Positions 1 to 64,000 of a stretch of DNA of 64,000 nt are shown one piece after another. A program made the position numbers and the translations under genes. Source of the DNA: Neodothiora populina (Eukaryota). The stretch lies in assembly GCF_041146345.1 (NCBI RefSeq), contig NW_027191410.1, forward strand, positions 992,001 through 1,056,000. The letters are read 5' to 3'. Numbering within the stretch: the first letter of the stretch is position 1; every line of letters starts with the position of its first letter. A model generated the notes under the pieces. The model searched no databases and had not been told where the DNA came from. It was given only the letters and a program-made list of their open reading frames with translations.

Positions 1-187
1 CTTCGGCGGCTGCGTCAGCGTGATGTGCGTGTTGTGCTTGGTGGCGTAGACGTGTATGCGATGGGGCTGGACGTGTGCGGAGCGTTGTAGAGGGCTGGCA
101 GGGTAGATCGGGGGAGGGCCAGAGGAGGAGGTGGTGCGCCCGGGGTTTATGAGCGATGAGATATCGAGGGAGCTCATTGGCGACGAC

Positions 188-221
<34 letters not shown>

Positions 222-441
222 TCGAGGCCGAAGTTGTTGAAGGCGAAGAACTGGACGCTGACGATGACGACGACGGTGTGTTCCTCAGATAACGCATTGC
301 GGCATCGTCGCCTGCTGCCTGGTTGGTCGACGAGGAAGATATCGAGCGGACTGCGGCGGCGGTCGTGGTGGGCAATTGTGATGTTTTTGAGCCGAGCGTC
401 CGTCTGCACGAACGGCAGACGAAGGATGTGAGCGCATTCAT
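1..441 (-). CDS. MRPS18: Mitochondrial small-subunit ribosomal protein uS11m (yeast Mrps18-like), 5' part; runs off the window start
   Basis: Manual translation from the ATG at 441 (context gccgccATG) gives MNALTSFVCRSCRRTLGSK (presequence-like), a poly-Ser tract, then HRIHVYATKHNTHITLTQPPK, matching the uS11 N-terminal strand motif of fungal mitochondrial S11. It is absent from the ORF track because it has no stop inside the window. Confidence 0.8.
188..220. repeat. (GAT)11 microsatellite encoding poly-Ser (TCA codons) in uS11m on the minus strand
   Basis: Direct reading of the sequence. Confidence 0.95.
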
Positions 442-1032
442 GGCGGCGTCGATCGAGAGGCGGGTGGCGGGGTGTGTGTGAGTGAATCGATGTTGCTGTA
501 GAGTTGGCGAAAGCAGAAAGTTAACATGTCGAAGCACAGAAAGGCTTTGTGCACACAAGAAGTTGTGCACAGGATTATGCACGCGCCAAGCATAATATAC
601 TTGTATGGTCATCCTGGAAGGAAAGAAGGCTCGAAAGAAACAGAAAGACGAGTGGACCCTTGACATACTCGACCCGATTTGCGGCGCTTTCTTTTGGTAA
701 TCCATCTGCGATTGTCTTGTTCATATAGTAATTGCTGAAAGACTCTGTACTTGTCCGGACGTCTATCTTGTTGAAACTGAAACAGGGTGGAGCAAAAGAC
801 TGCCTAGGTATCTTATCCATATTGTAGTCTTCACTGCTCTGTACCTTATTCTGAGTTGCGGCACGCGGCTACCTCCATCCCCGGTCGGTCACTGTATTAC
901 AATATAATTCTGTCGGCTTCGAAGCTTGCCACAAGTCATCCCGTTCATCTTCATTAATTCACCTATTTTCCACGACACTTTCGCCGCTCGCTCTCGCGCG
1001 GAATATCCAATCATACTTTACAGAGGACTGCC

Positions 1033-2825
1033 ATGAGTGCTCTGGGCAGGAAAGCGCTCACGCTGGGGGTGGCCTCCAAGGTCGTTCCTTCCTCCAACTT
1101 ATTATCTACAAATGGCCGAACGGTGGCATATCGCCGGATATCTTCTCCTGCTCTACTAAATAATGCCCAACACTACCACAACTCATCCGCCTCTGCGGCG
1201 CGCCAATACAGCTCTTCTCTGACACCTTTGGGCCCTTCGGCGCTTCGCTCCCGATTTTTGCCTTCGACCATGTCCACGTCGATCCAGACAAGAAATGTCT
1301 CTTTCAAAGAAATGCAGAAGGAGCGACAGCGCCAAAGAGCCGGCCAGGCCGCCGCTGCCCCGAAAGAAGCCAAAGCCGCGCCCAAGTCTGAGCCTGAGGC
1401 CAAGGACGAGTCTGCCAAAGCCGCGCCCAAGTCTGAGGAGAAGGAATTTGATGCTGCAGAGGAGGCCTACCGTCGAGCAAGAGAAGAGGACGGCTTTGGT
1501 CAGAAGAAGGCAGAGCCAGAACCTGAGGAGAGCACAGGAGACAAAACCGAGGACCAGACAAAAGAAAAGAAGGCAGCGCCTCCACCACCAAAGCACGGTA
1601 ACAAGACTCCTTGGCAGGTCTTCACCGAGACTCTGCAGACGGAATTCAAGGCCTCCAAGGAGTGGAACGAGAGCCAACAACAACTCCAAGGCAGTCTTCA
1701 CGATTTCCAGCAGAACCCCAATGTGCAAAAGGCCAAGTCCGCCTACTCCAAGGCCACGGACGCCGCAACCTCTACCACCACCGCCGCTCTCAAGTCCACT
1801 GCCGGTGCCATTGGATCAGGCGCTGCCTGGACCTGGGACACCAGCGTCGTCAAGGGTCTGCGCAAGAGTGCCACTGTCGTGGGTTCTGGCCTGGAGAAGG
1901 CCACTAGACCCGTGCGTCAGACCGAGGCATACAAGAATGTCAAGGAAGTCATTGACGACGGAAGCTCGAGCCGCTACGGAGGATGGGTTGAGAAGGAGGA
2001 GCGACGCAAGAGGAGAGAAGCCAAGGAAGCAGAGGAGGCGGCCAGGAACGGTGGAAGACGTCCGTCCGAGCCAATGGTCGAAGATCCAGAGTTCGTATTT
2101 TCCCTTTTCACATCTTCGAATCCTTGAAATTGACCCTTTTCCCCACCAGGGCTGGTGTGAACATCACTCTCCACAAGGATGCCAAGTGGAAAGAGTCATG
2201 GCGCGACTTCCGCGATAGCAGCAAGACCATGCAACGTCTCTTTTCCATCAAGAGCGCATACGCCGAGTCCGAGAATCCTCTTGTCAGCACCGCTCGCAGC
2301 ATCTCCGACAAAATCGCCGGCTTCTTTGCCGAGAACGAGACTGCCATGGTCATCAAGAAGTTCCGCGAGATGGATCCCGCTTTCCAGGTCGAGCCTTTCC
2401 TCCAGGAGATGCGTGAGTACATCTTGCCTGAGGTGCTAGATGCCTACGTCAAGGGTGATGTCGAAACCCTGAAGCTATGGCTCAGCGCAGCACAATACCA
2501 GGTCTACGCTGCTCTCATGCAACAATACACACAGCACGGTCTCAAGTCTGATGGCCGCATCCTCGATATTCGAAACGTCGATATCCTCAACGCTCGTCTG
2601 CTCGAACCTGGCGACATTCCCGTCTTTGTCATCATGTGCCGCACTCAGGAGGTCCACGTCTACAGGAACAAGAAGACTGGTGAATTGGCCTCTGGCATGG
2701 AAGACAAGGTTCAACAAGTCACATATGCTATTGGAGTCACTCGACTACCCGAGGATGTCAGCAACCCCGAAACCAGAGGTTGGAGACTCATCGAACTCCA
2801 GAAGAGCGGAAGAGATTACATTTGA
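1033..2825 (+). CDS. TIM44: Mitochondrial import inner membrane translocase subunit Tim44
   Basis: Two ORFs joined by intron 2091-2149 (GTTCGT...CAG). Presequence-like N-terminus, YGGW..KEERR motif, and C-terminal Tim44 domain (FAENETAMVIKKFREMDP.F....F...MREYILPEVLDAYVKGD...WRLIE). Confidence 0.95.
1369..1437 (+). repeat. Perfect 24-nt direct repeat (gccaaagccgcgcccaagtctgag; AKAAPKSE twice) in the Tim44 disordered linker
   Basis: Copies at 1369-1392 and 1414-1437. Confidence 0.9.
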
Positions 2826-3962
2826 GCAGGCATCTTCGCATTGGTTCGTTTGGGGGTGGTCCTTCACTCCCATCTCCCTTCCTGTTGCATTACAGTCAGC
2901 TCAGCTACTGGACCGCTTCGGACCATGTCCGCGATGGCAACCTTCGATCACGGTCTCAGATTAAGGTCGTTGTAGCTGGCAGCACTCTCGCAACTCTTGT
3001 TTCTTTGAACGATGGCATTCGTCCATGACTTTATTTCCGAGGGTCATCTCATTGTATATTTCCATCAAACGTTATCGTTCTTATTGTCGCTTTTGAGCGG
3101 GTAGATCGGAAGGCTAAAAAAGCTGTTCTTAGGGGCTATCAATCTTCTGCATATCGGGGCAAAAAAAAAGCGTTTCTGTGGCGGGCAAGAGCCTTTGGGT
3201 TCATCCGGTGGCTTCGAACCGGTTTCCTTTTCTCTCTCAACTCATGTACAGTAGTAAGCAAAACGACCCATCACGTCTGCAAAGTAGGATAAGCATATAT
3301 CTTTGTCACTTGGCTGTCCTTTTGAGCAGATGGTGGTATAAACAATCGTGTCTTAGTATTACTCTTCTATCCGTGCTCGAGTCAATGCCACGAACCTATC
3401 CAGCTATATCTTCGTCTTGAGCTTTCTTATGAGGATCTCTTGGGCAGTGTAGGCAACCTGGGGTGGCTCCTCCACAATAAGGATAGAAACGACCCAAAGT
3501 AATGTGTTAAAAACTTTCTCCCCCACCCACTATGATTGACGGAGCTCTTGAGCGAATGGCGTCTACCTACTCTGTCGAGAGGTTGAAAGTCGCAATTGCC
3601 ATTCGCGCTCTTTACCCCCGCTTGTCTCACCTTACTCGTCCATCGAACCACAGTCTAATACCTGTGGACCTTTGTGGAATAGTGATGGCAAGGTAAGGTA
3701 ACATCGAGTAAGAACGACAGATTGTGGCGGGCACCTCTGTGACGTCACAGGTCGCGTGGCTACTGTACCGACCACCTTATCAAGGTCGAAGGTAAATAAT
3801 CCGTCTGCCTACACCTAGATTACCTACTCGCGATTTCTCAAACGGTTCTTCCTTCCAAGTATAAAAAACACCATACATTTTGTACTGTTACCTTCACTCT
3901 AAGTAGCAAAGCCTTCCACTCTGACAACAAAAAAGCAAGCACCGAACAGCAAAAACGAAACC

Positions 3963-4352
3963 ATGCCTCTCGTAGTCCCCGGTCTCCAGTCCAACGACGG
4001 CGGCAAGACGAACAAGTGGATGAACGAGCTCATGGGAAAGAAGATTGGTGACTCGAGCGACCAAGTCGTATGTGTTTCTTGTCTTTCACTTCTTGTTCTG
4101 GAAACGGTAATGATTGATATCCCCAGCAGACTTTCGCAAAGAAGGATCTCCCCGAGCAACACCGTATCGTCAAGGAGGGAGACATGATGAGCATGGATCA
4201 TAAGCCTGATAGGTATGTTTCTCTCTTTCTATTATGTTTTGCTTTGCTATGTTTATTGGTCTTTGGATGAGTAGATGGGTGACTGACGAGCATATAGACT
4301 CAACATCCACGTTGGCGATGATGGCACTGTCCGTAATATCACTCACGGATAA
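3963..4352 (+). CDS. Small peptidase inhibitor I78-family protein
   Basis: Three exons (GTATGT donors at about 4068 and 4213) give MPLVVPGLQSNDGGKTNKWMNELMGKKIGDSSDQVTFAKKDLPEQHRIVKEGDMMSMDHKPDRLNIHVGDDGTVRNITHG, with the I78 signature R.......TMD....RLN...D..G.V.....G. Confidence 0.85.
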
Positions 4353-4858
4353 ACGAAGCATGGACGAATAATGAATGATGGTACTATTCCCGTAGACACG
4401 ACCTTATGGGTTGGTATAATAAATTGTCCATGATTGACGATGATACATGCACGGATTACATTGTGTGGATTTTGTATACGCATGAACGTGCGGCACCAGC
4501 TCGCGAAGAGTTTGTTTGTATAGACACGACGGATGTGATATCATTATTTACTAGTAGACATGCATTCACATGAATAGTGTCCGCGATACATGCATGCAGT
4601 TGCAGTCTGTAATCCATACCTAACGATAGCAATAATGATGGAAAGTTATCCCTCAATTACATACAACAACCACCCCCGCACCCCACCCCACCATTAGACA
4701 GACTGTCCCAGCTCATTTGAGAATAATGCACTATATGCAGCACGTCGATATATGAATCATCCGAAACATACATGAGCAATACCCTGCGTCTCGTGTAGTC
4801 TTTCCCCAACCAAGCCGCGCGAGTTCACCAAAGGTGAAGGGAAAAAAAGGAGTCAAGT

Positions 4859-5746
4859 ATGCGCCTCCCCAGTCTTGGACCCAGAACAATCAATCTATTA
4901 TCTCCATCTCTACCATCTACCAATACCCGTGCCGCTACAGCTGCATCATTCCGTCTCTCCAGAGCTAGACCTAGCATCTCAACTGCTCCCCGAAAGCTAT
5001 ACCTCCGAACAATGTCAACATCAACAGCAGCAGCGACCTCTCAACCCCTCGAAATCCAGCCCTCGGAAGGCGAAAACAGAGTGCACCTCGAAAACGCCGT
5101 GGCGCAGCTGATTCCAAAGAAGCAGAGTGATGCAGCAGTAGATGGAGAAAAGGCAGCAGCAGCAGCAGCAGCAGCAGAGGGAGGAGAAGGAGGAGAGGCT
5201 GGGGCAGCTAGTTGGGAACTAGTGGATGAGGGAAGAGGTCTGCAGAGGACGTTTCGGTTCCGGACTTTTGGGGCGACTTGGGTATGTTCTGTCCTTCCTT
5301 TCCTTTCCTTTTCTCTTATCCTGCCTCTTGTTGTTTCTGTCAGGGGTGCTAGTTTTCCTTTTGTGTTTCTTGTCTTTGGACGTTGTCGTGCCATTCGAGA
5401 CGATGTTCGTCGCTGGCTCGCGAGGGTATTGTGTCTGGTCTATCTACCTCATCTGTCAAAGCACGGAGCGGGACTCAATGGTCAAGTACCATATATGCAG
5501 CTACTTATCACTCCCCCAACCACTCTTCCACAAACCGCGAGGACACTAACATGCCGGAAAAAGGACTTCATGACCCAAATAGCAACGCAATGCAAAAAGA
5601 CGCGCCACCACCCCGAATGGAGCAATGTGTACAACAAAACCACCATCAAGTGGACCACGCATCGACCGCTCGGGCTCTCGTCCAAGGATACCGAGATGGC
5701 GCGGTTTTGTGATGAAGTTGCGAGGGAGAGGGGGGAGGTTTTTTGA
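4859..5746 (+). CDS. Pterin-4-alpha-carbinolamine dehydratase with mitochondrial-type presequence
   Basis: W.L....GL.RTFRF.TF..TW|DFM..IA.......HHPEWSNVYN.T.I.WTTH...GLS.KD..MA.FCD, the PCD HHPEW/WTTH motifs. Intron 5282-5563. Confidence 0.9.
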   Translation: MRLPSLGPRTINLLSPSLPSTNTRAATAASFRLSRARPSISTAPRKLYLRTMSTSTAAATSQPLEIQPSEGENRVHLENAVAQLIPKKQSDAAVDGEKAAAAAAAAEGGEGGEAGAASWELVDEGRGLQRTFRFRTFGATWVCSVLPFLSFSLILPLVVSVRGASFPFVFLVFGRCRAIRDDVRRWLARVLCLVYLPHLSKHGAGLNGQVPYMQLLITPPTTLPQTARTLTCRKKDFMTQIATQCKKTRHHPEWSNVYNKTTIKWTTHRPLGLSSKDTEMARFCDEVARERGEVF

Positions 5747-6124
5747 TGATGTGGGATTCTTTTGGCTGTGTGTACTTGGGTATGCGCGGTGTGTGTGGTG
5801 CTTGTGTGATGCACGGTTGCTTGGGGTTTGAGTATAGTTTTGGACATGGCTGCTTATGATGATAAAGGGAATATGCGCACAAGTACTATATACGTGCAAT
5901 CTGAAAGCTAGAAAACGCAAGAACGGAGTATGAAAAGAAAGCAATGCCGCATGTTCTTTTTCTCTTCATCTAAGAATACACAACCACGACTTCAAGAAGT
6001 AGAACAAGCCTAGAAGAGAGAAAAGGGCATCCAAGTCTTCATTTCCTCGTTCCCAGCACAGTAAAGATCTCGAAGATAAAGTCCGTATTCCCATGACGTC
6101 CAAGGATCAAAATGAAATGATGTT

Positions 6125-7666
6125 TCAAAAAGGACTATCCGGCTCAAGGCTATCAGATCGAGCTCCCCTCTTGCCACTCGTCCCAGCATCATCATCATCG
6201 CAATGACCTCCCTTGCTCTGTAGGTCCCCTTCACTTTCATCTTCGGCACTCGAGGCGGTTGCCACAATGACATATTCGTCGTCATCATCTCTCCTGATCA
6301 CATCTCGTGCTTCTGCCGTCCAAAAAGCACCAGAGACGTAAACCTTGCAATTTTCGGGTACACAATATTGCAGAAGTCTCAAAAAACGATGACACAGGTC
6401 TTGGAACAGGAAAGAGTGCATGTATACATCCAGAGGCTCAAGGAGATGAAGACGCCGAAGATTTGGAAGTCTAAGAAGCGCGTCGCGGAGACTAGAGAGG
6501 TCATCTGCGTAGAGTGCCCAGAGACGCGGTGTGGTCTCACTATCTTGCCCTTGTGATGACTGGTCTGGTCGATGTTCAGCAGAAGGGGCAAGAGTACCAG
6601 AACTCGGGTTCATGGATGAAGTGTAGATGAGTTCTGTCATGTACACGTCGGTGAGGCGAAGAGACACGTCTTCGACGTCGAGGTAGTCATGAGTTGAAGA
6701 GAGCGATAGCCAGCTACAGAGATGTCCTTGGGACTCAAAGATATATGATCCCTTGGTGGGATGGTGCTCTGTTGTTCTAGGCTTCCAGGACTCTTGGGGG
6801 TGTTCGGCGCCTGAAGACTCGCCTGATGATTGACTCTGTCGCATCCCAGCATCAATGATGTGATGAGATAGTGGAAGAGGAGATCCTATCGGTTGTCGCT
6901 TCACAGACATCCCGATATTATTGAAGATGCAGAATGTAGGCGATATAGAGGAAAATGGAAAAGATTTTGTGATCATGGAAGTCCAACACAATCTGAGTGA
7001 AACGAAGGGATATATATCATGCTGTTCTTGACTTACCACGTTCCAGCAGATCCATCACTGAAAGTCTCACTCTTCACGCGAGAAGTCACCCCTGGTCACA
7101 ATCTTCATGGCTGGATACCCATCCCGAAATCTCAACCAAGTCGTCTGAGACTGGAGGCGCATGCAACGGACAAGCGTTCCCCTCAAGATTACCCAAAAAC
7201 ATGCATCTTCTTTATCTTTTCAAGCGGCGCACATAGCTGTGTCAAAATTGGAATATGTGGCAACTGGAGACTGGAGACAAGCCAAGCAGCATCCAGCGAC
7301 GATGTTACGCCCACTTCCCGATTCTCGTTGCTTGAGCCGTAGTAGATCAGGTGAGGCACAAGAAAGGCACGAGCATATGCTTTCTTGTGCCGTGCGCATA
7401 TGCTTCGTCAAGGAACCTCTGTCCAGGGATAGGTTTTGAGCATACTTTTCAAGATCTACTTTGCTAAATGTCCAAACCCTTGACAATGTACTGAGCCATA
7501 ATGCGCGGTAATCTTCGGCGAGGTGCTCGAGAAGGCGTGACGGTGTTCCGACGAACCCTGTAATAGTTGCTTCGGACATATCTTTGTTGATGGCAAGGTG
7601 ATGCGTGACCAGGATGGTAAGAGATCTGAAACCGGTGTTGACAATGGGAGTCCATCGGCTTCCCAA
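6125..7666 (-). CDS. Hypothetical lineage-specific protein, possibly degenerate; exon structure unresolved
   Basis: 304-aa ORF whose C-terminal half (LSSLRDALLRLPNLRRLHLLEP...) looks like real coding sequence with one LRR/RNI-like segment. Upstream ORF fragments and splice-like signals extend to about 8.0-8.5 kb but cannot be joined confidently. Confidence 0.35.
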
Positions 7667-8943
7667 AACAGACGGGCTTTGGAGCTACGAATAGCTTTGC
7701 AAATAGGCATCTCGATATGTGGAGACCTTTTCTGTCAGCACAAAGACACGAAACCACTCTGACATAGTAAGCAACAGAGGTGCAAGGACCTGCCCATGGC
7801 TGCATGATGAGCTACAATGCATGATCATCGCAGCAGCAACCCTGTGATCTGCCGTCTGAAGACACGGGGCATCAGACTTGACTTTCTTCACATTCCTCCA
7901 ATGGCGTGACGTACGTAGAGACAAGCATAAGCGAAGCCATCAGGAGATGTCAGCAACTTCGTAGCATTCGTAGGGAAGATGATCTTCGATTGGTAGCCAC
8001 TGTTCACCAGTCATAGGAACGCCTGATGTCGGAGAGATACGTACTGAGACTCATTAAGACAAATGCACCACAAAACGAGGGAGCAGGGATGTGACACGCG
8101 ACAACGCGGACATGATCGGTTCTTGTATGTGTAAGTAGCTACACTTCGTGGCACCGACCAATACGATACGTGGGTTTGTGACGACCCTATTGCACGTTTT
8201 CACTTGAAACATGGACCGTGGCTTGAAAACATGTGACGGAACGATCGTAGGGCATGCATGGCATGGCTCTTTTGTCCGTCAGAGAGGATGTCCCGATGTT
8301 GATGGCGAACCTGAAGCGTGAGTTCTAGGCCTTTGCATCTGTCGGACTTGAGCAGCAGTGAATAAGAATCCCTACCAGCCGGATCGTAGTTGAGGATGAG
8401 CACGATGCGTCCAACGTTCTCCGCCGGTTCGTACTGCTTGATAGAGGATTGACGCATGGAATATGTGACTGCCTCGGACATGGGCGTAGTTGGATCTGAG
8501 GAACTAAGAGCGGACGATATTTCATGTGGACGTCGACATCGAAAGATCACCGCTAATGAGACGGAGATCTACGCGTGCCTTTTGTTTTCGTGCAGGCAAA
8601 CAGCCACACTTTAGCAATACAAGGGGTGGCGCGTGGTCCAAGTCGCAACAGTCAGAACATGACAAAATAAAACACAACACGGAACTCTCCTGCAAACAGT
8701 GCTGGAAAGTGAGAAGAGAAGAAAATGCCCAAGAACCACGCTATGCTTTGCGCACTGTTTACGAAGTCACCTCTCGGGAGCCTGGCCCAACGTGGACCAC
8801 AGGGAAATGCTCAAAAGAAGTTTGATATCGGTACAAATGACGCCCCTTTCCATTCCGCGCAAAAAGTTCGACGCCTCGTATCTCCACTCTCCTACACAGC
8901 TTCATCCATCTCTCTTTGCCTCTTTACCTAGACATACAAATGC

Positions 8944-10486
8944 TTAAAGTCGCAGGAGCTTGGCAGCATAGTCGGCAATGAGCGGCTCGGTGGGGAAACT
9001 CATCTCCTCAAGCTTGGCGGCGTAAGGAGTGGGCACCTCAGCACCGGTGACTCGGACAGGGGGAGCTTGGAGGTAGTCGAAGGCGTACTCGGAGGTGAGG
9101 GCGATGATCTCGGCACCGACACCGAAGCTGGGGTATCCGGACTCGACGGACATGAGGTGGCCGGTCTTCTTGACCGACTTGATGATGGTCTCAACATCCA
9201 GGGGCTTGATGGAACGAAGGTTGATGACCTCGGCCTCGACTCCGTACTTGGACTTGAGCATCTCGGCGGCGGTAAGTGATTGACCGACGCAGCGGGAGAG
9301 GGTGACAATGGTGAGGTCCTTGCCAGGGCGCTCGATCTTGGCCTTGCCGAACTGTGCACAGGATTTGTTAGTAATGGCTCGTGACAAGGAAGCAAGGAAG
9401 AGTGGTGACGTACGGGAATGACAAAGTCATCCTTCTGTGCCTCCTCGCTCATGGGGAAAGAGAGACCGTAGAGGAGCCTGATGGTAATCAGTATAGGTTC
9501 TTGACGTGCTCGTCTTTCTGCAAAACATACTCGTTCTCGAGAACACAGACGGGGTTGGGGTCTCTGATGGCGGCCTTGAGAAGACCCTTGGCGTCCTCGG
9601 CGCTGTAAGGAGCGACGACCTTGAGTCCGGGAATGCTGCCGTACCAGGCAGAGTAGTCCTGGGAGTGCTGGGCACCGACACCAGCGGCGAAACCGTTGGG
9701 ACCGCGGAAGGTGATGTTGCAGGGCTGGGTACCACCGGACATGTAGTGGGTCTTTGCGGCCGAATTGATGATCTGATCAATGGCTTGCATGGCGAAGTTG
9801 AAGGTCATGAACTCGCACTGTCACGACTTGTCAGATCTGTGTTTCTTTTGCTTTTCTCGGCAGAGCGCGCTCTCGCATGTGGGCTGAAGAGGCTCGGTGA
9901 TGCTTACCACAGGGTGGAGTCCAGCGAGGGCAGCACCGACCATGAGACCGGCGAAACCGGACTCGGTGATGGGAGAGTCAATAACTCTCTTCTCGCCGAA
10001 GCGGTCGAGAAGTCCCTTGGTGACCTTGTATCTGTGTTGGGAGTGGTCAGTGACGTCGCTCGGCGTAGTTGCAGCACAGCTCTTTCGCCCAGATGGGCAT
10101 CTCCGCAGGGGCGCGGCATCGGTGTACATTGCCTCTGTAAACAAGACAAGGCCAATGCATGCAGTGCAGTGCAGCGACGAGACAAGGCTAATGTACGGAG
10201 CTCTCATGCGAATGTCTGGCGAAACAAGAAAAAGGCGGGCGGCGAGGACTCACGCTCCGTTGTACTGGGCGACCTCCTCACCCAAGATGAAGACCTTGTC
10301 GTTCTGCTCCATCTCTTCAGCCATGGCCTGGTTCAGGGCGTCTCTGACGGTCATCTCCTTGACTCCGCTCTGGGCGGCGTAGTTCCTCCATGCCGATGCT
10401 CTCTGGAAAGATGGGCGGATAACGGAAGAGGCGCGGGGAGCAGAGAGAAGGCGCGAGGCCGGTCGGACAAGTCTGGAGGCCACCAT
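8944..10486 (-). CDS. PDB1: Pyruvate dehydrogenase E1 component beta subunit
   Basis: [11 protein letters not shown] presequence, [82 protein letters not shown]. Multi-exon. Confidence 0.97.
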
Positions 10487-11853
10487 TGTAGATGCGACAA
10501 GAGGTGCTTGTGTGTGGAGAGAGGGAGGGACGGAGGAGGAGGGAAAGGGTGGTTGAGATGGTAAGCAAAGCTGTAGCACGACAAAGCTGGCGAACCTCAC
10601 AACTAAAGTTAGACTGGATCAGCTCAACAGAGAGAAAGTGCAATAAAGTGCAGCGGAAGCCGAAGGTCCGCCTCGACCTCTCTCTTTGCAGTTTCTCCAA
10701 AAGCCCTTTGCCTGCCGCCTGCCTGCCGCCTGCCTCGCCGCTTTTGCGTTCTTTCCCCCAAAATGTCCGACCCGTGCTTGGCACTTCCGGCCCGATAATG
10801 TCCTCGATACACTCAACCCCCGCCCGATTAATCATGGTCGGACTTCCAATTGTGATGTCCTGCCGGATGGTGAGGGCAGCGACTTGTCCATGACTTACCA
10901 TCTACCTTATTGTTCTATACCGGTGGTGCCGTGTCTGTGTCAAACAAGGCAAGACATGATCAAGTGGAATAATCTGGATGCACTATTATCATCCAAACAT
11001 CCTTCATCTTGCCAATGATCTCTACGCCTTGCTTGGTTGCTTGATGCGATATAGTATCTGTTTTATACGGATGCTCTGCTCCATGACTAAGGTAGACATA
11101 AGTATTCTTGTACAGCACCACTGGTCAGATTTACTCGAAGCAGCTGTCCAAAGCGATAAATAAGGTAGCGTCGCTGCACACCCTTCAGAACGCGTGTACT
11201 TGTAGTAAGGTAGCTGCAACACATGCGGACTTAGAGTGCAAATAAAGTGCTTCAGCACTGCTAGCGGGACATGTCGCGAACCTGCTGCGGCCTAAGGCGG
11301 GTCAGCTCCAGTGCAATGGTTCACCCACCACGGCCCGGACTACAATCATTACATTATGCAACCGCGAAGACCCATGAAGCGATAAGTGTATCAGAACAAC
11401 GAGTGACCATGACAAAGTGTTGAGAAGTGATGCATGCGACTGGCACAAAGTACGTCCAGGGTCATTGAACCCTTGAATTATGCATCGTGCTGAGCAAATT
11501 GATACCCGCGTCTTTCGCCAATCGTGGTTACGATAAGGTGAAGATTGAAAATCATCCCCTGTGTTCTGGGCCACTCCTTGTCACGGTCACGAGGAAACAC
11601 GATATTCTTTTCATCACATCCTCTCAAGCAAGCCGAACATCAGCACACTGATGGCTCAAGCGCAACTTCTACTTGACCCTTGAGGTTGTCGCTGAACTGA
11701 GACCCTTCAAATGAGCTTGGATGGGCGCTCTGAGTATGCAAGAAAGCTCATTGCTACGCATATCTAATTATAAGATCTCTGCTAGAGCATATGCTTGTAG
11801 ATTCCGAAATCACAGGATTGCCTTTATTGCTTCAAGAGGCATGTTTCCAAATT

Positions 11854-14266
11854 CTATCTTGACCAGAACATAATCTTTTTGTCAAAATCATCATCACTCA
11901 AGTCGTCGATCGTTCTGGGGTCATCTGGGCACAGCTGCTTATACAACTTCATGGCGGCATCGAAATTCTCTCGGGCCCTGACATCGTTGCCGCGGCGCCT
12001 CTCCAACAGACCGCGCTTACGATGTGTGCAAGCGCGCTCACTGATGAAGTGATGGTGATCGCCATAAATCTTGGCCGACTGATCTAGAAATTTACTGTAT
12101 CATATGTGAGACGTGGACATTTGCGGAAGATCAGAAGGTTGAAAAAATCCACTTACGAAGATGAGTCCAAGTCGTCCAGTCGAAGACAGTGTTCAGCAAC
12201 CTTCCTGCAAGCATCTCCTGTCCTATGGTGATTTGGACCAACAGTAGCCTTGTACTGTTGTAGGCTACGCCGATGTAATGCATAGGCCCTGTCGAAATCC
12301 TTCTGTGCGAGCTTAACATTACCAAGCCCAAGTAGTAGTTTTCCGGTACTATGATCAATCTTAGTGCGTGCAGAGTCGCTAGAGATGCAAAGCCTTACAC
12401 GAAAGAAGTTCTGTCATCAGTTCCATAGGCAGTCTCTCGGTCCTGAAGTGCTCGTGTAAAGATATGTTCCGCCTCCAAGAGGTTACCTTGGATCCAGTAA
12501 GCGAAGCCAAGGTTCACCAATGGCATAGATGTTGCCGTTCCAGTTGCATTGTCAAGTGAAGCCAGAGCATCTATGGACTTCCAATAGCAGTCGATGGCTT
12601 GAACAGTGTCATTATTCTGGAGCAACGCATTGCCATACTCATTCCACGCCACTCCTAGGATTCGATCTGTACCTCCCGAGATCTTTTCGCCATACTCGGC
12701 AATGACCTGGTTTTTGAAGACTTCAAGATTGGCCAATGTAACGTCTGGTTCGTTCGTATGCATTGTTCGAGCCCCACGGTAATAGAATATGAGCCGTCTT
12801 AATGTCTGGAGCTCATTCAAGATTTCGTTCTCTATATCTGGACTGTCGACTTGCTGCTCATGTAGACGGTCGAGCATCTTTCCCGCTAGCTGAAGCATTG
12901 GTGGTGTCTCCGTGTAATTTGCACGCATTATACTGCTCCTGATGGTCCTGTTAGTTAACATCCACCCTTATCATGGATGCTAAAGTTCACATGGTAGATC
13001 TTACCATGCAGCATCGAGCAAGAGTTTTGGACCCTGTATATGTGACCATGAAAGTTCAGATGGTGGTGTAAATCGAGAGGATAAACTCTGGAGGCGACGG
13101 ACGTGGGGATATAGCTCTTCACACCGTCCCCACCTGTACAGCTCATTCCCAAAGCTGAACTCTTCATAAGGCCAAGCAGATGACAACAGATTCAACGACA
13201 AAGTGAAGATGAAGTCAAATCGTTCGCTGGACATTCTCGCACGTGCTCGATCTTGCAGGAGGCGATGGGTGTGCACTACCACTTTCTCCGAATTTTTGTC
13301 TCTTGTAATCAGCGAGGACCTAATCAATTCAGTGCGGGCTGCTAGGTAATCCGAGCTATCTTGGGGGTAACCAGGGAGGACGGCATCAGGCTCCAGAATG
13401 TACTCCGGGATACCGTCTGGTCCAAGCATGGACACGACATCCAGTAAAGTCCCACCATACTTTAGATCTTCGAGAGCCCAGACTGATGCGACGGTGAACT
13501 CATAGCCATAGCCAGCACGGGCTCTGGCCGGTCCAGTATGCGTAAAAAGATCCTCACGAGCACTGTCTTTTATATAGAGGTCGAGAAATTCAGCAAAGGT
13601 AAGGTCACGCCTTGCTATCACCCCTGCCATTTGCGTTATGGCTAAAGGATAACCTCCGAGGACACCAGCGACTGCTTTAGCATCGTTACGATCAATCGCA
13701 GTCTGCTTCTTACGACCGACAAGTTTGGTGAGAAGTTTTGTAGCGTCAGTAATGTCAAGTGCAGACAAGTCTTTACCTCCACTTCGAGAGAAAAGATATG
13801 TCTTGGATAGCGGGTCTCGACTTGTCACAAGAACAGAGCCAGATCCATCGGCAGGCCAGTAATCATCGAGGTCATCCAGGTTATCGACATTATCGAATAT
13901 GAGCAACCAAGTAGCCTCTTCGGTCCCTTCGTTTTCCCTCTGCTCGTAGGATTTTACTGGATTAGCTAGCCAGCCTAGAAAAAGATCTCGCATCAAAAGA
14001 GTATCTCTGGCCTCAAGCGAGTCTGCTGGTACCAAGCCCAAAGCAACAGCGCTACTAGTTGGCGAGATTCCGTTCGTCTCAAAAGCTAGTGAGAAGTCAG
14101 AGCTTCTTCCGTTCGCCGTAGGACTCCTAGGACCCCCAAGTATGTGGCGGAAGACCAGATATCGCTTAAAACATTTCGCTAATAAAGTATTCTCACCAGA
14201 CTCCGATATGCAGCTGTTAGACACCACTCTCGCATGTTTACGGCTGGCAAATAGACCTACTGTCAT
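11854..14266 (-). CDS. NLR-like protein (NB-ARC plus TPR), 5'-truncated: no Walker A or N-terminal effector domain; possibly a pseudogene
   Basis: Walker B region WLLIFDNVD, sensor-1 GSVLVTSRD, GxP motif LGGYPLAITQMA, winged-helix segment (LIRSSLI...HRLLQ), TPR-like repeats (WNEYGNALL, LVNLGFAYW, LLLGLGNV) and C-terminus DFDKKIMFWSR* with stop at 11854. Three introns close in frame. The start is uncertain. Confidence 0.8.
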
Positions 14267-14893
14267 GCTTACAGGGTCCAGGGCTTTCGCTCATTGATAC
14301 CATAACGTATCTATATTGGTGATTCCGGGCAGCTGATCAAATTAATTGCATGCTAGAAGACGATAAGGACATGATTGACATGGGATATATGAGTTGAATT
14401 AACACGTTTGAAAATCCCTCAGTATTGCTGCAGTCGGCTCCACATCCCTAATCCTTCAGAGTGTTTTCCTTGCTCACATGCAGCTGCGAATATATGAGGC
14501 TGCATTGAGCGGCGATCTTCAGGGCTGCAGCCCCGTTACGACCTTATCCGAGTATGTTCAGTGCTTGTTTACCTTCGTTGGGCAGATCGCCAGAAGTTGC
14601 TCTACGATTTGCTTGATGTGTTCCGGAACATTTTCCGAGTCGCTCACAGTTGCCCATAATCAGTATGGAAAACCACCCTTGAGACCCATCGGATAAATGG
14701 TGAGTCGTTGCATCCACTATGCCTCTGCAAATGCTACTTGCACCGGCCTGATATCGAAGATCCGAGCGAAACGGCATGCCTGGTGGTTCTCAGTGACCTA
14801 AACGACTACAGCACTTACTCACTCCTCTTCTATACTCTGCATTGTACAGTCCAGTATATTTCCTAGCTTTCACTCATGCGAGTCACATTGACA

Positions 14894-15972
14894 ATGTCAA
14901 CAACCGGAACATTATCATTCATCCCTAGAGATGAGCTGTACCAGCGTGAAAAACCATATACCCTCAAATTCAACCCTCCCACAAATTTAGCCAAGTCAAA
15001 TATCAAAGGGCTTATCCAAGATGTTACTCTGGAGGATGTTCGAGGTCGAAAGGATCGCTTCACCATTGAGGACAACGGATTCGAAATTGTGGTTCTTCCT
15101 GAGACATTAGCTTACCACGATTTTGAGGACGAAACCAAGATTAAACAAGTGTATTTGCCACAGATTGCTCAGCTTCTGATGGATATGCTGGGAGCATCAC
15201 GCGTGCAGATTTTTGAGCATCTGGTATTTTGTAAACAATATGCGCCAGCGACAATAATAGTGTTGACAATCTTGTAGGTTCGAAGACGCCACATCAGCTT
15301 TCCAATTGCGACTGGTGAAGTCTATCAGCACTACCAGCCGACGACTACAGCCCATATAGGTACACTTCACGCTTGACTCGCGGGTTTATGGAAGACTGAC
15401 AGTGTCACAGATATGACTCAGGGATGGGCTCGCAAGATGGCGGGACGGCTTAATCACCGAAGTGGAATACACGAGCTCCCCTCACAGAGCTATCAGTTCG
15501 TCAAGTACGTGTCACTTTGGTCAATCAGTATCTAAATTTTAGGTCTCAGATCTGACAGAAAGATCCCAGTGTATGGAAACCGCTCCGTGGACCAATCCAG
15601 GACTGGCCTTTGGCATTGTGTAATCCTGCCACTGTCAGTGAAGATTCTACCATAGCAGGTGACATAGTGTTTGAGGACATGGAAATGGAGAACACGCTAT
15701 TGCACTACGACAACGAGCAGAAATGGTACTACCTCAGTGACCAGAAACCAGATGAAGCTTGGATCTTCGTTCAGGGCGATAACAGGAGTGGAATTGAGCA
15801 CAAATGTAAGATTACTTCAAAGACCCTAATTGCTTAATCATGGGAGAGAAACTCATACTAATAAATCGTATAAGGTGTTCCACATACTTCGTTTTCTCAT
15901 CGAGACTATACTGGAGGCAGTCTGCCACGAGAAAGCATTGAAGTAAGAGCATTGGTTTTCTATGACACCTGA
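14894..15972 (+). CDS. AsaB/CmcJ-like oxidase (hydroxylase/desaturase family, often annotated as methyltransferase CmcJ)
   Basis: Five exons give DVRGRKDRFTIEDNGFE, IFEHLVRRR, AHID, VWKPLRGPIQDWPLALC, WYYLSDQKPDEAWIF, VPHTSF and PRESIEVRALVFY, the hallmark motifs of the family. Confidence 0.88.
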
Positions 15973-16151
15973 AGGAGATATCATTCTCCACTTGTATTTA
16001 TGTGATAGTCTTTCAATCTAGATTAAAGATCGAGATCGGTAATCATCACTCTAGTCCTGTGCATTCCGGAGCAGCTTTCCAAGCACGAGCTACATAAAAC
16101 AAAGATGCAAGTGCATTAAGAAAGTCCCTCTGGGCAGTCTGTCCAATAGCT

Positions 16152-16450
16152 TCAAAGGCGTGTCGGTTGGAGTGAGGATGGGCTAGAAAATACTACTCTG
16201 CGTCCTGTCAAATGCATTAGACTAATATCCGAGTGTAGTACCAAATTTGATCACAGACTTGTGACCTACCCTTCATGTCCTCGGTATCATATTCTATAGA
16301 TAAATTGAACTCGCCTGCTGTACCGGGGTTATCGATTATCTGACCCTTGGCATAGCTATAGTTGATGGGCTGAGCAGAGTGGTTGGATTTGTAGTAGGTA
16401 GACTTGAACGCCTTCCAAGGCTGAGTCTTTTGGTTGTCTTGGTTCTCCAT
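16152..16450 (-). CDS. Spliced small protein (77 aa) of unknown function
   Basis: ATG at 16450. Intron 16205-16269 (GTAGGT...CTAAT...GACAG) joins in frame to give MENQDNQKTQPWKAFKSTYYKSNHSAQPINYSYAKGQIIDNPGTAGEFNLSIEYDTEDMKGRRVVFSSPSSLQPTRL*. Confidence 0.55.
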
Positions 16451-16903
16451 GATGAGTTGGAGTGTGAAATCTGTCGATCTTCTGGTAGGAGTGGGTTGAT
16501 TGAGTTGAATGAAGATGGCAGGAGCAAGAATAAGCTGTAAGCATAAGGAAGAACAACTCCGAATAACGAGGTACCCTAGGCGTGGGACTTTGTTAAGTAG
16601 TTAATGTTTCGATACGAGCAGGCTCGTGCCCTTGTACCTCTATCAGTCACTCAGTAATAAATCCACCTATCGGAGTTGCCTTGAGACTGATATATCGTAT
16701 ATCATAGACCCCCACCTCATATTGAAACAAGGCTGACAGCAACAGCACATGCTGATCACTATGATACGGGATCGCTTTAATATATGTAACGAGACAGAGT
16801 AGTGTAGGTTGATTTACATGAGCCGCATTCCTAGCGGCAAAGTAACATTCAAAAATCATTCTATCTACAACAATATGGCTCACTGCAGAGGTGTGCGAGT
16901 AGG

Positions 16904-18721
16904 CTAGCTTTCTCTTCGGTGCAACAGTGATCTGGTCAATTCCTTTATCCTCGCTCCGTCGAAGTATAAAAATCCGACAGAAAGGACGAGTACAGGCACG
17001 GAAGTGACGAACCAAATCCATATTGACAGTTGTGTACCCAGTTCTGAAAAATTCATACCAAAGAACGAGGTCGTGAACGATAAAGGGATGTAGAAAAAAG
17101 CAACTAGAGTCAATCGCGTTACAGCTCGAGCCTGGGAGATAGCCTGCTTAGACTCGGCTAGCATAACATCATTCATAGTAAGTTCCATACCCCGATGGCA
17201 TCGCCTGAGTAGAGATTCTGCGCGTTGGCTGAGGTATCCAAAGCTCTCTTGTAGAAGCTTCGCGGAAGTTTCTGCTCTCTTGTGCTGATCCTCATGTTGC
17301 TTCGAGATTCGAGGCCAATTATCTCCTCCTCGGTTTTTGACCACATCGATGGTCGAGCGCAGGCGAGATGAGTGAGTCTCAACGATGTCCATATAGAATC
17401 GCAGGTTCGAGAGGGTAGCATTGTGCTTTGGGGCGGGATGGAACTCTGTATCAGACAGAATCTTAGCCTCGACAATGTTCAATAATTGAGCTTCAGAGTG
17501 GGCATAGAATCGAAACAGATCCGAGATAGCGTAGAAAGGATCCAATTGCATTGTTTCAGGGTTGAGGAGGTTGGCATAATCTAGAGCTTGCAATATCGCG
17601 CTTTGTGGGAGTTTCTGTGGCTCATTGCCGAGGTGGAGGTCTGTCGGGTCGGTCCTCAGCGCTATCCTTGACGGATATTGAATCGTTGGCAAGAACTTTG
17701 TCCAAGGCGAAGGAAATTCTCCATCGTCAGTATCGAGCCAAGGTCCTCGAGGTCCTTCCGACAGATCATTTCCAGCATCCGTCATGACAAGAGCTGTGCG
17801 GATTCGATTAGAAGATCTTGTTGTTATACCCCAGCTGTGAAAGAAGCTTACCTATCCAATGTCCTTGTACATAGTTCAAGCAAACACAAAGCTCTTGCTC
17901 GACTAGGAAGTACTTCTCATCCAACGCAGCGAACCCTCGTACAACAGAGTCACCGGCTTTTACATCATCTTTGAGTCGACTCTCATAGGTGTGCATGGCT
18001 TTCATGCCATCCATTCGTAATTGATCCACAGCCTCTTGATCGGACTCATGAACATTCTTCTGTCTACATCCAATCGTCGTGAATGTTAGCCTGATTGTTG
18101 GTTCTGCGACACACGGCACTGAGGGATGAGAGAACAAGTTGTTTCGCCAGAGAAAACGAAGATGAGTGTTGAAAAGTTCAGGGTCGGTCTGACAGAGGGA
18201 CCCGATCTCGGTTATCCATTCCTTTGTTGGCATTCCTCTTAAGAATAGAATGTGGGAACGTGGGCAATCTTTGTCTGCCATGAGCACCTTGACACATTCG
18301 CGAGGGTTTTGGAAAGCTTCGCGTTTCCTTCCATCTGTAGCGTTTATGGTGTAAAGTATTGCAATAGACGGATTATCGGACGTATTCAAGATGTTGGCGA
18401 AGGGCCTATTGGATGGCCTCACAGACCTTCCACTGAGTAATTCATCCAGATCCACAAACATTTCGCCAGGGTATATCGAATTCGCGGTCTGCCGTTTCGC
18501 ATGCTCTCCAATAGCAAAAGCATACTGATCAGGGGTCACTATATCTGTGATGATGTCAAAAGGACAACTAGAGTATTTCCTGCACTCCAAGGCGACGTAC
18601 TTGCCAGATCCTCCGAAGTCTTAAGGTACGCAATCCTTTCGCCAGTTTCTGTAATATTGATCAATGGTAGTCGAGGATCCGTCTGCATGTTGACTAGAGT
18701 GATAGGCTTATGGTGCATCAA
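16904..18721 (-). CDS. Fungal CorA-like membrane protein (long soluble N-terminus, C-terminal helical stalk and two TM helices with GMN)
   Basis: Three exons join in frame (...EDLA|NIVTPDQY..., ...GHWI|ALVMTDAG...). The C-terminus AISQARAVTRLTLVAFFYIPLSFTTSFFGMNF...IWIWFVTSVPVLVLSVGFLY is the CorA TM1-GMN-TM2 signature. Confidence 0.85.
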
Positions 18722-19605
18722 AGCGACTATAAAAGCCCATGCAAGCGTGTTGGGCTTTTTAAGATTATAGCATTGTATATCTTTTCAGCGTCCTTCCTTC
18801 AGGTAGTGTGTAGTTGCACCTCATATCGACTGCGTACGTATCCTGTATATCACTTGCCTGCGATCAACATCTTGTTCTGCATCTAGCCTGCAGAATACTG
18901 CCTAGGCGTAATCCTTGGGTTGTGTGCAGCCACTGTCTCAGCCATCTGAGCTAGTCAAATGGCGGCTCGTCTTTCGAACATACTGTGGATGGCCTCCTTA
19001 GACACTCATTTGGGAAGATCGCTGAAAACCCCTCTCCCTGGCATTCATACCTGAGGTATGCATCGTGTCTCTCGGAACCAGTCAGTCGGAGCTGGAGTGC
19101 GTCAGCCCCTTCCAAAAGTAAACAGTCACGAAGACAAAGTGATTGGTGGACTTGAATTTGCTAAATGAAAGATACTAGTAGTGCATGATATACTTGAATA
19201 AATCAATTTCGCGCGATTTCATTTGCCTAAGCCCACTAAGACTTTGGTCATTCGAGGCGGCATCCGTTGGCGCATAGATTGCTGAGACACCGAGAGGCAT
19301 ACAGACCCACCGGTTCCCACCTGTAAGCATGCATGTCGATGCAACAAATTGCTCATTCGCTACCACTGCGCTGCAATATCATATCAATCAGGGCGATCAG
19401 GTCACATGTGATGTGAATGCCGTAAATCCTTACGTCCTACGTCTGCCCGTCGCCCATCTTATCAATTGCCCTCAGAGTCCAGCTACAGAGCTACTCTAGT
19501 ACTGGACGTGTTGAGATATACCCCATTTGCTGCCTTGAGTTCAGCGCGTATTATATGTTTTTTCGTCGACATCGATGTGCGATATCTCACTTACATAGCA
19601 CCACC

Positions 19606-20131
19606 ATGCTTCTCAACTCCAAGATTCTTCAAGCCGCCGATCCAAAGCAAGAAGCTCTCAACGTTCTACGCAGGCTGACTACGCCTCAATTTCAATGGGA
19701 CACTTGCAGACTCACCTACCGTCCTGCCACTTTTCTGAGAGGACGTGAAGACGAGAATGGCGTAAGTAACAAATTGGGTTCGAGCTGAACCCTGACTAAT
19801 TACTCATTTCTTAGTTAGTGGTCACTGGAGTCCGGGGCTCTCTAGAACGACCAAAACACCTGATATCGCCATTAGCTATCGAACACTGTTTTGCATTTGA
19901 TGCATCGCCACCACACTAATACATCCAGCTATCCGTCGAAGAGACAGATCGAGCCTCACGCAGACGTTCGAGATTCGAGACCAGACTGCAGACACGAAAG
20001 TCGCCCAAGCGCGTTACGAGGCTGAGGTGACGGCACTTACGAAGCACGTTCAAGAACAAGGTGTGGGGGAAACTATTAGACATATCCTCGATCCACTAGA
20101 AATGTCCTTTGAGGAGTGGGAAGCATTGTAG
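19606..20131 (+). CDS. Orphan small protein or pseudogene
   Basis: caccATG start, clean GTAAGT donor near 19762, and a final exon after CTAAT...CAG reading IRRRDRSSLTQTFEIRDQ...MSFEEWEAL*. The middle exon has no convincing donor. Confidence 0.35.
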
Positions 20132-20963
20132 TGAGTGCGTGAGCGGCATTTGATTAGTGTGCGAAATCCGTTCCATATCAAGTGTTTGAAGTATTATGCT
20201 TGTTGAGAGTAGAGTGAAGTCGTGTAGAGCATGATCAACACTCACAAAAACTGTTGCGTCAAGACCGTTCGAGCCACAAGATGCAGTAGACAGTATAAGG
20301 TGTAGAATACTTGCAACAATGAATATTCAGCAGTACTGTATACTACAGTAGAGCAACTTGTAGCTTTGTAATGGGTTGCATGAATTTGATGATCATCAGG
20401 GCACCACCCTGTTCACATGAATTGTCGTCAATGAAGGACAGGGTCGCCCTAGAGATGGACTGTAGACAGACCAAGTAAAATCCTTGCGGAGCATACGTTG
20501 CGCACCCTCATCTTAAGCAGTGTTACATTGATCTAGCAATGTCTGTGTGCTATACACACCATATGAAAAGGTGGCCAGGATGATCTCTCGGTAAAGCTAC
20601 CTTGCCTTTTGAAGTATAAGGTATAAGGTACGGTCCAACGTTCGTGTCGCTCGCGACCCCGTAAAGCCACGGTTCCGCCCTGACACCTTGAAGCTGCTTG
20701 TCTCACCCTTTTGCACATCAACATTCAGAACAGAGCACTGTTTTTTTCCATTCGCGCATTCATCTCTGTTCGCGCTTTCTGAATAGCAGGTGTCGCCGTT
20801 CGCCCCCACTCTCATTCTCACTCTCTTCTACTCTCTGCCTCGACTTGTGGCCAAAAGCAATTGTATAGCACTGTAACGTCACGCCAGGAAGCGGGCTTAC
20901 GCTTCTCAGGGGACACGGTCTCCGCATCAACATCTGCTACTCCTCTTCTTCTTCCAAGCGTGC

Positions 20964-22855
20964 ATGTTACCCGTGTATGCCTCTGCGGGGCCACAGGACA
21001 AGATGAACAGGCACGCATATTCCAATGGTCACTCGGGCGCCTACCCGCTGAGCGGGCGAGGCGCATTTTCAATTCAACCCCACAAGTACGATGCTGCCTA
21101 CCTCTATCATGCATCTTGAATCTTTGTTATGATATTATGATTTCACGACTCGTCGCCATCGCGCTCGAGATTACACCACTCGTGCGCTGCTCGCTCGCGT
21201 TTGCAATCCACTGATACGATATGCCATGCACAGATTTTCTCCTAGATCACAACCCGCGCTGCGAAAGCGCCGTCAACTTCTCCTTCGACTCGCACTGGGC
21301 GGTAGCTTGACCCTTGCCCTCGTCTTTCTGTTCTTTCCCTCCCTGCGACACGCCGTCATCCCTGCCTTATCTCTAGGGCTTTTTTCAGGCGGCGCTGATC
21401 TTCAGCTCGAGACCGTGCGATATTACGATTTGTCAAACGTGGCCGGAACTGCCAGGGGATGGGAAAGGGAGGAGAGAATACTGCTTTGCGCTCCTCTGAG
21501 AGATGCCGCGCCGCATCTGCCCATGTTCTTCTCGCATCTGCGCAACTTGACGTATCCCCACCATCTCATCGACCTGGCCTTCCTCGTCGGTGATTCCAAG
21601 GACAACACCCTGAATCTGCTGTCGGATCTTCTGGCCAACTTGCAAGCTGATGAGAGACCGGACATTTCTTTTGGTGAAATCTCTGTCATTGAGAAGGATT
21701 TTGGACAAAAGGTCAACCAGGATGTCGAGAGCAGACACGGTTTTGCTGCTCAGGCCAGCAGGAGAAAGAGCATGGCACAGGCTCGCAACTGGTTGCTCAG
21801 TGCAGCTCTTCGTCCCACCCACAGCTGGGTCTACTGGAGAGATGTCGACGTCGAAACCGCCCCCTTTACCATTCTGGAAGATTTGATGAGACACAACAAA
21901 GATGTCATTGTACCTAGTACGTCTTCCGCGCGCTTGGCACAACAAAGCATACACTGACAAGAATTACAGATGTCTGGAGACCCCTACCCGATTGGCTTGG
22001 TGGAGAGCAACCTTACGATTTGAACTCGTGGCAAGAGTCTGAGACCGCATTGGCGCTGGCTGATACGCTGGACGAGGATGCCGTTATTGTCGAGGGTTAC
22101 GCAGAATACGCCACCTGGCGCCCTCATCTTGCTTACCTCCGCGATCCTTACGGTGACCCAGACATGGAGATGGAGATTGACGGTGTCGGAGGTGTCAGTA
22201 TCCTGGCCAAGGCCAAGGTGTTCAGAGCAGGAGTGCACTTCCCGGCCTTCAGTTTTGAGAAACACGCCGAAACCGAGGGTTTTGGCAAGGTGAGTCAAGC
22301 AGTCCCTGAAATATCCACCACCCCGATTCAAATGCTAACAAAAGCCGCGCAGATGGCTAAGCGTATGGGATACTCGGTCGTTGGTCTTCCCCATTACACC
22401 ATCTGGCACTTGTACGAGCCCAGTCTGGACGATATCAGGCACATGGAGGAGATGGAAAACGAGCGTATTGCACGAGAGGAGGAAGAGAAGAAAAAGCAAG
22501 AGCGGCTGGAGAAGATCCAGTCGCAGTTCGACGACACTGCGAGTCAGTGGGAGAAGGACAAGTCGGACATTCTCGACATGTCGACCAAGGAGACTGCGGA
22601 GAAGCAAGCTCTGGCGGATAAGAAGGAAGGCGTCAAGGTGGACTCGGACTCGTAAGCTTCAGCAGTGGACTGCTCGTCGAGCACTGGTTGCGTAGCGGTC
22701 AACTAACGTCAAGCAGCACACTCGAGGCAAAGGACGGCAAGGGCCACATTATAGATCCCAGCGAAGACAAGGTTGCCGCCGCCGCAGCCGCAGCCGCAGC
22801 CGCCGCCGCAGCCGCCGCCGGAAAGAAGGCAGCACGGGACGAGAGCAATCTGTAG
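20964..22855 (+). CDS. ANP1: Golgi mannan polymerase complex subunit Anp1 (GT62)
   Basis: Start at 20964 or 21003 with intron 21086-21233. TM anchor, then ILLCAPLRDA, LTYPHHLIDLAFLV, RRKSMAQARNWLL, WVYWRDVDVE (DxD), HAETEGFGK. Likely last exon 22718-22855. Confidence 0.92.
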
Positions 22856-23612
22856 ACGGCGTATCCGGGGGCGTCAGGAAGGTGCTTTAGAAGGGAAATG
22901 GTAGGAAAAAACGTGATAAATCATCTACAGGGCACGAATCAAGTGCAGTCTGCGTTGGTGAGACCTGCAATATCTGGGGCTACGTCTCTGTGTGTCGCCG
23001 AGCACGGTTGAGAAATGGCCTCTGTCGACCAGAATGTGTTCTATCTTGGGCAAGGAATTGAATGTGCATGTGTACCTTATACATGACAGAGTCCGGGCTA
23101 CCAGATTCACTTCTAGCAAATATTAACTACAGTTTTCTATTGGAGCTGCGTTCGCTCGATACTGCTATTTCCGAGATGCTGATGCTCCCAGCGAGAATAG
23201 ACACTCTGTCCTCATCGGAGCAAGGTAACATGATATTTCTTCTCTAGGCTACCATACGGTATCCGAGGCAGGTAGTTGTGATTTACCTTGGTACCTTATT
23301 ATTAGATACAGTATGGACCTTACCTTATGTTCTGGGGGAGGATCTCGATGCGACACGACGGGCCGGCGGCTTGGCTCCTCCGTCCGGGGAAGCTGCGAGG
23401 ACTAGGACCAGATGTCTCTCGCCCATCATCGACATGTGTTTATTCGTCAACCCACTCTAGCCACTTGTCAGGCTCTCGCCGCCTGTTATATACTCCTCTT
23501 GTCAGGGTCTCACTCGATCACAAGTCTGTCATAACACCTGATTTCTGCGAAAGGAACAACAAGCTCCCCTTGATCGATCCCAGGGTGCAATGCATGATCT
23601 CGCCCAGACATA

Positions 23613-26600
23613 ATGAACCATGGAGCCAGCACAGCAGTAGATTCGAGGATGACCTTTGAGGGGCAACATAGAGGGGGACCGAGGAGCACAAGGAATGCCT
23701 CGGTCGCAATCGACCCGGTTGCACTCGTCGTGACAGAATGCATCACCGTCACTTCTGCCATGCGCAAGCATGCGCGTTGGGCGCACTCGTCTGTGTCTGC
23801 CATTCTGGGAGGAGGCTCGACACGCCATCCTCCCACGGCTGAGCGCGAGTCTTGCCACTCCAGAAGTGGATCTTCTGGCGCATTGGGTCTCGGTGACGAA
23901 GACGGAGGTCTCACTTCGCGTTGGGGGTTGAGGGGCAAGAAGGGGAAGAGCATGCAGGACAACCCGTTGTTGTCGGCCTTTGCTCGTCTGCGCAGTGATC
24001 TCAAGGGCTGCAAGGGTAAGATCAGTCCTTGGTGTTACTCATTCAATGCTGCATTGACACGCTGACCTCTTCTCAAGACATACACAACTTCGACACCCCC
24101 TCGATACTCCAGCCCTTCCTGCAAGTCATTCGCTCATCTTCCACCACTGCCCCTATAACCTCGTTGGCCCTCATCGCCATCACCAAGATGCTGTCCTATG
24201 GCGTCATTGGACCCGACAGTCCCAACTTCGCTTACGGAATGATGCTGTTGTCATCGAGCGTCACCAATTGCCGCTTCGAGGGTGACAACAGCGCCTCGGA
24301 CGATGTCGTCTTCCTGCGTATCTTGAAGTTGATGGAGATCATGATCACTGGTCCTTCAGGACAGGTCCTTGGCGATCAGAGTGTCTGCGGCATGATGGAG
24401 TGTGGTATCAGTATATGCTGCGCCTTGCGCATGAGCGAGGTTCTGCGCCGCTCTGCGGAAATCACCATGGTCACCATGTGCCAGACTATCTTCCAGAGAT
24501 TGACATATCTAGGCTCTGACGCAGAGAGCGTCGTTGACGCGCAAGATAGTGAGGATGCTGTCAAGATCGAGTCGAATGGTGACAATATTGGTGACCAGAT
24601 TGGCACAAAAGCTGACGGGCGAGGTTCCGCCAGCCTCGATGTGCCCCAGGGTATGAACGACGAACGACCATCGAGAGACTTCAACAACAGCAGTCAGGTC
24701 GACTTGACCAAAGTAACCACGACGGAAGACATCCCGGTTATCAAACCCTACTCACTGCCTTCGATACGTGAGTTGTTCCGTACCCTGGCCGATCTGCTAG
24801 ATCCGCATGATAAACAGTACACCGACACCATGAGGGTCATGGCTTTACGTATTGTCAATGTGGCCCTGGAGGTGGCTGGTCCTTCAATCGCATATCACCC
24901 CTCTCTCGCTTCACTCGCCAAAGACACTCTCTGCCGTAACCTTTTCCAGCTGGTCAGATCGGAGAACATTGCTATCCTGCATGAGTCTTTGCGCGTGGCC
25001 GGAACACTGCTCGCTACTTGCCGTAGCGTGCTGAAACTTCAGCAGGAATTGTACTTGTCGTATGTTGTCGCCTGCCTCCATCCCCAGGTACCAATCCCAG
25101 AAGAGCCAAACATCGAGCCTTCTCTCTACGAAGGTGTGCCTCAGGCGCCAAGATTGGTGAAACAATCGCCAAGTGCAAATCAGGGCGGCAGAGCAACACC
25201 TGTGCCCGTGAGAGATCGACAGAGACTGGGCATGGAGGGCGGCTCGCGCAAGCCCGATGCGCGTGAAGCCATGGTGGAGAGCGTAGGCGCACTCGTGCGG
25301 ATACCAAGTTTTATGGTCGAACTCTTTGTCAATTATGACTGCGAGGTCGACCATAGTGATCTCTGCCTGGACATGATTGGCCTGCTATCGAGGAATGCTT
25401 TCCCAGATTCAGCCACCTGGAGCACGACCAACGTTCCCCCACTCTGTCTCGATTCTCTGCTGGGCTACGTGCAATTTATTGCCGATCGTCTGGAAGACGA
25501 AGCTCATGTTGATGCACTGCCCGCTCAGCAAAGCCTACGAGACCAAAGAGCCCGAAAGCAAGTGATTATCAAGGGCACGGCGAAATTCAACGAGAGCCCG
25601 AAATCAGGTCTTGCATTCCTTGCCTCACAAGGTATAATAGAGAATCTGGATGACCCTAGGTCCATTACTGGATTTTTGAAGGGAACATCCCGGATCGATA
25701 AGAAGGTACTGGGAGAATACATCTCTAAAAGGTCGAACGAGGCCATATTGGACGCGTTCATGGATCTCTTTGATTTTACCGGTCAGCGTGTAGACGAAGC
25801 TCTGCGACAGATTCTCAACACATTCAGACTACCGGGCGAGTCACAGCTCATCGAGCGAATTGTGACGGTCTTCGCCGAGAAATACTGTGCCAGTGATATC
25901 CCTGAGGGTATCGCAGACAAGGATTCGGTGTATGTATTGACTTATGCTATAATCATGCTCAACACCGACCAGCACAACCCCAACATGAAGCAGGCAAGGA
26001 TGGCATTTACTGATTTTGCTCGCAACTTGCGGGGCATCAACGGAGGCAAAGACTTTGACCCGGAGTATTTGCAAGACATTTATGACTCTATTCGGACCCA
26101 TGAGATCATCCTCCCCGAGGAGCACGATAACAAGCATGCATTTGATTATGCCTGGAAAGAGCTGCTAGTCAAGTCGCAAACGGCCAAAGATCTCGTGCTT
26201 TGCGACACGAATATATATGATGCTGACATGTTCGCCGCGACCTGGAGACCAGTGGTTGCTACCTTGAACTATGTCTTCATGTCCGCAACCGACGACACGG
26301 TCTTCCAACGTGTCATTGCGGGTTTTGACCAATGCGCCCAGATTGCAGCAAAATACAATCTACACGAATGTTTCGATCATATTATAGCTTCGCTGGCCAA
26401 GATCAGCACACTCGCCACCGAGACCCCTCCAAGCACTGCTCTCAATACAGAGGTGCAGGCAGGTGGCAAGAGCATCATGGTCAGCAAATTTGCGGTCGAA
26501 TTTGGCCGCGAGAACAAGGCCGAGTTGGCTACGTTGGTCCTCTTCCGCATCATCAACGGTCACGAAGCAGCCATTCGCAACGGGTGGAAACACGTAAGTC

Positions 26601-28738
26601 ACACCAGAGTTTTTTTTTAGTTGACCATACTGACATTATGAATGCCAGATCATACGTATTTTCGTGAACTTGTTTGTCAACTCCCTGATACCCGGCACAT
26701 TCTCATCATTACCCACAACCCTGGATCTGCCACCGATACCGCTTCAGAGCCCAGCGCAGGTGATCGAGCGCAACGAAAAGTCTACTGATATTGGCCTCTT
26801 CTCTGCCTTCACGTCTTATGTTTCCAGCGTCATGAACGACGAGCCCCCAGAGCCTAACGATCAGGAGATTGAAGCAACTCTGTGCACTGTGGATTGCATC
26901 AACGCGTGCAGACTGGACGAGATTTTTGCAAATATTGGGTAAGACTGGCAATTTGTCGCGGTCATATACGTTCGGATCAGCTGACTTTTAGTAGGAAAAT
27001 GCCACTGGAATCACTCCAGGCATTCACCACTTCGCTACTCTCGCAGGTTCCCGAAGATGAAGCTTCACCAAGGGTCATTACAGTCAAGTCTCCACTGGCG
27101 GCACCCACACCAGTGCGGCCAAATGGCCAACCTGTACAGCAAACACCTCCACCTTACGACCCGGCTTATGTTTGTATCCTTGAGCTCGCAACACTTCTTG
27201 CTATGCGTGACGATGATACTATTGCAGCACTTGGCAAGGACGTTGCAGACTCGCTGGAGTCCGCGATCCGTGATACAGGTCGACTGCATCCAGTGGCAGT
27301 CAGCCGGACGTCGTACTATCTGTTGAGTCTGCTGAGGGCTAGCGACGAGCTGGACTACGTGCGTACGCCTGTCGTATTGCACGCAATCTCTTCGTTCAGC
27401 CAGGACTTGCTCAGGGAGTGTGCTCCGTCGATACTTCAGGGGTTGTCGGAATGCATCAGAAGCCCGACCAGTCTGCGAAAAGAGATCGCAACGGCACCGG
27501 ATTTCTGGGCAATTCTCTCGTCTCTACATCCATTGCCTGAAGCAGCGCCAGCCGTATTTCAGATACTCGAGGAGGTTGCTTCAGGTTCCTCGGCAGCAAT
27601 AACCGCTGACAACTACGAAGCCGCCATCACGCTGCTGAATGAATTTGCGTCAGCAGCAAGTTCAGAAGTCACTCGCGAGCCGCATCAAGATCCAAATGTC
27701 CGCCGTGGCCGAGCGGCCGCTCCTCCTGCCAAGAAGCCTACGGTGGTGAATGAGACTATCAAGCGCGGCACACGAGCAATCGCGATCGTCCATGAAACGA
27801 CTCACCGCGTGACATCGTTGATCCAGCAGTCGCATCTGGAAACAAATGAAGCATGGCAGGCATACTGGAACCCCATTTTCCGCTGCTTCATCACACAATG
27901 CACGAATCCATGTCGGGAGATCCGGCACCAGGCCTTTACTTCTCTCCAGAGATGTTTGTTGTCCAACGACCTCGCATCACCAGACCATAAAGAGTGGACG
28001 AACATCTTCAGCTCAGTCTTGTTTCCATTGATCCATCGACTCCTAAAACCAGAAGTCTACCAGACCGACCCGAAAGGAATGAGCGAGACAAGAGTGCAAG
28101 CAGCGCAACTCCTCTGCAAAATCTTCCTGCACTACCTCGTCCTGCTCAGCGAGTGGGAAGGCATGCACGACCTCTGGATGGAGATTCTGGACATCATGGA
28201 TCGGCTCATGAACAGCGGACAGGGCGGCGACATGCTCGTCGAAGCCGTGCCGGAGTCGCTGAAGAATATCCTTCTCGTCATGTCCGCAGGAGGTTACTTG
28301 TGTCCACCCACAGCTGCTTCGTCAGCGCACTCGCCGTCGGCTTCGTCCCAGTCGTTGTCGTCGTATAGTACAGATGAGAAGGCAGAACGGGGATCTAGTA
28401 AACGATCAGAGCAGCAGAGGAAGTTGTGGATCGAGACTCGCACGCGGCTCAATCGCTTCTTGCCAGATCTGATGCCCGAGCTGTTTCCGGATGTGCACGT
28501 TTCGGTGTCGCAGCCGCAGACGACGCAACAGATGCCTCTCAGGCAGCAAGAGCAGCAACAACATCCCCCCGCAGAAGAGGAATCCGTTGACGCAGAGCAA
28601 GACAAGTCAGATACAGCAGCAGAGGAGGAAACAACGCAAAGCACAGACGTCACAGCGGAAGAAGAAGAAACCAGTAGGCTTCTACCACGCGCCGACGAAT
28701 GGAAAGAGAAAGAGGCAGAGGCAGAGAAGGAGAGTTGA
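23613..28738 (+). CDS. GEA2: Sec7-domain Arf guanine nucleotide exchange factor, GBF1/Gea family
   Basis: DCB/HUS regions (PFLQVIRS..T.APIT; LFVNYDC), Sec7 motifs FRLPGESQLIERI and YAIIMLNTDQHN, and HDS domains. Four exons. Confidence 0.93.
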
Positions 28739-29265
28739 GCAGGCCAGTGTAAGCTACGTATGTAATTTGAAGTCCACTCTGAAGACGAAGCACAAGAAGG
28801 AGAAATACAAATAGACCTCGAAGGGCAATTGTGTCGCTGTGCAGATACATATCATGCTGCTATGTGCCGTGTTCTATGTTCCAGGTCTCACAGATAGTCG
28901 GAACAGGAAGGGTAGCAGCGACATTTCCAACATTCCATACTTTTGAGCACGTATACACCGTATACCACAACCCAGAGCCCTCGTTGTATATACGTATGGA
29001 TATAAGCTAAGCTACAGTAAGTACTGTATGGTATAGATGTCAGACCCCTGTCTTTTTCTTTCTCTCTGTCAATCTTTCCTTTCCATTTTGTTCCCTCTCG
29101 ATCCAATGCACGCTATACCACGCAAGCCAGCCCCGGTAAACCCAGCCTCCGGCGCAAAAAGGGAACATGAGAAAAAAACCAACGGTAGTCTCTCCTCTCC
29201 ATCTCTCAGGACCCAAGCTCCGCCAAGCAGAAACAAAAGAAACGCAAAAAAAAAGCGAATGCCGC

Positions 29266-32009
29266 TCACAAATCATCCACATCGACATCTATAGCGTCAG
29301 GATTCACCATAGCCCCGTTTCCAGCACTCGCACTTCCATGCCCATTAGCAGAGTGCACGTTCCCGCCCTCTGGTCCTGAAGAGGCAGCCACGAACCCGGC
29401 TGGAGCGCGTGCTTGGCGCTCGAGCGCCGCCATGGCGTCTGTTGTTGCGCGGTCTTCGTCGGCTGCGTCTTCTTCGTCGGCTCCGTTGGAGGCGTGGGGT
29501 TGTTGTTGCTGGGCTTGGCTGCGGGCGATTGCTTGGCTGGCGATGAAGGATACGTCGGTGCTGTAGATGGTGAGGTTAGTGGTGAGACAGAAAGGGGATT
29601 GGGGTGGGGAGATAAGGAATGGGTTGATGGGAAAGGAATGGGGCTAGAAGAGACGAAAAAAACGTACTTGTACTGCGCCTGCACGCTCCGCTTGATGCGC
29701 AACATATCCTTGAACGTATCCTCGTTACCATGCTGCACCTCAAACGACTCCCATTTCGACCAGAATCCCGCGTCGAGTCGGGGGTCTGCAAACTGCGACG
29801 CGTGCCCGTAGATCGCTCTGGCGCGGTCGATTTCCCCGAGTCGTCGCTCCATTTCCGCAAACTTGAGGCACATTTCTTTGGCTTCGCCGTCGGGCAAAGC
29901 GGCGATTGCGCGCTCGTAGATTGACCGCGTGGACGTTAGTCCGAAATTGGATGCGGATTTCGTGATGTAGAAATTGAACATTTCCATCCTGTCCTCGTCG
30001 GAGACGGCGCGCGTGGCTCGCTCGTAGATGCGCATTGCGTGGCGCGCGAGCCCGCGTTCTTCCTCGAGTGCGCCGTACATGAGATACAAGACTTTTGCGA
30101 ATTTCGGGGGGCAGCCTTCGACGGCTTGCTCGAAGAGATCGCGCAGGCGCTCGATGCTGATCTTGCGGTCGACGGCTTTGGTGAGGTAGAGGTTCCAGAG
30201 CTCGAAGGCTACGGGATACGAAAAGAGGTCGAGGCCGCGTTCGTAGACCTTGAAGGATTCTTCGTAGTATTTGTTTTCTTCGAGCATGTTCGCGTAGTTG
30301 ACGACGGTCTGAGGAGTGGCGATTCGGAGCTCGAAGATGCGCTCGTATACTTTTTTGGTCTCGTCGAGCGTGCTTACCGATTCGACGAGATCGACGTAGA
30401 AGGACCACAGCTTCCAGCTCTTGTGCACTCGTTGCTGTGGACTCAGCGTGTCGTCGAAGTAGTCTACTGTGCTTCTCTTGGGTGCCTGAGTGGCCTTTGC
30501 CATGATGTCGACTGCTCTGTCAAAGTTCTCGTTGCGCAGCTCCATTTCTGCCCACTCGCACCACATCTCGGCGAGCTCGTTGACTGACTTGAATGGAACC
30601 TTGACTGCCTTTTCCATGATTATACGGGCGTTGCGCACGTCGCCTCGCTCTTCGTAGAATTTGGCGTAGTTCGTCCACAAAGTATGGAAGCGGCCGATGG
30701 CTTTCTTCGGATGTATGGCTGCAATTGCGTCCGTGTATGTCTGCACGACCTGCTGGCTAGTGTCGCCCCAGAGAGCGACTCGCTTCTCCCATTCGGCGAC
30801 GCTGTTGGGGTTCTGCCGTAAAAGAACGTCGTTGACCAAAAAGGGCCGTCGGTCCATGAGCTGTTCGAAGCGCATCATGCGAATGTCGAGATCCAAGTCT
30901 GCGTCCTCGTCGACCTTGGCCTTGTCGGAGCGCGCAGCGGCTTCGTCCATCTTGATGCCAATCAAGGCCTCTTCGGCCTCGGCGTAGGTGTCGAAGACGA
31001 TGGAAAAGTCGCGCACGGTCATGACTGTGGTGATGCCCTCCTCGAAAGTGTCTCTTGCTCGTTCGTAGTCGCCCTTGTTGATCCAGTATCTCGCCAGACC
31101 GACCCACAGTATGCCTTTCTGGTCAGGGAAACGGGTGATTCCACTGCGCACGATGCGCTCGACGTCGATGCCGCTGTCCTGGCCGGTCTCGACCTCTCGC
31201 GCGTGGTCGATGATCAGTTCCAGCATCTCGGTCCAGAACTGGAAGGGACCTTTTGCCTCTTTACTCCGGAAGCGTGGGTTGTTTAACATGTCCATGTACT
31301 TTTTCACCGCCTCGGTGTATCGCTTTTGCTCGACCAGAATCTCAATGAAATCCTCGATATCTTCCGGGTGGATCTGCATGTATCGCGTCCAGATCTTGAC
31401 AGCCGTGTCACCAGAGGCAGAAGTGGCGAATGGTCGGTAGAGTGCCCATATGCGGTTATGTTGTGTTATGGGCAGAGCCCGGAGAGCGCGATCAAAGGTG
31501 CGACGAGTCAGTGTAACAAGCGGTTGCTTGCACAGGAAAGCCAGATACATGTCCCATATGCGCGGCATCTTGTTCAGCAAGACCAGCGCCTTCTCAAACA
31601 AAGAGTTGACCTTGACGTAGTCGGCGCGGTATCTGGCAGGGTTCTTGTTCCGTAAGTGCTTGACTCTTATCTCGAGATACAACTTCCACAGCTTGTAACT
31701 CCTGGGCAGCGTGTTGCAGGCGCGTTCCAACACAAAACACTGCTCGAGGAGCGAACCATACTGGCGCTTGTAGTTGGCGTAGTCCAGCCACGGCCTGATG
31801 CTGCCCGGGTTCCGTAGGATGTCCGTTTCGTAGATGACATCGTTGTCCGTGATGAGGTAGAGGTGTGAAGACATGGTCGGGGAGAGCTCGGCGACCTGGA
31901 CAGTCGTCATGGCTTTCGCAATGGTGCTGTCGTCGTTCCTGTCTTTGCCTTTGCCGACGGACAGGACAAAGGACGGAGTGGTGAGGTTGCGCAGGAGCTC
32001 GCCAGGCAT
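29266..32009 (-). CDS. SYF1: Pre-mRNA splicing factor Syf1 (HAT repeats, NTC component)
   Basis: YETDILRNP, ERA...LPRSYKLW, LLRQNPNSV.EW, HGNEDTFKDMLRIKRSVQAQY|NTDVSFIASQA. One intron near 29563-29666. Ends NPDAIDVDVDDL*. Start at 32009 or 31910. Confidence 0.96.
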
Positions 32010-32506
32010 CACTACCCGGATGGTAGTATGGCCTTAGGGCGGCAGCACTTCTTTTCGTTTCTGACAACGACGACTCCGATTCCGATGCGGTGGTTAGCAC
32101 TTCACAGAGGGGGCCTGGCGGTGTAGTTTAGTTGGATTGGGTCGAGGAAAAGGAACAGACGCGCTGCCAATTGATTTCCCTTCCCGACTGTCTCTCACGC
32201 TCTGTCTCCGAGCTTTGGATGGAGGAGGCGGTCGGTATCCCGTGATGTGCCAAGCCCGACAGCTTGACTCCGCTCCGCTCCACTCCACTCCACTCCACTC
32301 CACCTTTATCCCTCCTGGTTCCGCTCCGCTGGATTGTGAGACGGACGTTACTGCTTCGACGCTGCTGTGCTGCATCTGGATTGTTAGGTATACAAGTGCT
32401 GTAGCTTTTACAGACATCCTAGTTACGCGCGCTCTCCCACATTTTACCCACGACTAGGGTCCCTCGTAAAGAAACAAAGTGACTATACAGCGCCGCTTCT
32501 TTCATA

Positions 32507-33489
32507 ATGTCGGGCGCAGGTGTATGTGAAGTGCTCGTACTCATCCACGACTAGCTATAACTCACCATGAACACAGAACAGGGAAGCCGTCTTCCCGACC
32601 CGTCAGTCACTGGGAGCCATGAAGAGCAAGCTCAAGGGTGCCCAGACCGGCCACGATCTCCTGAAGCGCAAGAGTGAAGCTCTGACAAAGTATGTCACGA
32701 CCATCCATCCACAATACTCTCCGTAGTCTGACATGCAATTCCCTCCTCCTCCTCCACAGACGTTTCCGAGACATCACCAAACGCATCGACGAAGCAAAGC
32801 GCAAGATGGGCCGCGTCATGCAGATCGCCGCCTTCTCCCTGGCCGAAGTGAGCTACGCAATCGGCGGCGCAGGAATCGGCTACCAGATCCAGGAATCCGT
32901 GCGCTCTGCAAAGTTCCGCGTGCGGACGAAGCAGGAGAACGTGTCCGGTGTCTTCTTGCCGCAGTTCGAGTCCTTCCAGGCCGAGGGCGCCAGTGATTTT
33001 GGTTTGACGGGTCTGGGTAAGGGTGGTCAGCAGGTCCAGAGGTGTAGGGAGACGTACACGAGGGCGGTCGAGACCTTGGTCGAGCTTGCCTCTCTGCAGA
33101 CTGCCTTTGTCATTCTCGATGAGGTGATCAAGGTCGTCAATCGCAGAGTCAACGCCATGTATGTGTCTTTATATACCATTCCCCACGATACATACACACT
33201 AACCCTGAATCGCAGCGAGCACGTCATCATCCCACGCACAGAAAACACCATCAAGTACATCAACTCGGAACTCGACGAACTGGACAGAGAGGAATTCTAC
33301 AGACTCAAAAAGGTCTCGGGCAAGAAGGAGAGAGACGCCGAGGAGGAAGAGGCAGAGCTCAAGAAACAGAGACAGAAAGCCGAATCCTCGGATTCGCCTG
33401 CTGCTGTATCAAAGCCGGACGAGGAGGCCGAGAACCACGTCCCCAAAGATGTCTTGGGAGAAGGGGAGGAAGAGGATATCATCTTTTGA
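32507..33489 (+). CDS. VMA8: V-type proton ATPase subunit D
   Basis: MSGAG|NREAVFPTRQSLG, GHDLLKRKSEALT, ENVSGVFLPQF, LASLQTAF, NRRVNAIEHVIIP, LDELDREEFYRLKK. Three introns. Confidence 0.97.
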
Positions 33490-33723
33490 TCTGTGTAATT
33501 TGAGCGTGCTCACTTGGTTTACTTTTTGCTACTGCTTGCTACTACCCTTGAGATATATCCTGTTCCCAATACTCACACCCCCCAAAGTACATCTTCATCA
33601 TGCCTATCACGCATGATACACCACTTGTATATGCAGCGCGCAACTCACGAAATGCCATAGACACTTCTTTCTCATGCATAATTTACATATCAAACTACCA
33701 AGTATGCACAAAGACCTGAACAA

Positions 33724-34750
33724 TTATTGCCTCTGGAACGTGACTCTGATGGAGCTGTCGCCTAACGTCATACCAGCAGTCGCCTCCTTTGCACTGATTG
33801 CGCCATCTTCTCCCTCCTGTCCAAACAGTCAGCAATGTGTCACGGACCAACCGACGTTCATAAACTTACATATTCGACGAATGCGATACCCTTGCGTCCA
33901 GGCACGGTACGAACTTCCTTGAACCCGGCGAAGCGCGAGAAAATCGCCGTGAGCGCGCTGACATCGTAGTCCTCGGGAACCTGGCGGATGAACAGAATCT
34001 TGTTCGGCGGCAGGTACTCGTCTGGCACAACTCCAGCGCCAGGGCCAGAAGCTCCCTTGAGACCTGCTCCACGCGCTGCTTTTGGTGCTGAAGGTCTGCC
34101 GGCTTCCACTTCTGGTGCGCCAGGGGCGGGACGCTTGAGGTTCTTTGCTGCTTCGGCTGCTTCCATGGCTTGCTTGCGCTCTGTCGTCCCACGCCGTCAG
34201 TTTTTCTTTCGTGGCGATCTTTTCCTTGTGAAGTATGCGCCTACCTTTCTCCGCCTTGCGATGGCGCTTATGCTGCTCCAGATCGTCTTCGGTACCCTCT
34301 CTTGTCACTGTGGCATCGCTCTTGGTCTTTGCAAAGTCCAGCGACATGGACTTGCCGAACAACTCGAACCCATTTACTTCATCGATGGCGTTCTCTGCAC
34401 TCTCCACCGAGTCAAAGACGATAAAGGCCTGTCCACGACGCTTGAGACTGCGCTTCGCGACAATGTCGACGATGTTGCCGTATTCGCTGAAGATTTCACG
34501 CAGAGCTTCGATCAGTGCTGGGATCTTGACGCTTTCTTCGAGGTTCCTGGCCTGTGTGATGGACAACCATCCGTGTTAGTCTTCTCCGCTAGCTTTTGTG
34601 CTATTATTGCCGAAGCTAATGGACGTTTCCTCACGTATACACTGTTCATATATATCTAGTTAGTGAATCAGGCACTCTTCCGCTCTGTTCGTACGATGTG
34701 CAATGTACGAACGTTGCGTTTGGCGCCGTGCCTTCATTGGCGCTCGCCAT
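33724..34750 (-). CDS. MUD1: U1 snRNP protein A (two RRMs; U1A/Mud1/Usp102 type)
   Basis: Exon 1 MASANEGTAPNAT, a 7-nt microexon, RRM1 (TVYARNLEE...IFSEYGNIVDIVAKRSLKRRGQAFIVF...FAKTKSD) and RRM2 (PPNKILFIRQVP...FKEVRTVPGRKGIAFVEY...IRVTFQRQ*). Two RRMs favour U1A over the fungal single-RRM U2B''. Confidence 0.88.
34687..34712 (-). promoter_or_regulatory. Candidate U1A-binding RNA hairpin (U1 stem-loop II mimic) overlapping the 5' splice site of U1A intron 1
   Basis: Minus strand GTTCGTAC-ATTGCACATC-GTACGAAC: perfect 8-bp stem, 10-nt loop starting AUUGCAC, C-G closing pair. The first 6 nt are the splice donor. Confidence 0.75.
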
Positions 34751-35346
34751 GACTTATTCTCTGTTGCTGATACTGCTTTTGAAGCACGCGTTGACTTCTA
34801 CAAGATGCTGGATAGCTGTGTGATTATAGACACGACAAGATAGTGATGGCTTTAGCAAACGTGAGGAGCAAACGTGTAGCAAAGGTGAGGAGAGACATCT
34901 GCACGTTTGCGCCCGGGAGAAGCTACAGTACAGCGCTACTCCACATCGGGGCAGTTGCGAAGATCATCCGCACAAGGCTGTCCTGCATAATCGCAGACCA
35001 AAACCTGTCTATTATGTAACATTACCTTACCTACTGCTGCCATCCTCCTTTATCCTTACTCGGAAACTTTATCCTCTTGCCTTCTTGTGTGCTGTTGACA
35101 TGTAGTATACTAGCCTGACCAATGTCTTACCAGATGGTAGGAACATTATCCGAGCCACAAAGTAATGGCGGCGAATCGGGATAACATCACTTACTCGCTC
35201 AAGATGTAAGAGGAAGATTCGAGTACGTAACCAGCTCTTCGAGAGTCCGGGTATCACTGGATAGATTGTGGGACCTCCTATAACCTCCGATATGATCCTC
35301 GCTTTCTTCACAATTTATTCTTTTGTCGTTGCCATCCAGTAGAAAA

Positions 35347-37043
35347 ATGCCTTCTCGTCTCTGGAAAAGGCTCGCCGTTACCCTGCACCTGTCGACAGAC
35401 TACTCCGAGAAACCCGCAGGCTTGAAATGGCGGTCCAGCACTTTTTTCATCGTCGCTACAGTCGCTATTGGATTGTTCGCTGATATGTTCATGTACGGAT
35501 TGATTGGTCAGAACAGTCCTCATGCCCCTCATCGACGAGGTTTCTGACCCCAATGTAGTCCCTATCCTGCCGTTCATGCTCGAAGATCGAGTGCATCTCC
35601 CTAAAGATCAAGTGCAAAGTGCCGTTGCAGGTCTTTTGGCTTCTTACGCTGGCGCGTCTGTCCTGTTCTGTCCCATTGCCGGTTTTGTTGCAGACAAGAC
35701 TTCTACCCGTCAATTGCCATTTCTATTGGGATTGACGGCCTTGCTGGGCGCGACTTTTTTGTTGTTCATCGGCACTGATCTGCCCGTGCTATTTATTGCC
35801 AGAATCCTTCAAGGTATGTAGAACGAAATCATGTGCCATGCTCATCATACTACGGGTTGCTGTAAATGCCTGGAGATGCCATTGATCCCGATAATTTGCA
35901 CGGCAGCTGTAACACCGCATATCGTTTCTAGCCAACCGGACGCGGCTCACTTTTTACTTAGGTATCAGCGCAGCAGTGGTATGGACGATAGGTCTTGCCC
36001 TTTGTGTAGAGACAGTAGGCCCACAAAACCTGGGAACAACGATAGGGTCCATCTTCAGCTTCACCAGCGTAGGCAACCTTTCCGCTCCTTTGCTCGGTGG
36101 CATACTGTACGAAAAGGTCAGCTATGCAGGCGTCTTCATCCTCGCTTTCGCTATCTTGGCCGTCGATTTCTTGATGCGACTTCTTGTCATTGAGAAGAAA
36201 ACAGCACAACGATACTACGATGAGGACTCCGATGATACCTCCAGCGACACGAACACAACCTCGAGTTCGAACATCGATAATGACCACGAGGGGAACAACG
36301 ATGGTGGCAGCAATAACGAAGAGCAGCCTCTGTTAGGCAATAGCGAGGATCTATCGCGCTACAAGTTCACAACCACACCATCCGCCCTTGCCCACAAGAT
36401 TCCCATTCTACCTTGTCTCAAAGACCCAGGACTCTTGACCGCATTTGTGTTAGTCTTCGTGTATGCCATCCTACTGGGAAGCTTCGACGCCACAGTCCCA
36501 ACAGTGGCACAAGAGTACTTCGGATTCGACTCCATGAAGGCGGGTCTCTTGTTTCTCCCTCTGGGTATATTCGATCTCCTGCTCGGTCCTCTAGCCGGCT
36601 GGGCAGTCGACCGGCTCGGCACAAAGTCCGTATCTGTCGCAGGATATGCCTATCTCGTGCCCGTCCTGGTTCTTCTGCGCCTTCCTCATGCAGGCGGGAA
36701 TCCGCAGATCATCTTATACAATTGTTTGCTCGCACTCTGCGGAGTGGGACTTGCGATCATAGGAGCTCCTTCATACGTCGAAGCAGGCACAATTGTCCAG
36801 AAATACTTCGACGCGAACCCTGAATTCTTCGGCGAGGGAGGCGGCCCCTATGCCCAGCTGTACGGATTGAGCAACATGGTGTTCAGTGCCGGTCTTGCTG
36901 TTGGTCCCGAGCTGGCGAGTGAGCTGAAGCAAGCCATTGGCTATGGCAACGCTAATTTGGTTCTCGCAATCATCTGTTTCGTCACCGCGGTGATGTCCTT
37001 TTTTTTCATCGGAGACAGGCCCAAGTTTCTCCGCAGAGCCTAG
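35347..37043 (+). CDS. MFS transporter (vesicular amine transporter-like)
   Basis: WRSSTFFIVATVAIGLF.D.F.YGLI|VPILPFML, ARILQG|ISAAVVWTIGLAL, G.AVDRLG motif, AQLYGL. Multiple hydrophobic segments; two introns. Confidence 0.85.
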
Positions 37044-37170
37044 AACTCCTTGCTAAAGCGCTGGTTTGTCTTGATAGGTGGGAGATCGTAAAATAGAGAC
37101 AAGAAAATTGACCCTAGACCACCAGGCAGTCACATGTAAAATGATATAGAGGAAGGAATACACGTCCATT

Positions 37171-38928
37171 CTAAAGTATATACTCGAACCTCCTCTCAGG
37201 TGCATAAACGCCCATTCCACCCATCAGCGCCTCTTCAAACTCTTCTTCCTCACTACCATTCCCATGACCACCACCCCTCCGATTCGCCCTACCCAACACG
37301 ACCCGCAACACAAGCGCCAACGCCGCCGCCAACAACATGAAAAGCGCACAAACGCCATGACTCCAGCTATAATACGGCGCCTCGACATCACTATACAACT
37401 GCTGCCCGACCAGCGAGCCGACATGTCCAAAGACCTGCAGAACCGACGACCCGACCGCTTTTCCCTCGTCCGAGACCTGGTTATTGATCGTCCAGACGAT
37501 GACCATCGTCACGGCGCTGAAGAAGCCTGCCGTCAGCGGGAAGAGGCAGGCGTAACGCGCGGGCTCAGGCATTTGCGGACACGTGGCGAGCACGGCATAT
37601 CCTGTTGCGGCAGCCAGGGCGTGGACGATCAAAGGCACGGAGCGGGATTTGTAGCGGTCTGATAGAGCTGCGGTGGCGAGGACGACGATGAAGGCGAAGA
37701 GGTTGGGAAAGGCGGACAGGCCTTGGGCGGCCAGGGAGGAGAAGCCCATGTTGCGCACTATTGTTGGGAGGAAGACAGGGAGGGAGCTGAAGGAGATGTT
37801 CAGGGCGAAGAGGATCGAGGCCAGGAGGTAGCTTTTGGGGTCTCTGAGGGTTTGCGCTGCGGCGCGCCAGTCCAGGCTGTGAGGCTTCGTTGACGACGCT
37901 GATCTGTGGATTGGTTTCGAATTGTGGGTTGGAGTGCGTAGACGCAGGGCTGCAATCTTTTGCTCTCGCGCGCTCAGCCAGCTCGCGCTTCCAGGAGTGT
38001 CCGGGATGATGTACCATGCGACCACTGCAAGAAGCATATTAGGAAACCCTTCGGCGATGAAGAGAAGACGCCATCCGTCGATACTGCTGCCTTGTGCGAA
38101 GCGGAGGATCAACCAGGCTAAGCTGCCAGCGAAAGAAGAAGCCAAAGGCGCAGCCGCAATGAATATGCCCGTCCTGCGGGCCAGTTCGTCCCGCTTGAAA
38201 AAGAAGGAAAGATAGAATGGGATGCCTGGTCCGAAAGCTGCCTCTGCGATTCCCAGACATAGCCGCAACATCAACATGGCTGTGAAGCTTGTCGCGACGC
38301 TTTGGAGAGCTGCTATCGCTCCCATGGCGGCGATACATGCTGCGATGTACTTGTGAGGAGGAAAAATACGATAGCTGATCGTGCACAAAATGAGTCCTCG
38401 GGCTACTAAGTCAGATGGTTATCTTTTCGCTCACCAGATTGTCATAAACTCGAACAAGATATAGGTCACGTAGAAACCATCGAGTATCCAATGGAATTGG
38501 ACTCCTGAGAGACCTAAGTCGGTCTCCAGTCCTGCGGCCTTTGCGTTCCCGAGGTCTGAGACAAGTTGTGGTCAGCGCGGGAGACACGAAAACCGCATGT
38601 GGCTCTGTATACAATGACTGCATCGAGGTCTGCACTTACTCGAACGATCAAGAAACGAAAGCATATACAACAAGGCGACGAACAAGACAAGCCGTCTATC
38701 CAGTCTGCTGACAACATCATGCTCTTCTTTCTTAGTAAAAGATGTCGGCTCAACATCAGAGGTACTGTCTACGTCTCCAGAGATCACCCAGTTCCACTCG
38801 TCTGGTGAACTCCCCCTTTCACCTTTCCTCAAAGTCACCCTGTCTCCCCGGTATGGATCAAGTAAGTGTGGTGCCGAGTCGCCGTGTATCTGCCCCAACC
38901 TGGCGGATCGGTCGTTTTCATTCACCAT
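37171..38928 (-). CDS. MFS transporter, anion:cation symporter (allantoate/nicotinate permease-like) family
   Basis: LDRRLV...LYMLSFLDRS|NLGNAK.AGL..DL, LRLCLGIAEAAFGPG...YLSFFFKRDELARR, GWRLLFIAEG, WL...E. Two introns. Confidence 0.88.
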
Positions 38929-39677
38929 GTTCCACCATTGAAACCTCCACTATCCTTCCATTCTAGAAGTTTTTAAAGCTACAGAGTGATTGCAGTTTGA
39001 ACCGTTATTAAACTAGCCATTGAGCAAGGAAATGAGAGGAGGCCGGAAACAAGGAGCTGATCATCTGACGACATCCCCCGTCCGCAACCCGGCAATAATA
39101 GGATCTGGACTGAAACCCACTTCAATGTCTTACCTTACCTTGTACTACATATATACTTTGGCAACTCACCGTCTTTGACATGAAACACACGCTGTCTGCC
39201 AGAAACTCAGGTAAACGAGGAATAAACGAGGAATAAACGACGGTTTTAATATACAGAAGCTCGCTCACCCAGTGCTCCATCATCCACAAATCACAGGACA
39301 TGAGAGATAAGATAAGCATTGTTTGATCACCGACTCGAGCCACGCAAGATGGAGATGGAGGGGTATTCCAGGGAGAGCCTTGGCAGACTCACGGTCGCTT
39401 ACACCTTCCAAACATCCAGAGCACCCATTGGTAGCACCATGAGGCGACGTGCAAATGCTCAATCAACACATTCCTGGTCCATCGTAGCATCTTTCATCGA
39501 CAAGGGATACAGACAGAAGCGTCGCCGACACATGCATTGATCCAGATTCTCGGCAAACCTCCACTCATGCTGTTTCCATCCCTGAAGGAGCATTGCGACT
39601 TGGAGTTTACCTGAATCCCCCCTCGACACTAGCATTCACGCCCTCGCCCCCGCGAAGACGCTCTCGCGCGGACAAAC

Positions 39678-41457
39678 ATGTTGGCTGCAAGCATGGGCCT
39701 ACCCTCTGCGATCTGGACGGTGCTGTTCTCAGGGTTTTTGGTCGATACTGTGTTATGCGCTTCAGGAGGTCACCAGGATCCATTGAGGAGCGCCAAAGAC
39801 AAGGCAAAGCTGAGGGCGGCCTGTCCGGCATACGAGCACTATGCCAGATTCCTACAGTATGGATCCTGAACCCGATGATTGAGTCTCGTAGAATGCGCCG
39901 ACGAGTGCTGACCTTCTTCAGCCATCCTTACAGCAAGGGCCCTCTCGAGCTACCTTTCCAGCGACCGGCGCGCCAATGCCGTACCTTTGAATCCGAGGCC
40001 GTGGACAGCATCATTGAAGATATGAATGCTAAGATGAAGGACAAAGACTTGGCGCGCATCTTCGAGAATGCCTTTCCCAACACCCTCGACACAACCGTGA
40101 GATGGCACGTGGACGAAAACGAGAATCCGCTCTCGAAGCATGTGTCTGGTGTTGATCATCATGGAAAGTGGGAGGGCGCACAAAGCTTTATTGTCACTGG
40201 CGACATCAATGCTGAATGGCTGAGAGATTCCACCAACCAGCTGGCGCAGTACCAGAAGCTCGCGAAGAAAGACAAGGCGATCGAGAAACTTATTCTGGGT
40301 GCCGTCAACACGCAAGCTGAATATGTTATCGAGTCGCCGTATTGCAACGCATTTCAACCTCCCTCACTCAGCAGATTACCTCCGAGCGACAATGGCCAGG
40401 GAGATACCGTACACCCTGTCTATGAACCCTCCAGAGTCTTCGAATGCAAGTACGAACTTGACTCTTTAGCGCATTTCTTATCCTTGACCAACCAATTTTA
40501 CGAACACTCAAAATCCAAAGCCTTCTTGACGCCTCGATGGTACCTCGCTCTCGATACTCTTTTAGCTGTCCTAGACCAACAGGCGAAATCGACTTTCAAC
40601 CAGAAAACTGGCGCCTTTGAGAAGAACGAATACAACTTCCGTCGCCGAACCGACACTGGGACCGAGACGCTCAATTTAGGCGGCAATGGAAATCCCCTGA
40701 ACTGGGGGACGGGCCTTGTTCGCAGCGCCTTCCGTCCCAGCGACGATGCTACAATTCTTGGCTTCTTTATCCCTGCAAACGCGATGATGGCGGTAGAGCT
40801 AAAGCGCACTGCTGCTATGCTCGCCGAGGTCGGAAAGCCAGCCCTCGCAAAGAATCTCAAGTCGCGTGGTGAGACTATCGAGAAGGGCGTGTGGGAGCAT
40901 GGAGTAGTAAATCATAAGAAGTATGGCCCCGTCTTTGCGTTCGAGGTGGATGGATATGGATCTGCTATCTTGATGGACGACGCGAACCTGCCGTCTCTGC
41001 TAGCTCTGCCCTTATTAGGCTTCCTTCGTACAGAGGAACAGACCTACCAAAACACGCGGCGGATGATCCTCGACAAGGAAGGTAACCCCTACTTCCTGAC
41101 AGGCAAGGCCTTCAAAGGTATTGGTGGACCCCACATTGGTCTCCAGAACGCATGGCCTATGAGCTTGCTGGTTCAAGCTATGACTTCCGATGACGATGAT
41201 GAGATCAGCGAGATCCTGAAGCTCGTCAAGCATGCCAGCCCACTTGGTCTTGTGCACGAAAGCATCAATGTTGACCACATGAAAGATTATACGCGTAAGT
41301 TGACCTTTTTTCCTTTTACCTCACACTGCTAATCAGACATGCAGGGAGCTGGTTCGCTTGGGCAAATTCTGTATTTGCGCAGACCATTCTAGATCTCGCG
41401 AGCCGGAAACCGCACCTATTATTCGGGGCAGGCGCAGACCCATACGTGATAGAATAG
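39678..41457 (+). CDS. Secreted glycoside hydrolase family 125 (exo-alpha-1,6-mannosidase-like)
   Basis: Signal-peptide-like N-terminus; FENAFPNTLDTT, IVTGDINAEWLRDS, ECKYELDSL, SAFRPSDDA, FAFEVDGYG...MDDANLPSLL, GGPH, HES and SWFAWANS. Two introns. Confidence 0.9.
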
Positions 41458-41917
41458 CTTAGTCCGATCCAATGATGCCTATATTCTCTTTGACCACATA
41501 TTCATTGCATTCTTCCCTATTTGTTGTATGCCAGCTCTCAATTGTAGATCTCGCAAATGGCTGCTTTCCCATTGGTCCTTCATGCTGTAGGACTAAACTT
41601 TAAAACGATGAATGCGGTACACCGCACTTGGCATCATGCGCATCTGTATGGGAGGGGCTATCGGAACCTGAGGTACTGTACGACTACACGCCACTATAGG
41701 ATACAAGTATTTTCTACAATCCGAATGCATTGATGACCTACCTCATCAATCGTAATAACATGTAATACTAAAAGGGGTCAAGTGCCATCCTAAGGACCGG
41801 ACCGTGCTCCCACTATTGTGAACAGTCACTCTTCTCTGGGCCCAATTCAAGCGGGTGTCCATGTCAATGAACCGATCCCCAGCAGTCTGAGCTGCTGTAG
41901 ATATCTCAAAGATTAAG

Positions 41918-44900
41918 ATGCCGGATGATTCAGAACCCAAAGATGCAGACGAGGGCGCCTCGATCGCTGACGTGGTTCCACGACAAGGTAGTCCTTCGTC
42001 TCTTGCAGCTGAAGCTACTTCACCACAGCATGATCTACCAGACGATCCAATCAACGACGTGGCACCCAATGGTCCAACCGATTCTGCATCGGGTGCATCA
42101 ATATCGAGTATCAGTGCTACCGAGGGTTATGTGGGCGAGCCGGTCTTCGATGCGGTCGGGGTCGAGGAATCCTACGGCGTAGAGGCTGAACCTCCGCTTC
42201 CCACCCATGTGAATGTAGATGACACCGATGACATCTACAAAGACTCGGAGATGAAGGTGGAAAGAATGCATAAATTCACCTTGTATGAGACGAATGTTCG
42301 CTACTGGATCACCGGTGCTGATATCACCGACAAACACTTCAAGATACTCAAGATCGACCGCACTGTGCCAGCCGGGCAGCTGTCGATCTTTGAAGATGAG
42401 AGCGTTTACACCAAGAGAGAAATGGAGCAGATGATAAAAAGTATCGACGACGGCAACAGGGCAACAGGGGGGCTGCGCCATAAGTGTAGTTTCTGGGGCA
42501 TCCTTGGCTTCATCAGATTCACCGGGGCTTATTACATGCTTTTAATCACCAAACGACAGCAAGTAGCCATACTTGGCGGTCATTACATCTATCAGATCGA
42601 TGGCACAGAATTAGTACCTCTGACCACTGGGCCCAATGCTCGACTCGCAGCCAGCAGAAACGCAGAAGAATCTCGATTCTTGGGTATCTTGAACAATCTC
42701 GATCTGACAAGGTCCTTTTATTTCAGCTATTCGTACAATATCACTCGTACACTGCAAGATAACATTATTCACCAAAGGGATGCAATCAACAAAGGAATAG
42801 AAGGACACAATCTCGACTTGAATGACATGTTCGTCTGGAACCATCATCTGCTCGAGCCTGTGCAGCACATGAAGAACCCCTATGGCTGGTGTTTGCCAAT
42901 CATTCATGGCTTCATTGACCAGGCTGCTCTTGATGTTTTCGGGCGCAGCTTGTACCTCACCATCATAGGCAGACGGTCAAGATTTTTTGCTGGTGCTCGC
43001 TTCCTCAAACGAGGCGCTAATGATCTCGGTTATGTAGCCAACGACGTTGAGACGGAGCAGATCGTGTCTGAGATGCTCTCGACATCGTTCCATGCGCCGG
43101 GACCACGCCTTTTCTCGAATCCGAATTATACGTCCTATGTGCATCACCGGGGCAGTATACCCCTGTATTGGACTCAAGACAACAGCGGTGTATCGCCCAA
43201 GCCGGACATTGATCTCAACCTCACAGACCCGTTCTATTCATCTGCGGCGTTGCACTTTGATGATCTCTTCAAGCGTTACGGATGTCAGGTCTACGTACTC
43301 AATCTGATCAAGGCGCGAGAGAGGACCCCCAGAGAATCTAAACTCCTGTACGAGTTCCAAAATGCCCTCGCGTATTTGAATCAATTCCTGCCAGAGGACA
43401 AGCAGATCTTGTACAAAGCATTTGACATGAGTCGAGCGGCTAAGACCCGCGGCGGGGACGTCATAGGTACTTTGGAAGATATCGCAGAAGACATTGTGCA
43501 GAGAACAGGCTTCTTTCGCAATGGCGTAGAAGAGCACGGGACTGCTCAGGTGCAGAACGGAGTTTCCCGAACAAACTGCATCGATTGTCTCGACAGGACG
43601 AATGCTGCACAATTTGTGATTGGGAAAAGAGCGCTCGGCCATCAACTCGTAGCACTCGGGGTACTTCCGACGCCTGACATGGAGTACGATTCGGACGCCG
43701 TCAACATCTTCACACATATGTTCCACGACCATGGAGATACCATCGCAGTGCAATACGGAGGGTCCCATCTCGTCAACACGATGGCCACGTACAGAAAGAT
43801 CAACCATTGGCAAAGCCATTCCAGGGACATGGTGGAGAGCTTCAAGAGGTATTACCACAACTCTTTCCTCGACTCGCAACGCCAAGAGGCATATAACCTG
43901 TTCCTCGGAAACTACATCTGGTCACAGGGTCAACCCATGCTATGGGATCTCGCCACCGACTACTATCTGCATCACGCCGATCCCAAAACATGGCTCGACC
44001 GACCACGCAGAAGCTACAGAATCTGGTATGACCCGAAAAACCTCGAACCCAGAGTCTTACCGACCGTCTCTCCCTCACGCTTGACCGGAGGCGGCGTGCC
44101 ACGCTACGACGACTACTGGCTCGAATACTACCGACCGCTAGCCATATCCTCGTTCGCGAAAGTGTACGCCTTCCGCATAAATTCGAATAACCGGTACCTG
44201 CCGGATCGACCCAGCAAAGAAGGCAAATTCGACTTCAGCCCCTTCGTGCCGCGCCTCGACGCCAGCAAGCAAGCCGAGTCGCCGGAGAAGAAGCCTCCTC
44301 CCGCGCGCAAAGGCGTGACGATCGTCGACCCAACGAGCGAAAACGACACGCCGCACCACCGCCTCGCAGCCGCAGAGCGCGAACGGCCCGACCCACGCGT
44401 CGCCATCGTCCCAGAGAGTATCCTGCGCGACACCTCGGCGCAAAAACACCAGCAGCAGCAGCAGCAGCAGCACGCTGCTCTTCACAATAACAACAATAAT
44501 AGCCAAACCAGCACGCCAAAAACCACATCAGACTTCGTCGAAGACGCGCTCAATAAGGCAGAGGCGAAAGCCATGCTCGCGCACCTCACGATGAACAAGA
44601 TCTACGACCAGTCCCTCTCGCCATGCGTCACGCGCGAGGAGACGGATGAGTACGAGCACTACATCGAGCACCCGCTGCGTATCCCGCTGATCATCTCGAG
44701 CGACTTCCAGGAGCGCATGACGGATAGCGTGGCGCAGTATGAGGACTATGTCAATGGACACAGGGATGAGTTCGACGGCGATGATATCGCGGATTACGAT
44801 ATTCCCGAGGAGGAGCTGGCTGAGTATGAGGACTATGTCACTGTCAAGGATGATCCGTTGACGGTGTTTGAGGAGGATGGGACTAAGAAGAGGTATACGG

Positions 44901-44986
44901 CGTATAAGAAGTGGTTGAGGGGGAAGAGTCTGTTCAAGCAGAGTAAGGTCGATCCCGAGTATCAATTGCAAGTAGCGCGCGTGTGA
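41918..44986 (+). CDS. FIG4: Polyphosphoinositide phosphatase Fig4 (Sac domain)
   Basis: 1022-aa single-exon ORF with RRSRFFAGARFLKRG, VANDVETEQIV, RGSIPLYWTQ, catalytic RTNCIDCLDRTN (CX5RT), and HGDTIAVQYGGS. Confidence 0.95.
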   Translation: MPDDSEPKDADEGASIADVVPRQGSPSSLAAEATSPQHDLPDDPINDVAPNGPTDSASGASISSISATEGYVGEPVFDAVGVEESYGVEAEPPLPTHVNVDDTDDIYKDSEMKVERMHKFTLYETNVRYWITGADITDKHFKILKIDRTVPAGQLSIFEDESVYTKREMEQMIKSIDDGNRATGGLRHKCSFWGILGFIRFTGAYYMLLITKRQQVAILGGHYIYQIDGTELVPLTTGPNARLAASRNAEESRFLGILNNLDLTRSFYFSYSYNITRTLQDNIIHQRDAINKGIEGHNLDLNDMFVWNHHLLEPVQHMKNPYGWCLPIIHGFIDQAALDVFGRSLYLTIIGRRSRFFAGARFLKRGANDLGYVANDVETEQIVSEMLSTSFHAPGPRLFSNPNYTSYVHHRGSIPLYWTQDNSGVSPKPDIDLNLTDPFYSSAALHFDDLFKRYGCQVYVLNLIKARERTPRESKLLYEFQNALAYLNQFLPEDKQILYKAFDMSRAAKTRGGDVIGTLEDIAEDIVQRTGFFRNGVEEHGTAQVQNGVSRTNCIDCLDRTNAAQFVIGKRALGHQLVALGVLPTPDMEYDSDAVNIFTHMFHDHGDTIAVQYGGSHLVNTMATYRKINHWQSHSRDMVESFKRYYHNSFLDSQRQEAYNLFLGNYIWSQGQPMLWDLATDYYLHHADPKTWLDRPRRSYRIWYDPKNLEPRVLPTVSPSRLTGGGVPRYDDYWLEYYRPLAISSFAKVYAFRINSNNRYLPDRPSKEGKFDFSPFVPRLDASKQAESPEKKPPPARKGVTIVDPTSENDTPHHRLAAAERERPDPRVAIVPESILRDTSAQKHQQQQQQQHAALHNNNNNSQTSTPKTTSDFVEDALNKAEAKAMLAHLTMNKIYDQSLSPCVTREETDEYEHYIEHPLRIPLIISSDFQERMTDSVAQYEDYVNGHRDEFDGDDIADYDIPEEELAEYEDYVTVKDDPLTVFEEDGTKKRYTAYKKWLRGKSLFKQSKVDPEYQLQVARV

Positions 44987-45184
44987 GAGATATACTGTTT
45001 GATTCCAAATTCATACGCAATTTATTTGATTCGATTCCTCTAATTCCTTATCATCTTGACCTCTACTTCCTTATCATCTTGACATCGACATCGACTATTC
45101 GTTCCAATCTATATCCTCATGTCCTCCCACACTGCATTTCAATATCCCCAGTCTACCTCTCTCCCATGCCAAGCACCGCGTCCC

Positions 45185-46859
45185 TCACTCTCCACCATAA
45201 CCGATGCGCAAAGTGTCAGAAACATCAATAGCAGGCGGCTCCATCATCTCGCTGTACCCAATCCGAACGCCATCAAAAGCGGCAGTAGTAGTGGCAGTAG
45301 AAGACGGATCAGTCTCATACCCAGCCTCTGGAACCCCAATGATGTAGTCCTTCAAAGGAGGAGCTTCGGTGTTGATGCCGGTATTACCATTACCATTGTT
45401 CGTATCGCCAGCATCAGCAACAGCAGGGTCGCCGCCGGGAAACCAATTCGCCATTGGGATCTGTGCGATGGAAGGACGATTACGCTGGAGAATGTCGCGA
45501 CTATTACGCTCTTCCCTGTCGTCAGCATCTCGTGTAGTCTCCTGCTCTGTCACACCGAGCGCGATGGCCTCGCTGCTGTGCCTCATTTGAAAGTTTCGCA
45601 TATCGGGCACGAGGCCCAGATCCAAAGCGAACCTATTGGCAAAAGCATTGTTTGCAATTTGTGGTTCTTCTAGGTTTTGGTCCCGATGGACTGAGTCTTG
45701 TCTGTACTCGCGTTTGATCCTTTCGTTTCCTCCCTCCTCATCCTCGCCGACGGTGTAGGCGGAAACCATGGCAATGTCGTTGTTGTCATTGCCATTTTCG
45801 GTTTCGTTGGTACGCAGGGTGTTGATCATTGCTTCGGCGTCGTCAATATCCATGGCTTTCTCTGTTTTGACTTCTCGCTTTATGACGGCGTTAGAGGACG
45901 GGGAGGATCGAGCGGCTGGTGCTGAGCTCTCTGGTTCTTCTTTGATGGCATGTGCAGCAGCAGCAGTAGTATCAGCAGTTGTCAGGAGTCTACGCCTTTT
46001 GCGGCCCCTGGCGAGAGGCTCGTCTTCTCCTTCTGCGTCTGCCTTTCCGTCTTCGCGTTTCACGAAACTTTTGTGGTCTTCGTCTTCGGTGTCTGTGCCT
46101 GACCCTGATTCTGACGAGGATGAACTCGAGGATTCGTAGTCGTACTGGTCTAGTCCCACAGTCCTGTGTTTCTGTATGGGCTTACCGCTTGGGTTCTTTT
46201 TGCCGTGTCCTTGAGATTTTGTGATTGTGCTGGTGGTTGTGCCTTTTTTAGGAGTCTTTCCCATCTGGGTAGAGCTTGTCTTCGGGGAGTGTTGCTTCTG
46301 CTTACTCCCTTTTCTCTTCCTGAGTTTCTTAGTGCTGGTAGTGGGTTTTTGGAATGTCTCGTCCTTTGCCGATTGGCCTTTTCCGTTGCCTCCAGCATGA
46401 TCACCAGTGTTTCCGCCGCCGAAGTCAGGTGAAGCAGTGATAGGTCCTCCCAGGTGAACAGCTGATGGGCCAACACCAACTTGAGCAGCAAGTGCAGCTT
46501 GAGCTTGAGCGACTTGAGCCGCCTGGGCGGCAGCGACTTGAGCAGCATTGTTGGCTGCAAAGAATGCAGCCATGGTGTTTTCGAGTGCGATTTTGAGTCT
46601 CATCAGTCTCATTCTGGCTGCTGGTGCTTTGATCTGGAAGTCTTGGGCTACTTTGGCGTAGTTGATCTTTCGTGCTTTCAGTATGAGTATCTTGTATACA
46701 ATTGAGGAGTTGTAAAAAGGCCGAAGGGGAGGGAGAAGATAGACCCAAGAAGGGCAACTAAAGGAATGAAAAGCAAAGACTTACAGTTGTGTGGTTGGAG
46801 TGTTTGAAGCACGAGTAGAGAAAGCGCAGGTTAGAGTCTGCGTCTATCTTTGCTGGCAT
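45185..46859 (-). CDS. Hypothetical protein with N-terminal fungal Myb-like helix-turn-helix and long low-complexity tail
   Basis: Exon 1 (ATG at 46859) spliced via GTAAGT...AAAG gives MPAKIDADSNLRFLYSCFKHSNHTT|INYAKVAQDFQIKAPAARMRLMRLK, resembling the FL..C.......I(D/N)Y..VA...I...AARMR..RLK fungal Myb-like pattern. Several basic NLS-like stretches follow. Confidence 0.65.
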
Positions 46860-47799
46860 CTTCGTTTCAAATTATCTTTCCCCCTTGAACCACTCTTCTT
46901 GATGTTCAGAGATGACCAAAGTGAATATGTGCCTAACACAGATATCAGTCTTCCCCAATGTGACGGCCTCAACCGACTGAAGGTATGAATAGCAGGCAAA
47001 ACTAGAGGATGTCCAATATGTCATCGAGAGATGAGAAGGAACGAAAGTACGTCTTGTCCTTATAATCTCCTGGCGATACCTCTGTCAAAGACCTATGAGA
47101 TTCTCTCGTTGTGACAACCAGGACATGCCACGGAATAGAAAGACATAGAGAGAGAAACAGGTCGGACAGACAGAGGGACGGAACAAGGATAGGCAAACTT
47201 TGCGGCATGGACTTGTAGACATTGTAAGATAGAAGTGGATTCGCCATGACAGATTCTGGTAGAGTGTGATCAGTGTTCTATAGCGGATAGTTTGGTTCGT
47301 GCAAAAGGAAACCCAAGAGACAGAGAGACACTGTTTGTCCAGAACGATGACAAGATGCATTCCGAAAGTAGAGGAGCAGTATCGTGGAGGAGAGAAAGAG
47401 AAATGAGAATAGTCTCTAAAGCTCTGTCTACCTGGTTCATTCTTCGAATCAGGTCACAAGACAGACGAAGAGGCTTGAAGTGTTTCAAGAGAACAGGAGG
47501 CGAGAGAGCGGCGGGGCAAGATTGAGGGACTTCTTGTTTATCTCTCGATATGATGAACACGTCAGAGATGGAGCAACAGAGATTGCGAAAGAATGATAGA
47601 AGAGAAAAGGGAAAGAGCGCCGTGTCAGAATTTCTGTGATAGGGCAAGGCTTTTTCCTGGACTGCGTACCGAGACAAATAGAGAAGGTGCAAAGGAGCGC
47701 GCGCACCTAGGGCCAGAAAGCAGAGAAAGCAGAATGCTGAAACAGTAGCTGGGCAATTTACACACACACAAATGCATCGGACCACGATACTGTCAATAC

Positions 47800-50054
47800 C
47801 TAACTCTGGATACCCAATCCCTCGACTCCAGCCCCTTGCCCATATCCATTGCCGACTCCACCAAAGTCCGAATGGTCGCCGCCAACGACACCCTGAGCAA
47901 CCAGTGTGGAAAAATCAACACCGACCTCTCGCAACACCTCACTCTGGCGCTTGACGATGCCCAAACACTCGTCCCAGAGTGCACTCCCTCTTTCGACATT
48001 GCTCAATTGCCGCTCGAGGCTAGCGTTGAAGTCGTCAATGCGCTCTTTGGCCCACTTGACTACAGCGGAGGAAGAGCTGGCTGGAAAAGAAGAAGAAAAA
48101 GTGCGGAAAGTGTGCAGGATCAGGGTAAATGTCACGTATGACAATGCTGTTAGATGGGGAGGCAGGGAGCCAGTGAATGGGACTTGTCTGGTTTTCGTTA
48201 GTCTCGAACAGAACATTGAAAGGCTTATAAGCAAAGTGATACCTTGTCCTCTTGCGCAAGACTTCCTTGCGGGCCTCGAGATAACCCGTGCGTGCCATCT
48301 CCTCGAAGCCCAGTCTGATCAGCCAACCGACGTTCTGCTTGACCGCAGCAGCGCCGGAATTGTTGTCTCGCAGTCGTCGACCGATGACGGTGGCAAGTTT
48401 GGCAGCTCGCTGGTCTAATTTGCGGCTGATGATTTCCTGTGCAATCATGTTTCCCTTGATGCCCCGAGATAGCTTGCGTAGTCTTTCTGTTTGAACGACT
48501 GCTTCGTCAAAGTGCTGCAGAGCAATGTCGATGTCTAGCGTATCAAGCTGGTTCTCCACCCAACGCAGTGACTGCTGCTTCCCGTCGACGTCAATGAGGC
48601 TAGACGCACGATTGGCAAGACCTGGCTCGATGCCATCGGTGCCGCCCGCACTCTGCAGCAATCTCGAGTCTCCGGCCAGGAAAGCCAGTTCGTCGAGGGC
48701 ACGTTCTCTCTCGCCGTGTTCGGCGAGCATGATCTTGCGCAAGTCCTCGGCGGCCTTCCTGAAGGCTACCAGCAGAGCCGAGGTGTCGTCGGCGCTGTCT
48801 GAGCTGGTGGCGGCAAAAGTCCAAGACTCGTTCCCTACGCGGACATTCACAGCATGAGAGAAGCTCTGCTGGTCGGAACGAGCGTGGGAATCCCCAGGGC
48901 GGATGGATATGTCAGCCATGTGCACGTCCTGGAGTGGCCAACATCGCTCGGCGACGAGATGAGTCTGAGTAGGCGGCTGATAGGCAGAGTGTCGCCTGTT
49001 GGCCATGTTGGGAGAGATGCCGGTGGGGTCGACGCGCTTCTTCTCGCTGGCGAAAAGCAGATGGTCGTTCAACAGGATCAAATGGACGCGCCGTCTGGGC
49101 TTCCATGTGGCGGCATTCAACTCGACCCATCTCCCAGACTCATGCAGCACGTGTCTTCCAGGCACGGCAGGCAAGTATCTCTGCGAGCCTTCGACGCGCT
49201 TCCACAGTGTTTGCAGATGTGTGGACCAGAGGGCTTCGAGGTTAGCCACACTGCTGCGATTCGCCCGTTTCCGGTTCACTTGACTCTCGGAAGCACTGTC
49301 GGAAGAGGTGGAGGTGGCGGTATGACTGAGGAGAGTGGTCAACTCAGACATCAGAGCACGCAGGGTGCGCAGCTCGGTCTTGAGCTTGTCGGCTTCGTTG
49401 GAGATCTTGATGAACTGGGTGCGGTTCTGATAGACATTGTGTTGCAGGTCGGCCGAGGTGTGAGCTTTCAAGCTCTGTAGGTCGGATTGGAAGTTGTAGA
49501 TGTCGTCTTCGGTAGCATCGGCGAGGGCTCGTGCAGCATCTGCATCAGTCGGACAAAGCACGTGTCAGTCTTGGTGAAGGCAGAATGGAGGGCACAAACG
49601 ACGAACACTTCTCGGGCTGCAGAGTCGGATTGCTCAATGCCGTGACGTCGAGTCGGATGCGCTGACCAGGAGGTCTCTCGGGTGATTTGCCTGATCTGTT
49701 GGACCTTCCAGAACGCACAGAAGAGGCATACTTGGCAGGAAGCTGAGGCACGCCAGGCACCGGTGGAGGGAGGTCGGTGTTGTCGGGCTGGGCGAAACGG
49801 GTAGAGTATCTCCTCTTGACGAGGTCGGCAGTGCGGTCGTTCCCACTGATCGAAGGGCGCAGTCGCGGCGTAGGCGAAGGCACGGCGAGACTGGTATTGC
49901 TTGCATTGGGAGAGGGGTTCCAGTTGGGGGCGCGTAGTGAAGGCACCGACTCGGACGACTGATTCGTGATGATTTGTTGTGGTGCACTGATCTGGGGACG
50001 CGCGGTTGTCTTTTTTTTCTTCCGTAGAGAGACGATGCCCTTGGTCCTCTCCAT
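47800..50054 (-). CDS. EXO84: Exocyst complex component Exo84
   Basis: SLRKK..RPQISAP, TADLVKRRYSTRF, DLQHNVYQNRTQFIKIS.EA, RSSVANLEALW, PH-like WVELNAATWKPRRRVHLILLNDHL, and C-terminal VKWAKE. Two introns. Confidence 0.93.
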
Positions 50055-50171
50055 TTTGGTGTGTATTGAGACAGTTGTTTTATTATTATTATTATTATTG
50101 TATATTGGGATAGGTGAGGTGCTGTAGTGCTGCTGTCCGACCACAATTACAGGGACAACACGCCTGTGCTG

Positions 50172-50242
50172 GTGCTTGTGCTTGTGCTTGTGCTTGTGCT
50201 TGTGCTTGTGCTTGTGCTTGTGCTTGTGCTTGTGCTTGTGCT
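50172..50242. repeat. (GTGCTT)n hexanucleotide microsatellite, about 12 units, upstream of EXO84
   Basis: Direct reading. An (ATT)n run also lies at about 50081-50099. Confidence 0.95.
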
Positions 50243-50976
50243 CGTACTTGCGGGTGCAGGTGCAGCATCATTGTATCGGCACCAGCCACACCTTTCCGTG
50301 TTCCATGCTTCAGCCACAAGACCCGTCTAGGTACAGTAGGAATGGAGCACGGACAACTGATACGGACAATTGATGTGAAGTACAGTGCCTAAGGTAAGGT
50401 AAGCAACTCGCCCGAGCACAAGCTGCTGTGGCTTGACCTACTGTACTCAAAAAAAGACAATCATTGAAGGCTTGGCACACCAGCTCGCGTCGGTCGTTCG
50501 GTCGTCGGTCGCAAGCGCAAAGGCAAGGCGAAAGTAACAGGACAGATGCTAAGTAGAGTTAATTAGTAGCAGTGTACAAGTAGCAGTAATTAGTAGGACT
50601 AGCGGTACAGTAGCCGCAGCAGCAAGATACATACAGTACAGATACAGTACAGCAGCAGTAACAGTACCGTAGGGCTGACTGGCTGTCGGCGAAAAGATGT
50701 GAATGGCTTGTCTCGACTGAGCATCCAAGGCAAAGGTAAGAAAGTTGAGCATCATCGTCACCATCCCATACTTTACTCTATCATCATTCAAACAACAACC
50801 ACCTCAGCACACATACATCGTCCACAAATTTGCCCGTCATCATCAGCCACAACAAGCCGACCCAGTCTCCGTCCGCCTTTCCATCTCACATACCCTCGGG
50901 TCCTCTTCTTTCCTTCCCGCCCACACCTCCGTCTCTCTTCTCGAGACTCACAGAAACCAAATAAAGATAGTAAAAA

Positions 50977-51607
50977 ATGGCCTCTACACAACCAGGAAGC
51001 GGCGTGCAAACGTCGACCGTCATCGTCGCAACCATCGGCACCCTCACCACTGCCGCCCTCGCATACGCCGTCTACTTTGACTACAAGAGAAGATCAGACG
51101 TCAACTTCCGTCGCGGGCTCAAGAAGCAACAAAAGCAGGTCCACAAGGCGCAGAAGGAAGAGGCTGTCGCTGCCGAGAAGGGCCAGAAGGAGCGCATCCG
51201 TGCCGCCATCGACGAGGCCAACGAGGATGGCTTCCCCACCGATCCCGAGAAGACCGAGGAGTACTTCATGACCGAGGTCGCCCGGGGAGAGCAGATGTGC
51301 CAGGATGGTGTGTATTCTTTGCTCTGTTCTTGCGCAAATCAACAAACCACTAACAATACCTCAACCAGGTTCCGACCCTGTCGATGCCGCTCTGTGCTTC
51401 TACAAGGCTCTCAAGGTCTACCCTCAGCCGAGAGAGCTGATCAGCATCTACGACAAGACCGTGCCCAAGGTATGTTTTCTCACCATCTCTTCTTGTTGGA
51501 AACACAGACTAACTTTTCCGCGAAAGCCCATCCTCGATATCCTCGCCGAGATGATTGCCGTCGACAGCAGCATATCGGTCACCGGATCGGGCGAGCCCGT
51601 CGAGTAA
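50977..51607 (+). CDS. TOM20: Mitochondrial import receptor Tom20
   Basis: N-terminal TM then [53 protein letters not shown]. Two introns. Confidence 0.95.
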
Positions 51608-52959
51608 ATGTCTTGACACTTCTACTAAAACACGACGCTCTCAATTCACGACAACATAGTCTCCGCATCGCGCCTCTACCTCTCGATCGTATCACTCATC
51701 GTGATCGTGCCTCATCTTCTGCCAGAAAAGCAGAAGAACCCTTTTCCAGAAGTTCCGAAATCAATCAAAATTTTCTTCTCATGACTTTGTACTACCATAT
51801 CGGCAAAACACAACCTTTGTATATATATACACATACACATCTCTCCAAACTCAAACATGCGCGCGCGCACATCCACATGACTTTGACGCATCTTCTTTCT
51901 TCTGGCAAAAACATGACACACGCGCACACACAATGCTTGGTACTCGTTCCGTTTCTCCTGACTGTATGTTTCGCAGCGGTAAACACGGGCACGAAAACAG
52001 GAATAAATGTAGAGGGAAAAGCCTCTTGGGGTAATCCTGCATACAGCAAGAGATCCACGAAAACACATGATGATTTTTGCTCATCCCAAATCCACATGGA
52101 AGACGATTGCTAAAACAGAGAAGTTGACGTAACTGTGATCGAACTACCATCGACCCGCACTGAGCCCTATCTCACTGTTCCCAACATGCTATCTATTGCC
52201 GTGTTAATTTGTTTCGAACTACGTTATACACACCTTAGTGTCTATGCCTACTTCAGTGCAAAACCACTGATACACCCATCACCGTCTCGCGCGAAATCGT
52301 GTATCAGCTCGCTTGAGTTGTAGACACCAAGCCAACGCACTACATCCTAGAACAGCAAAGTACATTATCGACACCATTGTTCGCTATCCATTATCCACTA
52401 TCGACTGTTTACTGTTCAATATCCACTGTGTATCCCGCATCCTATAACTCAATATCTCACATCCTACAATCCGACGGACCGAGCCCTGCTCTTGACTTCT
52501 CATGTTCTTCATGGTCATCTAGTAGAAAGTGCATCGCATGGCCCTGCGCTTGACCTCGACAGTCGACTCTATTGTCGAGCGATGTATCAGGGCAAATGTC
52601 ATGGTATACCCCCTCTGTAATGCCAGTCTAGGTCATCTCGTATGATTATCATGTGAATTTGATAGCGGGTCTGCAATTTATCGGTATAGCAGTGCGGAAG
52701 AACTCTGGATTCTTACATAGAAACATGCCGAATTCGTGGATCTGGTAAGATGTTACATGATTGTCCTGTCAGATGGTAGTCTATAGCCGACAACGTAGAA
52801 GAAGAAAAGAAATACAGTCCGAAGAGAACAGTATGTGGTTCAGGGTATCTTGGGAAAAAGAAGAAATTAGCCAACCACCGAGACACATGACCCAATCCTA
52901 ACGAAAACCCACTCCACCTCAGCCGACACGCCAAAGTCCCGCCGCTTCACCAATCCTCG

Positions 52960-54187
52960 TCATATCGCTTCCTCGATCAACAAATTGATGATCTTGCGAA
53001 CGTTCTTTATGCCGAAGAGCATGTTCTCGTCTCGACCTTGACCGGGTGTCCAAGCAGCGTGCGCAAAGTCGATGACCCTGACGTCGAATAGTCTAGGCTC
53101 CTCTTCATCTTCATCATCCTCGTCGTCGTCATTGTCGTCTTCGTCGTCCGCTTGCAACCCCCCTGCTCCCCCTCCATCACCACCACCTTCGCTCTCCTCG
53201 ACTGCCCGTTTCACCGCTGCATCTATGAGCTTTTTACGTGTTTGAGCGTCTCCCTCGAAAACTAAAAGTATACTTGCCGAGTACATTCGAGACTCCTTAC
53301 TTGCCAATACAGTCTCGATCTCTTCTATCGAGCGGTCCACATCGCGCATGTTATCCTCAACATATTCGTTCGCCAGCGCATCAGAACCGAGGCAAAATAA
53401 CTCCTTGAATGCATCCTGAACGTTATCTTCCCTCAGGCTTCGTCCATATATCTTGTCAAAAGGCCGGTAGCGTCCTGTAGAATTCACTGCTGCGGCTGCT
53501 GTTGAGTTGTCCTCTACGCCAGAGACATCCGCGGTCATGGAATCTTCAACACCTTGTGCCTGACACGGTCGCACCTCCGAGGGTTCCCATATCTGCATAC
53601 CAGCAACCCTGAAACCAAGAGATCCGCTAGTAGTCTTCGATGCTATATCGTCGAATTTCGCTCGTTTCGCCTTGGGCGCATCATCGGCCCATAATCGCTT
53701 TCCTAGTTTAATATCCATAAAATTGGGTCTTGTGAACCCGGCCAAGGTGTTTTCCAGAACCACCACGAGGTCAGTATCTAATTTTCTGCCCCGCAAAGGA
53801 ATACTCTCTTCTGTAGCATTGGGAACATTTTGCTCGAGATCTGGTGTCGGAAGAACTATCGACGGTGAAGCAGAGTCCGCGACTTGACTAATTGAGAGAA
53901 GATTATCAATCTGTTCAGACCGACCACGCTCCAATGTACCCATAAACGTCGGCATCAGTCGCGCAAAGTCGGGGTGCTCGGTTATAGTCGTCTGATAAAA
54001 GTCTATCTCGTTACGAGTGCATGGCTTATATATGAGGATCCCAGATGGATCGGCAAGTATGCCATCACTGTGCTGCTGTCAGTAGCAACAACAAAAAGGG
54101 AATAAAGGCTGCGGGCTTGACTTGCTGTCCTGCCGCGACATGCTCAAAAGCTACGGCTGAGGCCAGGTCGAATTTGGTAGTTGACAT
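52960..54187 (-). CDS. ARG82: Inositol polyphosphate multikinase (Ipk2/Arg82)
   Basis: AAGH|DG across GC-AG intron 54068-54125, KPC...E..FY, P.FMGTL, VLEN...GF..PNFMDIKLG (PxxxDxKxG), SLGFRVAGM, SILLVFEGD and IDFAHA. Confidence 0.92.
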
Positions 54188-54910
54188 GTCGACCTTCCCT
54201 TTGTTTTGTTTCAATGTAAATAAAAAAGGTATGGATCGGGATGAGTTAAGCAGATTGGAAGGCGGGGAGCAATCAAGGAGTAGAGGTCAGAGCTGAGACA
54301 ACCTCCGGCTGATCGCCCCGTGCCATGCGCTAATGCAAGGTACCATGCCAGTGACGTCAGGCATCCTTTTCTGTGGTCCGATAACACATACATTGGAGAT
54401 GATTTTACTTCGCTATAACTTGTTATACCCGTTGTGTTACTGGCCACAATGTCCCAGAGATCATGTTCCTCCACACCATTGATCTATCGGTGAACTAGGT
54501 AGCATCCACAGGACATCAAGTGAAGGCAAGATTAAAACAAGGTAAGGTAAGGTAGGTAATAATGTCATGTACCTTACTCCGCTGCACTCAATTCGCCAGT
54601 AGAAGGTGCCTTCCCGTCTGACTGCATAAGCATATAACGCAAGGTGAGACAGCTCAGAACAACGAATATGATCTCTCCACGTGTCGGTATACTTTCTACA
54701 TTCCGTTCATAAAGCGAGCCTAGGACTCCTCACTTCATCCCGTAAGTCAACCGTATACGTCCCCGACAAGCATTAACCTCACTACCATTAGGTCGAGAAT
54801 GATCCCATGTTCTTGATTCGATCTAGGTGGAGACAACCAAGTTCATCTTCAGCACGAGACTCATCGAGCGACATTGCAGGAACAGATTCTGCGGCCTTAC
54901 ATATATCACG

Positions 54911-56752
54911 ATGGAGGAAAGCATGAAACCAGTCCAAAGCAAGAACACTTGCTCGCAGGATGTCGAGCAAGTGCCCCCACCTGTAGAACACGCCGAGGGA
55001 GAAGCTATTCGTCGACAGGTCGAATTCTACTTCTCGGACGGAAACCTGCCAACAGACGCCCACATGCTTATGAAGACCGGTGGTTTACAGAATCTGCCAG
55101 TTTCGATCAAACATATATGCGGGTTCGCTAGGATGCGCAAGTACAAACCTTACCGATCCGTCGTCGAATCGCTCAAGAAAAGTACTTTGCTGGACGTCGT
55201 AGAAAACAAATTTCTCAAACGTAAGACGCCTCTGGCTATAAGTCCCAAGGTTGCTCCGCAGACGTCTGAGAACAACGCCAAAAACTCAACACAGAAGGCT
55301 GTCTCTCATATAGCTCAAGCCGCACAAGGCAAGCCGTGGATGACTAAAGGAATGGTAGGGTACCAGCAGCTTTAATGCCCCTCTAGATGCTGATCGCAAC
55401 TTTAGCTGAAACCCACGGGATTTGAAGAGTATTACGCAGATCCTCCAGTTACACCAGCGGTCTTCGCTACAGAACGCGAGCTGTATGAAAGGTGAGTCTT
55501 CTCTCCAACAGCTTTGAGATCTTCCATATTGACTACTGATTAGTGAGATCACATTCTCAACGTGAGTCGGTGACAACGATGTTGCCTGCAAAGACATAGC
55601 TGATACGTGTCCAGACGAATTGAAACTGCGATATATCGCTATACCAGCAAGCGGAAGTTCCACCAAGAGCCTGCTTTCATCTTCAACAAGTTCCTCAAGT
55701 ACGGCGGCATTGAGTGCAGTCCGAACCAATTCAGTGGTGGTGGGCTTGGTGACAAGGAACTCGAAGAGCGAAATGCCCATGATATCGCCGCTGCCAATGC
55801 TCGTCACAAGATCTCCGAAGATGTGACGAACAACGAGGACCTGTGGGTAGTAGATTTCGAAGGAGTGGCAAAAGGTTTCTTGTAGGTGGCTTTTACTCTT
55901 GAGGAGTCGAGGTTCGCTAATGTGCGTAGGTCGAGCCTTATGGTTCTCACTCGTCTCCTTTATGCTTCACAGCACGAGATCGAATTGACAACCAATATTC
56001 TTCGTAACTTCTACAACTACCTACTGCATCACGACGTCTGTCCTGAGTACACAGATCAGATCAACGCCGCACGTGAAATCTGCAAATTGGCAGATAAAGA
56101 ACTCTTGGACACCATTCTTGTTGGGCGATTTCTCCCAGATAGCTTTAGCTCAGCAGCATCTCGTATATACGGGGGTGTATATGCAAACGTTCTGAGCGAC
56201 GGACAAGACTGGGATGGAGCCGATAACTTTGGAGGTAGTGAACTGGACTCCCGGGATATCATAGTCGCCGCTGTCTCAGCATATGGGTCCGAGGAGCAGT
56301 ACGATAGCGTGACGGGCTCTGCAGATCCCGAGATTGCACTACAAGCTGACGTTATCTTCGAAGTGACTGGTACGGAGGTTGCTGATGCTGAGACGTTTGC
56401 TTTGTACGAAGCAGCCAGAGAGACCAAACCATTCCTCAAGACAACTGGAAAGATGCACTGCCGGCACTGGACCTATCCGCTCGCTCGGCGCTCAGCAGTA
56501 CTTGGCAGGTTGCAAGGGAGCAGACTTATCGTCGAGACCTTCACTCTTTGGATCGAAAATGAGGTTCTGTTACACGTGTTTCCTGGCATGAAAATAGAGG
56601 GTGTCTTGAAGGGCTTAGATAACGGAATTGTGTGGCTGGACATGATCTACGCAGTCAGTCCAACGTTCTTCGAGCTACTGCCGAATGAGTACCGTGCAGC
56701 ACAGAAAGCGGGCCAGCGAGAAGTGGCAGGCGCAAGCGACGATGCACTGTAG
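54911..56752 (+). CDS. ARB1: Argonaute-binding protein Arb1 homolog with N-terminal La-motif
   Basis: La motif IRRQVEFYFSDGNLPTD...V.IKHICGFARMR. Arb1 motifs TGFEEYYADPPVTP, RIETAI.RY..KRKF, FLKYGG, W.VDFEGVAKGFL, NFYNYLLHHDVCPEY, FPGMKIE. Four introns, including an 18-nt microexon at 55544-55561. Confidence 0.85.
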
Positions 56753-57463
56753 CACATTCACGACGAAGAAGCGAGGAGCGCATCTGGACTCGATCAGCGT
56801 GACAATTGTGGGACTCCGTCACAAGAGCAGGAACATACGTAGTCGCTCTTACAGCACTACCAGTACACGATATTCATATTGTCCTGCCGCAATTGTTATG
56901 TGGCATATGAGCTGTTCGCAAAAAGGTCGCTGCACCTCCGACAAGACCATAATCTGTGGAAAAGCACAAGCTTTGCAGGTACGCGGAGCGAGAGAGGCTC
57001 ATTGCTTCGTGCCTCACCGATGCTATCATTCGGTCACTCTACGTTGACATAAGCAAGAGGATATACTGTAGCGAAGGCTGATCTTCAGTGCCTAGTGACG
57101 CAAGGTACATTGAAGATCTGAGGTAGTCGATGTTTAGTCAAATGGTTGACTGAAAATTAGCGTAACGCTAACGAAAATTCCAAGGGTACAATCTGGAGAT
57201 GCGGATCTCAGCCTCATCCTATCCTACACAATCGCATTCGAGCAGGGAATGGTAAACCTTTATCCGCGGTCACTGTGTTTATCCTCTATTCAAACTAAGC
57301 AGTATTTGATAGCCGCCCCCACATTATTTGACTTTCGCGAATTCATCGACCAAAGTTTCTCCACCACATTTGTCTGATCAACCTCACGAAACCTGCAGGC
57401 TTGCCAGATATATGTCCTCTCTTGGGCATGAAAGAGATTAGGCGATATACTCAACGCCAGAGA

Positions 57464-60026
57464 ATGAAGTCGTCTAAACGCAGCACTGTTACTACAGCTT
57501 GTGAGGAATGTCGTGCTCGGAAGATAAGGGCTAGTCGTCGCTTGCGTGACTTCACTTGAATTGATGTAGTTGACTTTTAGTAGTGCAATGGAGCACGACC
57601 AATCTGCAATCGGTGTATGAACCGACGACGGCCATGCCACTACGTCGTGGAAGCAGGACACCGGCGTCAGGATATCATCAAATTAGAAAACGACGCGCTC
57701 AAATTGGACAAAGTGCGGCTCGATAGCGAAGTTTTTCACTTGCGTCAAAGACTTATGCGGTTGGGTGTTTCTCCGCCTATAGGACTTCAGATGTGTGATC
57801 CGTCACTTCCAGAAGAAGTGATTAGCAACGACATTGCAATGGTCAGCGGTCGCGCGACTGCACGATCCTCAGCTTTAGTTGAGATGACTTCGCCACAGTC
57901 CACCCCTGCTTCCACTTCGGGCAGCAGAAGGTCCGATACTGACATGACTGATGTGTCAAACAATTTGCCTTCTGTACCAAGCCTTAGAGAGCCAGCCTCC
58001 TCGTCAATGTCTACTGATGCGCAGTCGGAAGTTCCTGCCGATAAGCATGACAAGCCTACTACGTCCCATCATCGTCCTAAGCATATCTTTTCCACTCTTA
58101 CGGCCTCACACCGCGCTCTCTTGTGGCCGAAAATTCGGGAACAGATTATATCTGATGACAATTCCATGGAGGCTGACCTGAGTACGATAGCAGAGCGGGG
58201 TTCCCCGTGGTTTGTGCATCTTGACCTATGCAAGCATCCCCACGCTCTATCAGACGATGTTGATTTCAGCACGGCACATATGAAATCCCTTACCCTGAGT
58301 GGAAGCTGGACAAACGTGCCCGAGATCAATTTCGAGAAGATGCATGTTCTGAGCAGTGCGTACTTCGCAACCTTCAACGTTCTGTATCCGATATTGGACC
58401 ACAAGACATTTGAGACTGAAGTCTTGATTCCTATTCAAAAGCATGGCTTCAGCAACAACAGTCCCAACATTTGCCTCGGGCTTGTTGTGTTCGCCCTCGG
58501 CGAGATCGCTGTAAGTGCACAAGACGGACTGCCAATCAAGAATGGCCGGCCAGCCTCGAACGACTCCAAATCGGAAAATGACGGAGTGCCTCCCGGCCTT
58601 GCGTTATATGTCGAAGCTGGGAGACGATTCGGCCCGTTCACTGCAACGAGTAGCATCACTATCGCCCAGATGCTGCTCTTACAAGCGTATGTGCAATGAA
58701 GCAATGACAATTTCATTAGGCTGACCTGCTTTCAGAACATATCTCGGAGCATGCGCTCGCTATGCTGTGAGTAGCTCGAATCAAAATCACTTCATGATAC
58801 GCAGAAGATCATTCACTAATCTTACTGCGACATCCAGGAAGCGTGGAGAATCATAAACATGGCTGCCCTGACGTGCCAGATGTTAGTACGATGGTGAGTA
58901 TACCTATTCGAAATGCTTCTGCGTAGACGTGACTCTGACGATTTTGCAAGCGATATGTCTGGGTGGTCGGACCCATCTACCGACGCGTTAAAACGAGCAT
59001 ATTGGGGTTGTCTTTTACAGGAAACGTAAGTCTCTTCCAGGTCTTGGTTTTTGCTCGAAGCTGTGACCCTTTGTATCGCTAAACTCGAGATATAGGTATT
59101 TTCATTGTGACCTTGATATGCCCACATCAAGTCTCGACGAGCTTGAAGGCGAAGTTCCGATGCCTACCTTCTCGCGTAGTAATGCCGAGTCAGGAGGCTA
59201 CGTGGAAGATGCAACGAACTACGAATATCACTTTTTAGCTATGATAGCCCTGCGACCCATCTTAAAGAACATTCAACATTACATACATGGCTGTACGTCA
59301 AGCACAAGGTTCCGCGCCATAGCTTGAGCATACTGATGACGATTCTGCTTAGTCCCTGATACGAACAACGATTACCCTGAAACTCGAGGAGAAATCCCAG
59401 CGCGACTGATTGAAGAATTCGACAGGCAGCTCCAAGGCTGGCGATCAGTCTTGCCAGCTTTCTTGCGGTGGGATGACAGTGGCGATACCCCGAAAACGTC
59501 ACCCATGTGGTTGAGCTCGATCGGCAGCTCTAGTAGTGACGGAAGTCCTGCGTCTACAAGCGCAGGGACTTCGAGCACGACGCTTGACCAGACTCGGAAG
59601 TGGATACAAGATCTCATGGTTCATCAGCTGCGCAGCCGCTATCACTATACACGGTTCATGCTCTTCCGACCCTCGATCTACAAGGTACTGCAGATGTCTC
59701 AGCTAGCAGATGCTGATGTGGAAAAGCTATGTGGGGAAGCACTTCGCGAGGCTTGCGCACTACCAATGACCATGGCCTTCTTTAGCAACAAAAAACGGCT
59801 GATGCCGCAATTGTATGTCTGGACACAGGTATTCATGAGCATGCTCCTGATCCTTGCCTACACCGATCAGGATGAGAACCTGAAAGGCATTGCTGACGTG
59901 GAAGTGGATCGCAACAACATGCAGCAGTCGGTGGACATAATGATCAGCTGGATGGCCGAGATGCGGCACATTGATGCTACGGCAGAATGGAGCTGGAACA
60001 TCATTAGGAAGATGCAGTACTCATAG
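57464..60026 (+). CDS. Zn(II)2Cys6 fungal transcription factor with middle homology region
   Basis: ACEECRARKIR|CNGARPICNRCMNRRRPCHY after splicing 57530-57583; YF..FN.LYPILD; RAYW; QL.GW...LP..L. Many introns. An in-frame upstream ATG exists at 57428. Confidence 0.85.
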
Positions 60027-60526
60027 ATTTGTGCTTTGTACACGATAAAAAGTGGAGGCTTCGACAATATTTCGGAGCCGGGATATAGACGTTCCTCGAG
60101 TCCAGTACATCGCGATGCTAGCACTGTGCTCGATGACTGGGATCCAAACACGGTATTTCCTTGTCAAGTCATGTATCAAGTCAAGTACAGTAGATCTGCA
60201 TTGATCGGAATGACGACGATGAGGTATCGCACCTTAAGGCATTTGAGTAGGTGGAGTGAATGTGGGGGAAGTGTGGAGTTGGTGGATCCCGCGAAATGGG
60301 GAAGTTGCCAAGAGTCACATGCAGATGTTTATTCCAGTACCTCGGACTCACAACGGACTCGATATGATGAAGCACACGTGGGACGTTAACATTTGCGATC
60401 ATTCCTCTGTTGTAGCTATCCAGGTCTTCTTCTTGACAATGACAGCATCCGACATCAATGGTTATAACGGTAGAATGCCAGACTGATATTGACGACTGAT
60501 TACCGTCGAACGAGCGGTCGCTGACC

Positions 60527-63031
60527 ATGCCGGTTCAGTCCACACTAAGACACAGCGACGACCCGCTGAGTCAACTCATCAATCAATACCTAGACCGCGT
60601 GAGGTCACGGGCAAAGTCAACATCCAAGACTACTCGACTCATCGCGGCGTTGCTCCTAACTCTGTCACTTACTGGCAGCAGCTATGGCATCTTCAACACG
60701 TGGAGGCGGCGACGAAAAGAGAAGGAGGAGGGTCGTCGACTGCTGAGACGAAACTCTGGGGTCCGTGGCAAAGACGGCTCTCGCACCATCTTCGTGCCTT
60801 ACAGAGACACTACATCCAAAGTAACAATCCATCCGACAAAGGCAACTACATTCGACGCACATAGACGTCTTTTCCTTCAACCTCCCCGCGCTGCAGGCTT
60901 GAGTGATAGCGGGATCCCGCAAGTGCCTCCAGCAAACACTCGACCAGGCCTGAACTTGGCCTTTTTACATCAGTTCCTGAGTCTGCTCAATATATTGATT
61001 CCTCGATGGGGCAGCAAGGAGACCGGGCTGTTGTTCAGTCACGGTGTTTTCTTGCTGCTGCGTACCTATCTGAGTCTTGTAGTAGCAAGACTGGACGGTC
61101 AGATTGTGCGAGATCTGGTCGGAGGACGAGGCAAGAACTTCATGCTGGGAATACTGAAGTGGCTCACCGTTGGCGCTTTCGCAAGTTACACCAATAGCAT
61201 GATCAAGTTCTTGCAGTCCAAAGTCAGCATCGCCTTTCGAACACGCTTGACCCGCTATATTCACGATCTCTATCTCAACGAAGGCCTGAACTTCTATAAG
61301 CTCAATAATCTAGATGGTGGAGTGGGTGCTCAAGCAGATCAGTTCATCACTCAAGACTTGACCCTGTTTTGTGACTCGGCCGCAAGCTTGTATTCGAACC
61401 TAGGCAAACCTCTGGTTGACCTGGTGGTCTTCAACTTCCAGCTCTATCGCTCACTTGGACCGTTGGCTCTATCCGGCTTATTGGCCAACTATTTTGCTAC
61501 TGCTACCCTGCTTCGACGCCTGTCTCCGCCATTCGGGAAGCTCAAGGCTGTCGAAGGCAAGAGAGAAGGCGACTTTAGAGCTCTGCACGCGAGACTCATA
61601 GCCAATGCTGAAGAAGTCGCTTTCTATGGAGGCGATCAGATGGAGAAGGTCTTTCTCGACAAAGGTTTCCTAGAGCTGAAGCGATGGATGGAAGGTATCT
61701 ACTCCTTGAAGATCCGCTACAACATGCTAGAGGATTTTATTTTGAAGTACTCTTGGTCGGCTTTCGGATATCTAATCACCTCTCTTCCGGTATTCTTGCC
61801 TGCATGGGGTGGACTGGCCGATGCTCATACTTCAAAGGCCCTTGACGGAGCACTCACTCCGTCAGCTGCCGTTCTCGAGGCTGCAAGCGATGGCAATTCG
61901 AGCGGCAGCCGAACACAAGCCTTCATCACGAACAAGCGTCTTATGCTTTCGTTGGCAGATGCCGGAGGAAGGATGATGTACTCACTCAAAGACCTCTCTG
62001 AGCTCGCAGGCTACACCTCGCGCGTCTACACTCTGATCTCAACTCTTCACCGCGTCCAGGCCAACGCATACTATCCACAGCGCAACATCTATCCTGAACT
62101 CTACTCTCTTGCCGACGTCCAAGGCACCTTACACAAGGGTTTCGACGGCGTGCGATTCGAAGACGCACCGGTCGTCGCCCCGGGCCTCTACCCTTCGGGC
62201 GGAGAATCATTGATCGAGTCTCTTTCATTTGTCGTCTCACAAAACCAACATCTCCTAATCATCGGCCCCAACGGCGCAGGCAAATCAGCCGTCGCTCGCA
62301 TCCTAGCAGGGCTATGGCCAACCTACCGAGGACTCGTCTCTCGACCAAGACTAACAGGCCAAGACGGCATCGTGTTCCTCCCTCAACGACCCTATCTCAG
62401 TCCAGGCACACTACGAGACCAAGTCATATACCCGCACACGGAGCTAGAAATGCGCGAAGCCGGACGCACCGAAGACCGTGACCTGCTGCCAGTCCTGGAG
62501 GCGGCCAAACTAGGCTACCTGGTCGACCGCGAAGGTGGATGGGACACACGCAAAGAATGGAAAGACGTGCTGTCCGGCGGCGAGAAGCAACGCATGGGCT
62601 TCGCGCGCCTGCTCTACCACGAGCCCAAATACGTAGTCATCGACGAAGGCACGTCGGCCGTATCGAGTGACGTCGAGGGACTGCTGTACGAAACTCTCAA
62701 GGCGCGCGGCATGACGCTGCTTACCATCTCCACGCGCGCGAGTCTGAGACGCTATCACTCTTTCACGCTGACGCTGGGACTAGGCGATGAGGGGAATGAG
62801 TGGGAGATGCTGCGTATCGGAACAGAGGTCGAAAAGGAGGGGTTGGATAAGGAACTGGCGGAGCTGAGGGAGAGATTGGAAAAGGTCGAGGAGTGGAAGC
62901 AACGAAGAAGCGTCGTTGAGGAGGAGCTGAACAAGGTCTGGGTCAAGGGGAATGAGAAAGAGAAAGAGGTGCTTGCTCCGCCGCCGTATGTCGAGAGCGA
63001 GGAGACGACGGCGGCAGTGGTGGTTGAATGA
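60527..63031 (+). CDS. PXA1: Peroxisomal ABC transporter (ABCD family), Pxa1-type half transporter
   Basis: EAA-like motif NAEEVAFYGG, LAGYTSRV, Walker A GPNGAGKS, LPQRPYL..GTLRDQVIYP, signature LSGGEKQR, Walker B VIDEGTSAVS. Confidence 0.92.
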   Translation: MPVQSTLRHSDDPLSQLINQYLDRVRSRAKSTSKTTRLIAALLLTLSLTGSSYGIFNTWRRRRKEKEEGRRLLRRNSGVRGKDGSRTIFVPYRDTTSKVTIHPTKATTFDAHRRLFLQPPRAAGLSDSGIPQVPPANTRPGLNLAFLHQFLSLLNILIPRWGSKETGLLFSHGVFLLLRTYLSLVVARLDGQIVRDLVGGRGKNFMLGILKWLTVGAFASYTNSMIKFLQSKVSIAFRTRLTRYIHDLYLNEGLNFYKLNNLDGGVGAQADQFITQDLTLFCDSAASLYSNLGKPLVDLVVFNFQLYRSLGPLALSGLLANYFATATLLRRLSPPFGKLKAVEGKREGDFRALHARLIANAEEVAFYGGDQMEKVFLDKGFLELKRWMEGIYSLKIRYNMLEDFILKYSWSAFGYLITSLPVFLPAWGGLADAHTSKALDGALTPSAAVLEAASDGNSSGSRTQAFITNKRLMLSLADAGGRMMYSLKDLSELAGYTSRVYTLISTLHRVQANAYYPQRNIYPELYSLADVQGTLHKGFDGVRFEDAPVVAPGLYPSGGESLIESLSFVVSQNQHLLIIGPNGAGKSAVARILAGLWPTYRGLVSRPRLTGQDGIVFLPQRPYLSPGTLRDQVIYPHTELEMREAGRTEDRDLLPVLEAAKLGYLVDREGGWDTRKEWKDVLSGGEKQRMGFARLLYHEPKYVVIDEGTSAVSSDVEGLLYETLKARGMTLLTISTRASLRRYHSFTLTLGLGDEGNEWEMLRIGTEVEKEGLDKELAELRERLEKVEEWKQRRSVVEEELNKVWVKGNEKEKEVLAPPPYVESEETTAAVVVE

Positions 63032-63408
63032 GTAGGTGGTGGGTTATGCGTGCATGATGGATATTTCAATGACCTTTTCTCTTTCGCCTTTCTGTTCTTG
63101 TATATCTCATGACTCTCTTTCTTCAGTCTTCCAGTCGTCAAAAGACAAAGACATGCCGATCCCACGACTTGAAATTCGCCACATTAGCAAAGACCTAATG
63201 CACTCATGTCGCAAAGTATGCAGTGAACACAAAACGTTGATCGCCCAAGGATCCAGTGAAAGTGATTGTCACGACCCAACAAACGAAAAGGATCCATTCA
63301 AACATTCAAACATTCAATTTTCATTCAATCTTCTCCCATCTTCCACCCGCTAATCCCATCTACAGAAGAAGAGACAGAAAAGGGGTTGCAAAGATGAACG
63401 GAAGAGAT

Positions 63409-63741
63409 CTACTGCGCCTGATGCGCCTTGACAGCCTCCCAGAGCTTAGGATCCTGCTCAACGCGCACCTCGGGCGTCGAGTCGTCGACGAGCTCTCCCA
63501 GACGACGAAGGTCCATGTCCTTGGCCAACAATGGGATCACGTACTTGTCGAAGGTTTGCCAGTAGGGGTTGTTCAGGTGGTATTGTTGGGACTTTTTGAA
63601 GGGGGAGGGGCTGTTAGTTGATGCTGGGAGGAAGGGGGAAGATGGGGGGAGTGCGAGGAGCGAAACTTACGGATTCGTGCAGATATCTCTCGACAATGGT
63701 GAAGGCGCGAGGGTCCTTGAAGTCGCGCATTGTGAGCCTGG
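63409..63741 (-). CDS. ABM-like (dimeric alpha-beta barrel) small protein, last two exons; 5' end lies beyond the window
   Basis: LTMRDFKDPRAFTIVERYLHES|SQQYHLNNPYWQTFDKYVIPLLAKDMDLRR...AHQAQ*, matching the ABM pattern DP..F.IVE.Y......HL..P.. with a GTAAGT donor. Confidence 0.7.
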
Positions 63742-64000
63742 TTGGGGGAGAGATGGTTAGTTGGTGGGTTTTTTGAGATTGTTGAGATCTCTCTTCATGG
63801 ATGAGTGATGCAAAGTGCTTGAGTTTGGTTCTTGTGCGAGCAAGCAAAGAACACAATGGTCGCTCGCTTTTGCTCTATACCATCTCTTGCTTTCCTCCCA
63901 TGCGCATTATAAGTAAAGCCTTGCCGTTGTTTTTAGAACGGCGGCCATTGGCTTCTTTCAATGCATTTGAGATTAATTGAAGGAAAGCAGGAGACGCAGA

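Follow-up and report, generated by a model that had tools for sequence, protein, structure and literature searches.

U1A and the hairpin that it recognises form a textbook RNA–protein pair. In the window analysed here, a stretch of 64,000 nucleotides from Neodothiora populina, the first intron of a U1A gene on the minus strand opens with a hairpin that resembles the U1A site of U1 snRNA stem-loop II, and the 5' splice site is part of its stem. This arrangement raises the question of whether U1A controls the splicing of its own pre-mRNA. To our knowledge, the only known U1A feedback is the vertebrate polyadenylation-inhibition element (PIE), which acts on polyadenylation. The fungal hairpin is real and conserved, and we put at roughly 0.7 the probability that it is a cis-regulatory element in the U1A pre-mRNA, copying the U1A site of U1 stem-loop II and giving negative feedback; read in this way, it is RNA-mimic autoregulation in a new variant. 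It appears to be a switch, so far undescribed, with which surplus U1A shuts off its own production, and the comparison of related loci supports the autoregulation that a sequence-only reading of this locus had proposed.

Gene model and the hairpin on the first 5' splice site

The U1A gene was rebuilt on the minus strand. Exon 1 (34713..34750, 38 nt, with the ATG at 34750-34748) is followed by intron 1 (34642..34712, 71 nt, GTTCGT ... CTAAC ... CAG), whose boundaries agree with those assigned in the sequence-only reading. The branch-point-like CTAAC of this intron is located at 34663-34659 and its CAG acceptor at 34644-34642. A 7-nt microexon, UGUAUAC (34635..34641), placed by the gene model together with homology, encodes the Val-Tyr of RNP2, and intron 2 (34552..34634, 83 nt, GTGAGG ... 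CTAAC ... CAG) separates it from exon 3 (34245..34551), which harbors RRM1 as recognised by PDB search and Pfam. Intron 3 (34244-34181), exon 4 (34180-33870), intron 4 (33869-33817) and exon 5 (33816-33724, including the stop codon at 33726-33724) make up the remainder of the gene. Splicing of intron 1 yields the sequence ...NAT/VY..., matching the orthologues, and the ...AC/GT junction and phase of the window donor are also present in 19 related loci. The donor and the microexon are placed by homology, on the evidence of the conserved RNP2 tyrosine and of the 7-nt microexon of relatives, which takes the form NGTNTAY in 14 of the 40 loci compared. The deposited protein P0001 uses a donor six bases further downstream and has no microexon, reading ...TFARNLEE against ...TVYARNLEE in our model, whereas from RNLEES onward to the C-terminal end the two translations are the same. 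The deposited models of this gene omit the 7-nt microexon and misplace the donor, and annotators could recognise the correct model by the combination of hairpin and microexon.

The encoded protein has 251 aa in our model. In a PDB search its RRM1 matches human U1A (E 2.2e-23 and 2.3e-21), human U2B'' (E 2.2e-20) and S. pombe Msl1 (111 aa, E 2e-11), and the RRM1 exon matches Pfam RRM_1 at 4.6e-13. The C-terminal RRM region aligns with orthologues; the exon-4 piece scanned alone gives no Pfam call for the second RRM. The linker following RRM1 is basic. The β2-β3 loop is near-identical in the window protein (RSLKRRGQAF) and human U1A (RSLKMRGQAF). At the RNA-contact positions the protein differs from human U1A by N15R, K20S, R83S, Q85D and D90K (numbering of our own alignment), and these aligned differences would count against binding by U1A as the explanation. 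Homologues are named 'usp102' or 'snRNP U1A' in their sources, and S. pombe Usp102p is described as a 28-kDa U1 snRNP protein with two RRMs (PMC1865046). Judged by these comparisons, the gene encodes a protein of the U1A (usp102/Mud1) type and not the short single-RRM fungal U2B''/Msl1. The earlier assignment to U1A, which a U2B'' identity would have undone, is borne out by the two-RRM architecture, by the stronger match to human U1A (2e-23) than to Msl1 (2e-11) and by the hairpin loop, in which position 7 is always C.

The hairpin (34687..34712), identified by sequence, folding and a covariance-model match, is located in intron 1, 38 nt past the ATG. It is composed of the 5' arm GUUCGUAC (34712-34705, GTTCGTAC in the DNA), the 10-nt loop AUUGCACAUC (34704-34695, ATTGCACATC in the DNA) and the 3' arm GUACGAAC (34694-34687, GTACGAAC in the DNA). 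The stem is a perfect helix of 8 bp, closed at the loop by C34705-G34694, and the loop carries AUUGCAC on its 5' side. The 5' splice site GUUCGU (34707..34712) lies wholly within the 5' arm. The minus-strand sequence 34712-34687 thereby confirms what had been read there at first sight, a perfect 8-bp stem with a C-G-closed 10-nt loop and the donor in its 5' arm.

The 26-mer folds at -8.6 kcal/mol, and two of 200 dinucleotide shuffles are equally stable (z -2.98). The hairpin also survives in the minimum-energy folds of 131-nt and 96-nt contexts. In these folds a candidate 3-bp extension helix, CGC (34718-34716) with GCG (34683-34681), spanning 34681..34718, flanks the hairpin across 3x3 internal loops; similar helices are predicted in two related loci, L003 and L024, and the extension is a possible real feature, weakly indicated by the folding model. 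The predicted duplex between U1 and the donor, calculated with an assumed U1 5'-end motif, reaches -1.6 kcal/mol, compared with -8.6 to -10.1 for the hairpin, and the intron-1 donor is predicted to be weak relative to the hairpin. The stem alone (-8.6 to -12 kcal/mol) would outcompete such a duplex, so splicing would slow even without a bound protein. These energies favor an alternative in which the hairpin regulates donor use and the reader of its loop is not U1A, but the U2B''/Msl1 paralogue, another protein, or no protein at all, the hairpin then acting as an RNA-only brake or a temperature- or helicase-sensitive gate. The close relationship of the U1A and U2B'' RRM1 domains, visible in the human U2B'' match given above, points in the same direction. 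We regard this alternative as unlikely, on account of the loop and the gene distribution described below.

Conservation, covariation and gene specificity

The hairpin was compared across 40 related metagenome loci, which were collected by a protein-profile search and are unbiased regarding the hairpin. An AUUGCAC hairpin covers the equivalent donor in 17 of the 40 loci, and an AUUGUAC hairpin does so in two more, L022 and L023, which are one sequence on two contigs. The orthologue comparison that had been suggested for loop conservation and stem covariation is therefore positive, with a donor hairpin of the equivalent intron in 19 of 40 loci. Six further loci carry a shorter hairpin with AUUGCAC or AUUGUAC at another place in introns 1 and 2, near the branch point or 3' splice site. 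In L033 it covers the 3' splice site, in L038 it covers the branch point and in L020 it abuts the branch point; the other three loci are L025, L035 and L036. L038 joins L022 and L023 as a carrier of AUUGUAC. The hairpin was not detected in 11 fungal loci of the 40 examined, among them the Lecanoromycete-like L005, L014, L015 and L027 and the intronless L002; one of the remaining loci is cut off and three are distant. The element is thus widespread, not universal, and the feedback would be dispensable or replaced in several lineages.

The hairpin is present in at least three supported clades. The window and 18 of the 19 loci with a donor hairpin have one copy each; L009 alone has a second small AUUGCAC hairpin. 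The proteins of L003 and L024 are 62% and 50% identical to the window protein; the L003 hairpin equals the 26-nt hairpin of the window with no differences, and that of L024 differs at one loop position. By this measure of sequence identity, the intronic hairpin is conserved better than the protein.

The stems fall into two classes, GUAYGUGUC/GACACRUAC and GUUCGUAC/GUACGAAC. Covariation was measured on an ungapped, loop-anchored alignment (A5) of 11 of the 12 distinct hairpins, from which L007, with an 11-nt loop, was excluded. In this alignment 97.0% of 99 cells are paired, and both sides have changed in eight of the nine pairs. The covariation score is 0.768 compared with 0.222 for shuffled alignments, and none of 500 shuffles reaches 0.768; in slid registers, pairing drops to 3-57% of cells. 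Most of the both-sided changes derive from the one split between the stem classes and hence represent few independent events. Within the GUAYGUGUC class, a C-G pair is replaced by U-A, with a U-G intermediate. A5 replaced a MAFFT alignment (A2) and a model-fitted alignment (A4), in which the 5' arm was anchored on the donor and three class-B rows were mis-registered, so that pairing was understated there (87.3%, with two pairs showing double changes).

The loop is constrained differently from the stem. Across the 12 distinct hairpins, the only variation at loop positions 1-7 is one C>U change, positions 8-9 are free and the closing pair is always C-G (12/12). The U1A recognition rule, reportedly from Oubridge (1994) and work of the Hall laboratory, is that loop positions 1-7 are fixed, positions 8-9 are free and the closure is C-G; the pattern observed in the aligned loops fits this rule. 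C5 of the loop is critical for the binding of human U1A, and if it were equally critical in fungi, the AUUGUAC site of L022/L023 would bind weakly. The U2-type loop, AUUGCAG, differs at position 7, and a scan of the 40 loci for ATTGCA[CG] returned no hairpin with G at this position, which counts against a U2B''/Msl1-type reader. Moreover, an RNA-only gate would have no need for seven invariant loop bases and a fixed C-G closure while positions 8-9 drift, and the gene that carries the element is always that of U1A itself. The loop position is in line with a previous account, according to which the AUUGCAC bound by U1A forms the 5' end of either a hairpin loop or an internal loop (PMC4253089).

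The hairpin is specific to the U1A gene. The window and the 40 loci, 200,807 bases in total, contain 45 ATTGCAC sites on both strands, and at 21 of these a 10-nt loop is enclosed by a stem of 3 bp or more. Of the 21, 20 are located in the first introns of U1A genes, in sense orientation, and all 20 are closed by C-G. A chance origin of the hairpin is excluded by this comparison of sites. In addition, a covariance model yields 20 matches at E <= 3.6e-07, every one in U1A introns, of which 19 are its own training sequences and the remaining one, L023, duplicates the trained L022; the window hairpin scores 39.8 bits (E 1.4e-07). The best further match in the 200,807 bases (window 33154-33200, plus strand) has an E of 0.37 and was treated as chance. 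GTTCGT occurs 38 times in the window, and only the intron-1 donor carries an AUUGCAC-loop hairpin.

The same data bear on the possibility that the hairpin is a coincidence or a DNA-level feature, such as a protein-binding DNA palindrome or what is left of a U1 fragment inserted here, and does nothing at the RNA level. Its arms do form a DNA palindrome and the opposite strand also reads as a hairpin, and the z-scores of whole-context folds are modest, two of the 12 contexts (96-98 nt) being no better than shuffles (L024, z 0.32; L017, z -0.07). However, the compensatory changes preserve pairing in the RNA; some of the pairs kept are G-U (L010, L006, L021 and L007), which would break a DNA palindrome. 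The invariant loop is strand-specific. The element also persists in the three or more supported clades and elsewhere shifts to other splice signals of the U1A gene. Against Rfam U1 (RF00003), the window hairpin aligns to stem-loop II only (model positions 51-89) with 9.7 bits and E 1.3, compared with a gathering score of 69.5, and with a match this slight it is not a fragment of a U1 pseudogene. A feature of this sort is highly improbable. The Rfam scan of the window returned no match at gathering level; a MIR5304 match in the window is far below threshold, and an e-value scan of L016 gave a miRNA-family match only, considered as chance.

A putative feedback of U1A on its own splicing

Retention of intron 1 closes the reading frame early. 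In the translated unspliced RNA, confirmed by a script check, 34 codons are followed by an in-frame UGA as codon 35 (34646..34648, TGA at 34648-34646), close to the approximately 35 codons estimated before. Retention of the hairpin intron leads to a stop after 18-64 codons in all 19 sequences examined.

From these features we infer the following course. U1A outside the U1 snRNP would bind the loop through RRM1 and clamp the stem. The clamped stem would keep donor positions +1 to +8 paired, preventing their pairing with the 5' end of U1 snRNA. With the donor blocked, intron 1 would be retained and the frame would end at the early UGA, so that the transcript would yield no U1A; nonsense-mediated decay would probably clear it. 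At low U1A, the hairpin would breathe, the weak donor would be used and U1A would be made. The outcome would be a negative feedback loop that fixes the level of free U1A.

U1A may also bind the hairpin with another effect, such as a donor shift, a nuclear pre-mRNA reservoir or coupled splicing of the introns flanking the microexon. The hairpin contains a second GT, GUACAU at 34706, which is the donor of the deposited model, and L003 and L024 have GUAAGG a few bases past the 3' arm. Because of the microexon, introns 1 and 2 depend on each other, and other lineages have the hairpin over the branch point or over the 3' splice site, not the donor. On the other hand, 17 single-intron hairpin loci have the same, unchanged hairpin and neither a microexon nor a conserved second donor, and the early stop upon retention is common to all 19 sequences. 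The common denominator is that a splice signal, whichever kind, is masked. We consider these other effects improbable and favor retention of intron 1 under surplus U1A.

The placement of the hairpin differs between lineages: Dothideomycete-like and Leotiomycete-like lineages carry it on the donor, a Penicillium-like locus has it at the 3' splice site and a lichen-fungus-like locus at the branch point. This distribution suggests a broader and more tentative view, to which we give slightly less than even odds. The AUUGCAC hairpin would be a portable 'free-U1A sensor' serving U1 snRNP homeostasis in fungi, kept, moved or re-invented to mask splice signals in the first two introns of the U1A gene, old and widespread in Pezizomycotina, with the vertebrate element arising independently by convergence. 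If so, autoregulation by snRNA mimicry would have been reached convergently for U1A, at two different RNA-processing steps.

Relation to U1 snRNA and known autoregulatory systems

The window hairpin shares with U1 stem-loop II a 10-nt loop starting with AUUGCAC and the C-G closure. It is unlike a U1 gene, as it has no U1 5' end, stem-loop I or Sm site and is located within the intron of a protein-coding gene. The loop AUUGCACUCC, found in six loci, is presumably identical to the human U1 stem-loop II loop. The term 'mimic' is based on the Rfam U1 consensus loop CAUUGCACUucG and general knowledge of U1.

One box of the vertebrate PIE reads AUUGUAC, which is the variant carried by L022, L023 and L038; a literature search for this word returned an unrelated Pumilio use only. 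Vertebrate U1A is described as existing in a free form and as acting on stem-loop II-like sites to repress its own pre-mRNA (PMC5071671). The likeness to the fungal element is close in that the pre-mRNA contains copies of the stem-loop II sequence, which free U1A binds via its N-terminal RRM, resulting in less U1A mRNA (PMC5071671; PMC5829640). The PIE closely precedes the poly(A) signal in the 3' UTR, where its two internal-loop sites bind two U1A molecules, and it inhibits poly(A) polymerase through U1A residues 103-119, as described in PMC5071671. In contrast, the fungal element consists of one terminal hairpin within intron 1, outside the 3' UTR and without a two-site structure, and its stem is the splice donor. 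ATTGCAC is absent from the 3' region of the window U1A gene. As the stem is the donor, regulation is predicted to act on U1 recruitment and splicing instead of polyadenylation. The PIE was reported to be absent in plants (PMC5829640). If the donor is a docking site for U1A, it would provide a second and mechanistically different feedback for this protein and a very clean natural case of a protein-operated RNA switch at a 5' splice site. Such feedback would help explain how U1A is matched to U1 snRNA in fungi. Full-text literature searches returned no description of the hairpin element.

Yeast RPL30/L32 resembles the U1A gene in that a pre-mRNA structure is similar to the site which the protein occupies on a stable RNA. 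The L30 site is a kink-turn-like internal loop, and L30 permits U1 binding and blocks a later step. The two systems differ in the protein and the RNA fold, and in the window gene the donor bases themselves are paired. Yeast ribosomal proteins are described as binding a structure by the 5' splice site of their own pre-mRNA and blocking its splicing (PMC8216456), and the autoregulation of RPL30/L32 is attributed to the papers of Vilardell and Warner, as cited in PMC5640933. Other spliceosomal proteins also control their own or mutual levels by unproductive or alternative splicing, as described for U1C/U1-70K and for U11-48K and U11/U12-65K (PMC3798272, PMC5473595). The circuits presented in these accounts differ from that of U1A, as the snRNP acts on enhancer-like or alternative splice-site elements, and a hairpin copy of an snRNA site on the donor is not part of their description. 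Against the mimic reading, S. cerevisiae U1 is wholly without the U1A site of stem-loop II (PMC6325900), so fungi can lose this site.

Gene model and the hairpin at the intron-1 donor

The U1A gene lies on the minus strand of the window, from the start ATG at 34750 to the gene end at 33724. Exon 1 (34750-34713, 38 nt) is followed by intron 1 (34712-34642), which has a GTTCGT donor, a CTAAC branch-like site and a CAG acceptor, then by a 7-nt microexon (34641-34635), intron 2 (34634-34552) and the RRM1 exon (34551-34245). Two further introns and two further exons complete the gene, and the spliced product is 251 aa long. The deposited model of the same protein (P0001, source name Neodothiora populina, Dothideales) is identical to it from RNLEES onward. 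P0001 lacks the microexon and reads ...NATFARNLEE, whereas the microexon-containing model reads ...NATVYARNLEE. The microexon restores the Val-Tyr of RNP2, and VY or LY is present in 21 of the 25 other orthologues of the protein alignment (A1); on this homology, our donor and microexon model appears favoured over the deposited one. Moreover, a 7-nt microexon of the form NGTNTAY, placed between AG and GT and coding RNP2 Val/Leu-Tyr between two short introns, occurs in the window and at 14 of 40 related loci (L001, L005, L012-L015, L024, L027, L028, L033, L035, L036, L038 and L039), and the second intron is lost in the Leotiomycete-like clade and one other. Downstream of the U1A gene, an open frame on the plus strand (32686-33489) resembles the gene of a Vma8-type subunit D of the V-ATPase, with an intron read through in frame.

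Intron 1 opens with the hairpin GTTCGTAC-ATTGCACATC-GTACGAAC (5' arm, loop and 3' arm; 34712-34687, minus strand), whose arms pair perfectly over 8 bp and leave an open loop of 10 nt with C-G closure. Donor positions +1 to +8 are contained in this stem, below the docking-site-like loop. The hairpin energy of -8.6 kcal/mol is equalled in 2 of 200 dinucleotide shuffles (z -2.98), and the hairpin is retained in the minimum-energy folds of both the 131-nt and the 96-nt contexts. The donor is weak, with a predicted U1 5'-end duplex of -1.6 kcal/mol against -8.6 to -10.1 kcal/mol for the hairpin. The window has 38 GTTCGT sites, and none but the U1A donor carries an AUUGCAC-type hairpin loop. The sequence-only reading had described the hairpin, the donor within its stem and the intron coordinates, and every factual element agrees with the sequence, the fold and the gene model. 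Its in-frame UGA upon intron-1 retention is borne out by translation (TGA at 34648-34646, after 34 codons), and retention gives an early stop in all 19 sequences examined.

Earlier work has U1A binding AUUGCAC where this lies 5' in either a hairpin loop or an internal loop (PMC4253089; PMC6325900). Vertebrate U1A is described as free as well as snRNP-bound, and as repressing its own pre-mRNA through a pair of 3'-UTR sites that resemble stem-loop II (PMC5071671). We propose that free fungal U1A would dock on the intron-1 hairpin and lock its stem, that the locked stem would exclude U1 from the donor, and that the donor-blocked transcript would be diverted to intron retention and decay, a reading to which, as a whole, we assign a probability of about 70%. 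It seems improbable that U1A binds with a different outcome, for example a switch of donor, retention in the nucleus or coordinated splicing of the introns flanking the microexon.

Conservation and distribution of the hairpin

The 40 related loci, all on metagenome contigs, were collected with a protein profile built from 26 orthologues (A1), a search blind to the hairpin. Seventeen (L003, L004, L006-L010, L016-L019, L021, L024, L026, L029, L030 and L034) carry an AUUGCAC hairpin in which the donor of the corresponding intron, with its ...AC/GT junction unchanged, forms the 5' arm. A single sequence on two contigs (L022 and L023) has an identical hairpin with AUUGUAC, a variant that counts against the proposed U1A feedback. 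At six loci such a loop recurs in a shorter hairpin at another place in the first two introns. In L033, whose RRM1 shares 96% identity with a Penicillium protein, a 5-bp hairpin covers the AG of the intron-2 3' splice site; in L038, a 7-bp hairpin with the loop AUUGUACCUC lies over the intron-1 branch point. The hairpin adjoins the branch point in L020, lies 11 nt downstream of a donor in L025, and sits within intron 2 in L035 and L036. The hairpin was not detected at 11 of the 40 loci, all fungal (L001, intronless L002, L005, L012-L015, L027, L028, L031 and L039), which counts against the proposed feedback. The contig of L011 ends 100 nt upstream, and L032, L037 and L040 are distant loci.

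The donor-hairpin set comprises 19 sequences with 12 distinct hairpins. When anchored on the loop, these 12 show canonical pairs in 105 of 108 cells and the C-G closing pair in every case; loop positions 1-7 are constant save one C>U, positions 8-9 are variable and position 10 is always C. The stems form two classes, GUAYGUGUC/GACACRUAC and GUUCGUAC/GUACGAAC, the second (class B) being found in the window, L003 and L024. Donor-anchored alignments misplace these three rows and thereby underestimate pairing. The formal covariation count used an ungapped loop-anchored alignment (A5) of 11 of the 12 distinct hairpins, omitting L007 with its 11-nt loop. The test of loop conservation and stem covariation that the sequence-only reading had called for is positive: 97.0% of 99 cells are paired, with both-sided changes at 8 of 9 pairs, although most double changes trace to the single split between the stem classes and independent covariation events are few. 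The covariation value of 0.768, versus 0.222 for shuffled alignments, is reached by 0 of 500 shuffles, and slid registers give 3-57% pairing. An independent C-G to U-A change is found inside the first stem class, with a U-G intermediate in L010. Such G-U-containing compensatory changes, together with the strand-specific loop, count against coincidence or a DNA palindrome, which we consider highly improbable. All 12 contexts of about 97 nt keep the hairpin in their minimum-energy fold, with whole-context z-scores ranging from -4.41 to +0.32. The proteins of L003 and L024 are 62% and 50% identical to that of the window, and the 26-nt hairpin is identical in L003 and differs by one loop base in L024; by this comparison, the intron element is more tightly constrained than the protein.

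The quick protein tree (73 rows, without duplicates L015 and L023, and with the window model in place of P0001) has an unresolved backbone, so only supported groups are used. The window groups with Aureobasidium (support 94), and more widely with L003 and L024 (90). Eight donor-hairpin loci belong to a Leotiomycete group with Hyaloscypha (94), and eight further ones form another group (89). A Lecanoromycete group (96) contains the branch-point variant L038 and three hairpin-less loci, and a Eurotiomycete group (99) contains the 3' splice site variant L033, the intronless L002 and L011. At least three of the supported clades have the hairpin at the donor, other clades have it at other splice signals, and several lack it.

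Specificity, protein identity and known systems

Trained on the 19 donor-hairpin sequences, a covariance model gives 20 matches with E no higher than 3.6e-07. All lie within introns of U1A genes; 19 of them are the training sequences and L023 duplicates the trained L022. The independent part of the result is that no other match is better than E 0.37 in 200,807 bases on both strands. The same bases contain 45 ATTGCAC sites, 21 of which have a 10-nt loop on a stem of 3 bp or more; 20 of the 21 lie, in sense orientation, within the first introns of U1A genes. In an Rfam e-value scan, the window hairpin weakly matches positions 51-89 (stem-loop II) of the U1 model, whose consensus loop is CAUUGCACUucG, at 9.7 bits and E 1.3. 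This match indicates resemblance to the stem-loop II part of U1 only, and a U1 gene is ruled out because the score is far below the gathering score. That the hairpin is a gate for some other factor, or one that needs no factor at all, is unlikely: the invariant U1-type loop counts against it, as does the finding of no U2-type AUUGCAG hairpin among the 40 loci. The hairpin is a real RNA element, conserved and specific to the U1A gene, with the form of a U1A docking site and a position that masks a splice signal.

Pfam finds RRM_1 in the window protein. The RRM1 exon matches human U1A (E 2.2e-23 and 2.3e-21) and human U2B'' (2.2e-20); the short S. pombe U2B''/Msl1 matches it only at 2e-11. The beta2-beta3 loop is near-identical to that of human U1A, and several RNA-contact residues differ from human U1A, which counts against the U1A-binding reading. 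Database relatives have two RRMs and about 250 aa, with source names such as U1 snRNP protein, usp102 and U1A/U2B''/SNF family. PMC1865046 states that the two-RRM Usp102p of S. pombe, a purified U1 snRNP component, is a homologue of Mud1p and U1A.

The vertebrate polyadenylation-inhibition element (PIE) of the U1A 3' UTR is the nearest system in logic. The fungal element differs from it in lying outside the 3' UTR and in not being a two-site structure; lacking these two defining features, it is PIE-like in outline, not a PIE. Nearest in mechanism are yeast ribosomal proteins that act on a structure close to the donor in their own pre-mRNA and prevent its splicing (PMC8216456). Arabidopsis U1A is reported not to bind its own 3' UTR (PMC5829640). 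Full-text searches gave no description of a hairpin in a fungal U1A-gene intron, subscription journals and some supplements lying outside their scope. Two fungal structured-RNA surveys gave none either: 'snRNP' is absent from PMC5640933, whose splice-site passages concern other motifs, and 'snRNP', 'MUD1' and 'RRM' are absent from PMC8216456. It is a known principle that a gene is autoregulated by mimicking its product's binding site in a stable RNA; the U1A-intron version appears to be new, with a well-defined but predicted mechanism.

Further features of the related loci and annotations

In L009, the 5' flank or UTR holds a second small AUUGCAC hairpin (2283-2299), with a stem of 4-5 bp and a loop of 9 or 7 nt, some 150 nt upstream of the one at the donor. 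The hairpin-less U1A gene of L002 (2501-3244), on a 54.7-kb contig that is Pyrenula-like by best match, is intronless, and the feedback, if real, is absent from it. L014 and L015 have an 8-9 bp hairpin (aaggtgtta / GCTGCAC / tgacacttt) in the intron after RRM1, about 328 nt past the match start, with a CTGAC branch point in the loop and 3' arm and a partly AUUGCAC-like loop; in lichen-type fungi this may represent a divergent form of the element, or it may have arisen by chance. A GUAAGG is located 5-8 nt past the hairpin 3' arm in the class-B loci L003 and L024, not in the window, and could act as a fallback or decoy donor.

The 'TF' signature of P0001 also occurs in two named orthologues, P0002 and P0035; this suggests that several public annotations have the wrong model for the GTTCGT-type donor and the microexon. 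In several Aspergillus entries (P0021, P0022, P0024-P0026, P0047, P0068, P0076, P0102 and P0117), 1390-1455 aa long, the U1A RRM is fused to tubulin folding cofactor D; these are probably merged models of adjacent genes.
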